Below, piece after piece: positions 1 to 64,000 of a DNA stretch of 64,000 nt. The position numbers and the translations under genes were made by a program. Location of the stretch: positions 1,550,001-1,614,000 of the forward strand of contig CM007989.1 in assembly GCA_002189035.1 (NCBI GenBank). Reading direction: 5' to 3'. Positions within the stretch are counted from its first letter, which is position 1. Each line of letters begins with the position of its first letter. The DNA comes from Utricularia gibba. Lineage: Eukaryota > Plantae > Magnoliophyta. Under the pieces are notes generated by a model. That model saw only the letters and a program-made list of their open reading frames with translations, ran no database searches and was not told the DNA's origin.

Positions 1-1147
1 AAGGAGAAGATGGACTCCAAAGATGGCTCTGGGTGGTGGAAGTTTTGCACTATCTCCATGACTTGAGTGGCTCCATGACTACTGAAGCTCTGTTCCACGT
101 TCCCTTCACCGACGAAATGCGACTGAATTTGAAGTATCTCAGAGACATCACCATCCTCGCTAGCAACGAATCGAAGCCATTCAGCTTTCCAGGATCGCAG
201 TTCTTGCCATCTAAAACAAAGACGAAGGCGAAGCAGATGGAGAAGCATGTCAGAGAATCGTTCATGAAGATCATCAATCAACGGATTAAAGATAGGAAAG
301 CGAACAGCAACACGGAAGAAGTAGAAGAAGACTTGCTTGATCTTTTCCTTGATGAATTGTATCATGAACCCGGGAAGAAGCTGAGCGCCAGAGAAGAGAA
401 GAGGATCCTGGAGGAAGCCATGGCTCAGTGCAAAGTTTTTAGTTTTGCGGGTTTGGACACCACATCGACACTGGTGGTATGGACGATGATCAGTCTCGCT
501 ATTCATCAGGACTGGCAGGCTCGTGCTAGAGAAGAGGTCATCAGTGTCGTCGGAGATCAGAAGAATTTAACCAGCGATATTCTCGGACGGCTAAAAATCG
601 TAACTTTAACCAACTTTTCTCCTCTGTGTATGCTGGCCCAATGCTTTGGAAGGTGGCTTACTTGTCTGAGTCTGTTTGGCAGGTGACAATGGTTTTGAAT
701 GAAGTGCTCCGCCTTTATCCGGCGACGATGGAGCTTTCGCGGGTGGCGGAGGAGGATTTCCAGCTGGGGAGCCTCCTAATTCCAAAGGGCGTCTTGGTAC
801 AGATTCCGATCGCCCTTCTCCACCGGCGAACTGACATCTGGGGCAGCGACGCAAATGAGTTCCGGCCGGAGAGGTTCGCGGACGGCGTGATGAAAGCGAC
901 CAACGGATATGGGGCGGCGGCTTTCATGCCGTTCAGCTTTGGCCCCAGGGTCTGCATCGGCCAGAACTTCGCACTTCTGGAAGCGAAAGTGTTCGTAGCG
1001 CAGCTGCTGCGGACCTTCACCTTCGAGCTCGGCCCGGCTACAAGCACGCGCCTTGCGCCGACTTCATGGTCCACCCCAGCACGGTGCGCCGCTGCTGCTC
1101 CGAAGGATCTCGACTTGATCCCATCTTGCTTCTCAATTCAAATCTAG
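1..1147 (+). CDS. CYP72A: Cytochrome P450, CYP72A-like; 5'-truncated by the window edge; intron 600-682; two apparent 1-bp deletions near the C-terminus
   Basis: I-helix AGLDTTS, DWQARAREEV, ExxR (EVLR), PERF and heme motif FSFGPRVCIG. GT-AG intron 600-682. Adding one base at ~1037 and one at ~1075 restores the typical tail YKHAPCADFMVHPQHGAPLLLRRIST*. Confidence 0.9.
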
Positions 1148-2100
1148 TGGTCGTAAAGCTTCTGTTTTCTGCTCTCATCTTTGTTTAGTTTAAAATTTAA
1201 TTTTTAAAAAAAAAAATTAGTAGAATTGCCAAAAATTTCAACTTTAATTTGTATACTTTCATTAATGAAAATACACAAAATATTATGCTATTAGTATTGA
1301 ATATACTAATAGAAGATGTCATCACTAATATGCTTTTAAAAGAGGGGAACCTCACGTGCGCTATCACGCATTGGACACGTCATTCTCAACTAGAATATGA
1401 CACGTGTTTGAATATGGTGTGGTTGAATGATCAAGAAACGCGGTGCGACATCGAACAGCAGGAGTGCAAAATCGAAACCAAGGCATGAAATGCTTGTAGG
1501 AGGAAGGGGACTTGGGATAGATACGATGATCTCTCGGTTGTTAACTCCTCTTACAAGAGGAAAAGAGAAAGAAAAGGGTGCAGATGTGGACAAGAAACGC
1601 CTGTGAGCAGCAGCATCACAAGAATACAAACTGTTGTGATGGCGATGGACTTTTAGGTAATTTTCATAGGCGCGTGCGTGGCTCGGAGTGTATGGCTTCC
1701 CTAGAAGGCGGGATTATATTTAGGGCCTTCTATTTGCTGCTCCTGCTGCTGTTCATTCCCTTTTTTCTGGGTTCGGTTGTTTTTGCTTGTGAGGCGCAGG
1801 TATGGAGACTGATTTACTGTTGGATTTCTCTGTAATGTTTAATGTTTGGGACGAGGAAATGAAATGGGTTGAAGCCATCCCATGTACAGGAGGAATATGG
1901 GATTCCGTTGTTGTTTTTTCCTCTGTTTTAGACTTTTCTTTGCGCAATTCTAGAATCTTCATCTTCCCGTGAAGCCAGAGTCTCCTTCTTTCATGGGTAT
2001 GTATTAATATATTCTAGATATGCTGGCGGCTAGGTTGTGCTGCTCGGTTGCTGTAGGGTTTTCGAAAGTGAATAGATCTTCCTCAACGTGCACCGCGAAG

Positions 2101-3760
2101 ATGGAGAAGAATCTGAATCTTGGCCCAACAAAACTGGAGTACTACAATGATATGTTCAAGCTCAAATCTTCGGCTTCTCTCCTCTCTTCGTTCCTGGTCA
2201 GTTTCGATCTACTTTTTTCTCATCATAAATGGATGCTGGGTGCGTCTTAACACGGCAATATTGGGGGATTTTTTTTGGGGTGAAGAACGACGGTGGGAGG
2301 CAGACTATGGTGTTGGATTCCACAATCTTCCATCCTCAAGGCGGAGGCCAACCATCGGACATGGGTACCATCAAATCTCCTGATTCGGTCACCAACTTCG
2401 TTGTTGAGGATGTTCGTCTCAAGGACAAAATTGTATGTGTATCTTGAATCTGGACGTGCTAATTTTTTTTTTTTTTATCAGTCAGTGTGTCCCCCTTTTT
2501 TTTATCTTTGATTCTTTGTCAACATAGGTGTATCACTATGGTCATTTTGAGGGTTCGGAGACAGTTGAGAAAGGAGCCGAAGTTCTTTTATCGGTGGATC
2601 CAGATAGAAGAAGACTGAATTCCCGGTATGTCAATATACAGAGGTCTATGTTGCACCTTGAAATGATATCCAAAGTTAGTTACTTTCCGCTCTTTCCTTG
2701 TACATTCCCCCAACTTCCAGTTTACATTCTGCTGGGCATTTGCTTGATGTCTGTGTGAGAAACGTGGGATGGGATCACTTGGAACCAACGAAAGGCTACC
2801 ACTTTCCGGATGGGTATGGCCTTCTTATCCTTCATGGTAGTGTATCATATGTTCCCCTCTATCGTTTGTGTGCAGTATCGATGTTCATTCATTGCTCCTC
2901 TTAGCGGGTTATTTGGTTCAATTTTCAATATTCTCAACAGTGGAAAGTAGATCTCCTATCTTTAAACTTGAAGGGAGTTTGTGCCTCCATTCTAGGAACT
3001 TTTGTCCCAATTCATTGATTTCGAACAGGCAGAGCTTTTCGGTTTTCATGTGACTCTATGTGACATTTCACAAATTCCAGGCCCTATGTAGAGTACAAAG
3101 GTACAGTCCCACAGAACGAACTGCAGGCCAAGCAAAAGGAATTGGAGTTGGAAGCCAATAGGTTGATCTCTGAAGGAGGAGATGTATGCTCTCTTCACCC
3201 TCTACAAATGCTAGTCTGCACTATGGTAACTGTTCCTTTCGTCTTCCAGGTATCTGTATCCATTCTACCATATGACATAGCTTCCCAGCGCTGTGGTGGA
3301 TGCCTTCCAGAATACATTCCAAGGTCGGACATGGCTCCCATATGATCCTCTGTCTACTTCTAATTTTCAGAGAGTTTATATCTACGCTTACATTCGAAAT
3401 TTCAGAATTAGAACCAACACAACAAACACTTCCTAATTCTTTAAACATTCATTTGGGTTCATGTATATTGTCACTACAGCTACATTTTGCCATTCATGTT
3501 CTTTGTTTCAGGATAGCGAACCCCGCATCGTCCAACTCGGCGACAGCCCGGGATGCCCTTGTGGTGGTACACACGTCAGCAACGTCTCTGAGATTTCAAG
3601 CTTCAAGGTATGATCACATCATCCATGGTGTTACACATCACTTGCCTCCTCCAGACGCATGAAACCAGAGCTGATCTCTGCTTTTTTTTTTTTTCTCCCT
3701 CAGGTTTCTCAGATTCGAACCAAGAAGGGACTCACCAAAATCTTCTACAACATTCAGTAA
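2101..3760 (+). CDS. Freestanding alanyl-tRNA editing protein (AlaX / tRNA_SAD domain), 8 exons; in-frame upstream ATG at 2020
   Basis: Spliced exons give PTKLEYYNDM, VLDSTIFHPQGGGQP, LHSAGHLLD (HxxxH), GYHFPDGPYVEY, GCPCGGTH (CxxxH) and QIRTKKGLTKIFYNIQ*. GT-AG boundaries traced; stop ends at 3760. Confidence 0.92.
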
Positions 3761-5091
3761 CCTTCTCCAACTCTATTTCTGGTCTTTGAGAATGCAGACT
3801 TTGAACTCGTGCATGTATTGATGGCCACGGAATATTCGTAATCCCGTGACGCCCCCTGCTGTGTTATGTTTTGAATTTCCGTTACCACATCGGAGCTGTG
3901 CACCCCACAACTTATAATCATTGAATCTAATCCAAATGAATTTCGGATTTTAATATTGTGCAGTACTATTCATCTTGATTTTAAAGTCGTGAGACACGAT
4001 TAAGATAGCATTTTATGGAACTTTTTATTAAAAATATAAAATGTTTTTGAAATATTTGTGATTAAGTATAAAAAGTTATTTGATATTAGATTATTAATAT
4101 GTTTAAGTATAATGTAATTGAATATATATATATATATTAATTATATATGATATTTAATATTCAAGAATATAAATTTGAGTATATAAGTTATATAGATATA
4201 TAATTAATTTTTAATTTGAGTATATGAATGATATATTTATATAAAATTAACATATGCATATTAATTAATCAAACCATAATTTATATGTAAAATTGAATAT
4301 GAATATTTTATATTACATCATTACTATCAAACAGAATTTAAATTGTTTTAAACACACGCAAGGAATGGCATTTATGAGTAGCAGCATCCCATATTTGACT
4401 TTTAAAACTGAATTTCCGGATACAGAAAATATCCTTATTTTGAGTTTAGCCGACTCTTCAAGTTCAAGTTCCCTTTCCCTACTGGTGTTGTGGGCCCACG
4501 CCATAAAACTGCGGCGAGTCATCCTTTGTTGACCGTTGACGGCTCGGCTCGGCTGGCACGCTCGCGTTGACTGACGAGCCCCGACTCCGAGTCCGGGCTA
4601 GCAAGGCATGGTGCGTTGACGTGGGTGGTGGGCTCATCTTCCACCCACGTCAAGAGAGGTGACAGTTGCCACCTCGCGCTTCGAGGAAATTAAGGTGAGC
4701 ATGATCTGCAACACACTAGGTTTTATTTGTCCCCAAATTGAGATTGGGTCGAATTTGATTGTCATTTTGATTCGCCACCGCTTCTTTATTTGGGATGCCA
4801 AAAGTGTCTCTTCATGCTCGGGAGGACTTTCTCGAATTCTCCCGATATTTCTTTGACTAGATGGCCCATTAGGGTGGGTGCATTCAATGTGAACCGTCGA
4901 CTACGGAATTTTTGACAATTCGTATGCTACTCCAATGGCAAGTCGACACGTTGCTACCAGACCAACCCAGCATATGAACACCCACATAGACGAGAAGGTG
5001 TTCAGTCTTCTTGTTCGTCTTATATATATTTACTCACTCGCTGCTACTTCCAGATTCATACACAAGTAGAAAAAAACTTCAGGCATCGGAG

Positions 5092-6242
5092 ATGGAGAGA
5101 TCCACCGCGCATTTCGCATTCGGAGTTCTGGGTCAGTGTTTTTACTACCTTCTCTGTTTTTGTTTTCTTGTTCTGTACTTTCCCTCTCATCCTTTTCCTT
5201 TCAATGTGGCAGGGAACATTTTTGGGATGCTCTTATTCCTGGCGCCGATGTAAGTTTTATGGATACCGGTTCGACCGCCGGAGCTTGTAATTGATCTGTG
5301 TGTGTAATTGATGCAGGATTACGTTCAGGAGGATTGTGAAGAACCGATCCACTGAGAACTTCTCTGGGATTCCATATACCATGACCCTACTCACATGCTT
5401 GCTCTCCACATGGTACGTTTTTACAAGAAAATTCCCAATGTGAGCCTCAGGGAGTGCGAAAGATTGCGAGTCAGCCTGGATAAGTCCAGTCTCAAATGTT
5501 TTTTGTGTTCCGACGGGTGATAGGTATGGACTGCCGTTCGTGTCGCCAAACAACATTCTCGTGTCGACGATCAACGGGTGCGGGATGGTTCTGGAATCCA
5601 TCTACGTGATCCTGTTCCTGGTATTCGCCCCTAAGAAGGAGAAGGCGAAGATTCTTGCGTTGCTGGCTCTGGTTCTGGCGATGTTCGCAGCCATCGCGAT
5701 GGTGTCCATCCTGGCTCTTCGTGACAACGCGAGAAGGCAGTTCTGTGGCGTTGTGAACACACTGTTCTCCACGTTGATGTACGCCTCGCCATTGACGATC
5801 ATTGTGAGTCCAAAAACCACTTCTCCCTCACCATAAACACAAATCATTCTGACAAAATGTTTTCATGCAGACGTTGGTTATCAAAACGAAGAGCGTCGAG
5901 TTCATGCCTTTCTTCCTCTCCTTCTTCATGTTCTTGTGCACCACCTCGTGGTTCATCTTCGGCCTCCTGGGGAACGACCCTTTTGTATACGTAAGCAAAA
6001 AAAGAACACTTGCCTCTCTCTGCGCTGGAACTTCCATTACAGAAGTGCTTTTCCTGTTGCAGATTCAAAGTGGGATTGGATGCGGACTAAGCATCGTCCA
6101 GCTGCTATTGTACGCCGTATACCACAAGAACAAAGGCGGTGACAAAAGCTGTAACCAAGAAGCTTCTGCAGAGAAGGGGGAGGGCACCTGGAGGCCCCTG
6201 GAGGAGAAGCCGACTGCGACGAAAACACCTCCGCAGGCTTAA
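5092..6242 (+). CDS. SWEET1: SWEET sugar transporter, clade I (SWEET1-like), copy a
   Basis: Exons give [72 protein letters not shown]: two MtN3 repeats with clade-I intron positions. Confidence 0.92.
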
Positions 6243-7480
6243 TCGGAAGCAGCCACCACACATTAATTCTCAATTCCACACTACCCGACGAGATAAGTCT
6301 CTTGTTGTCTGGGTGCAAAAACCTGTGACGCTCGTTCTCCCATTCTTTTCTTCAAGAAACCATTGCTTTCTTAAATAATCGACGCTGAACCCAATAGTTT
6401 ACTACAAAAAAAAGTGCATACTATTTAAAATTATTATTAAATTATAAATTAAGATTATTAATTTAATAATATTAACAAAATAATATATAGATAATCATGA
6501 CACGGCTAATCAGGAATCCTACTATCAATGTCCATCAACCAAGATATTGATCATAATTATACATCCACTCCTTCAATAGCATCTCAATAAATTGATACAG
6601 ATAATAAATATATTAAAATGTTAATTTTTCTCAAAAATTACTTTTCTAAAAATTATAGAAGTATGACCAAAACTGATTAAATTCATATGCGTTTTTTTAT
6701 TAAATTCATTTATATTTTATGTAAATATGATTAAAATGGTTTCATTTTTTATATATGTGTTTATAGTATATTATTTATAATAATTAATAATAAAACGTTA
6801 TTTATACACTTTATATTTGTAATATTTAATTCATAAATTATATATGTATAATTTAAATAATTAATTTTATATGTATACAATATTTATTTATTAGTTCGAT
6901 TTTGCATTTGTAAAAATAATATCAATTTAAGTTTTCATGTTGTACTAAAAAAGATATATTATTTGGGAATAAATTAAACATGCGTACACTCCAAAGGACT
7001 CCGCGTTAATTATTTCCGAGTCTTCGCCAGCATTGACCGTACTAAATAAAAAATATTGGAAAAATAATCAGAATAAAAAACCATAAGATTTAGATGAATA
7101 TGAAATCCGAAGGATGTGATTGACTGAGAATAAGTAGTTGAGTCGGTGGCGTGCTGGGAATTTTCTACGACACGTGGGCTCATGATGGTGTAGCCCGCCT
7201 CCGACTCGCCACGTGCTAAATGGTCGCTCGAAATGGCACGAGGCCCAAATTGGGAAATAAATTTTTTTATTAGGCAATTTTTAGAGGAGACTTATTTACT
7301 GTTGGTTTTCTCTGTAATGTTAAAATGTTTGGGACAAGGAAATCAAAATGGGTTGATGGCTGAAGCCATCCACATACGGGAATATGGGATTCCGTTGTGT
7401 TTTTCTTCTGTTGTAGACTTTTCTTAGTGCAATTCTAGAGTCTCCTTCTTTCATGGGTAATGTATTAATATATTCCAGAT

Positions 7481-8104
7481 ATGCAGGCGGCTAGGTTATG
7501 CTGCTCGGTTACTGTAGGGTTTTCTAAAGCGTATAGATCTTCCTCAACGTGCACCGCGAAGATGGAGAAGAATCTGAATCTTGGCCCAGCAAAACAGGAG
7601 TACTACAATGATACTTATCCCCTCTCTTCGTTCCTGGTCAGTTTCGATCTTAATTTTTCCTCATCTTAAATGTATTAGAACAAATAATAAAGCATTGGGA
7701 CTTATATTAAAATAATCAAATATATAATAAATCATAAATCATTAATGATTTTTTGTATCTAATATTTTTTAATATAATTCATGTTTCTTATGTAAATAGG
7801 ATTCACATATGATCAACTATTCATTAAATCTTTAATTTCAACTTGATATCAGAGTGTTTGCATCACAACATGACTTTGGTGACCAAAATATGTTTCGTAA
7901 TAGTCTAAGTTTCAACTAAAAAATAATAAGATGTATTGAATTTAGACGAAAAAAGTAGATAGATCTATGATCCAGGTGTACCGTGTTGAGTAACGCATGA
8001 ACGCAGAGCTGATCTCTGCTTTTTTTTTTTTTTTTTTCTCCCTCAGGTTTCTCAGATTCGAACCAAGAAGGGACTCACTAAAATCTTCTACAACATTCAG
8101 TAAC
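7481..8104 (+). pseudogene. AlaX remnant: exon 1 (with internal deletion) and last exon kept, exons 2-7 missing
   Basis: 7481-7669 copies 2020-2228 (MEKNLNLGPAKQEYYND). ~7995-8104 copies the last intron and exon (VSQIRTKKGLTKIFYNIQ*). No catalytic exons lie between them. Confidence 0.88.
7671..7855 (+). mobile_element. Possible degenerate short LTR plus primer-binding site (TRIM/LTR remnant)
   Basis: Starts TGTATTAG where homology to copy a ends, contains TGTAAATAGG, ends TTTCA at 7840, then TGATATCAGAG (1 mismatch to the tRNA-iMet PBS TGGTATCAGAG). No second LTR found. Confidence 0.4.
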
Positions 8105-9756
8105 CTTCTCCACCTCCGTTTCTCTTCTTTGAGAACGCAAACTTTGAACTCGTGCATGTATGTTACCACATCGGAGCAGTGCACCCCACAACTTAATAGG
8201 TCTAACGCTGGCTGGTTCAGTCACCGATTTTAATACATTATTCAATGCTTTTTATCATTCTTGATTTTAGAGTTGAATGACATGATTAAGGCACAATTTG
8301 ATATAATTTTTTGAAAATTAATTTTTAGAAGTTTGTTCTTTTTTGAAAAATTAGATGTTGAGATTGTACAGTTCATAAAAAATAACAAATATTTCTACAT
8401 TTTTTTAAAGTAACATCAATTTATATTTAATAAAAAAATCGTTATACTATCCTTTAAATCTGAGAAATAAATGATTTTAAAAAAATGCGTGTGTATTTTA
8501 TTAAAAAATATTATTTAATATGTGATTTATGTAGAATTGTACAATTATATTTATATAAGGGTGTTTTATAATATAATATATAAAATTTATACCCAAATTT
8601 ACATATAAACTGTTATTTGATTAATTAACAATGTATGACAGTCTTATCTATACCACTTACATATTTATTTTTTAAATATATGGATTGTATACATAAATGA
8701 ATTGGAATCTAATTATATTTATACTATTTACATACTCAAATTTTTATTTATATATATATATAATTGAGTGTATATAAATAAATAAATATTTATTTATTTA
8801 TTTAAACATATTAATACTCTATTATCAAACGACATTTATGTAATATGATCATAATATTAATAATAGGTAATTGGAGAACAAAATTTCAAAATATAAAAAA
8901 AATTATACAATCTGATTAAATAAACCCATATAATTAATATGTTTGTGCTTCACTCACAAATCGAGAATCAAATGAAAAATTATTCGCATATATAATATAT
9001 AATACCAAAGATTATTATTTAACATGAAATGTTACCAAAGGAGCCCTTACTTGTCGGCTTAAATAGAATGTAGGCATGAAGTTGGTAATTATGTACAAAA
9101 GACTATTATTATTGTGCGGCTAATATCTAATTGCATTATTGAGAGTGGCGTCCCAAAATGACCAGATTCCTACGTAACCCTAACCTCCACGTTGCTGCAT
9201 CTTGAAACCTTAATTTTGTACCTAACCTTCGAAATTAACCTCCCCTACTTTAGTGGGCACGTTCACGGCTTGCCGCGGCTCGCACAACCACGTTGACTGA
9301 CGATTCCGGAGTCCTGGCTAGCGAGACGTGGCGCGTTGACTTGGGTGGTGGGCTCGTCTTCCACGTCATGAGAGGTGTCAGTTGCCACCTCGCTTTTCCA
9401 GGAAATTAGGGTGAGCATGATCTGCAACACACTGGGTTTTATTTGTCACAAAATTAGGGTTTGGTCGAATTTGATTTTCATTTTGATTCGCCACCGCTTC
9501 TTTATTTGGGATGCCAAAAGTGTCTCGTCATGCTCCTGAGTTTCTGAAGTTGTCCATATATTTCTTTGACTAGGTGGCCATTAGGGTGGGGCATTCATAC
9601 AATGCCAGTCGACACATTGCTACCACACCCACCCAGGGGTACGAACACCCGCTCACAGGAGAGAAGGCCTTCATTCTTCTTGTTCGTCTTATATATATTT
9701 ACTCACTCGCTGCTACTTCCAGATTCATACAGAAGCGGAAACTTCAGGCATCAGAG

Positions 9757-10952
9757 ATGGAGGGATCCACCCCACATTTCGCATTCGGAGTTCTGGGTCA
9801 GTGTTTTTACTACCTTCTCTGTGTTTGTTTTCTTGTTTTTACTTTCCCTCTCATCCTTTCCTTTCACTGTGGCAGGGAACATTTTTGGGATGCTCTTGTT
9901 CCTGGCGCCGACGTAAGTTTTATGGATACGGGTTCGAGCGCCGGAGCTTGTAATTGATCTGTGTTTGTAATTGATGTAGGATTACGTTCAGGAGGATTGT
10001 GAAGAACCGATCCACTGAGAGCTTCTCTGGGATTCCATATACCATGACAATACTCGCATGCTTGCTCTCCACATGGTATGTTTTTTAGAAGAAAATTTCC
10101 AATGTGAGCCCCAGGGAGTGCGAAAGATTGAGTTTCAGAAGAGCTAGCCTGAACAAGTCAAGTCTCAAATGTTTTCTGTTCCGACGGGTGATAGGTATGG
10201 ACTGCCCTTCGTGTCGTCGAACAACATACTCGTGTCGACGATCAACGGGTGCGGGATGGTTCTGGAATCCATCTACGTGATCCTGTTCCTGGTATTCGCC
10301 CCCAGGAAGGAGAAGGCGAGGATTCTTGCGTTGCTGGCTCTGGTGCTGGCGGTGTTCGCAGCCATCGCGTTGGTGTCCATCCTGGCTCTTCATGACAACG
10401 CGAGGAGGCACTTCTGCGGCGTTGTGAACACACTATTCAACACGTTGATGTATGCCTCACCATTGACGATCATTGCGAGTTCAAAAAACACTTCTCCCTC
10501 ACCATAAACACAAATCATTCTTCCCTTGTGAACCAGCGTTAACTCTTACAAACTGTTTTCATGCAGACGTTGGTTATCAAAACGAAGAGCGTCGAGTTCA
10601 TGCCTTTCTTCCTCTCCTTCTTCATGTTCTCATGCACCACCTCGTGGTTCATCTTTGGCCTCCTGGGGAACGACCCTTTTGTATACGTAAGCCAATAAGA
10701 ATAAAAAAATAAAAAGAACACTTGCCTCTCTCTGCTTGAACTTCCATTACACAAATGCTTTTCCTGTTGCAGATTCAAAGCGGGATTGGGTGCGGACTAA
10801 GTGTCGTCCAGCTTCTATTGTACGCCATATACCACAAGAACAAAGGCGGTGACAAAAGCTGTAACCAAGAAGCTTCTGCAGAGAAGGGGGAGGGCACCTG
10901 GAGGCCCCTGGAGGAGAATCCGACTGCGACGAAAACACCTCCGCAGGCTTAA
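9757..10952 (+). CDS. SWEET1: SWEET1-like transporter, copy b; one intron has a GC donor
   Basis: Same exon layout as copy a ([13 protein letters not shown] ... KTPPQA*). The donor after PLTII reads GCGAGT at 10475 where copy a has GTGAGT. Confidence 0.88.
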
Positions 10953-13476
10953 TCAGAAGTAGCCACCACACATTATTTCTCAATTCTACACTACCCGACG
11001 AGATAGTCTCTTGTTGTCTGGGTGCAAAAACCTGTGACCCTCGTCCTGCCATTCTTTTCCTCACGAAAGGATTGTTTGTTAAGCATCGTTTCTTGGTCTT
11101 ATTTCATAATTTCGATTGAAACAAATGTGTTTCGCTCAAATCTGGCGTACTGGACGCGAGGGTATTTGTTGAATAAGTTGGTGACTTATTTTAATAAATA
11201 TCTCAACTGTAACTTATAAAATAAGTTGGATTTAAAATAAGTACAAGTAAAATTTAATTACAATTTACGTATATGTAAAAATCAAGTTATCTATAATAGG
11301 TAGTATTAATCTATACTTTAAATTATAAGTTAAAAAATAAGTTAGGATAACCTTAGATAATCGACGTTGAAACCCAATACTAAAAACAGTATTACTACTC
11401 CAAACAAATATATATTGTGCATACCATTAAAAATCATTCTTAAATTATAAATTAAGATTATTACCTTAATAATATTAATACATTAGTATAGTTTATCAGG
11501 AAGCCTACTATCAATGTCCACCAAGCAAGATACTGATCATAATTGTACATCCACTTCCGTGATAGCATCTCAATAAATTGATACAGATAATAAATATATT
11601 AAAATGTTAATTCATTAATCGAATATGCATTATATAAATATTATCTTAAAATAAAACAATAACCTGACATGGAAACTATGAATGAAAGAGATTTGCACGT
11701 GTAATTCTTTCATGAGAACGCACGTTCCAAGCACCAGAAAAAGAATACGTAATCCTCGTAAAAACTCCTTTAAGTTAAAAAATTATTACTATAGCACTCT
11801 ATTTCCAAATGTTTATAATTAAATAATTGAAGAATTAATTTTATTACTAATATAAATTATTTAAATTTCAAAAAAATATAAAATTAAGAAACGTTTTTCT
11901 TTTATAAAAAGTCGAGAAATCTCATTTTCTAATTTTTAAAAAGCACTTCTCAAAAATCATTTTTTATAAAGTTATAGGAAATAGTACCGAAACTTTACAA
12001 CTTTTGTCCAAACTCATTGGCTTTATTTGGTTTTTGGAGTTCGATTACTAATATATCCTTAATATTATACATGCTTGTCAAGAATATATATCATTTGAAG
12101 AAGTACTTGCCAAGAGTAATTATAATTATCTAGCAAAGTATAAAATTAATAAATGATATTTATTTATCAGTTCGACTTTGTATTTTTAAAATTAATATCA
12201 ACTTTTCACGTATCTTTTTGAAGTGTTTTACAAATGTTGTATTAAAAAACATATATTATTTAGGAATAAATTAAACATGCGTGCACTCCAAACGACTCCG
12301 CATTAATTATTTCCGAGGCGCCGCAGGCATTGACCGTACTAAATAAACAACATTATTAATGGAAATATTGGGGGAAAAACGGTGAGCCGCTGGTTACGGG
12401 ATAAAATAATCAGAACAAAAAAACGGCAAGATTTAGATCAGTATAAAATCCAAAGGATGTGATTGACTGTGGAAAAGTCGTTGAGTCGGTGGCGTGCTGG
12501 GAATTTTCTGCGACACGTGGGCTCCTGATGCTGTCGGCAGCGTCCAATTTGCCACGTGCTAAATGCTCGCTCGAAATGGCAGGAACCCAAATTGGGAAAT
12601 AATTTTGGATTCCCATTCTCTCCTTTGAATTATCACACACCAAATATTCGCATATTATTTAAATTTTTATATTAGGGAACTTCTAATGAGGGGAATCTTT
12701 TTAAGGTACGCAGGGGCGCGTCAGGATTTTCATGAAGGGGTGTCCATTGCATTTTTTTTAATGATGTTAAATTACTAAATAATGAACTAAATTCATATTA
12801 TTAACCGTAAATTTTTATAATATATTTAGTAAATGTTTTTAGTGACACCACTCAAATACGTGTGGGGCCTGCCCTGCTCTTAACTGCGGGCGTGGCGTTC
12901 TAATCATTGAGCCCGCTCCCGTTGAATCTTCCAGTCAACTCTCAAGTCGATTCGAATAGGGGCATTGGCCGTTTCGCTAAAACACAAGGAAAAAAGACCA
13001 CAATTTTCAATTGTGTTTTGTTATAAGTAAAGATATTTTGAATCTATGAAAAATGCATTCAATGATAATTTTTTAAATTAAGGATTTGAGTACAAATAAT
13101 CTATAATTTATTACATACTTCATTATTTCAATTTTAAATGTGTGATATTATTTGTTTTAATAAAAATAAAAGTATTTTTGTAGTCCAAAAATAATTTCGT
13201 TAATAAATAAGAATAAATTATTTCATAAAAAATAGATTGGTTACATTTCCGTATTTATTACGTGAATAAAAATTGAAAATATAGCATATTATAGTCATTA
13301 TTCGTCTTAAATATTATTTTAACATGCAGGGAAGTTGGGTGGAAAATTTCTATTTATTGGAGGCAGCATGGAGACCACAGAAGCGTCGAGTACCAGTTGA
13401 AGCCTGAAGCTTTTGTTCTTCTTCTAAGAAAACAAAAGAAGAATTTATTGGAGGAAGCTCTGCTGAAGCTACGGTA

Positions 13477-14933
13477 ATGGCGCAGCACGTGGTCCTTGTT
13501 GCATTCCCACTTTACGGCCACATCAACCCTACGATGGAGCTCGCAAAGCGCCTTATGCGCATCGGGGTTGAGGTCACCTTCGTCACCAGCGTTGCCACCC
13601 GCCGCCGTGTCGAGAAATTTGTCTCTGCCTCCCAGAAGTACGGTTTCTCCTGCTTCGCAGCCTACTTCTCCGACGGCTTCGATGACGGATACAAGCTAAC
13701 CGACGACCTCACGAAGCTCCTCGACGGGTTGAAGTCAGCCGGCGCCGCGACTTTGAGAGACGTCATTGTCGCCGCCGCGGAGCTGAACCGGCCGGTCAGC
13801 TACATGGTCGCCACGCCGTTTCTCCCTTGGGCGGCGGACGTGGCGCGTGGTTTCAATATCCCGGCGGCGTTGCTCTGGACTCAGCCGGCGGCGGTTCTCG
13901 GTACTTACTACCACTATTTCAATGGCTTCGCCGATGAGGTCTCCAGAAAGTATGATGACCCAAAATGGAAACTTCAGCTGCCGGGGTATCCGTACGCGTG
14001 GCCAGCAGAGATCTTCCGACGTTCTTGCTTCCTTCCTGCGATGAAGCCACGGTAACGCAAGTCTACAAGGAGCAAATCGAATATCTGGATAATAAAACGG
14101 TTTCCAAAATACTTGTCAACACTTTTGATGCGCTGGAGCACGGGCTTTTGGAAGCCGGCTTCGGGAAATACGAAATGATCGGCATCGGACCTCTGGTCTC
14201 CGACGCTTTCCTTAAGAAGAATACAGAGGAGGTATTGATTAATTCCCCGCGTTTTTAGATCATCTAATCCGGATTATTTCTCCCATTCTAATCCCTGAAT
14301 TCTCTGCAGGTGGACGATGAATGCCTGCGATGGCTGAACACGAAGCCCAACTCCTCCGTCGTTTTCGTCTGCTTCGGCAGCCTGGTGGCGCTCCCGAAGC
14401 CGCAGATGGAGGAGATCGCCAAGGGATTACTGAAATCGAAGCGCCCCTTCTTGTGGGTTATCCGGGAAGAAGAGAGCAGCAAGGCTATGAAGAAGTTGAT
14501 AGGAGAAGTCGAAGAGAGCTTCGGAAAAATCATTCCCTGGTGCTCGCAGCTCCACGTCCTCAGCCACCCCGCGCTGGGCTGCTTCGTTACGCACTGCGGC
14601 TGGAACTCTACCTTGGAGAGCTTGTGCTGCGGCGTCCCGACGGTGGCCTTCCCCTCGTGGGGCGAGCAAGGAATGAACGCCATGATGATAGCGGAGGCGT
14701 GGAAAACTGGAGTCAGAGTGAGAGCAAACGATGAGGTAGGCGGAGAATTGACCGTCGACAGCGAGGAGATATTCCGATGCATCGAACAAGTGATGGACGG
14801 AGGGGAAGCCGGCAGGGAACTGAGGCACAACGTCCATAAATGGAAGGTATTGGCTCGTGAAGCCATGGCAGAGGTGCATGGTACTTCTTACACAAATCTG
14901 CGTGAATTATTCGCGGCTCATGGGACTCAATAG
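13477..14933 (+). CDS. UDP-glycosyltransferase, group L (UGT75-like); apparent 1-bp deletion at ~13993; 78-bp intron 14232-14309
   Basis: N-terminal FPLYGHINP with catalytic His. PSPG box WCSQLHVLSHPALGCFVTHCGWNSTLESLCCGVPTVAFPSWGEQ. C-terminal GTSYTNL. Confidence 0.9.
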
Positions 14934-14965
14934 ATAATTTATTACAGACGATTGATGTACCATGT

Positions 14966-14966
14966 G

Positions 14967-15007
<41 letters not shown>
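14966..15007. repeat. Compound (CT)n(AT)n microsatellite
   Basis: Direct reading just downstream of the UGT stop. Confidence 0.95.
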
Positions 15008-15928
15008 AAATAATAATTTATTCTACGCTGTTATTCTTATATTTTTGCCCTTCCAGACAATGAGACGTCAGCAGCTTACGTGTTCTCAATACTGAGGAAT
15101 AAAATAATCACATTAACGGGGTAGTTGGCAATTTAGCGTCAACCATATCAATCTTCAACATTTTATCATCTATTTTACATTCATATTATATTTTTTTTAT
15201 TCACATCATATTTCTTTTTATTTTTTTGTATACCAAATATTTTACTATTTTATCTTCAACAAATATCATTTTTCACCAGAAAACCTTCTTTTTACAATTA
15301 ATCACATTTTAAAAATATACTACACCAAATTTCATGGTTTAATTCATCCAAACAATTCCATATCATTTTCAACGTAACATCTTCATCGGTTAGGGACACC
15401 GATAGAGTTGCCCTTAGGATATACCATGTTTGCCCTAAGAGATTGCGATAAGATTCGATTATGAACGAGGAAGTCTCCACGTGGTTAGGTTTGGGCACAT
15501 GCCATACTATATCAGAAAATTAACTTAATATAACTAAATATATTAAATATTGTAAATCAATATTAATTGATTGACACTAATGTTTTTTAATATTATTCAT
15601 GTTTTTTGTGTATTTAGGTTTCGTACACATTCGTCTGATCAATGCTTAATTTTAATATGATATCATAACGTTTGTGTTACGACACGTTTGGGTAACCAAT
15701 ATAAATTTCGTCTTGGGCTTAAATGTAAAAAAAAAAAAAATCAGATAAATTGGTGGGCTAAAGAGCCAGGCCAGGCCCTTCTTGATTCATTAATTATATA
15801 AGATTCAGATTGGGCCTGAACAACCCGATAAATCCAGACCTGGGCACAGTACATCTGGTAGAGCAACGGTAACTTTGCTAACTAACGTTCATTTGAACGT
15901 TGGAGTGTTGCTAAATTGTTTTGGGCCT

Positions 15929-18900
15929 TTACTGTATGGGACATCCATCTACATGTATGCCCTTTGCAGTCGGACAGGTCGCCAGACTGCAATGATCTCC
16001 GCCGGTCCCCCACCATGTTATCCCGTCATTGCCGTTCTGCATGCCGAGCGCAAGATACAAGAGCACCGCCATCAGCGCTACGCCGGAGTCCAGAGCCGCC
16101 GAAAGAATGTAGTTGTATTTCTGCCACCATCTCTTCCGGTACCGGAACACGAACCAGTTGAAGATGATGCCGACAACGATCCAGGCATTGAAGTTGAGGG
16201 GTGTTGCTGGAAACAGGAAGTACGCCGCTCCCAAAAAGATCGGCAGATTGACCAGCGGGATCCATGATTTCTTTGGAAATGCCTTGTGTAGCAGCCATAC
16301 AAGTAGAGGGCCTATGGCTCCTCCCAGGAAATACCAGTTCAGGGGGCCGTAGTTTCCCAGGTACCCGAAAGTTCGTCGTGGTCCTAGCAATCCCCATATC
16401 ACGGATTCGTCGAAGAAGAGCCTGCTCCAGGGGCATGTCCATGGACTGTTTGGTGGAAGAAGCTGGAGGTTGCATATATCTTTTACTGAAGTGAGTAGCC
16501 ACCAAGCCACTCCCATGTTCACGCTTCCTGCTATAATTGTTCCTAGGAACTGAAAACAAACTTGTCTGAGTAAATGCAGTTGGTTGAAAGTGTCAAATTT
16601 GTGGGTTTTTTGGCCAAGTGCAAGTTAGATATCTGTCAAGAAGAAGAACTGAGTTTTATCGCCACACCTGAACCATGAACATTGATCTTGGAGGGATCTT
16701 CATGTAGTGCCCGAGTTTGAAATCACTAAGGAAAAACACAGCTTGCGCCATGCTATTGTAACTATAGATTTTCATGCAGACAATGGCGATTGGTTTTCCA
16801 GGGTACATCATGCCCATCACATACTCCATTATCGTTTCAAGAGATGGCGCCTGCAGTCAAAACAAATAGTTTTCATTAAGCCCTAAATTTTAAACCCTAG
16901 AAACATGCACTTTACTTCAAATGCATACCAGATTAGTGGTCGCATTAAGAATGCTGATGGGCAGGGTGAAGACGAAGGCCACAATGCAGGCAAGAATGAG
17001 CCCCCACCATGGCATCTGGACCTGTTCCTTGTACGCAATGCAAAGTACAAGAGAAGCTACAAACGTCACACTTGCCATGACATAAAACCACCACGATGGA
17101 ATGTCCTTGTAGTTTCTCATTAACTTCGTGTGGATATCCTCCTTGAAATTGTTCGTAGCCCGAAATCGTTCGTAGATTTCCCTGTGATACTGCGCAGTCA
17201 AGCCACTATTCGAAAATGGATGACGAAAATCAAGCTTTAGTACCTTCCATGGAACAATCCCACATGCACAAGAGTAGCTGTAGTTGCAGCAAAACCAAAC
17301 CCATATCTCAGAGCAAACAGCATGCTTAGATTCAGCTTCCCCTGCGCCTGATACCTCTGTGTATCAAGCTCAAACCTATCGTTCACTATATCACTGATAT
17401 TGTAAGTCCTTCCTGTCGAAGTGAACAGCCCCGAGGAGAAGATGGGAAACTTGCGAGCACCGAACAAGTCTAGTTTCCAATACGCAATAGGAAGCACAAG
17501 AAAGATGATCAGGAAATAGCCACAGACCACATTGATTATCCCTAAGAAAGGGGTGACCAGAGGGCTTCCAAGGAAGGACGACACAGCACTCCAATCCAAG
17601 GTAAAGGCTCCGAATCCGAGCCCGTTCTGACCCGATCCAAGTTGATGTGCAGTAACCGAGTTAGAGAAGACCCAGCACACCCAGGATATGCTTGTGACTG
17701 TTGGGAAAAGGTAGCCAGGTACTACGTACCAACAGAAACTGCATATCATTGCTATGAGGAAGAACTTCCCCCTTGACATCCGCTCTTCATCTCTTTCGTG
17801 CATGGCCCTGTATCCCCAGTACACGTAAATTGAGCAGGTTTAATGCTTGCAAGATTTAAGACACAAAACATGAGTAACCTGCGATGCCCAATTCAGATTT
17901 TTGTCGAATCCAACCCATGAATCAATTCTAAGTAGGATTTAAGACAGATCGTGTCATTTAGTCACCTGAAAAGAGAAACTTGAACTAGGGTTCCGGGCCA
18001 CCACATATGCGCCGGATCCACCACATACTTCCTTAGGACTCCAGCCCAGCCATATCCCAACACCTACTTTGGAGGAAATATGATTAACATTGGACCCCCC
18101 AAGTTCGACATGTGGAGGACATCACAGTTTTCAGATAGCTGAAATCAGTGCTTCATCGGCTAAAAACCCAATAATTAAAAATATTTTTTATTTTATTTTT
18201 GATAGTAAAAAAAAATTAAGAATCTTACTTTGTAGTATAAAATATAAATGATATATCTATATATATGTGGAATCCAATCAAGATTGGTCATCGGATATAT
18301 GTGCTATTAGGTTAAAGTCAAAATTGATAGATCAAATTTAGTAGTGTGATCTGGTCTATCAAACGTATATTGTTAGAAATCGATGTTTTAAAGCCGAGAT
18401 GGACATATAACTAACTTTTTAATGGAATTTGTATAACCCAAAGTTGTGGAATAATATAATTTACCTGGGTAGTGATGACAAGAAGCCAGCCGACAAGAAA
18501 CGAAATCTTTCTGTGGTAAAAGACCTTGACAATGGTCACAATCTCTACAGCATAAGCGTTTCCCCATCCAAATGCAGCTCCCGCGTTAGCAAACATGGCG
18601 ATCAGCACATGCTCCTTCACGTTGAATGGGCCCGGGTTAAGCGAGAATCGCTTCTCCCCGAATCCGGGTAATCGGAAGTCCGCCTCCGGTAGCACCGCCG
18701 CCATGAACTTGCCGATAGGGAGGGCGACGATGACCACCGTGAGCTGGGTTATGACTAGGGGCTCTGTCCGATATAGGAAGAATTGGTTGATAAAAGCAAG
18801 GACTAGGCAGGAGATCAAGCCCAGTGTCCATGATCGGAAGGTCCATACGGGTAGGGTCGGATCATCCGTGTTGGTGACAGTAAGGCGGACTTCTTCGATC

Positions 18901-18959
18901 GGAGAGACATCGTCCTCATCGTCATCGCCGGCGAGTCGTTGGTGTCCGGTGACGGCCAT
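15929..18959 (-). CDS. OPT4: Oligopeptide transporter (OPT family, OPT4-like), 6 exons
   Basis: [54 protein letters not shown] and [11 protein letters not shown]. Exons joined through GT-AG sites. Confidence 0.93.
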
Positions 18960-19481
18960 TTTGATGGGAAGACTGAGGAGGAAACAATTGACGCCTTGCC
19001 ACTCCTTATTGGTTAGAGTGAGCTATCGGGTACATAAAAATAATACCCATAACTAGAGGGGTGTGTATGCAAATAACGTAGTTACCAATGAGGGACCATA
19101 CTTTCACCATCGAGAATTCCTGTGGCTGGGAAGAGATGATGTGTTGGTTGTCCAAGTGGCTAGATTGAAACTAGGGATGTGGTCCAAATGCAAGGTGTAG
19201 GATTTATGAATTTGTCCGAGGGAAGTGGACTTTGACATTTTTTCACTCAGATCTACCAGGAAAGATATTCTGTCAAGAGTTCTGGGGGCAGGACAATGCA
19301 AGCTTCATTAGTTTATCCCTTGCAAGTGGACAGAATTGTGCAACAATGAGTTAAAAATGCAGTGAAATAAGTCAATGCATGATCAGGTGTATTACAAAAT
19401 TGTGTATACCAATGAATAGTGGGAGCAATACAAAGAATCGGCATGGATGATGCAGACAAACATGGAATAGTTGCTAGGAAG

Positions 19482-21527
19482 TTAAGAGACTGTCCTCTTG
19501 CTCTTTTCTAGCTTTGTGCGTACCTTTTCTTCCAGCTGGGAGATGAGGGTATCCAGGCTGAATATTCTGTTCAGGGCGTTCATGTTTTCAAGTGTCTCGT
19601 TGAGGGACTGAGGGTCGGCTTTGTCGCAACGCAGGTGCTGCATTGGACCGTGCAGGAGCTTGTTCACAATCCCATTGCTGAGATCGTAGATGGCCTTCTT
19701 CTGTTTATCAGGGATGTCACTGCCGAGTTTAGCCAGGCATTTTTCGACCTCAGAAGTCCTGATTCTTTCTGCATAAGCCCTCAGCTTCTTGATTGTTGGA
19801 ACAGCTTCGAGAGAATACTTCCAAGCTTCGAATTGCTCCACTTCTTCTGCTATGATCGCTTCAGCTTCCTTGGCTTTCTGAAAACGGTCCTCTGCGTTGG
19901 CAGCGACTACTTCTTTCAAATCATCAACATTGTAGAGTTGGATGCCCTCGATTTCGGCCACGGATGGTGCCACATTACGAGGAACAGAGATATCGACGAA
20001 TAGCCTTGGTGAAGAGGGGAGGGCCTGAACTTGTTCTTCTGTGAAGAGGAGAGATTCTGATGCAGTACATGTGAAGATAACATCGGCTTCTGCAGAAGAT
20101 GCATGCATTTCCGAGAGAGGCCTATATTCTATTTCAACATCCTTCAGCTCCTCACGTATGGATGCAACTCTGTCCTCTGTTCTATTCACAACAACCATCT
20201 TTCTGAAACCCTTGGCAACCAAATGTTTGATAACCAGTTTTCCCATCTTACCAGCTCCAATGACCAACATTCTCGAAGACTCACGGCTCACCTCTGGAAG
20301 TTTCATCAAGGCAAGCTCTACAGCAGCAGAACTAACAGATACTGATCCAGTGGAGATACTGGTTTCTGTTCTCACTCGTTTTCCACTGTAATTGCTTGCT
20401 TGAAGAGCCCGCCGATTTTACGATCAAACCCCGGCACTCCTTGTCCTGCTTTAACAACTTGCTTTACCTGTGCAAGAATCTGACCTTCGCCCAGAACCAG
20501 GGAATCAAGCCCAGAAGCTACTTCAAAGAGGTGTTGCGTTGCATCCTTGTTGTAGAGGAAGAATCTGTGCTTAGATAACTCAGAGACTGGTACCGAGCTT
20601 CTCTGCCAACATTGACATCAAAATCAACAACAGCTTTGGGAAATTGCTCATTGCAAAATCTTTCATAACCAGCTTTTTTTTTTATGGGAATCATTCTGTT
20701 AAACTAGTGATCTCTAAGCCTATTAACATGAAGACATTTTCATGCAATGGGGAAACTTTTTCCTAGTCTACTATCCACAACACCGATTTGTAGTAATCCA
20801 AGCAGAGTAATGTTTAACTTTGATAGCAGATTGTCAAAAAAGTAAGTACCTTTGACATCCATTCAGTAACTTCTTTAACTCCGCGATGTTGTGACAGAGC
20901 AACAACATATATCTCCATCCGGTTGCAAGTGCTAAGAACTGCTGCCTCCTCTATATGATTCAAATCACATAGTTCTTCAATCACCTTTGGCCACTGTGCT
21001 TCTTCTATTGCAATTTTCTCACGTATATCGATTGGAGCGGTTCGATAGTTCAATCCTATCACTACAATGCTACTACTTTCCCTGGTGTAACCTGAAAGGA
21101 AACAAAACAAACAACCTTGATTTCATTACAACCCATAAACAACTTTCCAAATTCCAATCCACCATCGAACTAAGTTCACATTAAATACATCCTGCAATTA
21201 ATAACATGAAATGTGCATCATACAAACGAAAAATCTCGTCACAGAATTAAAAAACATACGATCGGCACCGGAGGCTTTGAGAAACTCCAAGGCGGAAATA
21301 CTCGACGACTTGGTCTCAGCATCGGTAGCATGATCAGAAACTTCACATCTAGGACTCGATTTCAAAACACTATAATTTAATTCATAAGGCCCTTTCCCCC
21401 TCTTCCGGGGGAAACAAACCGAATAAGGTTTGCTGCCGCGGGAATGAATCCCCGGGTTGATCTCCATCTTCGCATTGCAATTAGAACGTGAAAAACACGC
21501 CGCGAATCCAATCTCCGTCGCCGCCAT
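19482..21527 (-). CDS. HEMA: Glutamyl-tRNA reductase, plastid, 3 exons; apparent 1-bp deletion at ~20384
   Basis: Transit peptide, [15 protein letters not shown], catalytic [30 protein letters not shown] and [11 protein letters not shown]. Confidence 0.93.
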
Positions 21528-22228
21528 GGTGGTACCGGTCCGTTTCGCCGGCCGTGTGGCGACCACGGCGGAGTATATATTGCGATCGAAAGAGTTGAAA
21601 AGTAGGTGTGCAAACCAAATTAGAAGTCAGAAGAGAAAACGTGTGTTCGGTACACCCGCACCCGCCACACCTGCTATCGAAGAAATTCTGACGACTTCGA
21701 TAATTAGGAAATGTGAAATTGAATTTTGAGGGATAGACCAGTCGACGTACGTCGGCTGCGGCCCGGTCCAGCCGCAAGCCCGGCCTGGCCCGACACTGCC
21801 CAGTCATTGTCTTTGTCATGGACCGTATCTTGTGACTCAACGGGCCTGAGCCGGTCCGACTGTTTTCTTACCGAGCTTGAGCTTTTCGGTCTGACTCATG
21901 GGCCAGGCTGTGTGCCCTAGAGGGCCGTCTAGTGTCCAATTTGAGTAGATGATGTCTGAAATTAGGGCAATAATTGGGCTTCACCCAAAAATAGAATCTA
22001 ACTGGCCCAATAACTAAATATTGGTTAGTAATAATACGTACATTTTCTTGAATTTAAAAATCAGTAACCCGATCTTCTTTGTCGTAAGTTGAGGCTGTGA
22101 TGCAATATGCCATTACAGAATCTTCTCGTGGTTTGTAGAAGGTCAACTATATCTCTCTTGCGATTATCTCCCGAGGGTGCTGTCTGTTTTTTAAGGGCGC
22201 GGGGAGGAGTTCTTCGTTTCGGAAGAGC

Positions 22229-23482
22229 ATGGGGTCTGTGCAAAAATCGGAGGAGGAATGGCGCGCTATCCTGTCACCTGAGCAGTTCCGGATTCTGCGG
22301 AAGAAGGGCACGGAGTAAGTTGGGCTGTTTAAGTTGATTGGATATGCCTCTAAAACTTAATTTAGTGTTATTGAAATTCTGTTGGGTTTCGGTGGTTTGG
22401 TGTTGAAATTTGTGCAATATGTTCTGTACTCAAGAACTGCAGTCAACTGATCAAGCGGATTTGAGAAGGGGGTTGAAAGTTTGAAACTTGTATGGTAGTA
22501 ACGTGGTATATATTCTATTGATTTGATTCCCCTTTGAGATTTCGTATGCATGGCATGAAGCTTGCAGCTGTGACTGTTACCTTTGTACGCTATGCCACTC
22601 ATCTTTGCTTGCTGGATTTTGAGCTTGTTCTGCTACTTGTCAACCGATATGTTGTCATATTTCATGTAGCTTCTCTCCTATTTAAATGGCTTGTTTATGA
22701 GTTTCCTCTGATTTTTTATGGAAATCCGCACAACAGAACAAACTGACAGTTCCGTTGTTTGAAAGCAAATGCATGTTTTGCTGACGACTGCCATCTTTTC
22801 CAATAGCAGCTGCATAATGTTCTTGTTCTCTATCATCTTTCTTCTTCTCTTGAGAAAAACAAGTGCCTCATATGGCAATATATGGAAAGTTAACATTTTA
22901 GATAAAGGCGGGGATTGGTATAATCTATCTTCTTGTATCTAGTCTTCTCTCCAGTGGCAAAATCTAGTATTTTGAGTGTGAATTTCACCCCTTACACATT
23001 ATGCTTATGTTTTCTCCTGTAGATGATTTGAACCCTCTTGGTATACCCAAACACTTCTTTCAGTGCTCTGTATGATGCATATGTTTATCAGGTATCCCGG
23101 TACTGGAGAATACAACAAGTTCTATGAGGAGGGCACATACACCTGCGCAGGATGTGGAACTCCCCTATACAAGTCCACTACCAAATTCAACTCCGGCTGT
23201 GGCTGGCCGGCTTTCTACGAGGGCCTCCCGGGAGCCATCAACAGAACAGTAACGAGTCTTTTCAGCTTTCATTCTAGCAAAAAAGTCCAGGCTTTAAACT
23301 AACTTCGCGGCTGGCATTCCTCTCAGCCTGATCCAGATGGAAGACGCGTAGAGATCACTTGCACAGCATGTGGAGGTCACCTTGGGCATGTCTTCAAAGG
23401 GGAAGGATTCCAAACTCCCACTGATGAGAGGCATTGTGTGAACAGCGTCTCCCTCAAGTTCACAAATGCGTCCTCCCTGTGA
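22229..23482 (+). CDS. MSRB: Methionine-R-sulfoxide reductase B (2-Cys type), 3 exons; start uncertain (a transit peptide may be hidden by an indel)
   Basis: [22 protein letters not shown], two CxxC Zn motifs, GCGWPAF, GHLGHVF and catalytic RHCVNS. Confidence 0.92.
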
Positions 23483-24576
23483 CAAGGACACAAAGCACCC
23501 ACCATATTCCATATGGCATCAGCTTTACACTATGATATGTAAACTGAATCTCGCTCTACTTAAATAAAAGTTACCGTTCTGTCACAATTTTTTTTATTGT
23601 ATTCCAACACCAGCTCAATGATGCCATTGAGGATGCATTTCGATCCACGGAACGAAAGAACAAAATGGTTGGATTGTGAACACGATGTGTCAAAAGTTTT
23701 TCTCTTTTTGTGGAATGTGTGTCATAGTAAAGAAGTTTACCCAATTCTGTTGCAAATGGCATCCTCAAAATTGTTGACAATGGCGGCCTCTGGAGTCTTG
23801 TTGCTGCCTGTTCGATGACCTCTAGCGCAAATTTATTGCTGCTTTCAGATGTATATAAGCTTTGCAATATGCTAGAATTTGCTACACAATTTTTACTCCA
23901 GGAAATGAAATTTACCGCAACCAGACTTTTATAGACGACAACCGGGTTTCTGGTGAAGATCAGGTGTCAGCAACGCGGCCGTACATCGATCCCGTTTGCC
24001 TGTGAAGATAAAGAAGAGACTTAGAATGGGAATACTTCACAACTCAATGTATGATGGACGGAAACTCCAATAGCCACGATCCAGTTTTACCCAAAAATAA
24101 AATAAAAAAATAAAAAAATATTTCTTAATATTCCCAGTTTTTTTGATCACATGGAATATTATAAAAAATTATTCAATATTTTCATCAAAAAATAAATATT
24201 TGCAAATTGCTCACAGAACTTTCTTCTCCTATAATTTCTGCCCAAATCGATTTCGTTCTACTGGAAGATTTACGCGTCTGAGTATCGAAGGATTTTCGCT
24301 GTAAGTTTTCCCGGCCGATCACCCTTCTCGCCGCCAAAGGGCCGATCGGCTTTTTTGGGTTTACGATACTTTCCTTGAACTTCGTTGTCATAACTCGCCA
24401 AGGAAAGAAAGGTAAGGGAATTTTGCCCTAATTTTTGTGGACTTGTACCTGATTGGGGGACCCTTTGTTGCGGTTGATTTTGCTGGCTTTAGCTCGAGTG
24501 ATTTGCGATCATTCCGACGTCAACAGGATTCGTATACCTGCTATCGTCATCGGACCTCGGTTTTAGGACTTTGGGG

Positions 24577-25551
24577 ATGGATTTGGAGACGGAAAACAGA
24601 ATAGCTGCCATTCTTATGAAAGAAGCGGCAGAGCTGCGGCGTCAGGCGCAGGAGGAAGGTGCTTTGGCTTATCTACGGGAGCCTACTGTAAGGTTTAAGC
24701 CTAATTCTCGTTTCTTGACGGCGACTGTACGTGGTATACAACAAGGTTGGTTTTCGTTGCCAAGATTTGTTTTTTAGGCTCATTTATGTGACTTGTGCGG
24801 GTCGTCTTTACATTGAAGAAATCGTGAATCTTGATCATGGATACCATTTTCATGCTAATCAAGGAGCTCGCTCAAATCCTTCAGGGATGATCTTTTTCTT
24901 TTATACAACCTTTTGTGATTGAGTGATCCACTTCATGTTTGCAGCTAATCGAGTGACTGAAGTGAATGAAATGTGGCGGCTGAGAGAAAAACAGATAGAG
25001 CTGGACAATCGGATCAGGGGATCAAGACACAGAAGCAGAAGTATTAGAGATGGCACAGATAAGGTTCTTGAATCATGTAGGAAAAGGAGTAGGAGCAGCC
25101 ATGAGAATGAGGGATCCAGCATTCCTCGCCCTTCGAATTCACATTCAAATCGAAGTTTCCAGACGTCTGAAGATGAGGGTTTAAGGGACGATGAGGTGGA
25201 GGAATTTCTAAACTCAAGGTATGCTCTTTCTTCTGTTCTCAAACTCCTCCATTCACTTCATTCAAAGCATCATTTTTCATGGACAGAGCCAAACGTGGCC
25301 GTGGCACTATTGGATCCAGAATGGATGAAACTGGGCCTTACCTTCCTCTTCATCAAGATTCTCAAGGATACAGCTCAAGATCCTCTCCTGATGATTGGCC
25401 GAAAAGACCTAGTGTTATCCTTGGCCCCGAACGGCCTGAAGAGCTACCCAAGGATAAGAAGAAAAGTAGGAAAAGATGCAGTAAGAAGCACAAATCAAAG
25501 GAAAGTTCCGGACACAAGAAAAGGGACAAGAAAGAAGGTAAGCGTCACTAG
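24577..25551 (+). CDS. Conserved plant protein of unknown function with a basic K/R/S-rich tail; 3' end uncertain
   Basis: MDLETENRIAAILMKEAAELRRQA, PNSRFLTATVRGIQQ/ANR and RAKRGRGTIGSRMDETGPYLP, joined by GT-AG introns. Confidence 0.75.
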
Positions 25552-26436
25552 CTCCTGTGTTGGATCCCAGCTCCTCTGTAAGATGATAATTTGCCTTCTA
25601 AAAAATGTAAGGTGTCAGATTTCGAATTGCAAGCCATGTAACTTGTTTAATTTTAAAAAGAAATCGCTTTTTACGGTTGCAGAAAAAGGGGTGAGGAATT
25701 TCACAGTATGTACCGGATTTCTTTTCCTAGAAATGACCTCATTCATGCTTACAAGTCTACTCGAACGCCATGCACGACTCAAGTTTTAACCATGGCCATT
25801 TACATGGGGAAAAAACTTAACATGTGCATATGCAGTTACATACACTTCATGTTTTATGTACACAAGATTCCGCGGTTATAATTAAATTAAATTATTTAAT
25901 TTGACTGCACTCGTAGAATCTTTTATTGTACCTGTTCTAGAATTAGTAATACAATTTATACATAATCAAAATATAATTATGCCATTAAAAATGTACCGAT
26001 AAATCTCACCCTCCCACTCTGGCTGAAGATGGGACTGGGAGTGGCCTTCTTGTTCTTCTTGAATTTCGGCCATTGATCCATAACATAATACAGTGCTCTG
26101 CACCTGGTAGTTCCAGTTGCGTATGCACTTCTCTGCTTATTATCTCGATTCTCTATGCTGTTTCGACTTGAACGCCATTGATCCATGGTTGAGGTAGTTT
26201 GGCACCGAGTTCATTCACAGTGGATCGACCTCATCTCCTGCCCCTCTTCTGTAACTGTTGATCCCTCCTCAATAGACTTCTTACGTTGTTGTTGCAGCGT
26301 GTACGAACCCAACAACAGATCATGGCATTCTGCTATTTGATCAAGTTTGTGACTTCAGAAGGACAGGCGGCTAGGCATGAAAGATGAAGGAAAATGGAGG
26401 AAGAAAGCAGGACTATTTACCCGAAACCAAGCGGAG

Positions 26437-27266
26437 TTAATACACAGGCTGGGCTTGATTCCAAGGACTGAGATCCTCGTCCTCGTCTCGTCTATAACTC
26501 CGCACATGATTGAAGTAAGAAATCATAGAGCATACACCACGGATTATCAATATGGATGAAAACACAACGCTGCCCAAAGTACAAACAACCTGAAACCAAC
26601 GAATAGCAAAGTTACGATGTGGAATATTAAGATTCAGCATCCATTAATGGTCACTCCAAAAGAGTACTGCTGCAAAGGAGATGGGGAAAAACCGTTGCCT
26701 ACCTCAAGAAAAGCTTTGAGAATCCACATAAACGTGAGAATTATGGTTCCGTTGACAGCAAATCCCACCTGCACTCAGAGGAATCTCAAAACGGATTCTA
26801 TCAAGCGCAGAACTTGAAGAAAAGCCGCAGGCACACATACCAATCTGGAGGAGATGTGAACTGGAAGAACGGATTTCACGGCCTTCCGAGCTCTTTTAGA
26901 CAAGTTTCTGTACACATTTTCCATAAACCTAATCAAGAGGTCCAGACTCCGATCCCCTCCTTCATCATCTTCATCATCCTCGTCGTCATCGTCTTCAATA
27001 AAGCTGCGGTAATCGTCGATTACCATACCGGCTCGACGGTTCCGGCCGTGAGCCTCGAACCTCCGATTCCGGCGTACCTTTTTCATATCCAAAATCCGGT
27101 ATGCGTCATTTTTTTCATATAATTGCATCGTCGGGTCGATCGAGAATTTCCCTACCTGGAGATGAGTGAGATAGACGGTGTGGCGACATAGCAGCCGCTG
27201 TATTGAGGAATTCTCGCGGCAATTCAAGGAAGGCTGTATGAATCGACATACGGTTATTGCCGCCAT
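26437..27266 (-). CDS. SHW1: SHORT HYPOCOTYL IN WHITE LIGHT 1-like
   Basis: Acidic tract followed by DRSLDLLIRF..NLSKRARKAVKSVLP, FSVNGILILSFLWILKAFLE/VVCTLG and a terminal QPV. Confidence 0.85.
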
Positions 27267-27463
27267 GAAGCTGAGCTCTACTCTATAATGCCCTCTTCCT
27301 CGGTACAAAGCAGAGTTTGGGGAGCTCAATTATTTGTTTCCCAAATCTATAGTGACCTCTCTGCAATTTTGAAAAGTTAAGGGGCGATTACCCAAATTTA
27401 CGTCTTCTTTAAAGTCGTTTAATCTGCCGCAGAGATTACTACTGTACAACAAAGCAGTGAAAA

Positions 27464-27886
27464 ATGGAGGAGAAAAGGAGTTACTGGCTGCTGAAGACGG
27501 AGCCCGGCGAATGGTCATGGGAGGACCAGGCGGCAAACGGCGGGTTGTCAAAATGGGACGGAGTGAAGAACAAGCAGGCACAGAAGAACATGAAGGGCAT
27601 GAAATTAGGGGATTTATGTTTCTTCTACCATTCCGGCACCAAGTTTCGCAGCGTAATCGGAGTGGTGGAAGTGGTGCGCTGCTGGTATGAGGACGACGGC
27701 GGAGGTGCAGTGGACGTGAGAGCCGTGGGAGAGATGAGGACGGCGGTAGGGCTGGCGGAAATGAAAAGAGAAATACAAGGGGCCGAGTTTTCGCTCTTCA
27801 GGCAACCCAGACTCTCGGTGGTTCCGGTACAAAAAAATGTTTGGGATAAAATCTGTGAGATGGGCGGTGGCTATGGGGACAACTAG
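27464..27886 (+). CDS. EVE-domain protein (THYN1-like), intronless
   Basis: YWLLKTEP, WDGVKNKQAQKNM, GDLCFFYHSG and RQPRLSVVPV. Confidence 0.92.
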   Translation: MEEKRSYWLLKTEPGEWSWEDQAANGGLSKWDGVKNKQAQKNMKGMKLGDLCFFYHSGTKFRSVIGVVEVVRCWYEDDGGGAVDVRAVGEMRTAVGLAEMKREIQGAEFSLFRQPRLSVVPVQKNVWDKICEMGGGYGDN

Positions 27887-28059
27887 TTTTTGCCGGTCCG
27901 TCGACCTTTTACCCTTGTTAGTTGTATTAGGTTTGCATATTACCCTAATTTCAACTTTTGTTTGAAAATTACCTTATGTTTATCTAGCATTTGCAAAATA
28001 ACTTTTGTTAAGATTTCATTTATAAAATAAATTATAAGAAAATAGAAATACATCAAACT

Positions 28060-28400
28060 TAATCATTAAATTTCAAATCATAATATTAAATTCAAAATTT
28101 AAAAATTTTATAATCTAAACCCTAAAATCTAAAACTTAAATATGAAATCTTAAACTCTTATATATTAAATCACAAAACTAAATATCAAATTCTAAACTTT
28201 AAACCTTAAATTTTAAAATTTAAATCTGAAATCGAAAAAATTAAATCCCAATCGTGAAATCTTAAACCCTTAAAAAATTGTAAATTTCTAAAACCTAAAT
28301 CAGTAATCTTAAAAACTAATCATAAATTATGAAAACTTAACATATAATATTCCTAAGTTATAAATACTAAATATTAAACTTTAAAATTGAACCCCTAAAT
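28060..28400. repeat. Degenerate CCCTAAA-like short-period array
   Basis: AAACCCTAAA at ~28117 with many variants (TCTAAA, CCTTAAA, CTTAAA, CCCCTAAA) in an A/T/C-rich tract. Confidence 0.5.
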
Positions 28401-28955
28401 TATAAATAAAAAATATTATTAATAACACACAGACAAAAAAAATACAAAGGTGGGGTAAAATGCAAAAAATAACTTATTTTTTGGTAACTTACAAATCTTT
28501 CTATAACTAAAGTAAATACCAAATCAAATAAAAAAGTTCAGGTATTTGGCTCATTTCCCCTAGTTTTTTTTATGTGACATTTTTTAAAAACTAGTTTTTT
28601 AACAACTCTAATTAATTATTAAATATTCTATTAATTTTCTATCTTCTGATTTTTAGATGATTCATTTATAATAACCTCACTCATTAATCGTTAACCTAAC
28701 CAATTAATAATAGAGTTTCTGATTTTAATAAAAGGATATATGCATGTTTATATAATATTTTTATAAAAAAATGAGATGTGTCATATATAAAGTTGCTTTT
28801 TTACCCTATAGATCAGAACATTTTAGGAACTACGTGATAAAGCCGTATGATACATACCATTAAAAAAATAAATTCATTAGAGTTCTAAGTAATATAAAAT
28901 TAAATCAATAAGTTATTGAATCAAATATTTTATAATTTGTCTTCATACCAAGACT

Positions 28956-29027
28956 GGGCATTTGGTCTAGTGGTATGATTCTCGCTTCGGGTGCGAGAGG
29001 TCCCGAGTTCGATTCTCGGAATGCCCC
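28956..29027 (+). tRNA. trnP: tRNA-Pro(CGG)
   Basis: GGGCATT/AATGCCC acceptor stem, anticodon arm CTCGC-TTCGGGT-GCGAG, T-loop GTTCGATT, and a T6 Pol III terminator immediately downstream. Confidence 0.97.
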
Positions 29028-29329
29028 CACGCTTTTTTCCAATTTTCTTGTGGTGTCGGGCATCTGCATTATTGTTTCGCATGTCATCATGTGTTTGGAT
29101 TTTTCGCATTGAATACGTGTAATATCTATACATTGTCGCATGCATAATGCTGATATCACTGCTGAGTGCGTGGCATCTACAAAAAATTGACTTCCAATCT
29201 TGCCATAAATACAAAAACTAATGAAAGGAAAGTATATTCTAGAAAACAATTACCCAAAATAAGACACCCTTTTTGGCTCCAGATAAGCATTGACCAAGTC
29301 TCCCCTTTCAACTCTTTAAATCACACAAC

Positions 29330-29630
29330 GTTCCCCACGTGCCCATTGACCCTCATGTCGGCTCTCAGTTCTTACAAGCAAAGTCGCCGGGACACCCGCC
29401 CCCCGGGAGACGCGAGCGAGTGCTTCCTCACTTTTAACCCACGTGCTTCTAAGGACCGGTGAAGAAGAGTACACAATTCAAATTTCTAAACCGACTCAAC
29501 CACTTTCACTCCCGCACTCCACAGCGTCGCGTGTAATGTGTGAAACATGATGAAAGCCGCCGGCCCCCCATCTCCGCCCTTCAGCGCCTTCCTCGACCCG
29601 TGTCCACCAAGCCTACTCACACGTGTGCAC
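29330..29630. promoter_or_regulatory. Three CACGTG G-boxes and CGCG boxes upstream of the ZAT10-like gene
   Basis: CACGTG at 29336, 29440 and 29620; GACGCG at ~29410; TCGCGTG at ~29527. Confidence 0.6.
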
Positions 29631-29861
29631 CTTCCCCCGCAGCCACGACCCTGCCGATCACTTCCTCACTCAAGCTAATGTGTGCAAGACTCCAATCAGT
29701 CATCCCCGGTACAAGAAAAACAAAAAAGCTCTACGCAATCCCCACGCAACTCCCAACCTCCGCCTCCCATCTCTTATATAGATATGAACCGCCACACTCT
29801 GTTGTGCACTCCAGAAACGCAAACATCTTCTTCTATCGCGACAAATTTCGATTCGGTTTAC

Positions 29862-30461
29862 ATGGCTCTCGAGACTGTGAATTCATCTACGGCGCCGGCG
29901 TGCGGCGTCGACGAGGTGGATACCTGGACCAAGTCAAAGCGATCCAAGCGTCAGAGGCGTGCTTACGGTACTACGCCGGAGGAGGAATATCTTGCATTCT
30001 GTCTTATGATGCTCGCTCGCGGCGGCGGCGTCGGTGGTCAGTCTCCTCCTGCTGGAGGTAAGGATGTCAAGAAATCGGATGGTGAATCGTTTCCGCGGAT
30101 CGGCAACTGTTACAGGTGCACCGTGTGCGATAAGGCTTTCTCCTCCTACCAAGCCCTAGGCGGTCACAAAGCCAGCCACCGCGTCAAAATTCAGCCGACC
30201 TACGACGCCGCGCCGGGTTTATCCGCTAGCAATTTCAGCGTTTCCGCGGCGGATAAACTCCACCAGTGTTCAATTTGCCAAAAGTGTTTCCCCACAGGGC
30301 AGGCTCTCGGCGGGCACAAACGGAAACACTACGACGGCGTGCTCGGCGGCGCTGCAGCGAAAAGCCGCTCCACTTCCTCAGCCACTCGCAACTTTGACCT
30401 GAATCTCCCGGCGCGGGCGGAGCCGCAGGATGAAGAAGTCGAAAGCGCTCCAGTAGCGTGA
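29862..30461 (+). CDS. ZAT10: C2H2 zinc-finger EAR repressor (ZAT10/STZ-like), intronless
   Basis: MALE start, [10 protein letters not shown]-box [13 protein letters not shown], two QALGGH fingers and EAR motif FDLNLP. The ORF-track start at 29682 is upstream of the likely ATG. Confidence 0.92.
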
Positions 30462-31480
30462 TTCGCACAACCCGTGTTGCCTATTTAGGGATCCAGCCAG
30501 TGAATTCTTTCATTCCTTGCCTAGTGGTAATGTAATGTAAATATGTAATCAATGTAGACAACAAGAAAGGGGAATTTCTGTGTGATTGCAATTGGAAGAA
30601 ATCCCGTCCCGTTCTAACAAAAGGTACAACTCGGGGACTTCAGGATTACGCTTTGCGGGGTTGTACCTTGGGACCTGCGAAGCAATGGATAACGTTGAGG
30701 ACACGGCTGGGGGGATGCGTGTCGCATCCATCCCATCTTCATACTTCCCTGCCAAGTAATTGGCATCACTCTCTTATCCATTATTCTCTACCAAACCATT
30801 ATTCCAAAAATAAAACAAAACAACAAACCTGAACATTTTCCAAAAATTACCGCTCCAAAGACATTTTTTTATTAATTTTCTTCCCAAAACATATTTGAAT
30901 ATATTTTCATTTTCAGATACACTTATAATTAGTTTGTTATCTCTTGGTCGAATATAATAACGATATGATAGGTACAATATGAATCATCACTGTTTGTAAG
31001 ATATTCATCAAAAATCGTGTTATTTAAATTTTATATAATATTTAATTATATCTAATCATTTTATTTTTAAAAATAAATTAATATTGACTCATTAAGAAAT
31101 TTTCATTTTTATAAATTAGGCTAAAACTCCTTAACCTGATTGAGTAAAATAATTTTACCTTTGAAAAAATAGAGATAGTGTTATTCATATGGCACAACTT
31201 ATTTTTACTTATACTTTGAAAAAATAAAAAAATATAGATGACTCATTACTTTTGAAAAATCCATTTATACTTTGGAAATTATATCCAAAAAATGGTTTTC
31301 ATTTTTATTTGATGAGATGATAAATACGACGAAAAGTTAGGGAAAAAAAAAAGATCACATGGCTGTAGAAGCGACGAATTTTCCTGGACATGTGTTTCAG
31401 TACGCCGCCGTCTCTGTTTAATACTCCGGGAAACTCTCAGCTATAAATGCTCCTCCATCACATCTCCAAGTAGCTAAAAC

Positions 31481-31857
31481 ATGGCTTCTACCAAGGCGCT
31501 TGCTTGTTTCTTCTTAGTGGCTGCAGTGCTCCTCATTTCCGATTGCGTCTCTGCTGGTGCATCATCATCATGTTACTATAGCTTTGTTCAGTTGAGTTAC
31601 ACTGTTTGCTTATTGATCTTGACCTTCGTTGTCTTCATTTGTCAGCCGAAGAGGAATTGGGATCCAACTATGAGCCTGACCAGTTGGGAGGAGGGGCGTT
31701 TTGCGCTCAGCTGCGTGGATGTATCGCTCGTTGGGGATGCGTAGAGTGTTGCATCAGAAACCCAGAGCGTGAGAGATGCAATAGATGCTGCCGACCGCCT
31801 TCAGATTACCAGAATGGGAATACTGGAACTCATGCTGAAATCCAACCCAACAACTGA
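31481..31857 (+). CDS. Secreted Cys-rich peptide 1 (GRP3-like signal and tail, 8 Cys, no Gly-rich region); intron 31557-31645
   Basis: TATAAAT at 31442, signal-like MASTKALACFFLVAAVLLISDCVSA, phase-1 intron, mature part AEEELGSNYEPDQLGGGAFCAQLRGCIARWGCVECCIRNPERERCNRCCRPP...AEIQPNN*. Confidence 0.8.
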
Positions 31858-32320
31858 TGCAGTCAAGAACCACCCCTGCTGTTCTTGCTGCTGCTCTTCT
31901 GTCCCTCGCTTATTGATAAATAAGTGGCAATCTCTGTGTTGCCTTATATGTTATGTCAGCTGCTCTGCTTTTCTTCACCATCCTTGCCTCTGTGGGATGT
32001 AGAAGAAGAAAATACTTGAGTTATGAATAAAGGAATGAACCATTTGTGCACCAATAACTGCTGCTGCTGTCATGGAAATTCATGGGGATACAGGCAAAAC
32101 TTGTAATACATGAAGTAAACCAAGCCAGCCTAAACTCCACCCTAAGGTTCAGGGTCCATTTCAGAATCCATTGTTGGTGGGTCGACTGTCGAGGGGAGTT
32201 GCTTTTCACGCTGAGAAGTCAACTCGATGTACATGCACTACTGCAAGAAGAGTCTATCTGCAACCATGAACAGCACTGCACCCCCCAGTTGAAGCAGCAG
32301 CAGCAGCTTTAAAATACTGA

Positions 32321-33342
32321 CTACTTGTCTTGTGAAAACCAACCAAGCTGCACACAAAGGAGTGAAACAAATTATGAATGAATTCTCATTGCACAGGAAG
32401 TTTATTTTGGTAGCATCTAATACCTTACCTTCCAAGCATACATGCCGAAGAATGCTACTGTGTCTGCAGACCAAACAGCTGCAAATGATTTCCAAAAGAA
32501 TGGAATTGTGACATTCAGTAATGGGATGAGCAGGAAAAGGTAATTCAGAGCTTCCTTCTCATTCTTTGAACAGTCCCGAGCTCGAAGAGATGGAATAGCT
32601 GAAACAAACCGACACCTTTTCATCAGACATACGCAAGAGGTAACCAAGAATAAAGGGACAATAGAATCCGTCAACAGTGCAGCAACATCCAAGCACATTC
32701 TTGACATCCTAGTTTTAATATTGGTTCAAAATCCCACGTTCAAAGGAAAAAAAAAATTTGTCAGGCAAGAACAAATCATCTGATTTCCGGGTAAATAGGA
32801 GCAGCAAATGGTGAGGAGTAGTTACTGAACATCCAAATGGACCACATGCCCATCAATCTCCAAATGTCTGGTTCATTCGAGGGAAATATGAGATTAAAAG
32901 AGAGAGCTCCTCCCAACAACAAAGAAGCGTATCCCTGAACTTCAAACACGGTGTACAAAGCAGTTCCCGGTTGAGCAGGATTTTTTGTTGCGGTCGAAGC
33001 TCTCGGCGCAAAAGTTGCAGCAGTCTTCTGGACCACCTGTTTCAAAAGAACGATTCGCGAAAACAACAATCCAATCATTCATTCACATGCACGAAGACGA
33101 ACAGAGAAACTCGAACTGCACAAAAGGAAAAACCTTTTTGAGATCCTTTTCAACTGAAGGTGACCCAACTGGAAACTTGAGATTTTCCTTTTCTTGAAGA
33201 GAATCTTCAGGCCCTTGTTCTACACTCGTTTCCAGCTCATTGGAACTCGCTCGGACTCTGATTGCAGCGCCTCTGCGGATGAATATGAAGGGAACCCTTG
33301 GATTTGGGTGCTGCAGAGAAGCGCCGAGGGTAACGCGCTCAT
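32321..33342 (-). CDS. RPH1: RESISTANCE TO PHYTOPHTHORA 1-like plastid membrane protein, 4 exons; start and an indel in exon 1 uncertain
   Basis: DLKK/VVQKTAATFAPRASTATKNPA, EPDIWRLMGMWSIWMF/TIPSLRARDC and WSADTVAFFGMYAWK/LGW. The nearest ATG (33342, MSALPSALL) is out of frame with the conserved part. Confidence 0.85.
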
Positions 33343-33739
33343 GATTCTTCAACAGCACTGCGAATGGGGATTGTGTGGATTTTTCCAGAGTACCTCCTCC
33401 CCAATTTCCTACAACTGAAACGGATAACCGCTGGACCGAGGCCGGTGCCACATCTGCCCATTCGGGTCGGGTTCGGGTAGCCCAACGGGCTGCTCAAACA
33501 TGAGTTACGAATTGAATCAAATTTATTAAAAAATGTTTTTTTAATACCTTTCAGGTAATTTATAATTAAAATTCTTTTTAATGGATTTTTGAAAAACAAA
33601 ACACAAGGACTCGAATTAAAATGCACGCAATTAAACAAATATATACGATAACTTTAAAATAAGAATAAAATTAAAAGTTATTCAAAAATTATAAAATTAA
33701 AAAGCATATATTATCTAGATAAGATGCATCCTAAAGTAA

Positions 33740-33820
33740 GTCTAATCCTTGGAAAACTTTAACAATATAACCATAAAAAGGTCTAATCCTTGGAGAACTT
33801 TAACGATATAACCATAAAAA
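33740..33820. repeat. 41-bp tandem duplication
   Basis: GTCTAATCCTTGGA(A/G)AACTTTAAC(A/G)ATATAACCATAAAAA occurs twice, 2 mismatches. Confidence 0.9.
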
Positions 33821-34223
33821 AGAATTTAAAATATGTATATTCTTTAACAACATAAAAAAATAAAATAAAATTTCAGCGTTAACTGAAAGATTAAATTATT
33901 AAACTAGTTTAAAAAATGAATCCAATTTGAATTAGAAAAAATGGTTCAACTAAATCTCACTGTTAAACATTTATTCTAAAAATAGAAATTATTAGTGGGT
34001 TGCTTTTCAAAGAGAAGAATTGAAATTGGTGTCAATTATTGTCTTCTTTTTGCCCAAAAGATGCTTTGGCAGAAATGAGGGTATGAATCCATGGATTTCT
34101 TGACAGTTCAGGATCAGGTCTCCGGGATGTGTTTGCTCCTCCGTTCTACCTCTGAATCCCTTCTTCTTCTTCTTCTTCGTCTTCTTCTTCCATAAATAGA
34201 GAAGCACGGCGCCATACAGAAGC

Positions 34224-34604
34224 ATGGCTTCTTCCAAGATGCTGGTCTTTGTGAGCATACTCTTCGCCATGGCCCTCCTATCCTCCGGGAAGCCTACGCC
34301 GCCGCATCTACTGACGCGGGTATGGATGCGCATGCCCTGAGTTGCACACTTTTACGCACATATAATGAATGCTTTCTCGTTGCTCATGTCTCTGCTTGTT
34401 CTGTGCTCAGGCGAAGTTGACCAGTTCCCATGGTTCGGATGCCGCTGGTACCGGTGTTTCGGATACGGATTTGGGTGTTTCCAGTGCTGTCACGAACGCT
34501 ACTTCTTCTTTGGAGCCCGCCGGAGATGTCGCCGGTGCTGTGTCGCATACTCAAACGCGGCTTTTGAATCTCAAAAAACCAGCCCAAGAACTGATGCACC
34601 ATGA
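34224..34604 (+). CDS. Secreted Cys-rich peptide 2 (same 8-Cys family); intron 34320-34410; apparent 1-bp deletion in GGG at 34287-34289
   Basis: TAAATA box at ~34193, signal-like MASSKMLVFVSILFAMALLSSG. With one extra G the frame continues EAYAAASTDA/GEVDQFPWFGCRWYRCFGYGFGCFQCCHERYFFFGARRRCRRCCVAY with a phase-1 intron, as in peptide 1. Confidence 0.72.
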
Positions 34605-35248
34605 ATGACAGATGATAAGTGGATGTAATAAACAATAATCCCACAATATTGTCATATGTATTAATTATATATTTGATAAATATTGATATTTAATACTATG
34701 AATTAAATATTCAAATAATTTTGTTATTTAAACAATTTAGTGGTAAAATTACATTATTACTTTGTTAATTATTTATTATATTGATTTCATATGATAATTA
34801 AAAAATGTTGGAATAGAATGGATGGGTGATTCGGGTCGGGTGCAGTTTGAATGGGCAACCCGTCTGAAGCCTATAGAGAAGAGAATATATTGCGTATCGC
34901 GCAAACAACGCAACCAGCAGAGCGCTTGGCTGCAGCCTGCGATATATATAGAGGGAGAAGTACGGCTGCAAGACACCGCTGCATATGATTCCTCGCTCCA
35001 AGTCAAAGCTCCCAACTTTTTAAGCAAATTCGAGAATCGATTTTGCGGGTTTCGGAAAAGTCTCTCCGCCTCAGTGTTCGTGTTGCCATTTTCCTACTCG
35101 ATTTCATGATCGGAGGAGTAGGGGCGCTTGAGACGGCTGACGCAGCGGTGCCTGACGGCGGCGGGGTAGATTCGGAAGCTACCGTTGAGTCGGTGGCTGT
35201 GGGCAAGGGGTTTAGGAGAAGGGTTTTGTCCCAGGAGTTGTTGCGTCA

Positions 35249-38200
35249 ATGAAGAAGGCCAAGGGGAGAAACGGTAAGTTGCTGCCTAATTCTCTGAGAA
35301 TCATTTCGTCTTGTATCAAGACGGTCTCCACGAATGCCAGCACAGCTGTTCGCTCAGCTGGTGCTTCTGTGGCTGCTTCCATCTCCTATCGCGACGATCG
35401 GAAAGAGCAGGTATTTCCAGAGACACAACTTTTATAGGAGTGTGCATCAGTTTCCTCTTCCTTCCCCTTTTGATTATTGTTCGAATGATTTCAGTCTTTT
35501 TTGGTTTATGCTGCTCTCTTGTTAAGAATTATTGTGTATTATGCTGATCAGGTCTTGTGGGCTGGCTTTGATAAACTAGAGCTTACTTCCTCTTCTTTCC
35601 GACGTGTCCTGCTACTTGGTTATGTTAATGGTTTTCAAATATTTGATGTTGAGGATGCATCTGGTTTGAGTGAGTTGGTATCTCGTCGTGATGGACCAGT
35701 TACCTTTTTACAGATGCTTCCACCTCCTGGAAGTACAAGTAGTAGTGGAAAATATAAATCTGTACATCCCATAGTTGTTGTTGTTGGGGGCCATGGGGTC
35801 GACAAGAGCACCATAACTCAGGCTGCTGGCTTGGGGCATGAACCTTGCGGTTCTAAAGAGTCATCTTGTGGGAGCAGTATTCATCCACCTTGCACTGTTC
35901 GATTTTATTCAATGAAATCAAATGAGTATGTTAAGATTATTGACTTTAAATCAGCAGTGTTAATGGTCAGATGCAGTTCACAAGCAGTAGCTATTGGACT
36001 TGAAGAGCAAGTAAGTACTTGCTGTTTTGAGTGTGGCACTAAGTCCCTTATTATTTTTTTTTTCGTGCCTTCCCCGGCATGTATGACTTAGTACCTTTTC
36101 AACAACTTATCTGCTGTCTTTTTATATTTTGAGCAGATTTTTTGCTTTGACACTCTTAGTTTGGAGAAGAAATTTGTCGTTATGACCTATCCTGTACCCC
36201 AACTTGGAGAACCAGGATCTATGGGTATCAACACCGGATATGGTCCAATGGCTGTTGGGACAAGATGGTTAGCTTATCCTCCGAATCGACCATTTTTAAA
36301 AAATGTAGGTCGAATAAGTCCAAGGATTATTTCAACTAGCGTTACTCCATCATCATCTCCCCAAAGTGGAACCATGATGGTTCGCTATGCAGTAGAGTCC
36401 ACCAAGCATTTAGCGTCTGGATTGTTCACCCTGGGTGACATGGGATACAAGAAGCTAACCCAGTACTATCCTGATTTGCTTCAAGATGGCTCTGGCAAGA
36501 TGGTGGCATCTGAAGCTGAAAATGCTGGACTGGTAAGCGACCATATGTTTATTTTTGTTATTATTATTATTTCTTATGATTGCATGTCCCTGTGAAATAT
36601 GCAGCTATTATCGAGTTTCACATTTGTTAAAGCTGTTGATTGCATTTCATAGTGTTTCCCTGAAACGCAGGTTGCTGTGAGGGACCTTGTTTGCTCAGAT
36701 GTTATATTGCAGTTCAGGGCTCATAAAAGCTCAATATCTGCTCTTTGTTTTGATCCAAGTGGGACTCTTCTTGTTACTGCCTCTGTGCATGGAAACAGCA
36801 TAAATGTATTCAGGATCATGCCTTTTCACAAGTGTGATGGTTCAGATTCTGATGACTGGAAAGCTTCGTATGTGCATCTTTTCAAACTTTATCGTGGAAT
36901 GACTAATGCTGTAAGTATACGCCTGTTTGTTATTTTTTTTTATTCCTCCTATAAGTGCATTGCTTCCCAGTCACTGAAACGCACAAATTCATGGCGTTTT
37001 TTTCTAATGCTTGGTCAGGTCATTCAGGATATCTGCTTCAGTCAATGCAGTCAGTGGATTGCTGTTGTGTCATCCAGGGGCACATGCCATATTTTTGTTA
37101 TGTCCCCCTTTGGGGGTGATGTTGGTTTTCGGAGTTCTTGTGGACCAGGGGGGAACTTTCTGTCCTTAGTTCCTAGTCCTCCATGGTGGTCGACATCACT
37201 GTTTACAGTAAATGAGCAGAATCCTTTGCCTCCATCGACTCGTGCTCTCTCTGTAGTTGCTCGTATAAAATGCAGTGATTCAGGATTGCTAAATTCAGTA
37301 AGCAATGCTGCTTCTTCAGTGGTGGGAAAGATATGGATCCCACATGGAGCTGTTACTGCGGTCTTCCTCAATTCTCAGTCCACTGCTTCTATGGATGTTA
37401 AGTTGAACTCTCAACCCTTAGGGCAAATCATGGTTTATACTCCATCGAGTTTTGTGGTTCAACATGAAATTAAGCTTCATATCGGATCTGAAATGAATGA
37501 CAGTGAAGCCATTCTTCTAGCTTCACAACCCGAAAATCTGAATCAGGAGGTAAGGGTGAAAGTTGAACCATTACGATGGTGGGATGTTTGCAGAAAATTG
37601 GATAACATGGAGAGGGAAGCTTCTTTTTCTGGGTGTATATATGATGGACCAGATGGGCTTGATGATAGTGATTATTCCAAAACAGGGTTCCAGGATAAAA
37701 TGTGTCCTGGTGAAAAGAAATCAGTGATGTCTAATCCGCTGAATTCTCCAGGGAGGTCGCACTGGTATTTATCTAATGCTGAAGTGCAAATAAAATCCTG
37801 CAGGGTGCCCATATGGCAAAAAACGGTAGTTCCACTTTTGGCCTAACTTCTTTTGTAGTCACAAACGTGTCCTCAACCTGCATATTTTTAACTAGGATGC
37901 TTGTCCTTCTCCAGATCCATTTCCATGTCCTGGAATCGCCACAAGTTGGATATGATTCAAATGGGGAGTTTGAAATTGAGATGGTTTCTTCACACGAAGT
38001 AGAGATAAAGCACAGGGATTTATTGCCAATATTTGAGAACTTCTGCAGGGTGCAACCTGGAGCGGCCGTGGGGTGAGTGAATTTTGTATGTCCCTTTCTA
38101 CTGATTTTGCCTCTTTTTTTCTTCCCATCGTTTGGTGTTTAGTCAATAATGCACTTCTGATGCTCGTATTCGGTCTGTGCATCATTTTATCCTGTCAGCT

Positions 38201-39213
38201 TGATCCATACATGCTCATCTCACACTTTGCATAAAGCTATGTTCAGCAAGTTCTGAAATTTAAGAGCATTGCCAATGAATAATGATAATTTTTAGGTTCA
38301 AGATTTGGTAATTCATTTTAAACTTTTGTTGAAAAAAATTATGTTCTTCAACTAATGGCTATCAAGATTGGGACACCAACTGCAGCATTAATCTCTGCTA
38401 GGCTTTTTTGTGTGTTTATCTAACTTTCATTTCCTCCATTCAACCTAGACTATTTAGGACACATTGACTGCTTGTGCAGATCTGTATCTTCCGGACAGAA
38501 GTATCCTATTGCTTCCACCAAGTGTTTCGAAACCAGAAAAAAGTCCAATGAAGCAAGCATTATGTGTCATTCAAAACCGCCCTCATGCAGCTCTACAGAA
38601 AGCTCGGAAGGAGGTAATCGACGATCAACTCACTATTCCTTGTTATTAACTTGAGTAAAAAGAAATGTTTTCTTTGAAGAATAGAAGAAAGTAACTGATG
38701 GTCTTTTATTGAGCAACATCACCTTGATGACATTTGCATCAGGTTCATCCTGGAGAATGGAGAATTTGCTTGATTTGGAGCACACAAGCCTGGGTCATTT
38801 GAACTCCATAACCGGTGAGGGTAATATCTCAAGGTTCTCACCAAAAGACCAGAAATCAGGAGGAGTCTTCCTCGGACACTACCATGAGGAAAGTTGCAAT
38901 GATAATGCAACCATCAGTCTCCCATCATCCTCACTGGGAAACGAATCTCCATCCACAAATGCAAACTCAGATGTCGATGCTCTACAATCATCGACACATC
39001 TTGAAGATGAAGCAGGCCTGGGGTTGCTACATAACGCATGCTCCAACAACACCAGAAGTGAGTTCGACGAGCACGAAAACACCCAAGACGAGGAAGGGTG
39101 GATTGGTGAGACGCTCGTTTTCCCAGATGAAGGTATACTCATCATACTATCCATTGGTTCATCCAATCATCCCTCGGCTCCTAGTAACAGTAGTCTTCCC
39201 TGTTGCAGGCTAG
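35249..39213 (+). CDS. ATG18g: Autophagy protein ATG18g/h-like (WD40 PROPPIN with BCAS3-type extension), multi-exon
   Basis: LLPNSLRIISSCIKTVSTNAS, GPMAVGTRWLAY, QFRAHKSSISALCFDPSGTLLVTAS, LYRGMT, WYLSNAEVQI and a terminal DE/G*. Confidence 0.88.
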
Positions 39214-40310
39214 CTGGGCATGCGAAGCACCTTGTTGATGTTTGTAAGTACTTTGTATATATAGAGAAGGAGCACGACCCGTTGTACATATCTGTGGATG
39301 GTGCCATCTTCCTCTCTCTGCTCCTTCATGTCTCTTATAGTACATGTGCGCTTGCTCTGTTACATGAGTTTAACCAAGAGATTAAATGAGAAGATTGCAT
39401 GCACATTCTTGGTCCACTTTTTTCTATATTTTTAAACAGTTGTTTTTGTACAAGCAAAAAAAATGCATTTTTTGATTAAGTAAATGATTTTCTGCAGTTA
39501 AATTTGTTCTCTGTGATTTGTTTATAAGGTTCATGAGTGTGCAGATAAGACGAAACAAAAGACCAAGAGTCAAAAGCACAAAAAAACAAGGAGAAAGAGA
39601 AAAACTGGAATCTGCCTGAAACTGTAGTGGAGTGCGGACAAGGCGACCACAAGCGCATTTTGGACAAGCCACGCCAAGACAAAACAAACGGGAATGCGTT
39701 TCTTTTGTCCTTTCCACATATTTGCTTCCCACGTTCCTGCTTCATCTCTCAAAATGGGTCCTGGCAAAAAGATAACCCACCACGGGTCGGGTCTGCTGGC
39801 CATTGACCCGCATACCCGGCTCGGATGTGCGTGCATTCGGTAGGAAGAAGAGGACCGAGACCACCTGTATGTGGTACGGAGACGGTGTGGGTGCATGCAG
39901 AATCAGGCGTGGGTTTATAAAAATGGTGTGGGTCGGGGCGTATCCCCCACCCTACTGTTCTCCAGGTCCGTCCCCATTTCCCATGCCTTCTCTGGTTTCT
40001 TTGCCCTTGACTGCTCTTCTTGTTCTTCATTCCCACTTTTATCTGGCCCTCGATTTCCGAGCCTCTTTGATTTCCAAATGAATCTGTATCTCACGCAGCC
40101 CCTTTTTGCTGAATCCTGAGTGAAGAACGAATACGAGTCATCCGTTTCGGACAAGGGGGTAGAAGTGAAAGCAACAGAATCTCTGGGCTTCTTGCTTTTG
40201 TTTCTTGGGGTGGGTGGGGAAAGTGAAACGGCAAACAGGCTGTGTGCATCCATCCCCTGTTCCAGGGATATTTCAAGAAGTGCTTCTTTCGTTCGTTCCT
40301 CCGGTCACCC

Positions 40311-41669
40311 ATGGCCGGGAGCAATGAAATTAGCATCAGTGAATCGAAGGTCCAGCAGATGCCCTGCATTTGAGTTTGGGGGTCTTCTTTCTTCCTGCTG
40401 TAGTTTTGGGATCTGGGTTCTTGATTTGGGTGCTTGTTGTGTTGTTGACCTGATTTGGGTGCTTCTGTGCAGTGTGTTTGGCCTTTTAGGGATTGTTCAT
40501 CTTGTTTCCTCGGTTCTTTGCTTCTTCTAGATACAATTCCTTCGTGCGTTTTTTATTCTGTTTCTGTGTCCTCTGTGTCTCCGATTTTTGATTTTGCTGC
40601 TTCTGAAAACGATGCATCGTTTGTGTGAAGTGTTTCCGTCAACCGTCTTCTTGAATTGATTTTGTCTGCCTGCAGAGAATAGTGCCTCTCAACACTTGGA
40701 TACTGATATCCAATTTCAAGCTCGCGTACAACATGCTCCGGCGACCGGACGGCACTTTCAACCGCGAATTGAGCGAGTTTCTTGACCGGAAGGTCCCTGC
40801 AAACGCTTTGCCGGTAGATGGGGTTTACTCCTTCGATGTGGTTGACCGATCTTCGTGTTTAATCAACCGCGTTTATCTTTCGTCGTCGCCGGAAAACCCG
40901 TCGAAATGGGGGTCGTGGAGCTGGAGAAGCCTCTGAGCGCGACGGAGATTGTGCCGGTGATTATATTTTTCCACGGCGGAAGCTTCGTTCATTCCTCCGT
41001 CAACAGCGCGATCTACGACACCTTGTGCCGCCGCCTCGTCAGATCCTGCAGAGCCGCGGTTGTGTCCGTTAACTACCGCCGCTCGCCGGAGCACAGATGC
41101 CCGCTCCGTACGACGACGGCTGGGCCGCCCTCAAATGGGTACACTCCCGATCGTGGCTACGAAGTGGGAACGACTCCAAAGTTCACGTTTATCTAGCCGG
41201 CGACAGCTCTGGCGGCAACATTGCTCATCACGTTGCTGTACGAGCGGCGGAGGAGGGAATCGAAGTCCTCGGAAACATCCTTCTTCACCCCCTGTTCGGC
41301 GGCGAGGAGCGAACGGAGTCGGAAAAACAACTGGACGGCAAATTCTTCGTCAGAATCCAGGACCGCGATTGGTATTGGAGAGCTTACTTGCCGGAAGGAG
41401 AAAACAGAGATCATCCCGCCTGCAATGTCTTCGGACCCCGGTGCCGGAAACTCCAGGGCGTTGCGAATTTTCCGAAAAGCCTCGTCGTGGTGGCCGGCTT
41501 GGATCTTCTACAAGACTGGCAACTCCGATATGTCCAAGGTCTGAGAAACTCCGGCCAACGAGTGAAGCTCCTTTACTTGGAAAAAGCCACCATCGGATTC
41601 TACTTCATGCCCAACAACGACTATTTCCCCTGTCTCATGAACCAGATCACAGACTTCATTCATGCTTAA
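40311..41669 (+). CDS. GID1: Gibberellin receptor GID1 (GID1b-like); intron 40350-40675; two apparent 1-bp deletions (~40910, ~41100)
   Basis: MAGSNEISISESK/RIVPLNTWILISNFKLAYNMLRRPDGTF, HGGSF, GDSSGGN, DRDWYWRAYLP and ATIGFY. Confidence 0.95.
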
Positions 41670-42184
41670 ATTTCTCCGGCCGCCCGTTAACCCAAGGATT
41701 AGGGTAACTAATTGATAATTAGTTTCCAATACGATATTTTCATTAATAATGTATTAATAATTATATTATGTTAATATACTGATAAAAGAATGCTTACGAG
41801 TCATTATTATATATTTGAAAAAAATAAAAAAAATCTAGAAGAATAATTATATAAAATATTTTATAATTAAACTATTGTTTTTTTGGGTAAATAAAATTAA
41901 TAACTTTATTTCCAATAACAAAGGAAACAGAGGAGGAGAAATGGGAGGGGTATAAAGGTAAACCGAAAAAATGTAGGAGAAATTTGAATGTAGCGGCCGC
42001 CGTTTATTGTAAGGAAACAAAGAATTAAAAAAAAAAAAGCCCAGCAGGTTCGAACAACCAAACCCCACTTCATTCACTGCCTTCCATCTCTTCTTTATCT
42101 TCAATGCCCTTGCAATGGAGTAACAAGCGTCATAAATCCCTTCCTCAAACTACCCATTTCTCTTTCCCTAGAAACTGAACCCAA

Positions 42185-44578
42185 ATGGGGGCACCCACGC
42201 CGCTGGTTTCTGACTCCGGCGCGGCGGCGAAGTCAGAGCTTACCAGATCCGCGGCGAAGCAACAGCAGATTTCTTTGTTGGATTTCATTTTGTCTGCTCT
42301 GAGAAAATCGATGGTGTCTACTTGTCGATTGGACGACAGAGAGGATCACGGAGTGATTTCTGCCGTCCGTCAGATGGAAATTGGGTGGCCCACTAACGTC
42401 CAGCACATAACCCATGTCACATTTGACAGGTTCCATGGATTCCTGGGGCTTCCTGTTGAGTTTGAGGTCGAGATCCCATGTAAAGCTCCTAGCGCAAGGT
42501 ATGTTCAATCCCCAGATCGTCGTTTTTCTGTTTTTTGCTTTGAGTTTCCATGCAATGGCATGAATTTCTGTGAAGTTAAGTTTAATGGAAATCTGGGTCT
42601 TCCTCTCCGAACTCCCAAGAAAAGAGACCTGCGCTTTATGTTAATTCAAAGCTGTAGACACAAAGTCCTGGGACTTTTTAGATGCTTTTCCCCTTTCTTA
42701 AAGTGAGCATATTCTGAAGGGGATACTTCCTTTCCATGGTAGAGGATCTAAGAGGCTGTTTTTCTAAAATACAAAAAAGCATCTGCTGCTTTAACTTGAA
42801 TTCTCAGACAATTCATCAAAAAAAAAAAAGGAAACCAATGTATGCCTCTTTGCAAAACCATGAGCCATGTAGTTGAAAGATGAATTGGTGGCTAGCCCTT
42901 TTAGTGCTAGATGAAAGCATTTGTTCATAGAACAGAGGCCATCATGATGATATTTTAGAGAGTAGATACCTGACTGGTGCCTTTCCTTTTCACCGATTGA
43001 AGTTCTTGACTATCCACAGCGTTCATCAACTGCTCTATAGACTAAAAGGGTAGGTGTCATTAGACGTCGGCTTACTTGGGACCAAACATTAAAACATGGA
43101 GGCTGAGGTCATACTTTCTAACTCCTTGCTGGTCCACAAGCATCGGAATGAAGAATCTTTGCTCACCTTGATTGGTAGCCTGGAAACTTGATAGTGGTAG
43201 TTTGAGGTGACTTGGCTTCACTAAATTTGTATTTTCTGCTTGCTGAAGCCGAAGCAGCACAGGCATTCCTCAGTAGAGCTGTCAAGTCCTTCACGTACTC
43301 CACTGCAACTGTAGTGCTAATTCATATGTAGTATAAAAAAAATTAGATGAAAACTAGAAGTAGCAGTTGAGGTGGCAAACACCGGGTAAAAAGAATGCAC
43401 TCCAAGTGTTGGTCGGAATAGTAGATCTATTTTGAGGGTAATCTTGAGAGCTGATATTTTGGTTTCATTGTGCTTCCTTTGATCTGTTTCAGCGTCAGTG
43501 TGTTTGGGGTCTCTCCAGAGTCGATGCAGTGCTCCTACGACTCAAAGGGCAACAGTGTTCCAACCATTCTGATGCTAATGCAGGAGAGGTTGTACTCACA
43601 AGGAGGCTTGAAGGTGAGTTCGTTAAGCACCAAGGAGGTGAAGCCCTTCTCTTTTTTTGATGCTTGATTCCTGAGCTGCGCTCGTTGTCTCTGCAGTCAG
43701 AGGGGATTTTTCGGATAAATCCAGAGAACGGCCAAGAGGAACGTGTACGGGACCAGCTCAACAGTGGCATTGTGCCCCAAGACATAGATGTCCATTGTTT
43801 GGCCGGTTTGATCAAAGCCTGGTTCCGGGAGCTGCCATCTGGTGTTCTGGACGGCCTGTCTCCTGAACAGGTTCTGCAATGCGATACTGAGGAGAAATCC
43901 ATGGAGCTCATCAAGCAGCTGAAACCGATGGAAGGTGCTCTTCTGAGCTGGGCTGTCAATCTCATGGCAGATGTGGTGGAGGAGGAGGAGGCCAACAAGA
44001 TGAATGCAAGGAATATTGCTATGGTGTTTGCCCCTAACATGACTCAGGTTCCAGCGAGTTCCTTGGATGAGATAGAATCAGTACTCATTGATTGGCTGTT
44101 GGCTCGGCTCACTCGTTCTGCCGTTTGGTTTGCAGATGTCTGATCCTTAACAGCTCTCATGCACGCAGTGCAAGTTATGAACTTGCTGAAAATGCTGATC
44201 ATGAAGGCTCTCCGGGAAAGGGAAGGATACTCTAATCAGTCATCCTGTTCATCAGGTGCACCGAGCGACGTGGAATACGACAAGAAGCAAGAGATGGAGG
44301 AGATCAGCTGTGAATCAGCTGGGCCAGCCTCGGAGAAGGATGAGCAAGAAGAGTGCAGCAGCAGGGACCATGGCGAGTCTCTGAGTGACATCGAAGAGAG
44401 ATTCCTGAGCCAACTGGATGACGACGACAATTCAAAAAATGGGTTCCGTCGACAGCTTGAAGGCATCCTGTGCAAAGACAATGCAAGTCCTCCAACTGCT
44501 TCTGCAACTATGAATCCCGAGTCCTCTTGCCTTTCTTTATCTGATAGCAGAAAGGGAGGTTCATTTCTCTGTAGGTGA
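42185..44578 (+). CDS. CRIB-domain Rho GTPase-activating protein (RopGAP); apparent 1-bp deletion at ~44147
   Basis: CRIB MEIGWPTNVQHITHVTFDRF, GAP domain EGIFRINPE, DVHCLAGLIKAWFRELP, NKMNARNIAMVFAPN and MHAVQVMNLLK. Confidence 0.9.
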
Positions 44579-45074
44579 CTCTTCAATTCGGTTGCTGCTT
44601 CGTGCCTGAAGACATCAAGGGCAGGGAGAAGTTCATTGCCAATGCAATGTCTAGTTAGGTAACATCTTGTTCTCTGCTGAAATCAGTATCCTGTTGATCC
44701 TGCAAGTTAGTACCTCAAGTAAACCAGTTTCCAATGTTTCAAGACAAAACAGATTGATCTAGGTTTGTAACTCCTTTTCTTCAGCATAGGGCTGAATCTA
44801 AAATGATCTTTTGTGCTTCCATACTTCCTCAGTCGTTCATACTGAATACTGAGCAAAAAGATTCTGCTTCGAAAGCAACTAATATTATACAATCATACAC
44901 AATTCAGATGCTCTGTGGTGTTTCTGTTTGATTCTTATGCACATATTACGTATGAAGAACAAGCCTATTTGGCTCATCATTTTACAAGATTTCGGAAAGA
45001 ATCTATACAGCACAACATACCTGAATTTGTGCATGAAACATGTATGAGAAACCTGGAATTGTTCCTGGTGTTTC

Positions 45075-45575
45075 TCAGATATGCAATCCATCTCCATTAT
45101 CGGACTCTGGAGCCAAGCAAGCTTCCCAAAACAGCTTATCCCTCTCCTTCTCGTTCACCGCCTTCGAATCGGAATCCTCGCTTGCCGTAGGTGATCCAGA
45201 TTTCACCACCTCCTCACCTCGATCACGGCGGCATTGCTCCACAACGCCGTCCTCCTCCTCACTACACTCCCCTCCATCATGACCGTCATCACCATCTACA
45301 ATTCCGTCCCCGGCTTCAACGTCTTCATACACCTCCACAATACCAGTTCCTGGCGTCAATCCGTAACTACACGACTGCGCATCGTCCTCATACACCTCCA
45401 CAATACCAGTTCCTGGCGTCAATCCGTAACTACACGACTGCGCATCGTCGTCCGCCGCCTGCAATGTTTCGCTTCCCGGCGCCAATGCACCTTCAGAACA
45501 CTGCGCCTCCGAATCACCGGTGGATTCGAGTAATACGTGACAAGAGGCACCGATCCATCGCCGCGCCTCCTCCAT
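45075..45575 (-). CDS. Acidic plant-specific protein of unknown function (ESTGDSE / DDAQSCS / LFWEACLA motifs)
   Basis: Single-exon ORF; first ATG at 45575. The three motifs are recalled from a small uncharacterised plant family. Confidence 0.7.
   Translation of the reverse strand: MEEARRWIGASCHVLLESTGDSEAQCSEGALAPGSETLQAADDDAQSCSYGLTPGTGIVEVYEDDAQSCSYGLTPGTGIVEVYEDVEAGDGIVDGDDGHDGGECSEEEDGVVEQCRRDRGEEVVKSGSPTASEDSDSKAVNEKERDKLFWEACLAPESDNGDGLHI
45325..45449. repeat. Near-perfect 63-bp in-frame tandem duplication (21 aa DDAQSCSYGLTPGTGIVEVYE x2)
   Basis: Units start at 45325 and 45388. Confidence 0.95.
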
Positions 45576-47470
45576 CCCCACCGTCGGTGCCTCAACAACA
45601 CTATCAAGGTCAGCGAAACTTGCCTTTCGAACACACTTCTCTTTTCTTGTCTCGGAATTGGAGTTTAGGTGAAGAAATCGATGCCTCCGGGCGCTGTCTC
45701 GTTGTTTGGACGCCTCACCGGTATCTTCGGTGCTGTTCAAACCCGTTTAAATTTGACTTTTCATAAACCGTCTTCCCATATTCCAAAAAATAATTTAAAA
45801 AATATATAATATTACCAAAAACAAATAAATCGATCCTAAGTTTTTTAATTTAAAAGATATGCATGTGATTGGGCTTCTAGAAGAATAATATCAATACTTT
45901 TCATGTTGATAAGTGGGCTCCGTATCACAGTACACGTCCCCTCTCCGTCTTCTAGAAGGATGTGGGCCCGCACCTCACGCGACGCCCCACGGTAACCGTA
46001 GCACTACCCGATCCAGAGGATTTGCACCCCTTGTTTGGGCTAGACTCGAAACTTACTCTGTTGGGCTGATAAATCGATGGCCCATTGGATGGCACATGTT
46101 GAGAGTCCACAGAAGGCCCAAGTCGGTAGGCTGTTATTTTGATATATTTCTTGTGTGTGTTTATATTATTAAACAAAAGTTACAAAATAAAATTTAAAAT
46201 GCATTAAATTATGTATTAATGTGGTATTGAGATTTATTATCTATTTCTTGTCATTTTTAATGCAGATGAAAGCGTGGGAAATATATTTAATAAATATGAA
46301 TCATGTAATATGTAGGCCTTTTGCAAAACTAGTAGTGAAAAAAATATTATAATAATAAGGAATTATAATGTTTTCATGGGTAGCTCATTAAATCATTCGT
46401 TAACCATAATTAAATTGTTTTAGATCGTAAATTATTCATAATGGGAATTGTATTAAAATAAAAAAATGTATTGACTCGTTTTAGATTATAAATCTTTAAT
46501 CATTTTATAGTAAAATTAGATTCTGTAATTAACATTAATAATTATTGAAATTTATTGAATTATATTTTATTAATTAAATAAGATATTATTAAAAATTATA
46601 ATATATATTTTTTATTTACTTAAAATATTATTATATTAAATAATATAATAATTTAATATATTAAACTTTATAATATATTATTTTATTTTATTAAATTTTA
46701 TAATATAATTGTATAGTATAATATAAAATAATTTTATAATATTAAATTAATTATATTCACATAATTTTAAAAATGATTCTATTTTATATAACAAGTCCAA
46801 ATTGTGTTAAGATCAATTGAATCATTTTGGATTGTGAATCGATCTCATGAATCATTTATGTTCTAACAATTTTTCGATGATAATATTAGCAATGAAAATG
46901 AATATTAATAATAAAAAATGTTGGATGCCAACACAAGTCAAATAGAAAGTGTGTCCACTTGAGAGGGGAAAGGAGATGGAATTGTTTTAATTAAACGCTT
47001 TAAGTAAAAACAAACACGTAATTAGTGTTTGACTTTTGTATGGTTTCATCTTTGGGGGACTTTTGAGGAATCGCTTTCCAGCGCAGATGGAGGATAATTT
47101 TCCTTCTTCATTTTATGTATTTATATTACTCCAGGGAAGTAGACAGGAAAACGGTGAACACACAATTCCCAGTTCCGTAGAAACGCGCTCCTAAAAAGCG
47201 TTTCTTTTGGTGTTGCTGGTTTCGTCTACCCGAGCTTTAATTCCTTCTTCTTTGCGCTTCCAACGCGGTTTTTCCGAGTGATTCGGATATGGGTTTCACT
47301 CAGTAGGAGCTGATTCACTTTCCCACATTTCGTTTTCATTACGTTTTGGGTTTTGTTGGAACCATGTGAAAATTTAAAGCCTTTTGTCTTTCTTGCTCTG
47401 GAGATTACTTTTTCTGGGTTTCACGTTTCGAAGCTGGTTTTGATCTACTGCTCTGGACTTGTTTGGAGTT

Positions 47471-49302
47471 ATGTCGTTCAAGAGTTTGTTGCAAGACATG
47501 AAGGGTGAACTGAGTGGCTCCAGGAAGGGACTTGATGGCAAATCTCGGACTGGATCGAGGTCCGGGTCGAATCGGGTGGCCCGATATTCTTCAGGATTTG
47601 TTGATGATGCCTTCAAGCAGAGCTGCTGGGCAAATATGCCTCCAGAGTTATTGAGGGACGTGCTTATGCGAATTGAGGACTCTGAGTGTACATGGCCTGA
47701 GAGGAGGAATGTGATTGCTTGTGCTGGTGTTTGTCGGAGCTGGAGAGAAATCATGAAGGACATAGTTAAGACCTTGCAACTCTCTGGGAAGTTGACTTTT
47801 CCAGTTTCACTGAAGCAGGTATCTTCCACTTCTTAAATGATCATTGTATAAAGACCCGCATCTTCTTATCGTAGAATACATTCCATTTGCTGATGACACA
47901 ATTTGATGCTCTGCACTTAGATTCTCCCTAATCTGGGTACTTATCGTTACCCCCATTTCGTTTACTCATTGAGTTACAGATGATTTCATTGCACGAAAGG
48001 TCAATCCTTGAAATCAATGAAACTGTTCATTATGATACTAGATGTTTCTTGAGATTCCTATGTGCACAGAAGTTTTGATAGTCCTCTTTGTTGTACGAAA
48101 TTTGGCTTTTTTGATACTCCATCTACTCACTCTTTATGTTGTAGTTTTGCACCTAACATATTGGATGTTTGTGCAGCCGGGCCCTAGAAACGGTTTGATT
48201 CAGTGCTTCATAAAGCGGAATCGTGGAAGTCAGTCCTATCACCTTTACCTAAGCCTGAATCAAGGTAGGGCAGTAAGATCACGCTACTAGTATCGTTCTG
48301 GACTTCCATTTTGATCGTCTGTAACAAGGTTTTGTATCAACAGCTTGCAATGATGAGGGGAAATTCATTCTTGCTGCTCAAAGATGCAGAAGACCAACTT
48401 ATTCAGACTATATTATATCTCTGAATCCTGAAGAAGTGTCAAGGGGCAGCAGCAACTACATCGGGAAGTTGAGGTAAATGATTCAAGTTCCGGGAATCAG
48501 AATTCACTTCCCTGTAGCTATGATGGTGACACTCTTTGCTGTTTCTGTTTCTACAGGTCTAATCTTTTCAGGACCAAGTTTACCGTGTACGATGCTCAGG
48601 CCCCAACAGCGGGAGCTAAATTCACCAAGTCCCGTTCAACCAGAATCATGGGACTGAAGCAGGTTTCGCCCCGAGCCCCTGCTGGTAACTATACTGTGGC
48701 TCATGTGTCGTATGGCCTGAATATCTTAGGATCGAGGTAAGATGAATTGTTTCATTCACCACATGGATTGCTTGAGTTTTAGCCGTTGATTTCTCATGCA
48801 ATGTGAATGGTTGCGTCGTAATAGAGGTCCAAGGCGGATGCAGTGTGTTATGGATGCAATACCAGCATCAGCAACTGATCCAAGCGGTGTGGCTCCAACT
48901 CAGACTGAGCTTCTCCCGGCAAGCTTGAACTCTTCTCCCTCCCGATCCTTTCACAGGTCGAAATCAATCCAAATGGATAACCTTGACGATGATGATGAAA
49001 CTCCCCATTCCCACTGTGAGGAAATGCTCGTTTTGAAGAACAAGGCACCCCGGTGGCACGAACAGCTTCAGTGTTGGTGTCTCAACTTCAACGGGCGTGT
49101 GACGGTTGCTTCAGTAAAGAACTTCCAGTTAGTCGTTGCTCGTGAAAACTCCGCAGCAGATCAGGAGCAGGAGAAAGTTATTCTCCAGTTTGGGAAGGTG
49201 GGAAGGGATGTGTTCACCATGGATTACCAGTACCCCATTTCAGCTTTTCAAGCGTTTGCTATCTGCCTAAGCAGCTTCGACACAAAGATCGCTTGTGAAT
49301 GA
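47471..49302 (+). CDS. TLP3: Tubby-like F-box protein (TLP3-like), multi-exon
   Basis: [15 protein letters not shown]-box [42 protein letters not shown] and FDTKIACE*. Confidence 0.93.
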
Positions 49303-49937
49303 CAGGTGACTCCTAGTTTTCTGTATGAGGGTTTGTATGACGTTTAACTAATTGCTCTACTTGTAATGCCAAATGGATTGATTTATTCCACGGTAATAAT
49401 AACCTGGTATAAGAAGGCATTGCTTAACAGACAATGTACATTCCTTTCCAATTACATCTAGTCCCAAATACTCAATACACAACACCAGCATGACGCTCAA
49501 GCGGTCAAGGAACATTTGGGTTGGGGGCCTTCAGAAAAACAAGCCACCCTCCGTACACCATGGATAAGGAGGCCATAGAGCATCCTGCGGATCAAACCTC
49601 TTGCTGAGGCATAAATGAACCTGCATATCATGAAAGTTTGTTCCTTTATGATCTGTCTCAGTAATCTCAAAAAGGAGCTACACAGAAAATGGGAACTTTT
49701 AACAAGGGAGACACTAACTACAGGCCTCAGATTAGCATATTGGCACATTCATCACAGCAGCAACAACTCCTAGGTAAAACCCGGGATGCGCATTGATGTT
49801 ATTGAAGCTTCGGCCAAGAAGTTTTCGTCACAGGCAACATAAGGATAACCCCGATCCATTGACAGCTAATGCAAGTTCAAAAATCACCAAAAAGAGTACG
49901 CGAAAAGAGATAAAAGCACACAACCTGAAACGCATCT

Positions 49938-50471
49938 TCAAGAAGTTGCACTAGGATCACTAATAACGCCCAAAAAGTCATCTTTTATCGTTCCGACGCA
50001 GAAAATTTCAGTAGCATCAACACGGGTCCCAATTATCTTCAACCTAATTTCACTATCCTTCTGAATCTTGACCGACCCATCAGAAGTCGTATAATTAGGC
50101 ATATCCCCGGCTTGGAACTCCATGTCATCGGGAATTAAGTGGTTAGAAACGAAAATCTGAACAGGCCCGGCTTCCGCAAAGAAGCCCATCTTGTTTACCA
50201 TCGTCACGACGGCTTCGAGAATCTCCCCCTTAAAGGGTCGGAACACCACGCACTGATACTTCACCGGAAACGTGACGAATCCCGATCCGTCACGAATCAG
50301 TCCTTTACCGACGCTGTCTATACCAGTAATCGCCACGATGAAGCCATGGCGACCGCTGCAAGTCCCCTCGACATCTTTCAGCAGCTTTGCCACAAGCTTA
50401 TCGCGGAGATCTCGCCCAAAATGGCGAGGATGCAGCTGCATATTCCGCTCCAATACTATGTGAAAAAACAT
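49938..50471 (-). CDS. NRPB7: RNA polymerase II subunit RPB7, intronless
   Basis: MFFHIVLERNMQLHP, VFRPFKGEILEAVV and IGTRVDATEIFCVGTIKDDFLG in one uninterrupted 177-codon ORF. Site-II motifs (TGGGCC/GGCCCA) at ~50584-50596. Confidence 0.95.
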   Translation of the reverse strand: MFFHIVLERNMQLHPRHFGRDLRDKLVAKLLKDVEGTCSGRHGFIVAITGIDSVGKGLIRDGSGFVTFPVKYQCVVFRPFKGEILEAVVTMVNKMGFFAEAGPVQIFVSNHLIPDDMEFQAGDMPNYTTSDGSVKIQKDSEIRLKIIGTRVDATEIFCVGTIKDDFLGVISDPSATS

Positions 50472-51022
50472 CCTCTCCGGGAGCAGGAATCGTAAGCAAA
50501 CCAGCGACGCCCGCGACGAGAAATGAGATTTCAACTTAGGGCTTCTCCAAGATGATGAATTTATAGGGCTCACATATTCTTTTTGGGCCGAGGCCCATAC
50601 ATCCTTACTCACCTATATTTTAAAATTAATAAGTCGACTAATTTCCTCGCTTAATTGATAATATAGCCTGATATTCTTCTATTATAGAATAATAAATTAA
50701 ATAAATTCAACGAAAAATAAAAAAAATCATTGTATTATATATATAGTGGATATTTTAAAATGAAATTTGGATTTTGAAAAAGGTTATTACTATAATACCC
50801 CTATGTTCGATTGGTACAAGAAAAAGTGTTTCCAGAGGCCGCCGTACGCTTCGTCTCTGTTCATCAAAATCTGTACAAAAACTAGCATTCCGCACATGCA
50901 AATTCATGGATTTTGATGAGAAAAATCTGAGGAACAAGCAAATCTGGATGGTGGCATCGCCCCTTGTGAATGACTCCATAGCCAGGAGCAAAATGGCGAT
51001 TGCACATACGCAGGAAGACTAG

Positions 51023-52255
51023 CTAATGTTCGATCTTTGCAAACCGACCCCTGATCCTGGTCCTGGATTCTGCCCGAACCTTCCTCGATTCGTACCGAAT
51101 CTGCTTCTCGTACCTGTCGGAATCGAATCATATGAAAGACTCAGATGTGGGGAAATAAGCAAATGAGTTGACGCTCATCTGAGCTCAGCTCACCGTCTGG
51201 TTTTCTTTTTCTCCTTGTATCTCGAGAGTGCGCAATCCCTTTCTTGGGTGTTGAGCTCACGCACTGCACGCTTGAGAGGAACTTGGAAAACGTTCGCATC
51301 AGGAACAACATGGTTAGCATCACCAGTATCCGGATCCGTTTCTGAAGTCCAATTGTTTGCCTCAATCAAGGGGAAGCTTTGGCCCTGTTCAGATGAACTG
51401 ATCTGCTGCGAACATGAAGAGGGGTGTCAAGTAGAGGGAACCAGCAAGGCGCTAATGAAATGAGTCCTGGGGTTACCTCACAAAAAGGAACTGGTAAACT
51501 TGGGGCCTGCAGCTGCAGCCGCAGCTTTGCACAATTCTCGGTTCCTGATTCATCAAAATCTCCAACACAAGTGTGGAGTTTATGTTCGTTTGTAGCCATT
51601 TCACGAAGCTGCCTTAGTATATCTTCCTTGTGTTTGCCACAAATCGCGTTCCTATTCTGAAATTTGTACATGAAAGTATGAAGTACAGATCTTTTTTTTT
51701 TCCAAGGCATGATGCGAAAAATTGAGAAACCAGAACCTTGGGCAGAGGAGGAACGTCCATAGCTTGAAAACTATGTGGAGAATCAGCAGAATCCTTGGTA
51801 ACAATCGCGTTATCGAGATTGACAACAGAAGCAGTTTCCCAAACCAACAAATCCATCCACCCATCCTCCTCGTCATCACTTTTCTTGGTCAAATCCTCCA
51901 ACCCCAGAAAACTCAGCAACTCGGTAAAAGAAGGGCACCCACTAAAACCCTCAATCGGTCTCCGATCGTGAACCGTCACGAAGTTCCCGTGAAGCTCCCA
52001 ATCACAATTTTGACAGAGAACGGTGGACTCAGTAGAACAGAAAATCGAACAGGGCGCGGAGTCGCAGCCGTCGCAGAGAAGAGAGCGGGCGTGTTTCTGG
52101 AAAAGGGGATTCGAGAAATGGGCTTCTCGATCGCAGTTGAAACAGAGCCTTGCGGAATCGGCACGGCAGTAGAGAAACGCCTTTGAGGAGTTGCACAAAT
52201 CGCAGAGACGCGGACATGGCCAAGGCCGAGCTCCGTTAGCAGGGAGAAAACTCAT
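51023..52255 (-). CDS. COL13: CONSTANS-like B-box/CCT protein (COL13-like), 4 exons
   Basis: Two B-boxes (CDLC..YCRADSARLCFNCD; CDGC..LCQNCD), DVPPLPK/NRNAICGKHK and CCT ALSRYKEKKKTRR/YEKQIRYESRKVRAESRTRIRGRFAK. Confidence 0.88.
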
Positions 52256-52909
52256 CCCTAAAACCCAGATTTCAGAAGCTCTAGGCTCGGGATGGAGATG
52301 GATTGAGCGGCCCCCGAAGCCGTCAAAAGTTCGCGAGTCCGAGAAGAAGCGAGAATCTCAAGAATCTTATCGCCTACTCCTTCCATTGGGGTCCGTGTGT
52401 CCGTACACCCATGTTCTCACTGGTGTGGATGAAAAAAATTTAACACAAAACACCAAATTCTGTATTCTCCAGATCTCACATAAACCAAAATCAGTACACA
52501 GCATCTTTTAAAATTCCGACTCCCTCTGTCTCAGGAAATAATGTCGTCAAAGGATGCCTTGTCTTCTCGCCTACAGAAAAAGCACGAACCCTACATGGCT
52601 ACATATCATTCGAAAAAAAAAAGAAATGCATCCGAAAAAACGGGAACAATTGCAACCGTTTTTTCAACGGCTTTATAAAATACCGTTACATGCATGCACT
52701 CCCAATGGGCTTTGTGCAGTGTTTTTTTAATTTCACTTCCATTATTTCTAAAAAAAAAAGCTTCTATTGACTCTTTATACTTACGATTTCTTTTTAATTT
52801 TACTTTTCGAAAATGATTTTTCAAAAAAGATTTCTAATAAAATATATATAGGATAAAAGTACTTGGTCTCACATATAAAAATTTGTATACAATCCCACCT
52901 TGAGAAGTT

Positions 52910-52928
52910 TGCGTCAGCCATTACGTCA
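52910..52928 (-). promoter_or_regulatory. as-1/ocs element copy 1 (TGACGTAAtggcTGACGCA)
   Basis: Two TGACG half-sites 12 bp apart; 17/19 identical to CaMV 35S as-1 (TGACGTAAGGGATGACGCA). Confidence 0.85.
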
Positions 52929-53274
52929 TTCGTGAGGCTCCCCCAACGTAATAATAATGAAAAAAAACATTAAACCTCATATTTAAAATGATTTAATTCT
53001 AATTTTATTGTACTCTTATTTTTTTTGTTTTTAATTTTATCTATTTAAAAAATACATTTATATCATAATGTTAAATTATATAATAATTTAATATATTAAA
53101 TTTCATAATATATATCTATTTTATTAAATTTTATATTATCCTATAAAATATTTTACAATCTCAAATAAATATATTTATATAATATTAAGAGTGACTATAT
53201 TCTATTTGAACCACAACTTCAAATTATAGAATAAGTTGTAATCTTTTTCCAAATTCATGTTCCTTTGATAAGTT

Positions 53275-53293
53275 TGCGTCAGCCCTTACGTCA
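53275..53293 (-). promoter_or_regulatory. as-1/ocs element copy 2 (TGACGTAAgggcTGACGCA)
   Basis: 18/19 identical to CaMV 35S as-1. Confidence 0.88.
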
Positions 53294-54683
53294 TGCGTGC
53301 GGCTCCCAACGTAATAATAATTAGAAAAAAAACACGAAACCTCATATTTAAAATGATTTAATTCTAATTTTATTGTACTCTTATTTTTTTGTTTTTAAAT
53401 AATTTATTAATAACATCGCATTTTATATTTGATATCTAAAATCATGTGAAAATAATTGTGTTACAGACCTGGGCCCACACGGTGGAACTGGATAAAGCTC
53501 TTGGGAACGAGCATGGAGGAGACAGGGACGACCCATGAAGCGCAGACCACAGGCTACGAATGTGAACCGGAAAGAGGCGGCAACTGCCGGTAAACATCGT
53601 CTTCGGATCCAACTCATGACTCCACCCAGAAAAGGTTTTCCCTTTTGAGGAATTCGGACAAGTTCCTCCCACCCGGTGGCCCTACGTCTGTCGTCCACCG
53701 GATTCCTTCAAATCCAAAGAAAATAACTACAGAGCTCTGGAGCCACGTTTGATTCGTTTTCATGTGTAAAGGCGTCGCGCCTCGCAGCTGTGAGCTTAAG
53801 CATCGAAAGAAACATGGATGCGAATTCCGGAACTTTCAGTATTGTATTCAATGGAACTCCAGAACAAAAAGATGCTATCGAAATTCTGGGACACTCCTGC
53901 TGTTATTGATCAGAAAAGAATACAAAATTGGTTGCAAACAAAGCTAGTTAAATAAACAGCAACCAACAAACTATGCGGAAGTATGACTCAGATAAACAAC
54001 CATGATATTCTCCCTGTGAATCGTTAACAACTAATTTATCACAGAACGCTCCTCCGAGAGATGAGGGGTCATCGGTAATACAATAAACAATTCCAAATCG
54101 AAACTTGACAACGAAATAATTTAGTATATGAAAAATTGTGGATATATTGTTTATTGTATATTTGAATATCAGGGATACTTCATTTCATTTCAACAAAGGG
54201 GTGGACGGCCCTCTTACTTTGTCATACATTTGATCAGGAAGAACTATCATCGTCTTTGACAGCAGCCCATTGGACAGGCATCCATTCTTCATTGAGTTCT
54301 TCGGACACGAGCTGCTGGTTTGAAAACCAACTGTGTATCAGCAATGGGATGTAGAGCTTAGCAGAAATTAGAGCTGCATAAAACAATCCTGGATTCAAAC
54401 TTCGAGTCTCTAGGCTAATCGTCTGCCTTTTTTTAGGCACACTGGGACTTTTTTTTTAGGGTTTAGGGTCTTCAATACTAAGTTGTGGAAGAAAAAAACT
54501 CGTAAAAAATTTGATTTTTTTTATTCCTTTTAACGTTTCAAACCAGAGCTCAACAAGCAAGAAACTGGGTACTGCGAACGACACGCCACGACTTCATGCT
54601 ACATCCAAACTAAGAAACAAGTCATGTCTTATTGCTGTAGTATAACCAGGGCAGTGGGAGATAAGCGAGGCTGTGTGGGATCA

Positions 54684-54995
54684 TTAAGTGAGGGGGAGGT
54701 TCTGGTATGGCCTGAGGAGCGGGACGAGGCGGCCGCCGAGATGATGCGACATGACCTCGTTCGTCGATCCGATGAGCTGGCCGCCGATGAAGACGGTGGG
54801 GACGGGGCTACTGCAGCCTAATTTTCTGAGGGCTCTCTCGACTTCCTTCCCGTCGAGCTCACTGTCTAGTTCGTAGACCGTGGGGTGTACCCGGAGTTCT
54901 TGGAAGAGCATCTGGACCGCGTAGCAAAGGCAGCAGGTGCTCTTGCTGAAGATCAGGACCCCGTTCGCGGATTTCAGTTTCGATATCTTCTCCAT
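54684..54995 (-). CDS. CC-type glutaredoxin (ROXY8/ROXY9-CEPD2-like, CCLC, no ALWL tail)
   Basis: MEKISKL..GVLIFSKSTCCLCYAVQMLF, VPTVFIGG.LIGSTNEVMSHHL and LVPLLRPYQ. TATA (CTATATAA on the minus strand) at ~55078-55085. Confidence 0.9.
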   Translation of the reverse strand: MEKISKLKSANGVLIFSKSTCCLCYAVQMLFQELRVHPTVYELDSELDGKEVERALRKLGCSSPVPTVFIGGQLIGSTNEVMSHHLGGRLVPLLRPYQNLPLT

Positions 54996-56089
54996 GCCGA
55001 CGCCGGCCAAAGCCACACAATGTGAAGGAAGACTGTGGGGTTTTGGGTTCAGGCGTCCAGCTTCGATGGGGCGTTTACTTATATAGGGAGGGAATTCCAG
55101 GTTTCGATTCAACTCTTCCGTGCTACGATCGCTGTGCAGGAGGAACAGGTATTTCAAGACAGAATAGCAGGGTGCATGTATTGGAAACCAGCTGAAAAGC
55201 ACTTTATGTCACAGCGACATGTAAGTGAGATATGGCAGTAGAACAAGTTGAAAAAATGATGAGGAGGAACTTGTTCCTTCTACCGACTTTTTAGCAAATT
55301 CTTAACACAACCATTTTCAGCCGTTGTATGATTTTGTTTCATCTCATGAACAAAACAAAACGGCGGCTGTCAATTATCTCGCAAGATTCTTACAAGAATC
55401 CGCATGTCAAGGATAGATGGAATCTAGAAATTTTCCAGAGGATCTTAGCCCCAAGTTGATCGCATTAGAAAAAGAAATTATAACACAAAAATATTCGATA
55501 TGATAAGATCCACGAATTTTTTCGACAGAAGATCAGATTAGATGAAATGTAGACTACAAGCAGCTGAAACGTGACCGTGGCTTTGTATTTGTGGCGATTG
55601 ATGTTCTTGCGAGCAAGCTTAAAGAGGTTAGTGGATGCGGGGAATATGCGCGATTCCGGAAAGATAAGGCCTCTAGAACCGAACATGTGCCTCCCTGCGC
55701 CTGGTGGGCTTCATTCTCGAACAGATGCCTGATTTGAATGAAACCAGGGAAGAGGAGGACACCAACTGCACCATGTTTCATTACCATCTTCCCTGTATTT
55801 ACATGTCGCCGGAGTGAGTATCAATGCTGGGATTTGCAGACTGGGCTCTGTGATCCGGTTCAGCAGACCTGCGGTTCTGGTTGTAGCTTGAAGCATACAA
55901 AGTAATATTTGCTTTGGTGAGCTTATTTTATGTCTGAAAGCATAGGAACCACTCAATGGGGATGCTTGCGTTGCCAACTGGTTCACGTTCTGAGAAGTAT
56001 GGGGTCCGCAGGAAGGAATAGCCATTTCGCGTTATCTTCACAACTGCGGACGCCATTTCATTCTCAACTCGAGTCCTCTTTCTTGCGCC

Positions 56090-56868
56090 ATGGCTGCACC
56101 AGCGGCACCTTCCTTATTTTCACCAACAGCCAGCGCCACCAGACTAGGGAGAATTGGAACAGCAAGGTTTGGTGCGGTTCGTGTGTCGGCTGAGCGAGGT
56201 GGTGGCTCCGGTAACGATGGGGGCGGCAGAGGGCGCCTCCGGGGGTGGACACAAGGATTCATTGGGAGAGTGAGGATGAGGGATGGATAGGGGAAGGATC
56301 ATCACAGGACAAGTTCAGGGAGTTGCTAGGAGAAGGATTATCTGACTCGCTTGATAGCTCTACAGATTCTTACTACCGGTACTGACTGCAGGTTGAATGG
56401 AATTAGATCATGGGTTCCAATACTCACATGAAATAATGTTCATGCTTAAGGTTTCTGGGAGTATCCACAAACGCTGATCTGGAAGAGATCAAGGCAGCGT
56501 ACCGTAGACTATCCAAGGAATATCATCCTGACACGACGACACTTCCTCTGAAAACTGCTTCAGAGAAGTTCATGAAACTAAGGGAAATCTACAATGTCCT
56601 ATGCGATGATGAGAAGAGAAAGTTCTACGACTGGACTCTGATGCAGGAGGTAGCAAGCAGGGAAGCAGAGAAACTGAGGATGAAGCTTGAAGATCCCTAC
56701 ATGAAGGAAGTGGAGAACTGGGTATCAGTTCCTGATATGGTTGATCGTCTGGGCGGAAGGAATATGGAGCTGAATGATCAAGCCAAACAAGCCCTTACCT
56801 TCGATGTTTTGGTCATTCTAGTCTCTATGTGTTGTATAGCATATGTAATCTTCTTTAAACAAACATAA
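56090..56868 (+). CDS. NdhT: NDH subunit T / CRRJ (J-domain); one intron; apparent 1-bp deletion in the G-run at ~56221
   Basis: After frame correction: RAPPGVDTRIHWESEDEGWIG, FLGVSTNADLEEIKAAYRRLSKEYHPD and PDMVDRLGGRNMEL. Confidence 0.9.
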
Positions 56869-57129
56869 GGTCTCCTTTCCCAAGCCTGAAGCAAAACAAT
56901 AGAAGCAAAGCCAAAGATACACAACTTTATTGAATCTCAGCATCACCAAGCGCAGGAAACATAACACCTCAAGAAGATCTATAGCACTTGAATTGAATAA
57001 AACACCTTTTACTGAATCTCAGCGTTCCCAAGTGCATAAAACTTCACAAATCCTCAACATGTATCACATAAGAGGGAGTATTGTGAAAAACCATACCTTA
57101 GCGATGGCTTCATCTTGAATTCGAGGGAA

Positions 57130-57586
57130 CTAACGCGTCTCTTGAATGAAGTCTTTCAATATGGGGGTATTCAGTTCAATTCTTGCAGCCCCTCTCCAGT
57201 TTTCTACCGCTCTGTGAACGATTGATTCTGCCCTTTTAATCTCCTCAGCAGAGAACTTATGTTCAATTATTCCCAAAGGTCCAGGTTGTAAAACCTTCAC
57301 TACAGTTTCCATGTCATGTTCCAGCTCTCTGAAACCAAAAAACAATCACCATCAGACGATTCCAAAATCATGAACAGCTAAAAAGCTTCCACCGTTATCC
57401 GAAATAGGGGGGTAACGATCACACAAGTTGGAGATTTACTCGGTCCGATAACAACGATACGCAATTCCCATAAAACATCGAAAACCCGATTGACTGCCCG
57501 AAGATTACATTTCTACTTGAACATAACAAGAACAGGAACCTGAAGAGTGTTGGGAAGGGGAGCCTTCGCAGGGATGACAACGGCAT
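57130..57586 (-). CDS. Small (~80 aa) plant protein of unknown function, 2 exons (intron 57329-57539)
   Basis: In-frame splice gives MPLSSLRRLPFPTLFR/ELEHDMETVVKVLQPGPLGIIEHKFSAEEIKRA..RAVENW. The LQPGPLGIIEHKF motif is recalled as conserved in plants. Confidence 0.65.
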
Positions 57587-58279
57587 TCTCGTAGTTCCGC
57601 AGAACAGAAAAATCCGAAGAGTGGTCGCCGTCGGACTCCACGATGGAATAAACGGCCCAACCCGACCCAATTATTCCCTCCCTCCTTTTTCATTTTCTTT
57701 TCCTTTTTTTTGTGAATGAGAAACTATATAATTTACCTTATACTATGAGTTATACAAGGTGTTTGATATTATAATATAGATGACTTATATCAAGGTACAT
57801 AATTATTTGATTAACTAACATATGTATGTTAATTTTATATGACTATATCAATCATATACTCAAATGAATGGTATATATAAATATAAGATGACTAATAAGT
57901 AACATGACATATTTTATCATTGGTAGCATATAAAAAAATAATTTTCCTTTCAAACTTTAGTCATTGTGTTTTTCTTGTGAGTGTTCAACTACTATACTTC
58001 AAACTTTTTATTCTAGTATATGAAATACATATTTGTTATATATTTTACAATTAAATAAATAAATAAATAAATATATACCCAATTATATTACACTTAACAT
58101 ATTAATAACTTCTATTAAACGAATTCATATTAGTATTGCAATTGCACGATTTGCATTCAACCCTAAACCAAAACGACAGCGTTTCAGTGCACGATAAAGA
58201 TCCCACTTAATTCACTGTTATTGGAATTGTTCAGTGCACTAATCCAGAAAACAACACATGTGACGACCCGGGATGGGTC

Positions 58280-59154
58280 TCAAGTGCTAGTGATTCCACT
58301 TTCAGGCTCCTGTAGTAATCCTTGGAGCCTATTAGCCAAACTCTTCTTCGCCGCCGGGGAGACGCCATTTTTTCCGATGATTGACTCAAGCACAGCTTCT
58401 GAAAGCTGCTTGTTTTCAATAACCGCAGCTGCGGTTTCAGGAATCGACCCATCTTTAGAGAAGCTAATCTGCGGATTCAATAAATGAATCAAATCCAGAG
58501 AACTCATCATTGAAGAATGAGGGGAGCAGGGAGCTTCTTACAGTCAAAGAACCAGTGGGTGATTGAGTGAAGAGAATCGAGGATCCCGGTGGGAAGTTCT
58601 CGTTCTTAAAAGCTTCTAGAAACTTTTCCGTGGCTTCGGCCTCGGACTCGGTAAATTTTCCGATGGATTTCCAGTAAGCGGTGCAGTTCTCCACCACTTT
58701 CTCCGAGTACTGCTGGCCCGTCAACGGCAGGATCGTCGTCACATTGATGAATTTTTCGAATGGACCTACAATAATTTTCCAAATCCAGGGTTCAGAATAC
58801 CGAACGAATTGACATTGAGGGTCAATTGTCGTCACCTGTGACGATATCGAAATAGAAATCAACGGAATCCACCAATTCCGCCGCAGTCTTGCCCCTCCAC
58901 TTGGCGGCAAGAGCGCCGACAGCGGTAACCTCCAAATAGACGCCGATAGCCGTGAACTTGATGAATTTCCCCTGGATATCCAGTCCCCTGACGCCTGCCG
59001 CCAAGTATACAGATCAGAAACTAATCCACACCCCCAAAAGAGCTGTGCATACAATACCTGCGCCGCCGAGGATGAATGCACTGGTGGATCCAGGAGCCTT
59101 CACCGTAGACGGAAACACGACGGTTTCAATTTCGATCGGTGGCGGCGGACACAT
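58280..59154 (-). CDS. CHI: Chalcone isomerase type I, 4 exons
   Basis: [24 protein letters not shown] and LESIIG (Ser-Ile, type I). ACCTAAC MYB element upstream (~59243-59249, minus strand) and ACACGTGT at ~59533. Confidence 0.93.
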
Positions 59155-59685
59155 CTCGACGGCGAGTTCGGCTATGCTTGCAGATGTGAAGCGAAGGCAG
59201 AACTTGGAATAGATATAGCAACGAGGGAGGAATAGTTGAGCGTTAGGTGGAAGGAAGAGACTCTTGACCGCCACGAGTTTGTTCACAACTGCTCTGCTCT
59301 GTCTTCTGGTCGAAGCATCTTTACCAACCAAATTACAGAAATGCTGACATGGCATTTTCGGAAATTGAGTTATTTGTATTCATTTCCGGGATGAGGTATG
59401 GGGTGGGGAACGTGGGCGGTGGGTGTCACGAGGAAGCAGTTGTGGGGGCAAACGCCGGGGTGGAAGGTGGCGGGGAAAGTGGGCAAACATGCACCCACTC
59501 AAGTCGTCACCATGTACAAGGACTGCAAGTGAACACGTGTCAAATTTTGATTCAGTCAAAATTGTTTTTAAATAATTAAAAATAGTTTTGCGAGGCCAGA
59601 CAAGAAATATACGACAGGAAGTGGAAGGGGTTCGGAATTAGGGCGGGAACCTTGTCGATTTGAGTTTCTTGACAATCCTGGAGAA

Positions 59686-60336
59686 ATGTGGAGGAGAAGC
59701 AACCTTGTAATGGCATCGTCATTGTCGTTAGTTCTGCGATTCGTCTGCTGATACTTAATGGTTCTTTTGACTAAAGAAATTATTCTACGGTTCTAGGTTG
59801 GAAGTAGAGCAGCGCATGATCATGATTCTGGTCAGAGCATTTCAGGTTATCTTATGTTTTTTCTGCTTGAGAAGGTGGTGTTTTAGTTTCGATAAGGGCT
59901 GATAGTTCATTTGTTACTTTAGTTTGGATCGAAGTTTGGTTAATTTGCATCGAGCTAATTATGCGAGTTTAAAGTTCGTGCTTCAATGTATTTTCTTTGA
60001 TTGGGTGATAGAGGAGGAAGAAGGCTTAGAAGTTGGAGCGGATGGAGTTGTGCTTCCTTCAGATGGGGCTCAAAGGAGAAAGGTGTGCTCCTGCTGGATT
60101 TCAACTTTGGCGCATCCTGTATTATAAATTTTCTTTTTTTTTTTAAAGAAATCTCTTTGACGTTTTCTTGATAGTGTGATGTTTGATCTTCTCTTGCTTT
60201 ACCCCTATCTTTAAATTCTTAATATGCTAGGTGGAGATGCAAGTACTCTCTCAACTTGACATACTCAGAGGTTCTGTGAAGATTTTTTTTTTTAAATTGT
60301 CACTTCTTGAATATGATCCCAAGTTCAGCTGCGGAG

Positions 60337-60404
<68 letters not shown>

Positions 60405-62832
60405 TGAAAACGCTGGTGTGGGGGGTTTGCAGATTCCTACCTGGAAAATTGCTCTGAGAACTTCACCTCGTCTCACATGGTATTGCCCTTCACCTTTAAT
60501 GAAGCTGCTATGTTAATGCCTTTTAGATGACAAGATGTAATGCACTGAAAATAAGGTTATTATGTGCTTAAGAATTCCACGTGATAACACTCCACTTTCT
60601 TCTTTAGATTTTATTTTATTCTTGCCAATGAAATATCTTGAAGCTCTTCTATAAGCAATTTTCTGCTAAATGCTTTCCAGTTATGGTTTCTGGCAGGACA
60701 GGGAAGGATGCTCTTATGATGATATCGAAATTCCTATGTTTGATGATAGGAATAGCTCGAGAGATATTCCTGGAACTTCCAATTCCATCAAAACCTTTTC
60801 CAATAGAGAGGAAGTTTTCTTACCAACAGTGTGTTCAGTTTCCCATTTGGATGAACTTTTGCCTGCTAACGAGTAATGTAGTAGATTAGCTGTAATATTT
60901 TTTGCAGACCCAAGTTGGTTGAATATGTCACAGTTCCTTGACACTTTATTCTCTGTCGTATTAGGTATGACCCGAAAATCAAAACTAGTAACCTTCCAAG
61001 TTCAAGGAAGATAGATCTCACATGGTCAGCAGCCAGTCGGGAAGTGCAGTCATTAGTTCAGCTGAATGAAGTGTCTAAATATTTTTCTGTAATGGAAAAA
61101 CAATCTTATCAAGGTATTGAAAATCACTGCAAAAATGAAATGGGGATGCAATCTGCATGTGTGATTTTTGTTTCTCTTCATTGCTTATCCTTAAACATTT
61201 TCAAATTGTATTCCTATTTGGAAGATATATCCACTTGAAAACATATTGTTCTTGAATGCTTAGTTGCCAATTGAAATATATCTTAGCATACTACACAATG
61301 CTGCAGATGGAGAAGTTGTGGGAACATCAAAATTCAGTAACCATGCCATTAAGAAAGGCCCATCTTTATGTAACACTGACAGCCTAAGAAAATTATCTAA
61401 GATTACTCCAGAGCAAGATGACATTGTAGATGATCTTGATGAAGATGAGGAAAAGTTTTTTGATAGTTCTGATACAATGTTCCATCCAAAAGATATCCAT
61501 CAGCCAGAAGACTCCAGAGAATCACCAGAACCGCGTCACATGCATCATCCTAGTGAACACTCAATGTCTGACTATCTGGACTGTTTCAGAAAGGGGAAGT
61601 CTGGAATAGCAGGGTTGTTCTCTGCTGCCTTCTTAGCTTCAGTTTGTGACTGTATTAGTGTTATCGCTGGAATGGTAACCATAATAGAGGATTATCTGAA
61701 GTATTTCCATTGACTGGTAGGGATCTGGATGATGACGAGCTGGAGGATGCATTAGAGAGTGGATCATCTTCTCCTGTTGATCATGAGGCAAGTAATTGGC
61801 GGGGTATCTCCAAATTCAACAATGATTTTGTTTATGTGCTTATTCACTGACTGATCTCGCTGCTTCAGGATAAGCCGCATGACCTGAATGTAACTATACC
61901 TCTAAGGACCATGAGCGACAAATTTCATGAAGCTTTTGGAACAATGGCTGGTGGCAGTGAGAGATCATGCAGGTGGATGAAGAAATTGTTCCCATTTTGA
62001 AATCGTAAAAGTAGCCATTATCTTTGGTTACTTATTTTAATGTGGAACTTGCAAATCTTACCACAGCGGTATCCATGGACGGCTGCAGCAAGTAATCCAG
62101 AATGAAAAGGATAGGGATATGGAGTTCTTAAAATATGTAGGGACAGAAACCGGTATTAAAGGTAAAATCTGGCTTGTATTCTGTGTTGTATTTTCTAACC
62201 CTGTTAAGAAACTTTCACTTTTTTTCCAGATAAAGAAACAGGCCTTCTAGTAAGAATCATATCCAAGTCTCTGGAAGCAAAGCTAACAGTTTGCTGTTGC
62301 ACTTACTGTGGTGATGAAAATGTATGCCCATGACAAAACTCTCTCTCACACACTTCAGCAGCCACGATTTTTATTTTATGGTTCCTTGTGACGCTTAATG
62401 AAAGGATGTTGCTTGGTTTGTCTCTGCAGGAACATTATACTGAGTACAGAAACTCCCAAGGTAAAACAAAAGATGCACAATCAAGGGCATTGTGCGTCAT
62501 CTTCAACACAAGATTATGCAACAATGTCGAGCTTGATGTAGGAAACTTGATCCGCATACACCATCCCTGGTATGACCAGTTTGATAAACGCAACATAAGC
62601 TGCCCGTTTAGCCAGAAATACATAAACACCCCTGTTCCCTTGTTACTTTCTCTTTAAATGCATTCCACTTAGATGCTTATTCTTTCGAACTCTGATTGCT
62701 TGCCAAGCCTAGCGCTAAACATCTCTCACATCTAAGCACCATTCTGTGACATGCAACAGGAAGGAGGTGCACCCCAAGGCCAAAGGCGAAGTTGTGTATC
62801 TGTGCTCCTACTTTTCACAGGTACACACATAG
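59686..62832 (+). CDS. Multi-exon uncharacterised protein with an acidic N-terminal half and a predicted OB-fold C-terminus (SPIDR/DUF4502-like, see findings); 5' exons tentative
   Basis: Phase-consistent 3' exons: TMSDKFHEAF, SGIHGRLQQVIQNEK (62067-62161), LLVRIISKSLEAKLTVCCCT (62230-62322), LCVIFNTRLC..NLIRIHHPW (62430-62569) and KEV..VVYLCSYFSQVHT* (62760-62832). Confidence 0.75.
60338..60399. repeat. Intronic (CT)n microsatellite, ~30 units
   Basis: Direct reading. Confidence 0.97.
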
Positions 62833-63092
62833 TTGAGAATTTTCAAGGGTGAAAGCTTCATTTCATGGCTGATCGATCTCCTGTTGTCGCTGAGAATACA
62901 CCTATGTGGCCTTCAAATATCTATATATCTTCCATGTTTCAAATATATACCATTAAAGATCTATGATTGAATTCAGGTACGTTATAAATGTTAGAGCATC
63001 ATCTTGTTTAGATGCATCTGTCAGATAGGATTAGATTTGAATGTCCATAAATCATATCATCAAGGAAAATTTATGCCTGGATTATATTATTA

Positions 63093-63297
63093 GAGCATCT
63101 TTATTGATTTTCGAAAATGCTGACATGTATTTTCGTAAATGTTGACATGGTTTTCCGGAAATCAATTTTATTTTTATGGAAATCACTTTTATTTTGTGTT
63201 ATATAATGTGGAAATCATTTTGAGGAAACTCAGTTTCCCTATGGAAACTCAATAACGAAAGCGACGTCATCGTTTACGGAAACGAGTAAAGATGCTC
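63093..63297. mobile_element. Tourist-like MITE (PIF/Harbinger), 205 bp
   Basis: Perfect 11-bp terminal inverted repeat GAGCATCTTTA ... TAAAGATGCTC, flanked on both sides by TTA (63090-63092 and 63298-63300). No coding capacity. Confidence 0.8.
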
Positions 63298-63910
63298 TTA
63301 AGCATTCGTTTGATTCGTGTGGGAGGTGTATTAGTTTCAGTTTTAAATAGAAGTTCATTTGGTTAGCATTAGATACTTAATTAAAATTACTAATACTATC
63401 TCTGATATTTAATTTTGAATTAATTCTATTTTCACGAATATTTCTGTGCTGAGCTTTTTCATTAAATCTGAGTATTTAGTAAAAATATAAAAAATGTGAT
63501 TTAAAAAATATCATATGTAAAATTATCTGAATTTTGATTTAAAATCTGAGTAAATATATAGTGAAAATCTTATTTATTAAATCCGAATATATGAATTTGA
63601 TATCGTGGTTAATATTTGGTTTTAGATGGGGTGTAGGTTGGGTTAATGGAGTGGTTTGCGTGGCAGGCAAGGCGACCGACACTGGTTTTTGCAGTTGGGC
63701 TACGGGGAGGCGGATATTTAGGCTCCTTCCAAGGGTAAAATAGTCTTTTGGGATTATACGTATCTATTCGACGGTTGTATGTATATCCACGCTTCCGCAC
63801 GGCGCACACCCACCATTCCAAGCGATTCGATTCGATCCGATCCGAACCGAAGGCTGAACTCCTCTCCCGGATCGATGCTTCAGCCCTACCTCGATCAGCA
63901 GCGTCCGGAG

Positions 63911-64000
63911 ATGCAGCCGTCGTACGACGACGACGAAGCCGTGAATCACGGTGACAATCTTGTTTCCCCTGCGAACGTTAACATCGATTCCGTCGCTGGA
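63911..64000 (+). CDS. Probable first exon of a gene running off the window; product unknown
   Basis: ATG after a GC-richer leader, open to the window end (MQPSYDDDEAVNHGDNLVSPANVNIDSVAG). Confidence 0.4.
   Translation, partial: MQPSYDDDEAVNHGDNLVSPANVNIDSVAG

Follow-up and report, generated by a model that had tools for sequence, protein, structure and literature searches.

Two small genes on the forward strand of the window, as the whole 64 kb stretch of DNA analysed here is called, lie on either side of a multi-exon gene on the reverse strand. They raise the question of whether they encode related secreted peptides, whether the second gene is intact, and to which family they might belong. 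Plant genomes contain hundreds of fast-evolving genes for cysteine-rich peptides (CRPs) that have escaped annotation and have roles in defence and cell signalling. The pair probably represents old tandem paralogues from a lineage-restricted family of secreted CRP prepropeptides, with the break in gene 2 resulting from an assembly dropout.

Two small genes with a common architecture

As the original prediction had it, two small two-exon genes with an MAS.K leader, an acidic spacer ending in DQ and an eight-cysteine pattern can be read at 31481-31857 and 34224-34604. Gene 1 starts with an ATG at 31481, and a TATAAAT element, read directly, is located 39 nt upstream of it (31442-31448). Its first exon (31481-31556) translates into a secretion leader and spans 76 nt, or 25 codons plus one nucleotide, and is followed by an 89-nt phase-1 intron (31557-31645) with GT at 31557 and AG at 31645. 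The second exon (31646-31857) encodes an acidic spacer ending in EPDQ, a single GGG exactly between spacer and core, a 30-residue core with eight cysteines and a 21-residue tail, ending with the TGA at 31855-31857. The cysteine spacing computed from the translation is 5,5,2,0,8,2,0, and the core contains the sequence W-x-C-x2-C-x3-N-x5-C-x2-C.

With regard to gene 2, the TATA-like element CATAAATA (34191-34198) is found 33 nt upstream of the ATG at 34224 and is preceded by a CTT microsatellite. The TATA box claimed for both genes is accordingly present, in a weaker form in gene 2, where ATAAAT aligns with the gene 1 element. As assembled, exon 1 (34224-34319), again a secretion leader, comprises 96 nt and ends in phase 0, and the 91-nt intron (34320-34410) runs from GT at 34320 to AG at 34409-34410. 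Exon 2, when read in the cysteine frame (34411-34604), encodes a spacer ending in EVDQ, an Arg- and aromatic-rich core of 34 residues with eight cysteines, and a tail; its computed spacing is 4,6,2,0,12,2,0. The phase-1 intron that had been proposed for both genes thus holds for gene 1, while gene 2 acquires it only when one base is added.

Both genes have an MAS(T/S)K leader, an intron just after it, an acidic spacer ending in DQ and a core of the form C-x4/5-C-x5/6-C-x2-CC-x8/12-C-x2-CC. Judged by inspection, both leaders show a basic n-region and a hydrophobic core of 13-14 residues, and the residues at -3/-1 are small, gene 1 having VSA and gene 2 SSG. The charges of spacer and core are -5 and +3 in gene 1, and -2 and +7 in gene 2. 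A six-frame scan of the window gave precisely two instances of the full pattern and likewise two of the half pattern C-x2-CC-x5-16-C-x2-CC; 300 sequences of 64 kb simulated with a first-order Markov model contained neither. Furthermore, half of the eight CxxCC motifs in the window fall inside these two genes.

At the DNA level the two genes are only 45-55% identical, and for this reason paralogy rests on architecture. The start regions share 83% identity over 24 nt, positions 34575-34598 of the stop region of gene 2 are 88% identical to 31838-31861, and a TGAGTT(A/G)CAC block is common to both introns. BLASTP of one mature part against the other gave no significant alignment, and kinship is argued instead from the gene architecture, the cysteine frame and a pair of short blocks of conserved DNA. 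These features support the conclusion that the two loci are paralogous small genes for predicted secreted peptides, each combining a cationic eight-cysteine core with an acidic spacer. In each of them, the short first exon would supply an ER signal peptide, and the exon beyond the intron would supply the acidic spacer ending in DQ, the cationic core of 30-34 residues and a short tail, the eight core cysteines presumably forming four disulfides.

A possible kinship with class II glycine-rich proteins

In the genes for glycine-rich proteins (GRPs) the intron lies directly after the leader. The spacer of AtGRP3 ends in KPDQ, and the GRP3 tail contains six cysteines, including C-x2-CC ... C-x2-CC. 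The pair appears to resemble the class II GRPs in the intron after the leader, in the DQ end of the spacer and in the C-terminal C-x2-CC...C-x2-CC module. It also shares with AtGRP3, LsGRP1 and CpGRP1 the MAS.K signal peptide and an apoplastic destination, which is predicted for the pair. Unlike these proteins, the pair has eight cysteines rather than six, highly divergent loops and no GGxxxGG domain.

Class II GRPs combine a signal peptide, GGxxxGG repeats and a Cys-rich C-terminus (PMC4783359, PMC4777284), and the glycine-rich domain with these repeats serves as the criterion for the class (PMC4777284, PMC5852109). This defining domain is absent from both genes, glycine being represented by the single GGG of gene 1 and no GGG in the exon 2 product of gene 2. 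The Pfam GRP family PF07172 is the only Pfam family that touches either leader; it matches exon 1 of gene 1 over profile positions 1-25 of 90 with 11.2 bits (E=0.6), against a gathering threshold of 30 bits. The same scan gave no match for exon 1 of gene 2 or for either exon 2 product. Of the earlier description of the peptides as GRP3-like without the glycine-rich region, the missing region stands. Based on the below-threshold PF07172 match to one leader, the GGG and the form of the GRP3 tail, the putative relationship appears plausible.

If this relationship holds, the pair would descend from class II (GRP3-type) genes through loss of the glycine repeats and gain of two upstream cysteines. 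A stronger version proposes that a class II GRP gene lost its repeats and gained a fourth disulfide, and that the WAK-binding, antimicrobial cysteine module, once freed, multiplied as fast-diverging stand-alone secreted peptides; at present this scenario seems doubtful. Were it true, the pair would belong to a natural set of free variants of the GRP3 tail in a plant with a very compact genome that is probably lentibulariaceous (carnivorous), and these variants would adjust signalling by wall-associated kinases or keep microbes in check, be it in the apoplast or in trap fluid. The pair may also point to a path by which structural glycine-rich proteins could have evolved into free peptides. The peptides might act in the apoplast, either as membrane-active defence peptides, in the manner of the Cys-rich C-terminus of the lily protein LsGRP1, or by binding or modulating wall-associated kinases, in the manner of AtGRP3. 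Both roles are those published for the Cys-rich tail of class II GRPs, which is antimicrobial in LsGRP1 (PMC7411634) and required for WAK1 binding in AtGRP3 (PMC4783359). With a true GRP3 link, the peptides would be convenient natural tools for probing how ligands bind wall-associated kinases, which is still poorly understood.

The most serious competing explanation is that of an orphan CRP family whose origin is independent of glycine-rich proteins, the likeness to GRP3 reflecting convergence or a shared style of secretory peptides. The lack of any significant match to PF07172 or another GRP, the absence of glycine repeats, and the two extra cysteines, which have no known counterpart in the six-cysteine tail, are all in keeping with such an origin. 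However, PF07172 alone among Pfam families touches a leader, the GGG occurs at the expected place, and the DQ end of the spacer together with the C-x2-CC...C-x2-CC half matches the GRP3 tail. An independent origin is a real possibility, albeit one that is not favoured here.

The frame conflict in gene 2

As assembled, the phase-0 exon 1 of gene 2 clashes with its cysteine-frame exon 2, the leader and cysteine frames differing by one base. This bears out the statement that peptide 2 is hidden from ORF callers by a 1-bp gap. Leader and cysteine domain would share one frame if the GGG run at 34287-34289 were short of a single base. Read from 34289 to the donor, the shifted frame gives EAYAAASTDA, a typical cleavage-region sequence. 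Codon usage over the last ten codons of exon 1 also gives a higher score to the shifted frame (+3.9 versus -3.4). This is a weak test, trained on the genes of the window, and it is uninformative for Cys/Arg-rich peptides, since gene 1 failed as positive control.

Shifts of the same kind are found elsewhere in the window. The GluTR gene contains a minus-one shift within its GlutR_N domain, at 20375-20389, where there is no room for an intron. In the multi-exon gene between the pair (32100-33451, reverse strand), there is a single ATG (33342), and it is offset by one base from the main ORF of the first exon; for the RPH1 label given to this gene, Pfam yielded no match, and a word search with its first-exon ORF returned no candidate. 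The conflict in gene 2 has the same minus-one direction as these two and lies at a homopolymer. As the same shift affects the essential GluTR gene and the middle gene, a dropped base is likelier than a pseudogene, and the plant most likely has an intact gene 2, with a base lost by the assembly from the GGG run. A second base may possibly have been dropped near the A6 run at 34573-34578: directly after it, the block that matches the stop region of gene 1 is offset by one base from the cysteine frame, with the homologous TGA at 34592-34594.

The main alternative is that gene 2 is a recent pseudogene, which carries a genuine minus-one shift and is degenerating next to a still functional gene 1. 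The different frames of leader and cysteine domain in the assembly would be expected from such a gene, and so would the shift of its tail relative to the conserved stop block. Moreover, in the alignment gene 2 has CC and TG at the donor and acceptor positions of gene 1, its own GT and AG being found 20 and 16 nt downstream of the matching positions, which is also compatible with decay. Nevertheless, all eight Cys codons and an open frame of 63 codons have been kept at about 45% DNA identity to gene 1, the TATA element, ATG context and AATAAA are intact, and the minus-one shift in the GluTR and middle genes makes the assembly itself suspect. Decay of gene 2 is thus considered rather unlikely.

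Two further alternatives take the assembled sequence at face value. In the first, the phase-0 donor at 34319/34320 is joined to a second acceptor AG (34423-34424), and a functional gene 2 with a shorter spacer lacking EVDQ results; ACCAG followed by TTC at 34425 preserves the frame without any edit. This is very unlikely, as the AG at 34409-34410 comes earlier and has a better pyrimidine tract, splicing would remove the conserved DQ from the end of the spacer, and the exon 1 codon usage, weak as that test is, points to the shifted frame. The second, in which the phase-0 exon 1 continues into the other frame (34411-34608) to give a cysteine-free, Ser/Thr/Ala-rich secreted protein, can hardly be credited: that frame stays open from one end of the exon to the other (ORF 34369-34608) and would be picked up by an annotation pipeline, but its product has no known relative, the cysteine frame repeats the eight-cysteine frame of gene 1, never seen by chance, and the assembly is shown to lose bases.

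The preferred reading of an intact gene 2 also has a bearing on how this assembly is used. Single bases are lost from homopolymers even in essential genes, and 'broken' small genes should not be labelled pseudogenes without resequencing.

Searches for relatives and comparison with known peptides

The homology searches were run exon by exon. No Pfam model matched either exon 2 product at E-values up to 10, including those for Snakin/GASA, nsLTP (8CM), defensins, thionins and hevein-like peptides, and a word search with exon 2 of gene 1 gave no candidate. When 1.84 billion proteins were searched exhaustively with a profile, the only hits were multi-repeat RanBP2-type zinc-finger proteins, with no class II GRP among them, and a profile search of the PDB returned only the RanBP2 zinc finger of RBM10 (E=0.014). 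An exact look-up of two proteins encoded in the window found neither of them in the protein collection. In terms of structure, the ESM Atlas contained nothing for either peptide, Foldseek gave 0 hits against the PDB, and the wide fold search with VIA-align reached a best Z of 2.9, with generic helical bundles. AlphaFold2 modelled gene 1 with three short helices (pLDDT 60) and gene 2 with strands (pLDDT 54); as these two low-confidence models disagree, no fold conclusion is drawn. The lack of relatives constitutes weak evidence, because even a neighbouring zinc-finger gene finds no relative above 54% identity (mostly Lamiales).

The RanBP2-type matches were judged spurious, given that they come from multi-repeat proteins, that gene 2 lacks the motif and that both proteins have signal peptides. 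Taken literally, they would make the core a zinc-binding knuckle akin to RanBP2-type fingers instead of a disulfide-bonded peptide. Gene 1 does resemble such a finger in its W-x-C-x2-C-x3-N...C-x2-C, and these fingers were the only matches in the exhaustive search and the top match in the PDB. Yet RanBP2-type fingers are intracellular, whereas the pair is predicted to be secreted, with extra paired cysteines and a spacing one residue short (x5 in gene 1 versus x6 in the finger). Furthermore, gene 2 has neither the W nor the N, the Pfam models remain silent at E up to 10, the library scores are sums over 4-11 repeats per protein, and the eight cysteines pair up as four disulfides would need, all of which renders a zinc knuckle highly improbable.

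With regard to disulfide-bonded peptides, a full-text literature search for CxxCC-type patterns retrieved only GASA and tetracysteine tags. With Pfam silent and the cysteine spacing outside the published patterns, the original prediction that the pair is distinct from the described CRP classes agrees with these results, and the conclusion that the framework fits no described family is supported within reach of the tools used. The pair would accordingly add an undescribed cysteine framework, a modest addition to the fast-evolving peptides of plants. Unlike the canonical CRP and antimicrobial peptide families, it has a spacing (4-5,5-6,2,0,8-12,2,0) that fits none of their published patterns (PMC4695807, PMC9856046). 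Its overall design is nonetheless that of thionins, defensins, hevein-like peptides, knottins, nsLTPs (8CM), alpha-hairpinins and snakin/GASA peptides, with which it appears to share a small secreted prepropeptide that has an acidic pro-region and a disulfide-bonded cationic core, as well as duplication in tandem and loops that diverge rapidly.

Gene structure and kinship of the pair

The window consists of plant nuclear DNA, with genes for glutamyl-tRNA reductase, BCAS3, a C2H2 zinc-finger protein and a B-box protein among the neighbours of the two peptide genes. Gene 1 (plus strand) starts at ATG 31481 with a 76-nt exon, in which the 25 codons of the leader are followed by one further base; an 89-nt GT..AG intron (31557–31645) and a second exon ending at TGA 31855–31857 come next. 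Gene 2 (plus strand) starts at ATG 34224, has its intron borders at GT 34320 and AG 34409–34410, and its second exon runs in a single frame through the cysteine domain to TGA 34602–34604. Read from the sequence, a TATAAAT precedes gene 1 (31442–31448, plus strand) and a weaker TATA-like CATAAATA precedes gene 2 (34191–34198, plus strand), with an AATAAA after each stop (32026–32031 and 34627–34632, respectively). A CTT microsatellite (about 34158–34190) adjoins the TATA-like element of gene 2, and the AT-rich spacer upstream of this gene holds a 40-nt unit duplicated in tandem (33740–33820, plus strand; 95% identical). Additionally, similar motifs containing GGGTCGGGT flank the gene 2 region (33463–33492 and 34829–34866, plus strand); these might be transposable-element remnants and were not reported by the repeat finder at the settings used.

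In both precursors, a secretory leader precedes an acidic spacer, which is followed by a cationic core with the cysteines. In the mature parts compared (31648–31854 for gene 1 and 34413–34601 for gene 2, plus strand), the spacers end in EPDQ and EVDQ and carry charges of −5 and −2, while the cores have 30 and 34 residues and charges of +3 and +7, respectively. The cysteine spacing is 5,5,2,0,8,2,0 in gene 1 and 4,6,2,0,12,2,0 in gene 2. A regular expression for this eight-cysteine pattern matched only these two genes in all six frames of the window, as did its second half alone, and neither form occurred in 300 Markov-simulated windows. The two genes also contain four of the 8 CxxCC motifs in the window. 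The pair with a leader, a spacer ending in DQ and eight cysteines, as described in the original prediction, is therefore borne out by coordinates, translations and simulations.

With regard to kinship, BLASTP of the mature part of gene 1 against that of gene 2 gave no significant match, and the two are 33% identical in a MAFFT alignment, mainly at cysteines and arginines. DNA identity is 55% in exon 1, 53% in the intron and 45% in exon 2. Two conserved blocks, also found independently by a repeat finder, lie at the start (31477–31500 and 34220–34243, 83%) and at the stop (31838–31861 and 34575–34598, 88%). Since these blocks coincide with a like orientation, exon plan and TATA distance and with a common intron motif, the sequences identify the genes as putative old tandem paralogues with one minus-strand gene between them. 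The pair is real and probably expressed.

The reading frame of gene 2

As assembled, exon 1 of gene 2 is 96 nt long and ends in phase 0, whereas the cysteine frame of exon 2 requires phase 1. The frame from 34289, within a GGG run, reads EAYAAASTDA to the donor in phase 1; therefore, one extra G would join the leader to the cysteine frame, in line with the 1-bp gap suspected earlier. Furthermore, the block homologous to the last codons and stop of gene 1 is shifted by one base relative to the cysteine frame and lies directly after an A6 run (34573–34578). From the ATG to this homologous TGA there are 96 + 184 = 280 nt, a length to which exactly two bases must be added for a continuous frame, so that a second dropout, changing only the tail, is possible.

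The frame conflict is probably, if by no means certainly, an assembly error, and its direction is that of a base absent from the assembly. Shifts in the same direction occur in two neighbouring genes. For glutamyl-tRNA reductase, the frame that covers positions 70–143 of the Pfam model GlutR_N stops doing so at 20384, and the remainder of the protein resumes at 20381 in a frame one base off. This minus-one frameshift (20375–20389, minus strand) runs across GTGGAAAAC, within a conserved motif at the end of GlutR_N that leaves no space for an intron; it most likely reflects a homopolymer base dropped by the assembly and, if not, a HEMA copy that is itself broken. The gene that separates the pair, a putative RPH1, has a single ATG (33342, minus strand), and the transit-peptide-like frame starting there is shifted by one base from the long ORF of the first exon (33220–33451, minus strand), which itself has no ATG; another dropped base is the probable cause.

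A real pseudogene is a rather unlikely account of gene 2. The CC and TG at positions aligned with the GT and AG of gene 1 speak against an intact gene, but the alignment is poor in the splice-site stretches where they fall. Use of an alternative in-frame acceptor at 34424/34425 is very improbable. Exon 2 also holds a second frame (34369–34608, plus strand), which is open throughout and joins the leader in phase as assembled; its predicted product would be cysteine-free and rich in Ser, Thr and Ala, and annotation pipelines would probably call it, yet that it is the real product of gene 2 is scarcely credible.

Search for relatives

All searches were run exon by exon. Neither mature part matched Pfam at E up to 10, a word search with gene 1 gave no candidate and the ESM Atlas returned nothing for either peptide. 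Structure models of the two were weak and mutually contradictory, and fold searches with them returned nothing meaningful. An exhaustive profile search covering 1.84 billion representatives yielded 11 matches at E below 0.001, all of them long proteins with 4–11 RanBP2-type zinc-finger repeats. They match because the gene 1 core, in its second half (31729–31791, plus strand), reads W-x-C-x2-C-x3-N-x5-C-x2-C, which mimics the signature of this finger; a PDB search likewise gave an RBM10 finger (E=0.014). Homology to RanBP2-type fingers was rejected, given the predicted signal peptides on both precursors, the lack of the motif in gene 2, a spacing one residue short and no match to Pfam's own models. 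Because of this mimicry, multi-finger proteins turn up as matches in large databases, and annotation by automated means could be misled.

The lack of relatives is weak evidence, since the collection searched lacks the proteins of the source genome and an adjacent intronless ZAT/AZF-type C2H2 gene (29862–30458, plus strand; 1 kb upstream of gene 1) has closest database relatives of 45–54% identity, with none above 54%. The named best matches of this gene come mostly from Lamiales (Castilleja, Penstemon, Orobanche, Salvia, Genlisea), suggesting that the lineage evolves fast and has no close annotated relative; peptides evolving this fast would be invisible at such a distance. The distinct peptide family proposed originally agrees with the absence of Pfam or described-family matches for the mature parts, and the pair, of modest interest, belongs to a plant peptide family of a kind that is undescribed yet holds little surprise.

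Possible action and relation to class II glycine-rich proteins

The leader would be cleaved, the core would form four disulfides and the acidic spacer may be removed, with the peptides presumably acting in the apoplast. There, a role as membrane-active defence peptides is a tentative proposal, and one as receptor or WAK ligands is more doubtful.

[quoted passage not shown] WAK1 binding by AtGRP3 requires its 34-residue cysteine-rich end (PMC4783359), and that of lily LsGRP1 is antimicrobial (PMC7411634). In favour of a link to GRP3, the sole Pfam family that touches the gene 1 leader is the GRP family PF07172, although its E-value is 0.6 and its 11.2 bits fall short of the cut-off of 30. Like the pair, GRP3 has an intron that follows the leader, a tail of the form C-x2-CC...C-x2-CC and a spacer with the ending DQ, in its case KPDQ. 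The peptides cannot be assigned to the class II GRPs, because the defining glycine repeats are absent from both genes, there are two cysteines beyond the GRP3 tail and no GRP was recovered among the matches of any search. The GRP3-like frame without its glycine region, as originally proposed, is weakened by this last result, and stands in so far as the repeats are missing and a GGG in gene 1 occupies the place of the glycine domain; descent of the peptides from class II GRPs is plausible, at roughly even chances.

Follow-up and report, generated by a model that had tools for sequence, protein, structure and literature searches.

The window, a stretch of 64,000 nucleotides of Utricularia gibba DNA, contains an expressed gene of 14 exons (Table 1), whose 13 splice joints are present in RNA contigs from four public runs of the same organism. 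The 3' UTR extends to at least 63015, and to 63072 in one contig. The longest open reading frame of the spliced mRNA encodes a protein of 476 amino acids; the reading frame is broken by both variants seen in the RNA, the alternative acceptor at 60681 and the intron 60873-60964, which is retained in some contigs. The junctions joining exons 10-14 were each found in contigs from three to four runs, and the introns around these exons are of the GT..AG type, with the sole exception of the GC..AG intron before exon 10 (61788-61868). An initial annotation of this locus had quoted five peptides as the last exons of a candidate plant homologue of SPIDR. The RNA-backed joints confirm that they correspond to exons 10-14 on the forward strand, 61869-62832 after splicing. 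The peptides SGIHGRL... and ...HHPWKEV cross splice junctions and hence exist only in the spliced product.

Table 1. Features of the 14-exon gene, with positions in the window and supporting evidence.
Feature	Position	Strand	Evidence or remark
Transcribed span, 14 exons	59602..63015	+	RNA contigs of runs X1, X2, X3, X5
Exon 1	from ~59602; start codon and CDS 59686..59706 (MWRRSNL)	+	longest ORF; orthologues begin MWRR...
Exons 2-5	59797-59845, 60012-60082, 60231-60270, 60433-60479	+	RNA splice joints, conservation
Motif DSxQSISEEEE	59824-60025, spliced	+	conserved N-terminal motif, exons 2-5 block
Motif QVLSQLxxLR	60237-60269	+	conserved N-terminal motif
Exon 6	60697-60872	+	RNA joints; alternative acceptor at 60681
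Exon 7	60965-61113	+	RNA splice joints
Motifs DDxExPxF, TWSxASxE	within exons 6-7	+	conservation
Exon 8	61307-61613	+	RNA splice joints
Motif EHSMxxxLDxF	61555-61587	+	conserved, in acidic disordered region (exons 8-9)
Exon 9	61721-61787	+	RNA joints; followed by GC-AG intron 61788-61868
Acidic stretch	61722-61775	+	exon 9
Exon 10	61869-61972	+	RNA joints; C-terminal module begins here
DxFxxA motif RTMSDKFHEAFG	61905-61940	+	exon 10; near-invariant; predicted short helix
Exon 11	62067-62161	+	long pre-barrel helix, AF2
Long helix GIHGRLQQVIQNEKDRD... ahead of barrel	exon 11, 62067-62161	+	AF2
Exons 12-14	62230-62321, 62430-62569, 62760-62832	+	OB barrel, AF2 strands
Five-strand OB barrel: LLVRIISKSLEAKLTVCCC ... 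LCVIFN ... GNLIRIHHPWKEV ... VVYLCSYFSQ	62230-62832	+	AF2 strands
Stop codon TAG	62830-62832	+	spliced ORF

In agreement with the acidic, low-complexity N-terminus described before, residues 1-320 have a pI of 4.6 and consist of 21% D+E and 14% S. Behind this serine-rich region come two helices and an OB barrel of five strands, and the C-terminus lies ~20 residues past this single OB fold. The AF2 models and superpositions on PDB structures likewise bear out the proposed single C-terminal OB fold behind an acidic disordered region. Across 57 family members, the D, F and A of the DxFxxA motif are conserved at ≥90%, and both AF2 models place the motif region in a helix (4-15); the exon-11 helix comprises residues 28-57 in one model and 34-58 in the other (orthologue numbering). 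For a full-length orthologue, the pLDDT of the Atlas model is 0.46.

The 476-residue product aligns over its full length with plant database proteins (BLASTP E 6e-101, 40% identity), and residues 322-475 match the HMM of the family's C-terminal domain (E 1e-59). With these BLASTP and HMM matches, the observation is not due to chance. The C-terminal domain of the window protein keeps 26 of the 32 columns conserved at ≥90% in the family. All listed members are eudicots, the gene looks single-copy and was found in each eudicot lineage among those listed; the sources label the members "uncharacterized", and no listed member carries a precomputed Pfam domain of its own. The first orthologue (P0002) was obtained with exon 13 (46 aa) in a HMMER search of all proteins, which also returned the repetitive, 2303-residue P0004, a false positive. 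Profile searches of a set of 5.8 billion proteins retrieved eudicot family members only and no SPIDR at E ≤10, which is weak evidence since such a search needs shared five-residue words. Putting a 937-residue fusion protein first in the profile gained matches to ATG18a only. The Arabidopsis orthologue may be AT1G02960, judging from its naming as a 'kinetochore protein'; this identifier was not found in any searchable paper. Even if the homology to SPIDR fails, these proteins constitute a plant family of OB-fold proteins, widely conserved but unannotated, for which a Pfam entry is warranted.

The Pfam and structural evidence on the origin of this family comes from orthologues that are 35-40% identical to the window protein. 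The commonest Pfam match is PF14950 (DUF4502), seen in 11 of the 67 members scanned (9/57 domains and 2/10 further proteins) with E-values from 0.0028 to 0.1. All of these matches are sub-threshold, the best one scoring 17.6 bits against a gathering cutoff of 27 that none of the 67 reached. They share a fixed register, with residues ~55-141 of the plant domain on profile positions ~297-375 of 376, and the longest alignment (residues 33-141 on positions 268-375) reaches into the exon-11 helix. The N-terminal 300 positions of DUF4502 were not matched in the scanned members, and PF14951 (DUF4503) was not matched in any of the 67. Because DUF4502 had been named beforehand in the initial annotation, the per-family P of its best match is ~1e-7; the individual matches are not independent, as they are clustered in Convolvulaceae, Solanaceae and Gentianales. 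Unrelated Pfam families score equally in single members (PP2C 0.002, HRI1 0.005), and Mu_Gam/TOTE also recurs in a fixed register, in 5 of 57 members, which indicates that relatives share chance similarities. The Mu_Gam/Sipho_Gp157-TOTE match (E 0.028 for exon 13) spans ~30 residues and lays a helical phage domain on a beta-strand region; it was taken as chance. When the window exons were tested singly, PF14950 was not matched, the exons of 23-46 residues being too short, and nothing useful was found among PDB sequences. A profile of 19 full-length orthologues gave neither SPIDR nor any other match among PDB sequences.

The predicted structures point in the same direction. The ESM Atlas model of orthologue P0008 superposes on a chordate SPIDR cluster with a TM of 0.68 over 143 residues. 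AF2 model 1 (pLDDT 69) reaches a TM of 0.61 to SPIDR over 145 of its 162 residues and 0.58 to an arthropod DUF4502 cluster, with the next families at ≤0.51, while model 2, of another orthologue (pLDDT 73), gives 0.60 and 0.59 for the SPIDR/DUF4502 clusters and ≤0.48 for the next; a TM of ~0.6 between small OB domains, both of them predicted, is no proof of homology. With TM taken by query, the chordate SPIDR clusters score 0.68, 0.61 and 0.60 and the arthropod cluster 0.57-0.59. For the Atlas model as for both AF2 models, SPIDR clusters are the best non-plant structural neighbours, with predicted models on both sides of the comparison, and their superpositions take in the pre-barrel helices, while most of those on generic OB folds span the barrel only. 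Against the PDB, Foldseek found the OB folds of NTR, Teb1, RPA and MCM10 with E-values of 1.7e-4 and weaker, and VIA-align gave Z-scores of 8.5-7 to PriB, HIN, Teb1, SSB and Stn1 over model residues 67-162. The modelled five-strand closed beta-barrel superposes on solved OB folds, which places the domain in the OB-fold, nucleic-acid-binding superfamily. With three different orthologues as queries, an arthropod DUF4502 cluster leads the named clusters by language-model features (0.82-0.83), within the range below 0.9 in which Atlas scores count as 'leads only' and in which clusters of HROB reach 0.80.

SPIDR is the nearest named family by the Pfam profiles, the predicted structures and the language-model features, three partly independent lines of which none is decisive. 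The SPIDR kinship proposed in the initial annotation stands as the best-supported family assignment and falls short of formal significance (17.6 vs 27 bits for DUF4502). The initial annotation would have been contradicted by some other OB-fold family matching better. This did not occur: PF15072 of HROB was not matched, and other OB folds were structurally poorer. On balance, the protein is probably related to animal SPIDR, remotely and in truncated form, and is a candidate nuclear adaptor in DNA repair or recombination.

In human SPIDR, an N-terminal region of disorder precedes a central 'inferred OB-fold', and three further OB folds make up the C-terminus (PMC11377751). The central domain is expected before residue ~520, while OB1-3 are at 623-915. 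In both the plant protein and SPIDR (the DNA repair-scaffolding protein KIAA0146; PF14950 + PF14951, in animals), a long stretch of disorder leads into a 'central' domain of helix plus OB fold, and the weak profile matches are co-linear, falling on the final ~80-110 DUF4502 positions. The matched region lies inside or adjoins the human fragment 1-515, which, in line with the scaffold role cited in the initial annotation, binds SWS1-SWSAP1 and RAD51 (PMC6821187). The plant protein is, as anticipated, far shorter, with 476 residues half as long as the 915 of the human protein (PMC11377751), and its N-terminal motifs show no detectable similarity to SPIDR. It also lacks DUF4503, that is, the three RPA1-like OB folds and the zinc ribbon, which carry the ssDNA and chromatin binding of SPIDR (PMC11377751).

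The same observations can be read as those of a plant-lineage OB-fold protein, probably acting on DNA or chromatin, that has no specific SPIDR ancestry and resembles SPIDR only in a generic design of disorder plus OB fold. SHLD2, HROB, SPATA22 and SPIDR are all bimodular in this way (PMC11377751). All SPIDR-directed sequence matches are sub-threshold and on a par with noise matches, the profile search found no non-plant homologue, and the PDB searches yielded generic ssDNA-binding OB folds only (Z ≤8.5). PriB/SSB, RPA, Teb1, Stn1 and HIN share the five-strand barrel with the plant domain (Z 7-8.5 over residues 67-162), but they are only 4-17% identical to it and lack both the conserved pre-barrel helices and the family motifs LEAKLxVCxC, IIFNxRxCxDVELEVGN and HPPWKEV. 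What makes a purely generic origin rather unlikely in our view is that three different methods single out SPIDR among thousands of families, and that SPIDR models fit no worse than the Atlas models of the plant family itself, pre-barrel helices included, while the remaining OB families stay at a TM of ≤0.51.

We consider it improbable that the gene encodes a diverged HROB (C17orf53/MCM8IP) of plants, which would recruit or activate the MCM8-MCM9 helicase. HROB, with its role in homologous recombination, also combines a disordered N-terminus with one OB fold, and by language-model features its clusters (PF15072) come second among the named families (0.80, 25 of 100 matches). However, PF15072 matched 0 of 67 members at E ≤10, whereas PF14950 recurs, and neither AF2 model has an HROB cluster as a structural neighbour. 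Plants are reported to own recognisable HROB homologues, which ordinary searches have already found (PMC6771392), and this implies a separate gene. The automatic names given in the sources ('kinetochore protein', 'Kinetochore Spc25', 'LOW PSII ACCUMULATION 1') would make the protein Spc25-like or LPA1-like, an identity that is extremely improbable and effectively refuted at the sequence level: no kinetochore Pfam (Spc25 included) and no DUF3493 or TPR domain was matched in the family members scanned, and the LPA1-named proteins that share the database cluster are genuine TPR+DUF3493 proteins without BLASTP similarity to the family at E ≤10, so that this label is an artefact of clustering or annotation. 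If the homology to SPIDR fails, these misleading names of a plant OB-fold family would still need correcting.

SPIDR binds SWS1-SWSAP1, RAD51, BLM and FIGNL1 and promotes the formation of RAD51 foci. As a relative of SPIDR, the plant protein would keep the acidic disordered arm with its short conserved motifs and the helix/OB 'central' domain at the end of DUF4502, while the three C-terminal RPA1-like, ssDNA-binding OB folds of DUF4503 would be missing. By analogy with human SPIDR 1-515, it might bridge RAD51 and SSN2 together with the RAD51-paralogue partner RAD51D. The near-invariant DxFxxA just ahead of the domain is a candidate RAD51-binding motif of the FxxA type, and the OB fold may dock proteins or bind ssDNA weakly. 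In analogy to the animal system, the plant protein may stabilise RAD51/DMC1 filaments, possibly against FIGL1. In agreement with the initial annotation, plants have a homologue of SWS1: SSN2 (AT4G33925) is an Arabidopsis SWIM-domain protein of homologous recombination that complexes with RAD51D (PMC3974866). A search of about 8.4 million papers and preprints revealed no plant SPIDR and no plant components of the Shu complex beyond SSN2.

Taken further, the architecture may tentatively be understood as a 'minimal SPIDR', a possibility we hold with some reserve. The disordered motif arm and the central OB fold would then be the ancient partner-binding core of a Shu-complex scaffold, which with SSN2 (SWS1) and RAD51D would stabilise RAD51/DMC1 filaments against FIGL1, and the RPA-like, DNA-binding triple-OB tail of the animal protein would either have been gained later or have been lost in plants. 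If true, this would identify the ancient part of SPIDR, with the human 'central/inferred OB' domain as the conserved core. In plants, SSN2 and RAD51D cooperate in homologous recombination and in the control of immune genes, and a conserved eudicot gene matching the partner-binding half of SPIDR is a concrete candidate for a recombination factor so far missing in plants, and is relevant to how meiotic crossovers are controlled and to gene targeting in crop species. The central domain of human SPIDR is itself poorly understood, and it lies near truncating variants found in ovarian insufficiency.

The SPIDR-like gene is both conserved and expressed. RNA contigs assembled from four public runs on the same organism and aligned to window positions 59400-63300 (3,901 letters) show a spliced gene on the + strand at 59.6-63.0 kb with 13 splice joints. 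The joined exons form a single long open reading frame of 476 codons, from an ATG at 59686 to a TAG at 62830-62832. The five peptides quoted in the initial annotation all lie in exons 10-14, two of them only across splice junctions, and the acidic N-terminus described there was confirmed: residues 1-320 are acidic and serine-rich (pI 4.6, 21% D+E, 14% S), while the last 156 residues are close to neutral. Every intron is GT..AG except 61788-61868, which is GC..AG after resolving a 3-base joint ambiguity (donor GAG/GCAAGT, with contig support in 4/4 runs). One run, X5, has a variant joint there that links 61787 to 61870 and includes an additional T, and it differs from the window at 11 single bases, which suggests another accession or allele. 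The intron at 60479-60697 ends at either of two exon 6 acceptors 16 nt apart (60681, 60697), and intron 6 (60873-60964, 92 nt) is kept in some transcripts. Both events break the 476-codon frame, hence these forms are likely unproductive or NMD isoforms. Intron 4 contains a perfect (CT)n microsatellite of ~30 units (60340-60400), skipped as a repeat during read alignment.

Exons of the SPIDR-like gene (window coordinates, from RNA contigs) and motifs of its plant protein family
Feature	Position or motif	Strand	Remark
Exon 1	59602-59706	+	
Exon 2	59797-59845	+	
Exon 3	60012-60082	+	
Exon 4	60231-60270	+	
Exon 5	60433-60479	+	
Exon 6	60697-60872	+	alternative acceptor 60681
Exon 7	60965-61113	+	
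Exon 8	61307-61613	+	
Exon 9	61721-61787	+	
Exon 10	61869-61972	+	
Exon 11	62067-62161	+	
Exon 12	62230-62321	+	
Exon 13	62430-62569	+	
Exon 14	62760 to at least 63015	+	
N-terminus	MWRR...DSDQSISEEEE		conserved across family
Disordered region	QVLSQLExLR		conserved across family
Disordered region	DDEVExPxF		conserved across family
Disordered region	acidic EEIISDDE stretch		family-conserved, diverged in window protein
Disordered region	TWSxASxExEAL		conserved across family
Disordered region	KAKPKFxF		family-conserved, diverged in window protein
Disordered region	EHSMAExLDxF		conserved across family
Disordered region	acidic SSDDEEN stretch		conserved across family
Directly before domain	RTMADQFxEAxG		D, F, A in at least 90% of members
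Pre-barrel helix	GKLQQVMQxEKERD		conserved across family
Barrel	VRILSRSLEAKLxVCxC		conserved across family
Barrel	TIIFNxRxCxDVELEVGNLIxIHPPWKEV		conserved across family
Barrel, extreme C-terminus	IILCxYFSQ		conserved across family

Searched one by one against Pfam and PDB, the window exons gave no useful match. An exhaustive HMMER protein search with exon 13 (46 aa) led to P0002, a 515-aa Andrographis protein matched near its C-terminus; P0002 as query gave 39 matches and a 19-sequence profile 139, while members from Asteraceae and Apiaceae came from a later search. Among the matches listed all are eudicot, from Lamiales, Solanales, Gentianales, Ericales, Cornales, Apiales and Asterales, and from Vitis, Tetracentron, Malpighiales, Fagales, Malvales, Sapindales, Brassicales, Fabales, Rosales and Cucurbitales. 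Members are usually 430-590 aa long. The window protein aligns with them end to end (best 40% identity, E 6e-101, to Paulownia and Buddleja, BLASTP); an HMM built on the family's C-terminal 162 columns matches its residues 322-475 (E 1e-59), and it retains 26 of the 32 columns with at least 90% conservation. The acidic disordered arm carries about eight conserved short motifs. A literature search found no report of a plant SPIDR and no description of this plant family.

Database entries of the family are named 'uncharacterized protein' or bear stray automatic labels ('kinetochore protein', 'Kinetochore Spc25'), and precomputed Pfam domains occur only in obvious gene-model fusions. Six Lamiales proteins (P0065, P0041, P0042, P0036, P0020, P0017) are annotated as fusions to ATG18a, an AAA ATPase, a PMD domain or NF-YB, which look like merged neighbouring gene models. 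The kinetochore/Spc25 and LPA1 names are artefacts. The LPA1-named proteins in the 90%-identity cluster of a Brassica member (P0118 / P0132-P0145) carry TPR and DUF3493 domains, and those checked showed no similarity to a family member (BLASTP, E <=10). This cluster, which also holds a glutathione-transferase fragment, presumably arose by clustering through a fused model of neighbouring genes, spreading wrong names.

The Pfam and structural evidence comes from orthologues that share 35-40% identity with the window protein and are linked to it by local HMM and BLAST. PF14950 (DUF4502), a SPIDR domain, was the commonest Pfam match among the non-redundant C-terminal domains (9/57; best E 0.0028, 17.6 bits), and also appeared in two Cuscuta proteins out of ten additional full-length members (E 0.01) and in a full-length Ipomoea protein. 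In the alignments shown, plant domain residues ~55-141 fall on profile positions ~297-375 of 376, the longest alignment placing residues 33-141 on 268-375. With this fixed register the end of DUF4502 corresponds to the plant helix and barrel as far as the HPPW motif, and the last two plant strands would lie past the DUF4502 boundary. The same scan gave noise-level matches to PP2C (0.002), HRI1 (0.005) and CLIP (0.007), each in one or two members. PF22709 (Mu Gam/Sipho_Gp157-like domain of TOTE systems) also recurs sub-threshold with a fixed register (5/57 orthologues, down to E 0.01), and matches ~30 residues of the NxRxCxDVELEVGN strand region in window exon 13 (62430-62567, E 0.028); we judged it a chance match and used it as a gauge of noise. 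Given such matches and the concentration of PF14950 matches in Convolvulaceae, Solanaceae and Gentianales, recurrence and register alone are no proof of homology. Per family, the probability of the best PF14950 match is ~0.0028/24,736, roughly 1e-7, and the match gains weight from DUF4502 having been named in advance.

The C-terminal 162 residues were modelled twice with AlphaFold2, from a 57-sequence alignment headed by Buddleja or Ipomoea (mean pLDDT 69 and 73, pTM 0.57 and 0.60). Both models predict a short and a long helix, followed by five strands. The barrel (model residues 67-162) matches solved structures of ssDNA-binding OB folds (PriB, SSB, Teb1, HIN, Stn1, RPA, MCM N-terminal domain) as well as NTR/C345C, with Z 7-8.5, Foldseek E of 1.7e-4 and weaker, and 4-17% identity. 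Hence, the models of the orthologues show a C-terminal helix-plus-OB module, in agreement with the single OB fold expected initially. The PDB search singled out no specific relative of the barrel beyond generic OB folds and detected no SPIDR structure.

For the ESM Atlas model of the family protein P0008 (residues 360-517), three plant clusters are nearest, followed by a chordate 'DNA repair-scaffolding protein' cluster (TM 0.68, 143 residues aligned), with PF14950 and PF14951 (DUF4503) in 100% of members, and then an arthropod DUF4502 cluster (TM 0.57). AlphaFold2 model 1 aligns with SPIDR over 145/162 residues, spanning 3-162 (TM 0.61), and with the arthropod cluster at 0.58, equal to the 0.58-0.62 that it scores against Atlas models of the plant family itself; NTR-type OB domains score no higher than 0.51. 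Model 2 gave 0.60 and 0.59, respectively, the next family reaching at most 0.48. Language-model features, for which the tool's calibration treats scores below 0.9 as leads only, placed the arthropod DUF4502 cluster first among named clusters for each of three orthologues, from Buddleja, Ipomoea and Arabis (0.82-0.83), followed by HROB clusters (0.80) and chordate SPIDR (0.70-0.71).

The kinship to SPIDR proposed in the initial annotation is thus backed by the recurrent PF14950 register and the structural neighbours, while all PF14950 scores stay below the gathering threshold of 27 bits (67 members scanned); we consider it moderately probable. Profile searches for relatives returned plants only and no SPIDR sequence, and the main alternative, a generic lineage-specific OB protein, appears less likely. 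Membership of the HROB family would fit the same bimodular design and the similar language-model features, but none of the 67 members matches PF15072 (HROB), HROB is not among the structural neighbours, and plants are reported to possess separate, identifiable homologues of HROB (PMC6771392).

Human SPIDR consists of a disordered N-terminus, a central globular domain and, at the C-terminus, three ssDNA-binding RPA1-like OB folds, the C-terminal fragment comprising residues 623-915; the OB fold of the 'fourth central globular domain' is inferred, its detection reaching only E 0.015 (Schou et al. 2024, PMC11377751). At least residues 64-294 lie within PF14950 (PMC12738175), and SWS1-SWSAP1 and RAD51 binding was mapped to residues 1-515 (Martino et al. 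2019, PMC6821187). From the PF14950 register and this layout, the plant protein would correspond to the disordered region plus central domain, the partner-binding half of SPIDR. Unlike SPIDR, it lacks the triple-OB DNA-binding tail, ending 20 residues past the barrel, and no family member matched PF14951 in the Pfam scan. As the RPA-like OB folds are absent, the protein would be expected to bind ssDNA strongly only if its one OB fold supplies this activity. If the kinship holds, the plant protein is a truncated SPIDR variant and a concrete, easily testable candidate for plant recombination research.

FxxA is the RAD51-binding motif of BRC repeats. The near-invariant DxFxxA of the family (DKFHEAFG, residues 326-333 of the window protein) resembles it and is, from its sequence, a candidate RAD51-binding motif. 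By analogy with SPIDR residues 1-515, the plant protein may act as a homologous-recombination adaptor that would join RAD51 with SSN2, the plant SWS1 homologue, and RAD51D; SSN2 and RAD51D occur in one complex in Arabidopsis (PMC3974866). It might also oppose FIGL1, a role suggested for the SWS1-SWSAP1-SPIDR complex of mammals (PMC11327267). A Shu-complex function is a tentative proposal, about which we are more doubtful than hopeful.

A chalcone-flavanone isomerase gene (- strand, 58464-59355; exon 58822-59004 matching PF02431, E 2e-22) and the SPIDR-like gene are arranged head to head. Between the first coding exon of the isomerase gene and the SPIDR-like transcript start there are ~300-450 bp, hence both genes probably use one short bidirectional promoter region. 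The SPIDR-like gene has very short introns (68-217 nt) and a very close neighbouring gene, which, together with 35-40% identity to the closest orthologues (Lamiales), suggests a compact, fast-evolving asterid genome. On the + strand at 63876-64000, an ATG at ~63876 followed by an open frame leaving the window is apparently the start of a further gene.
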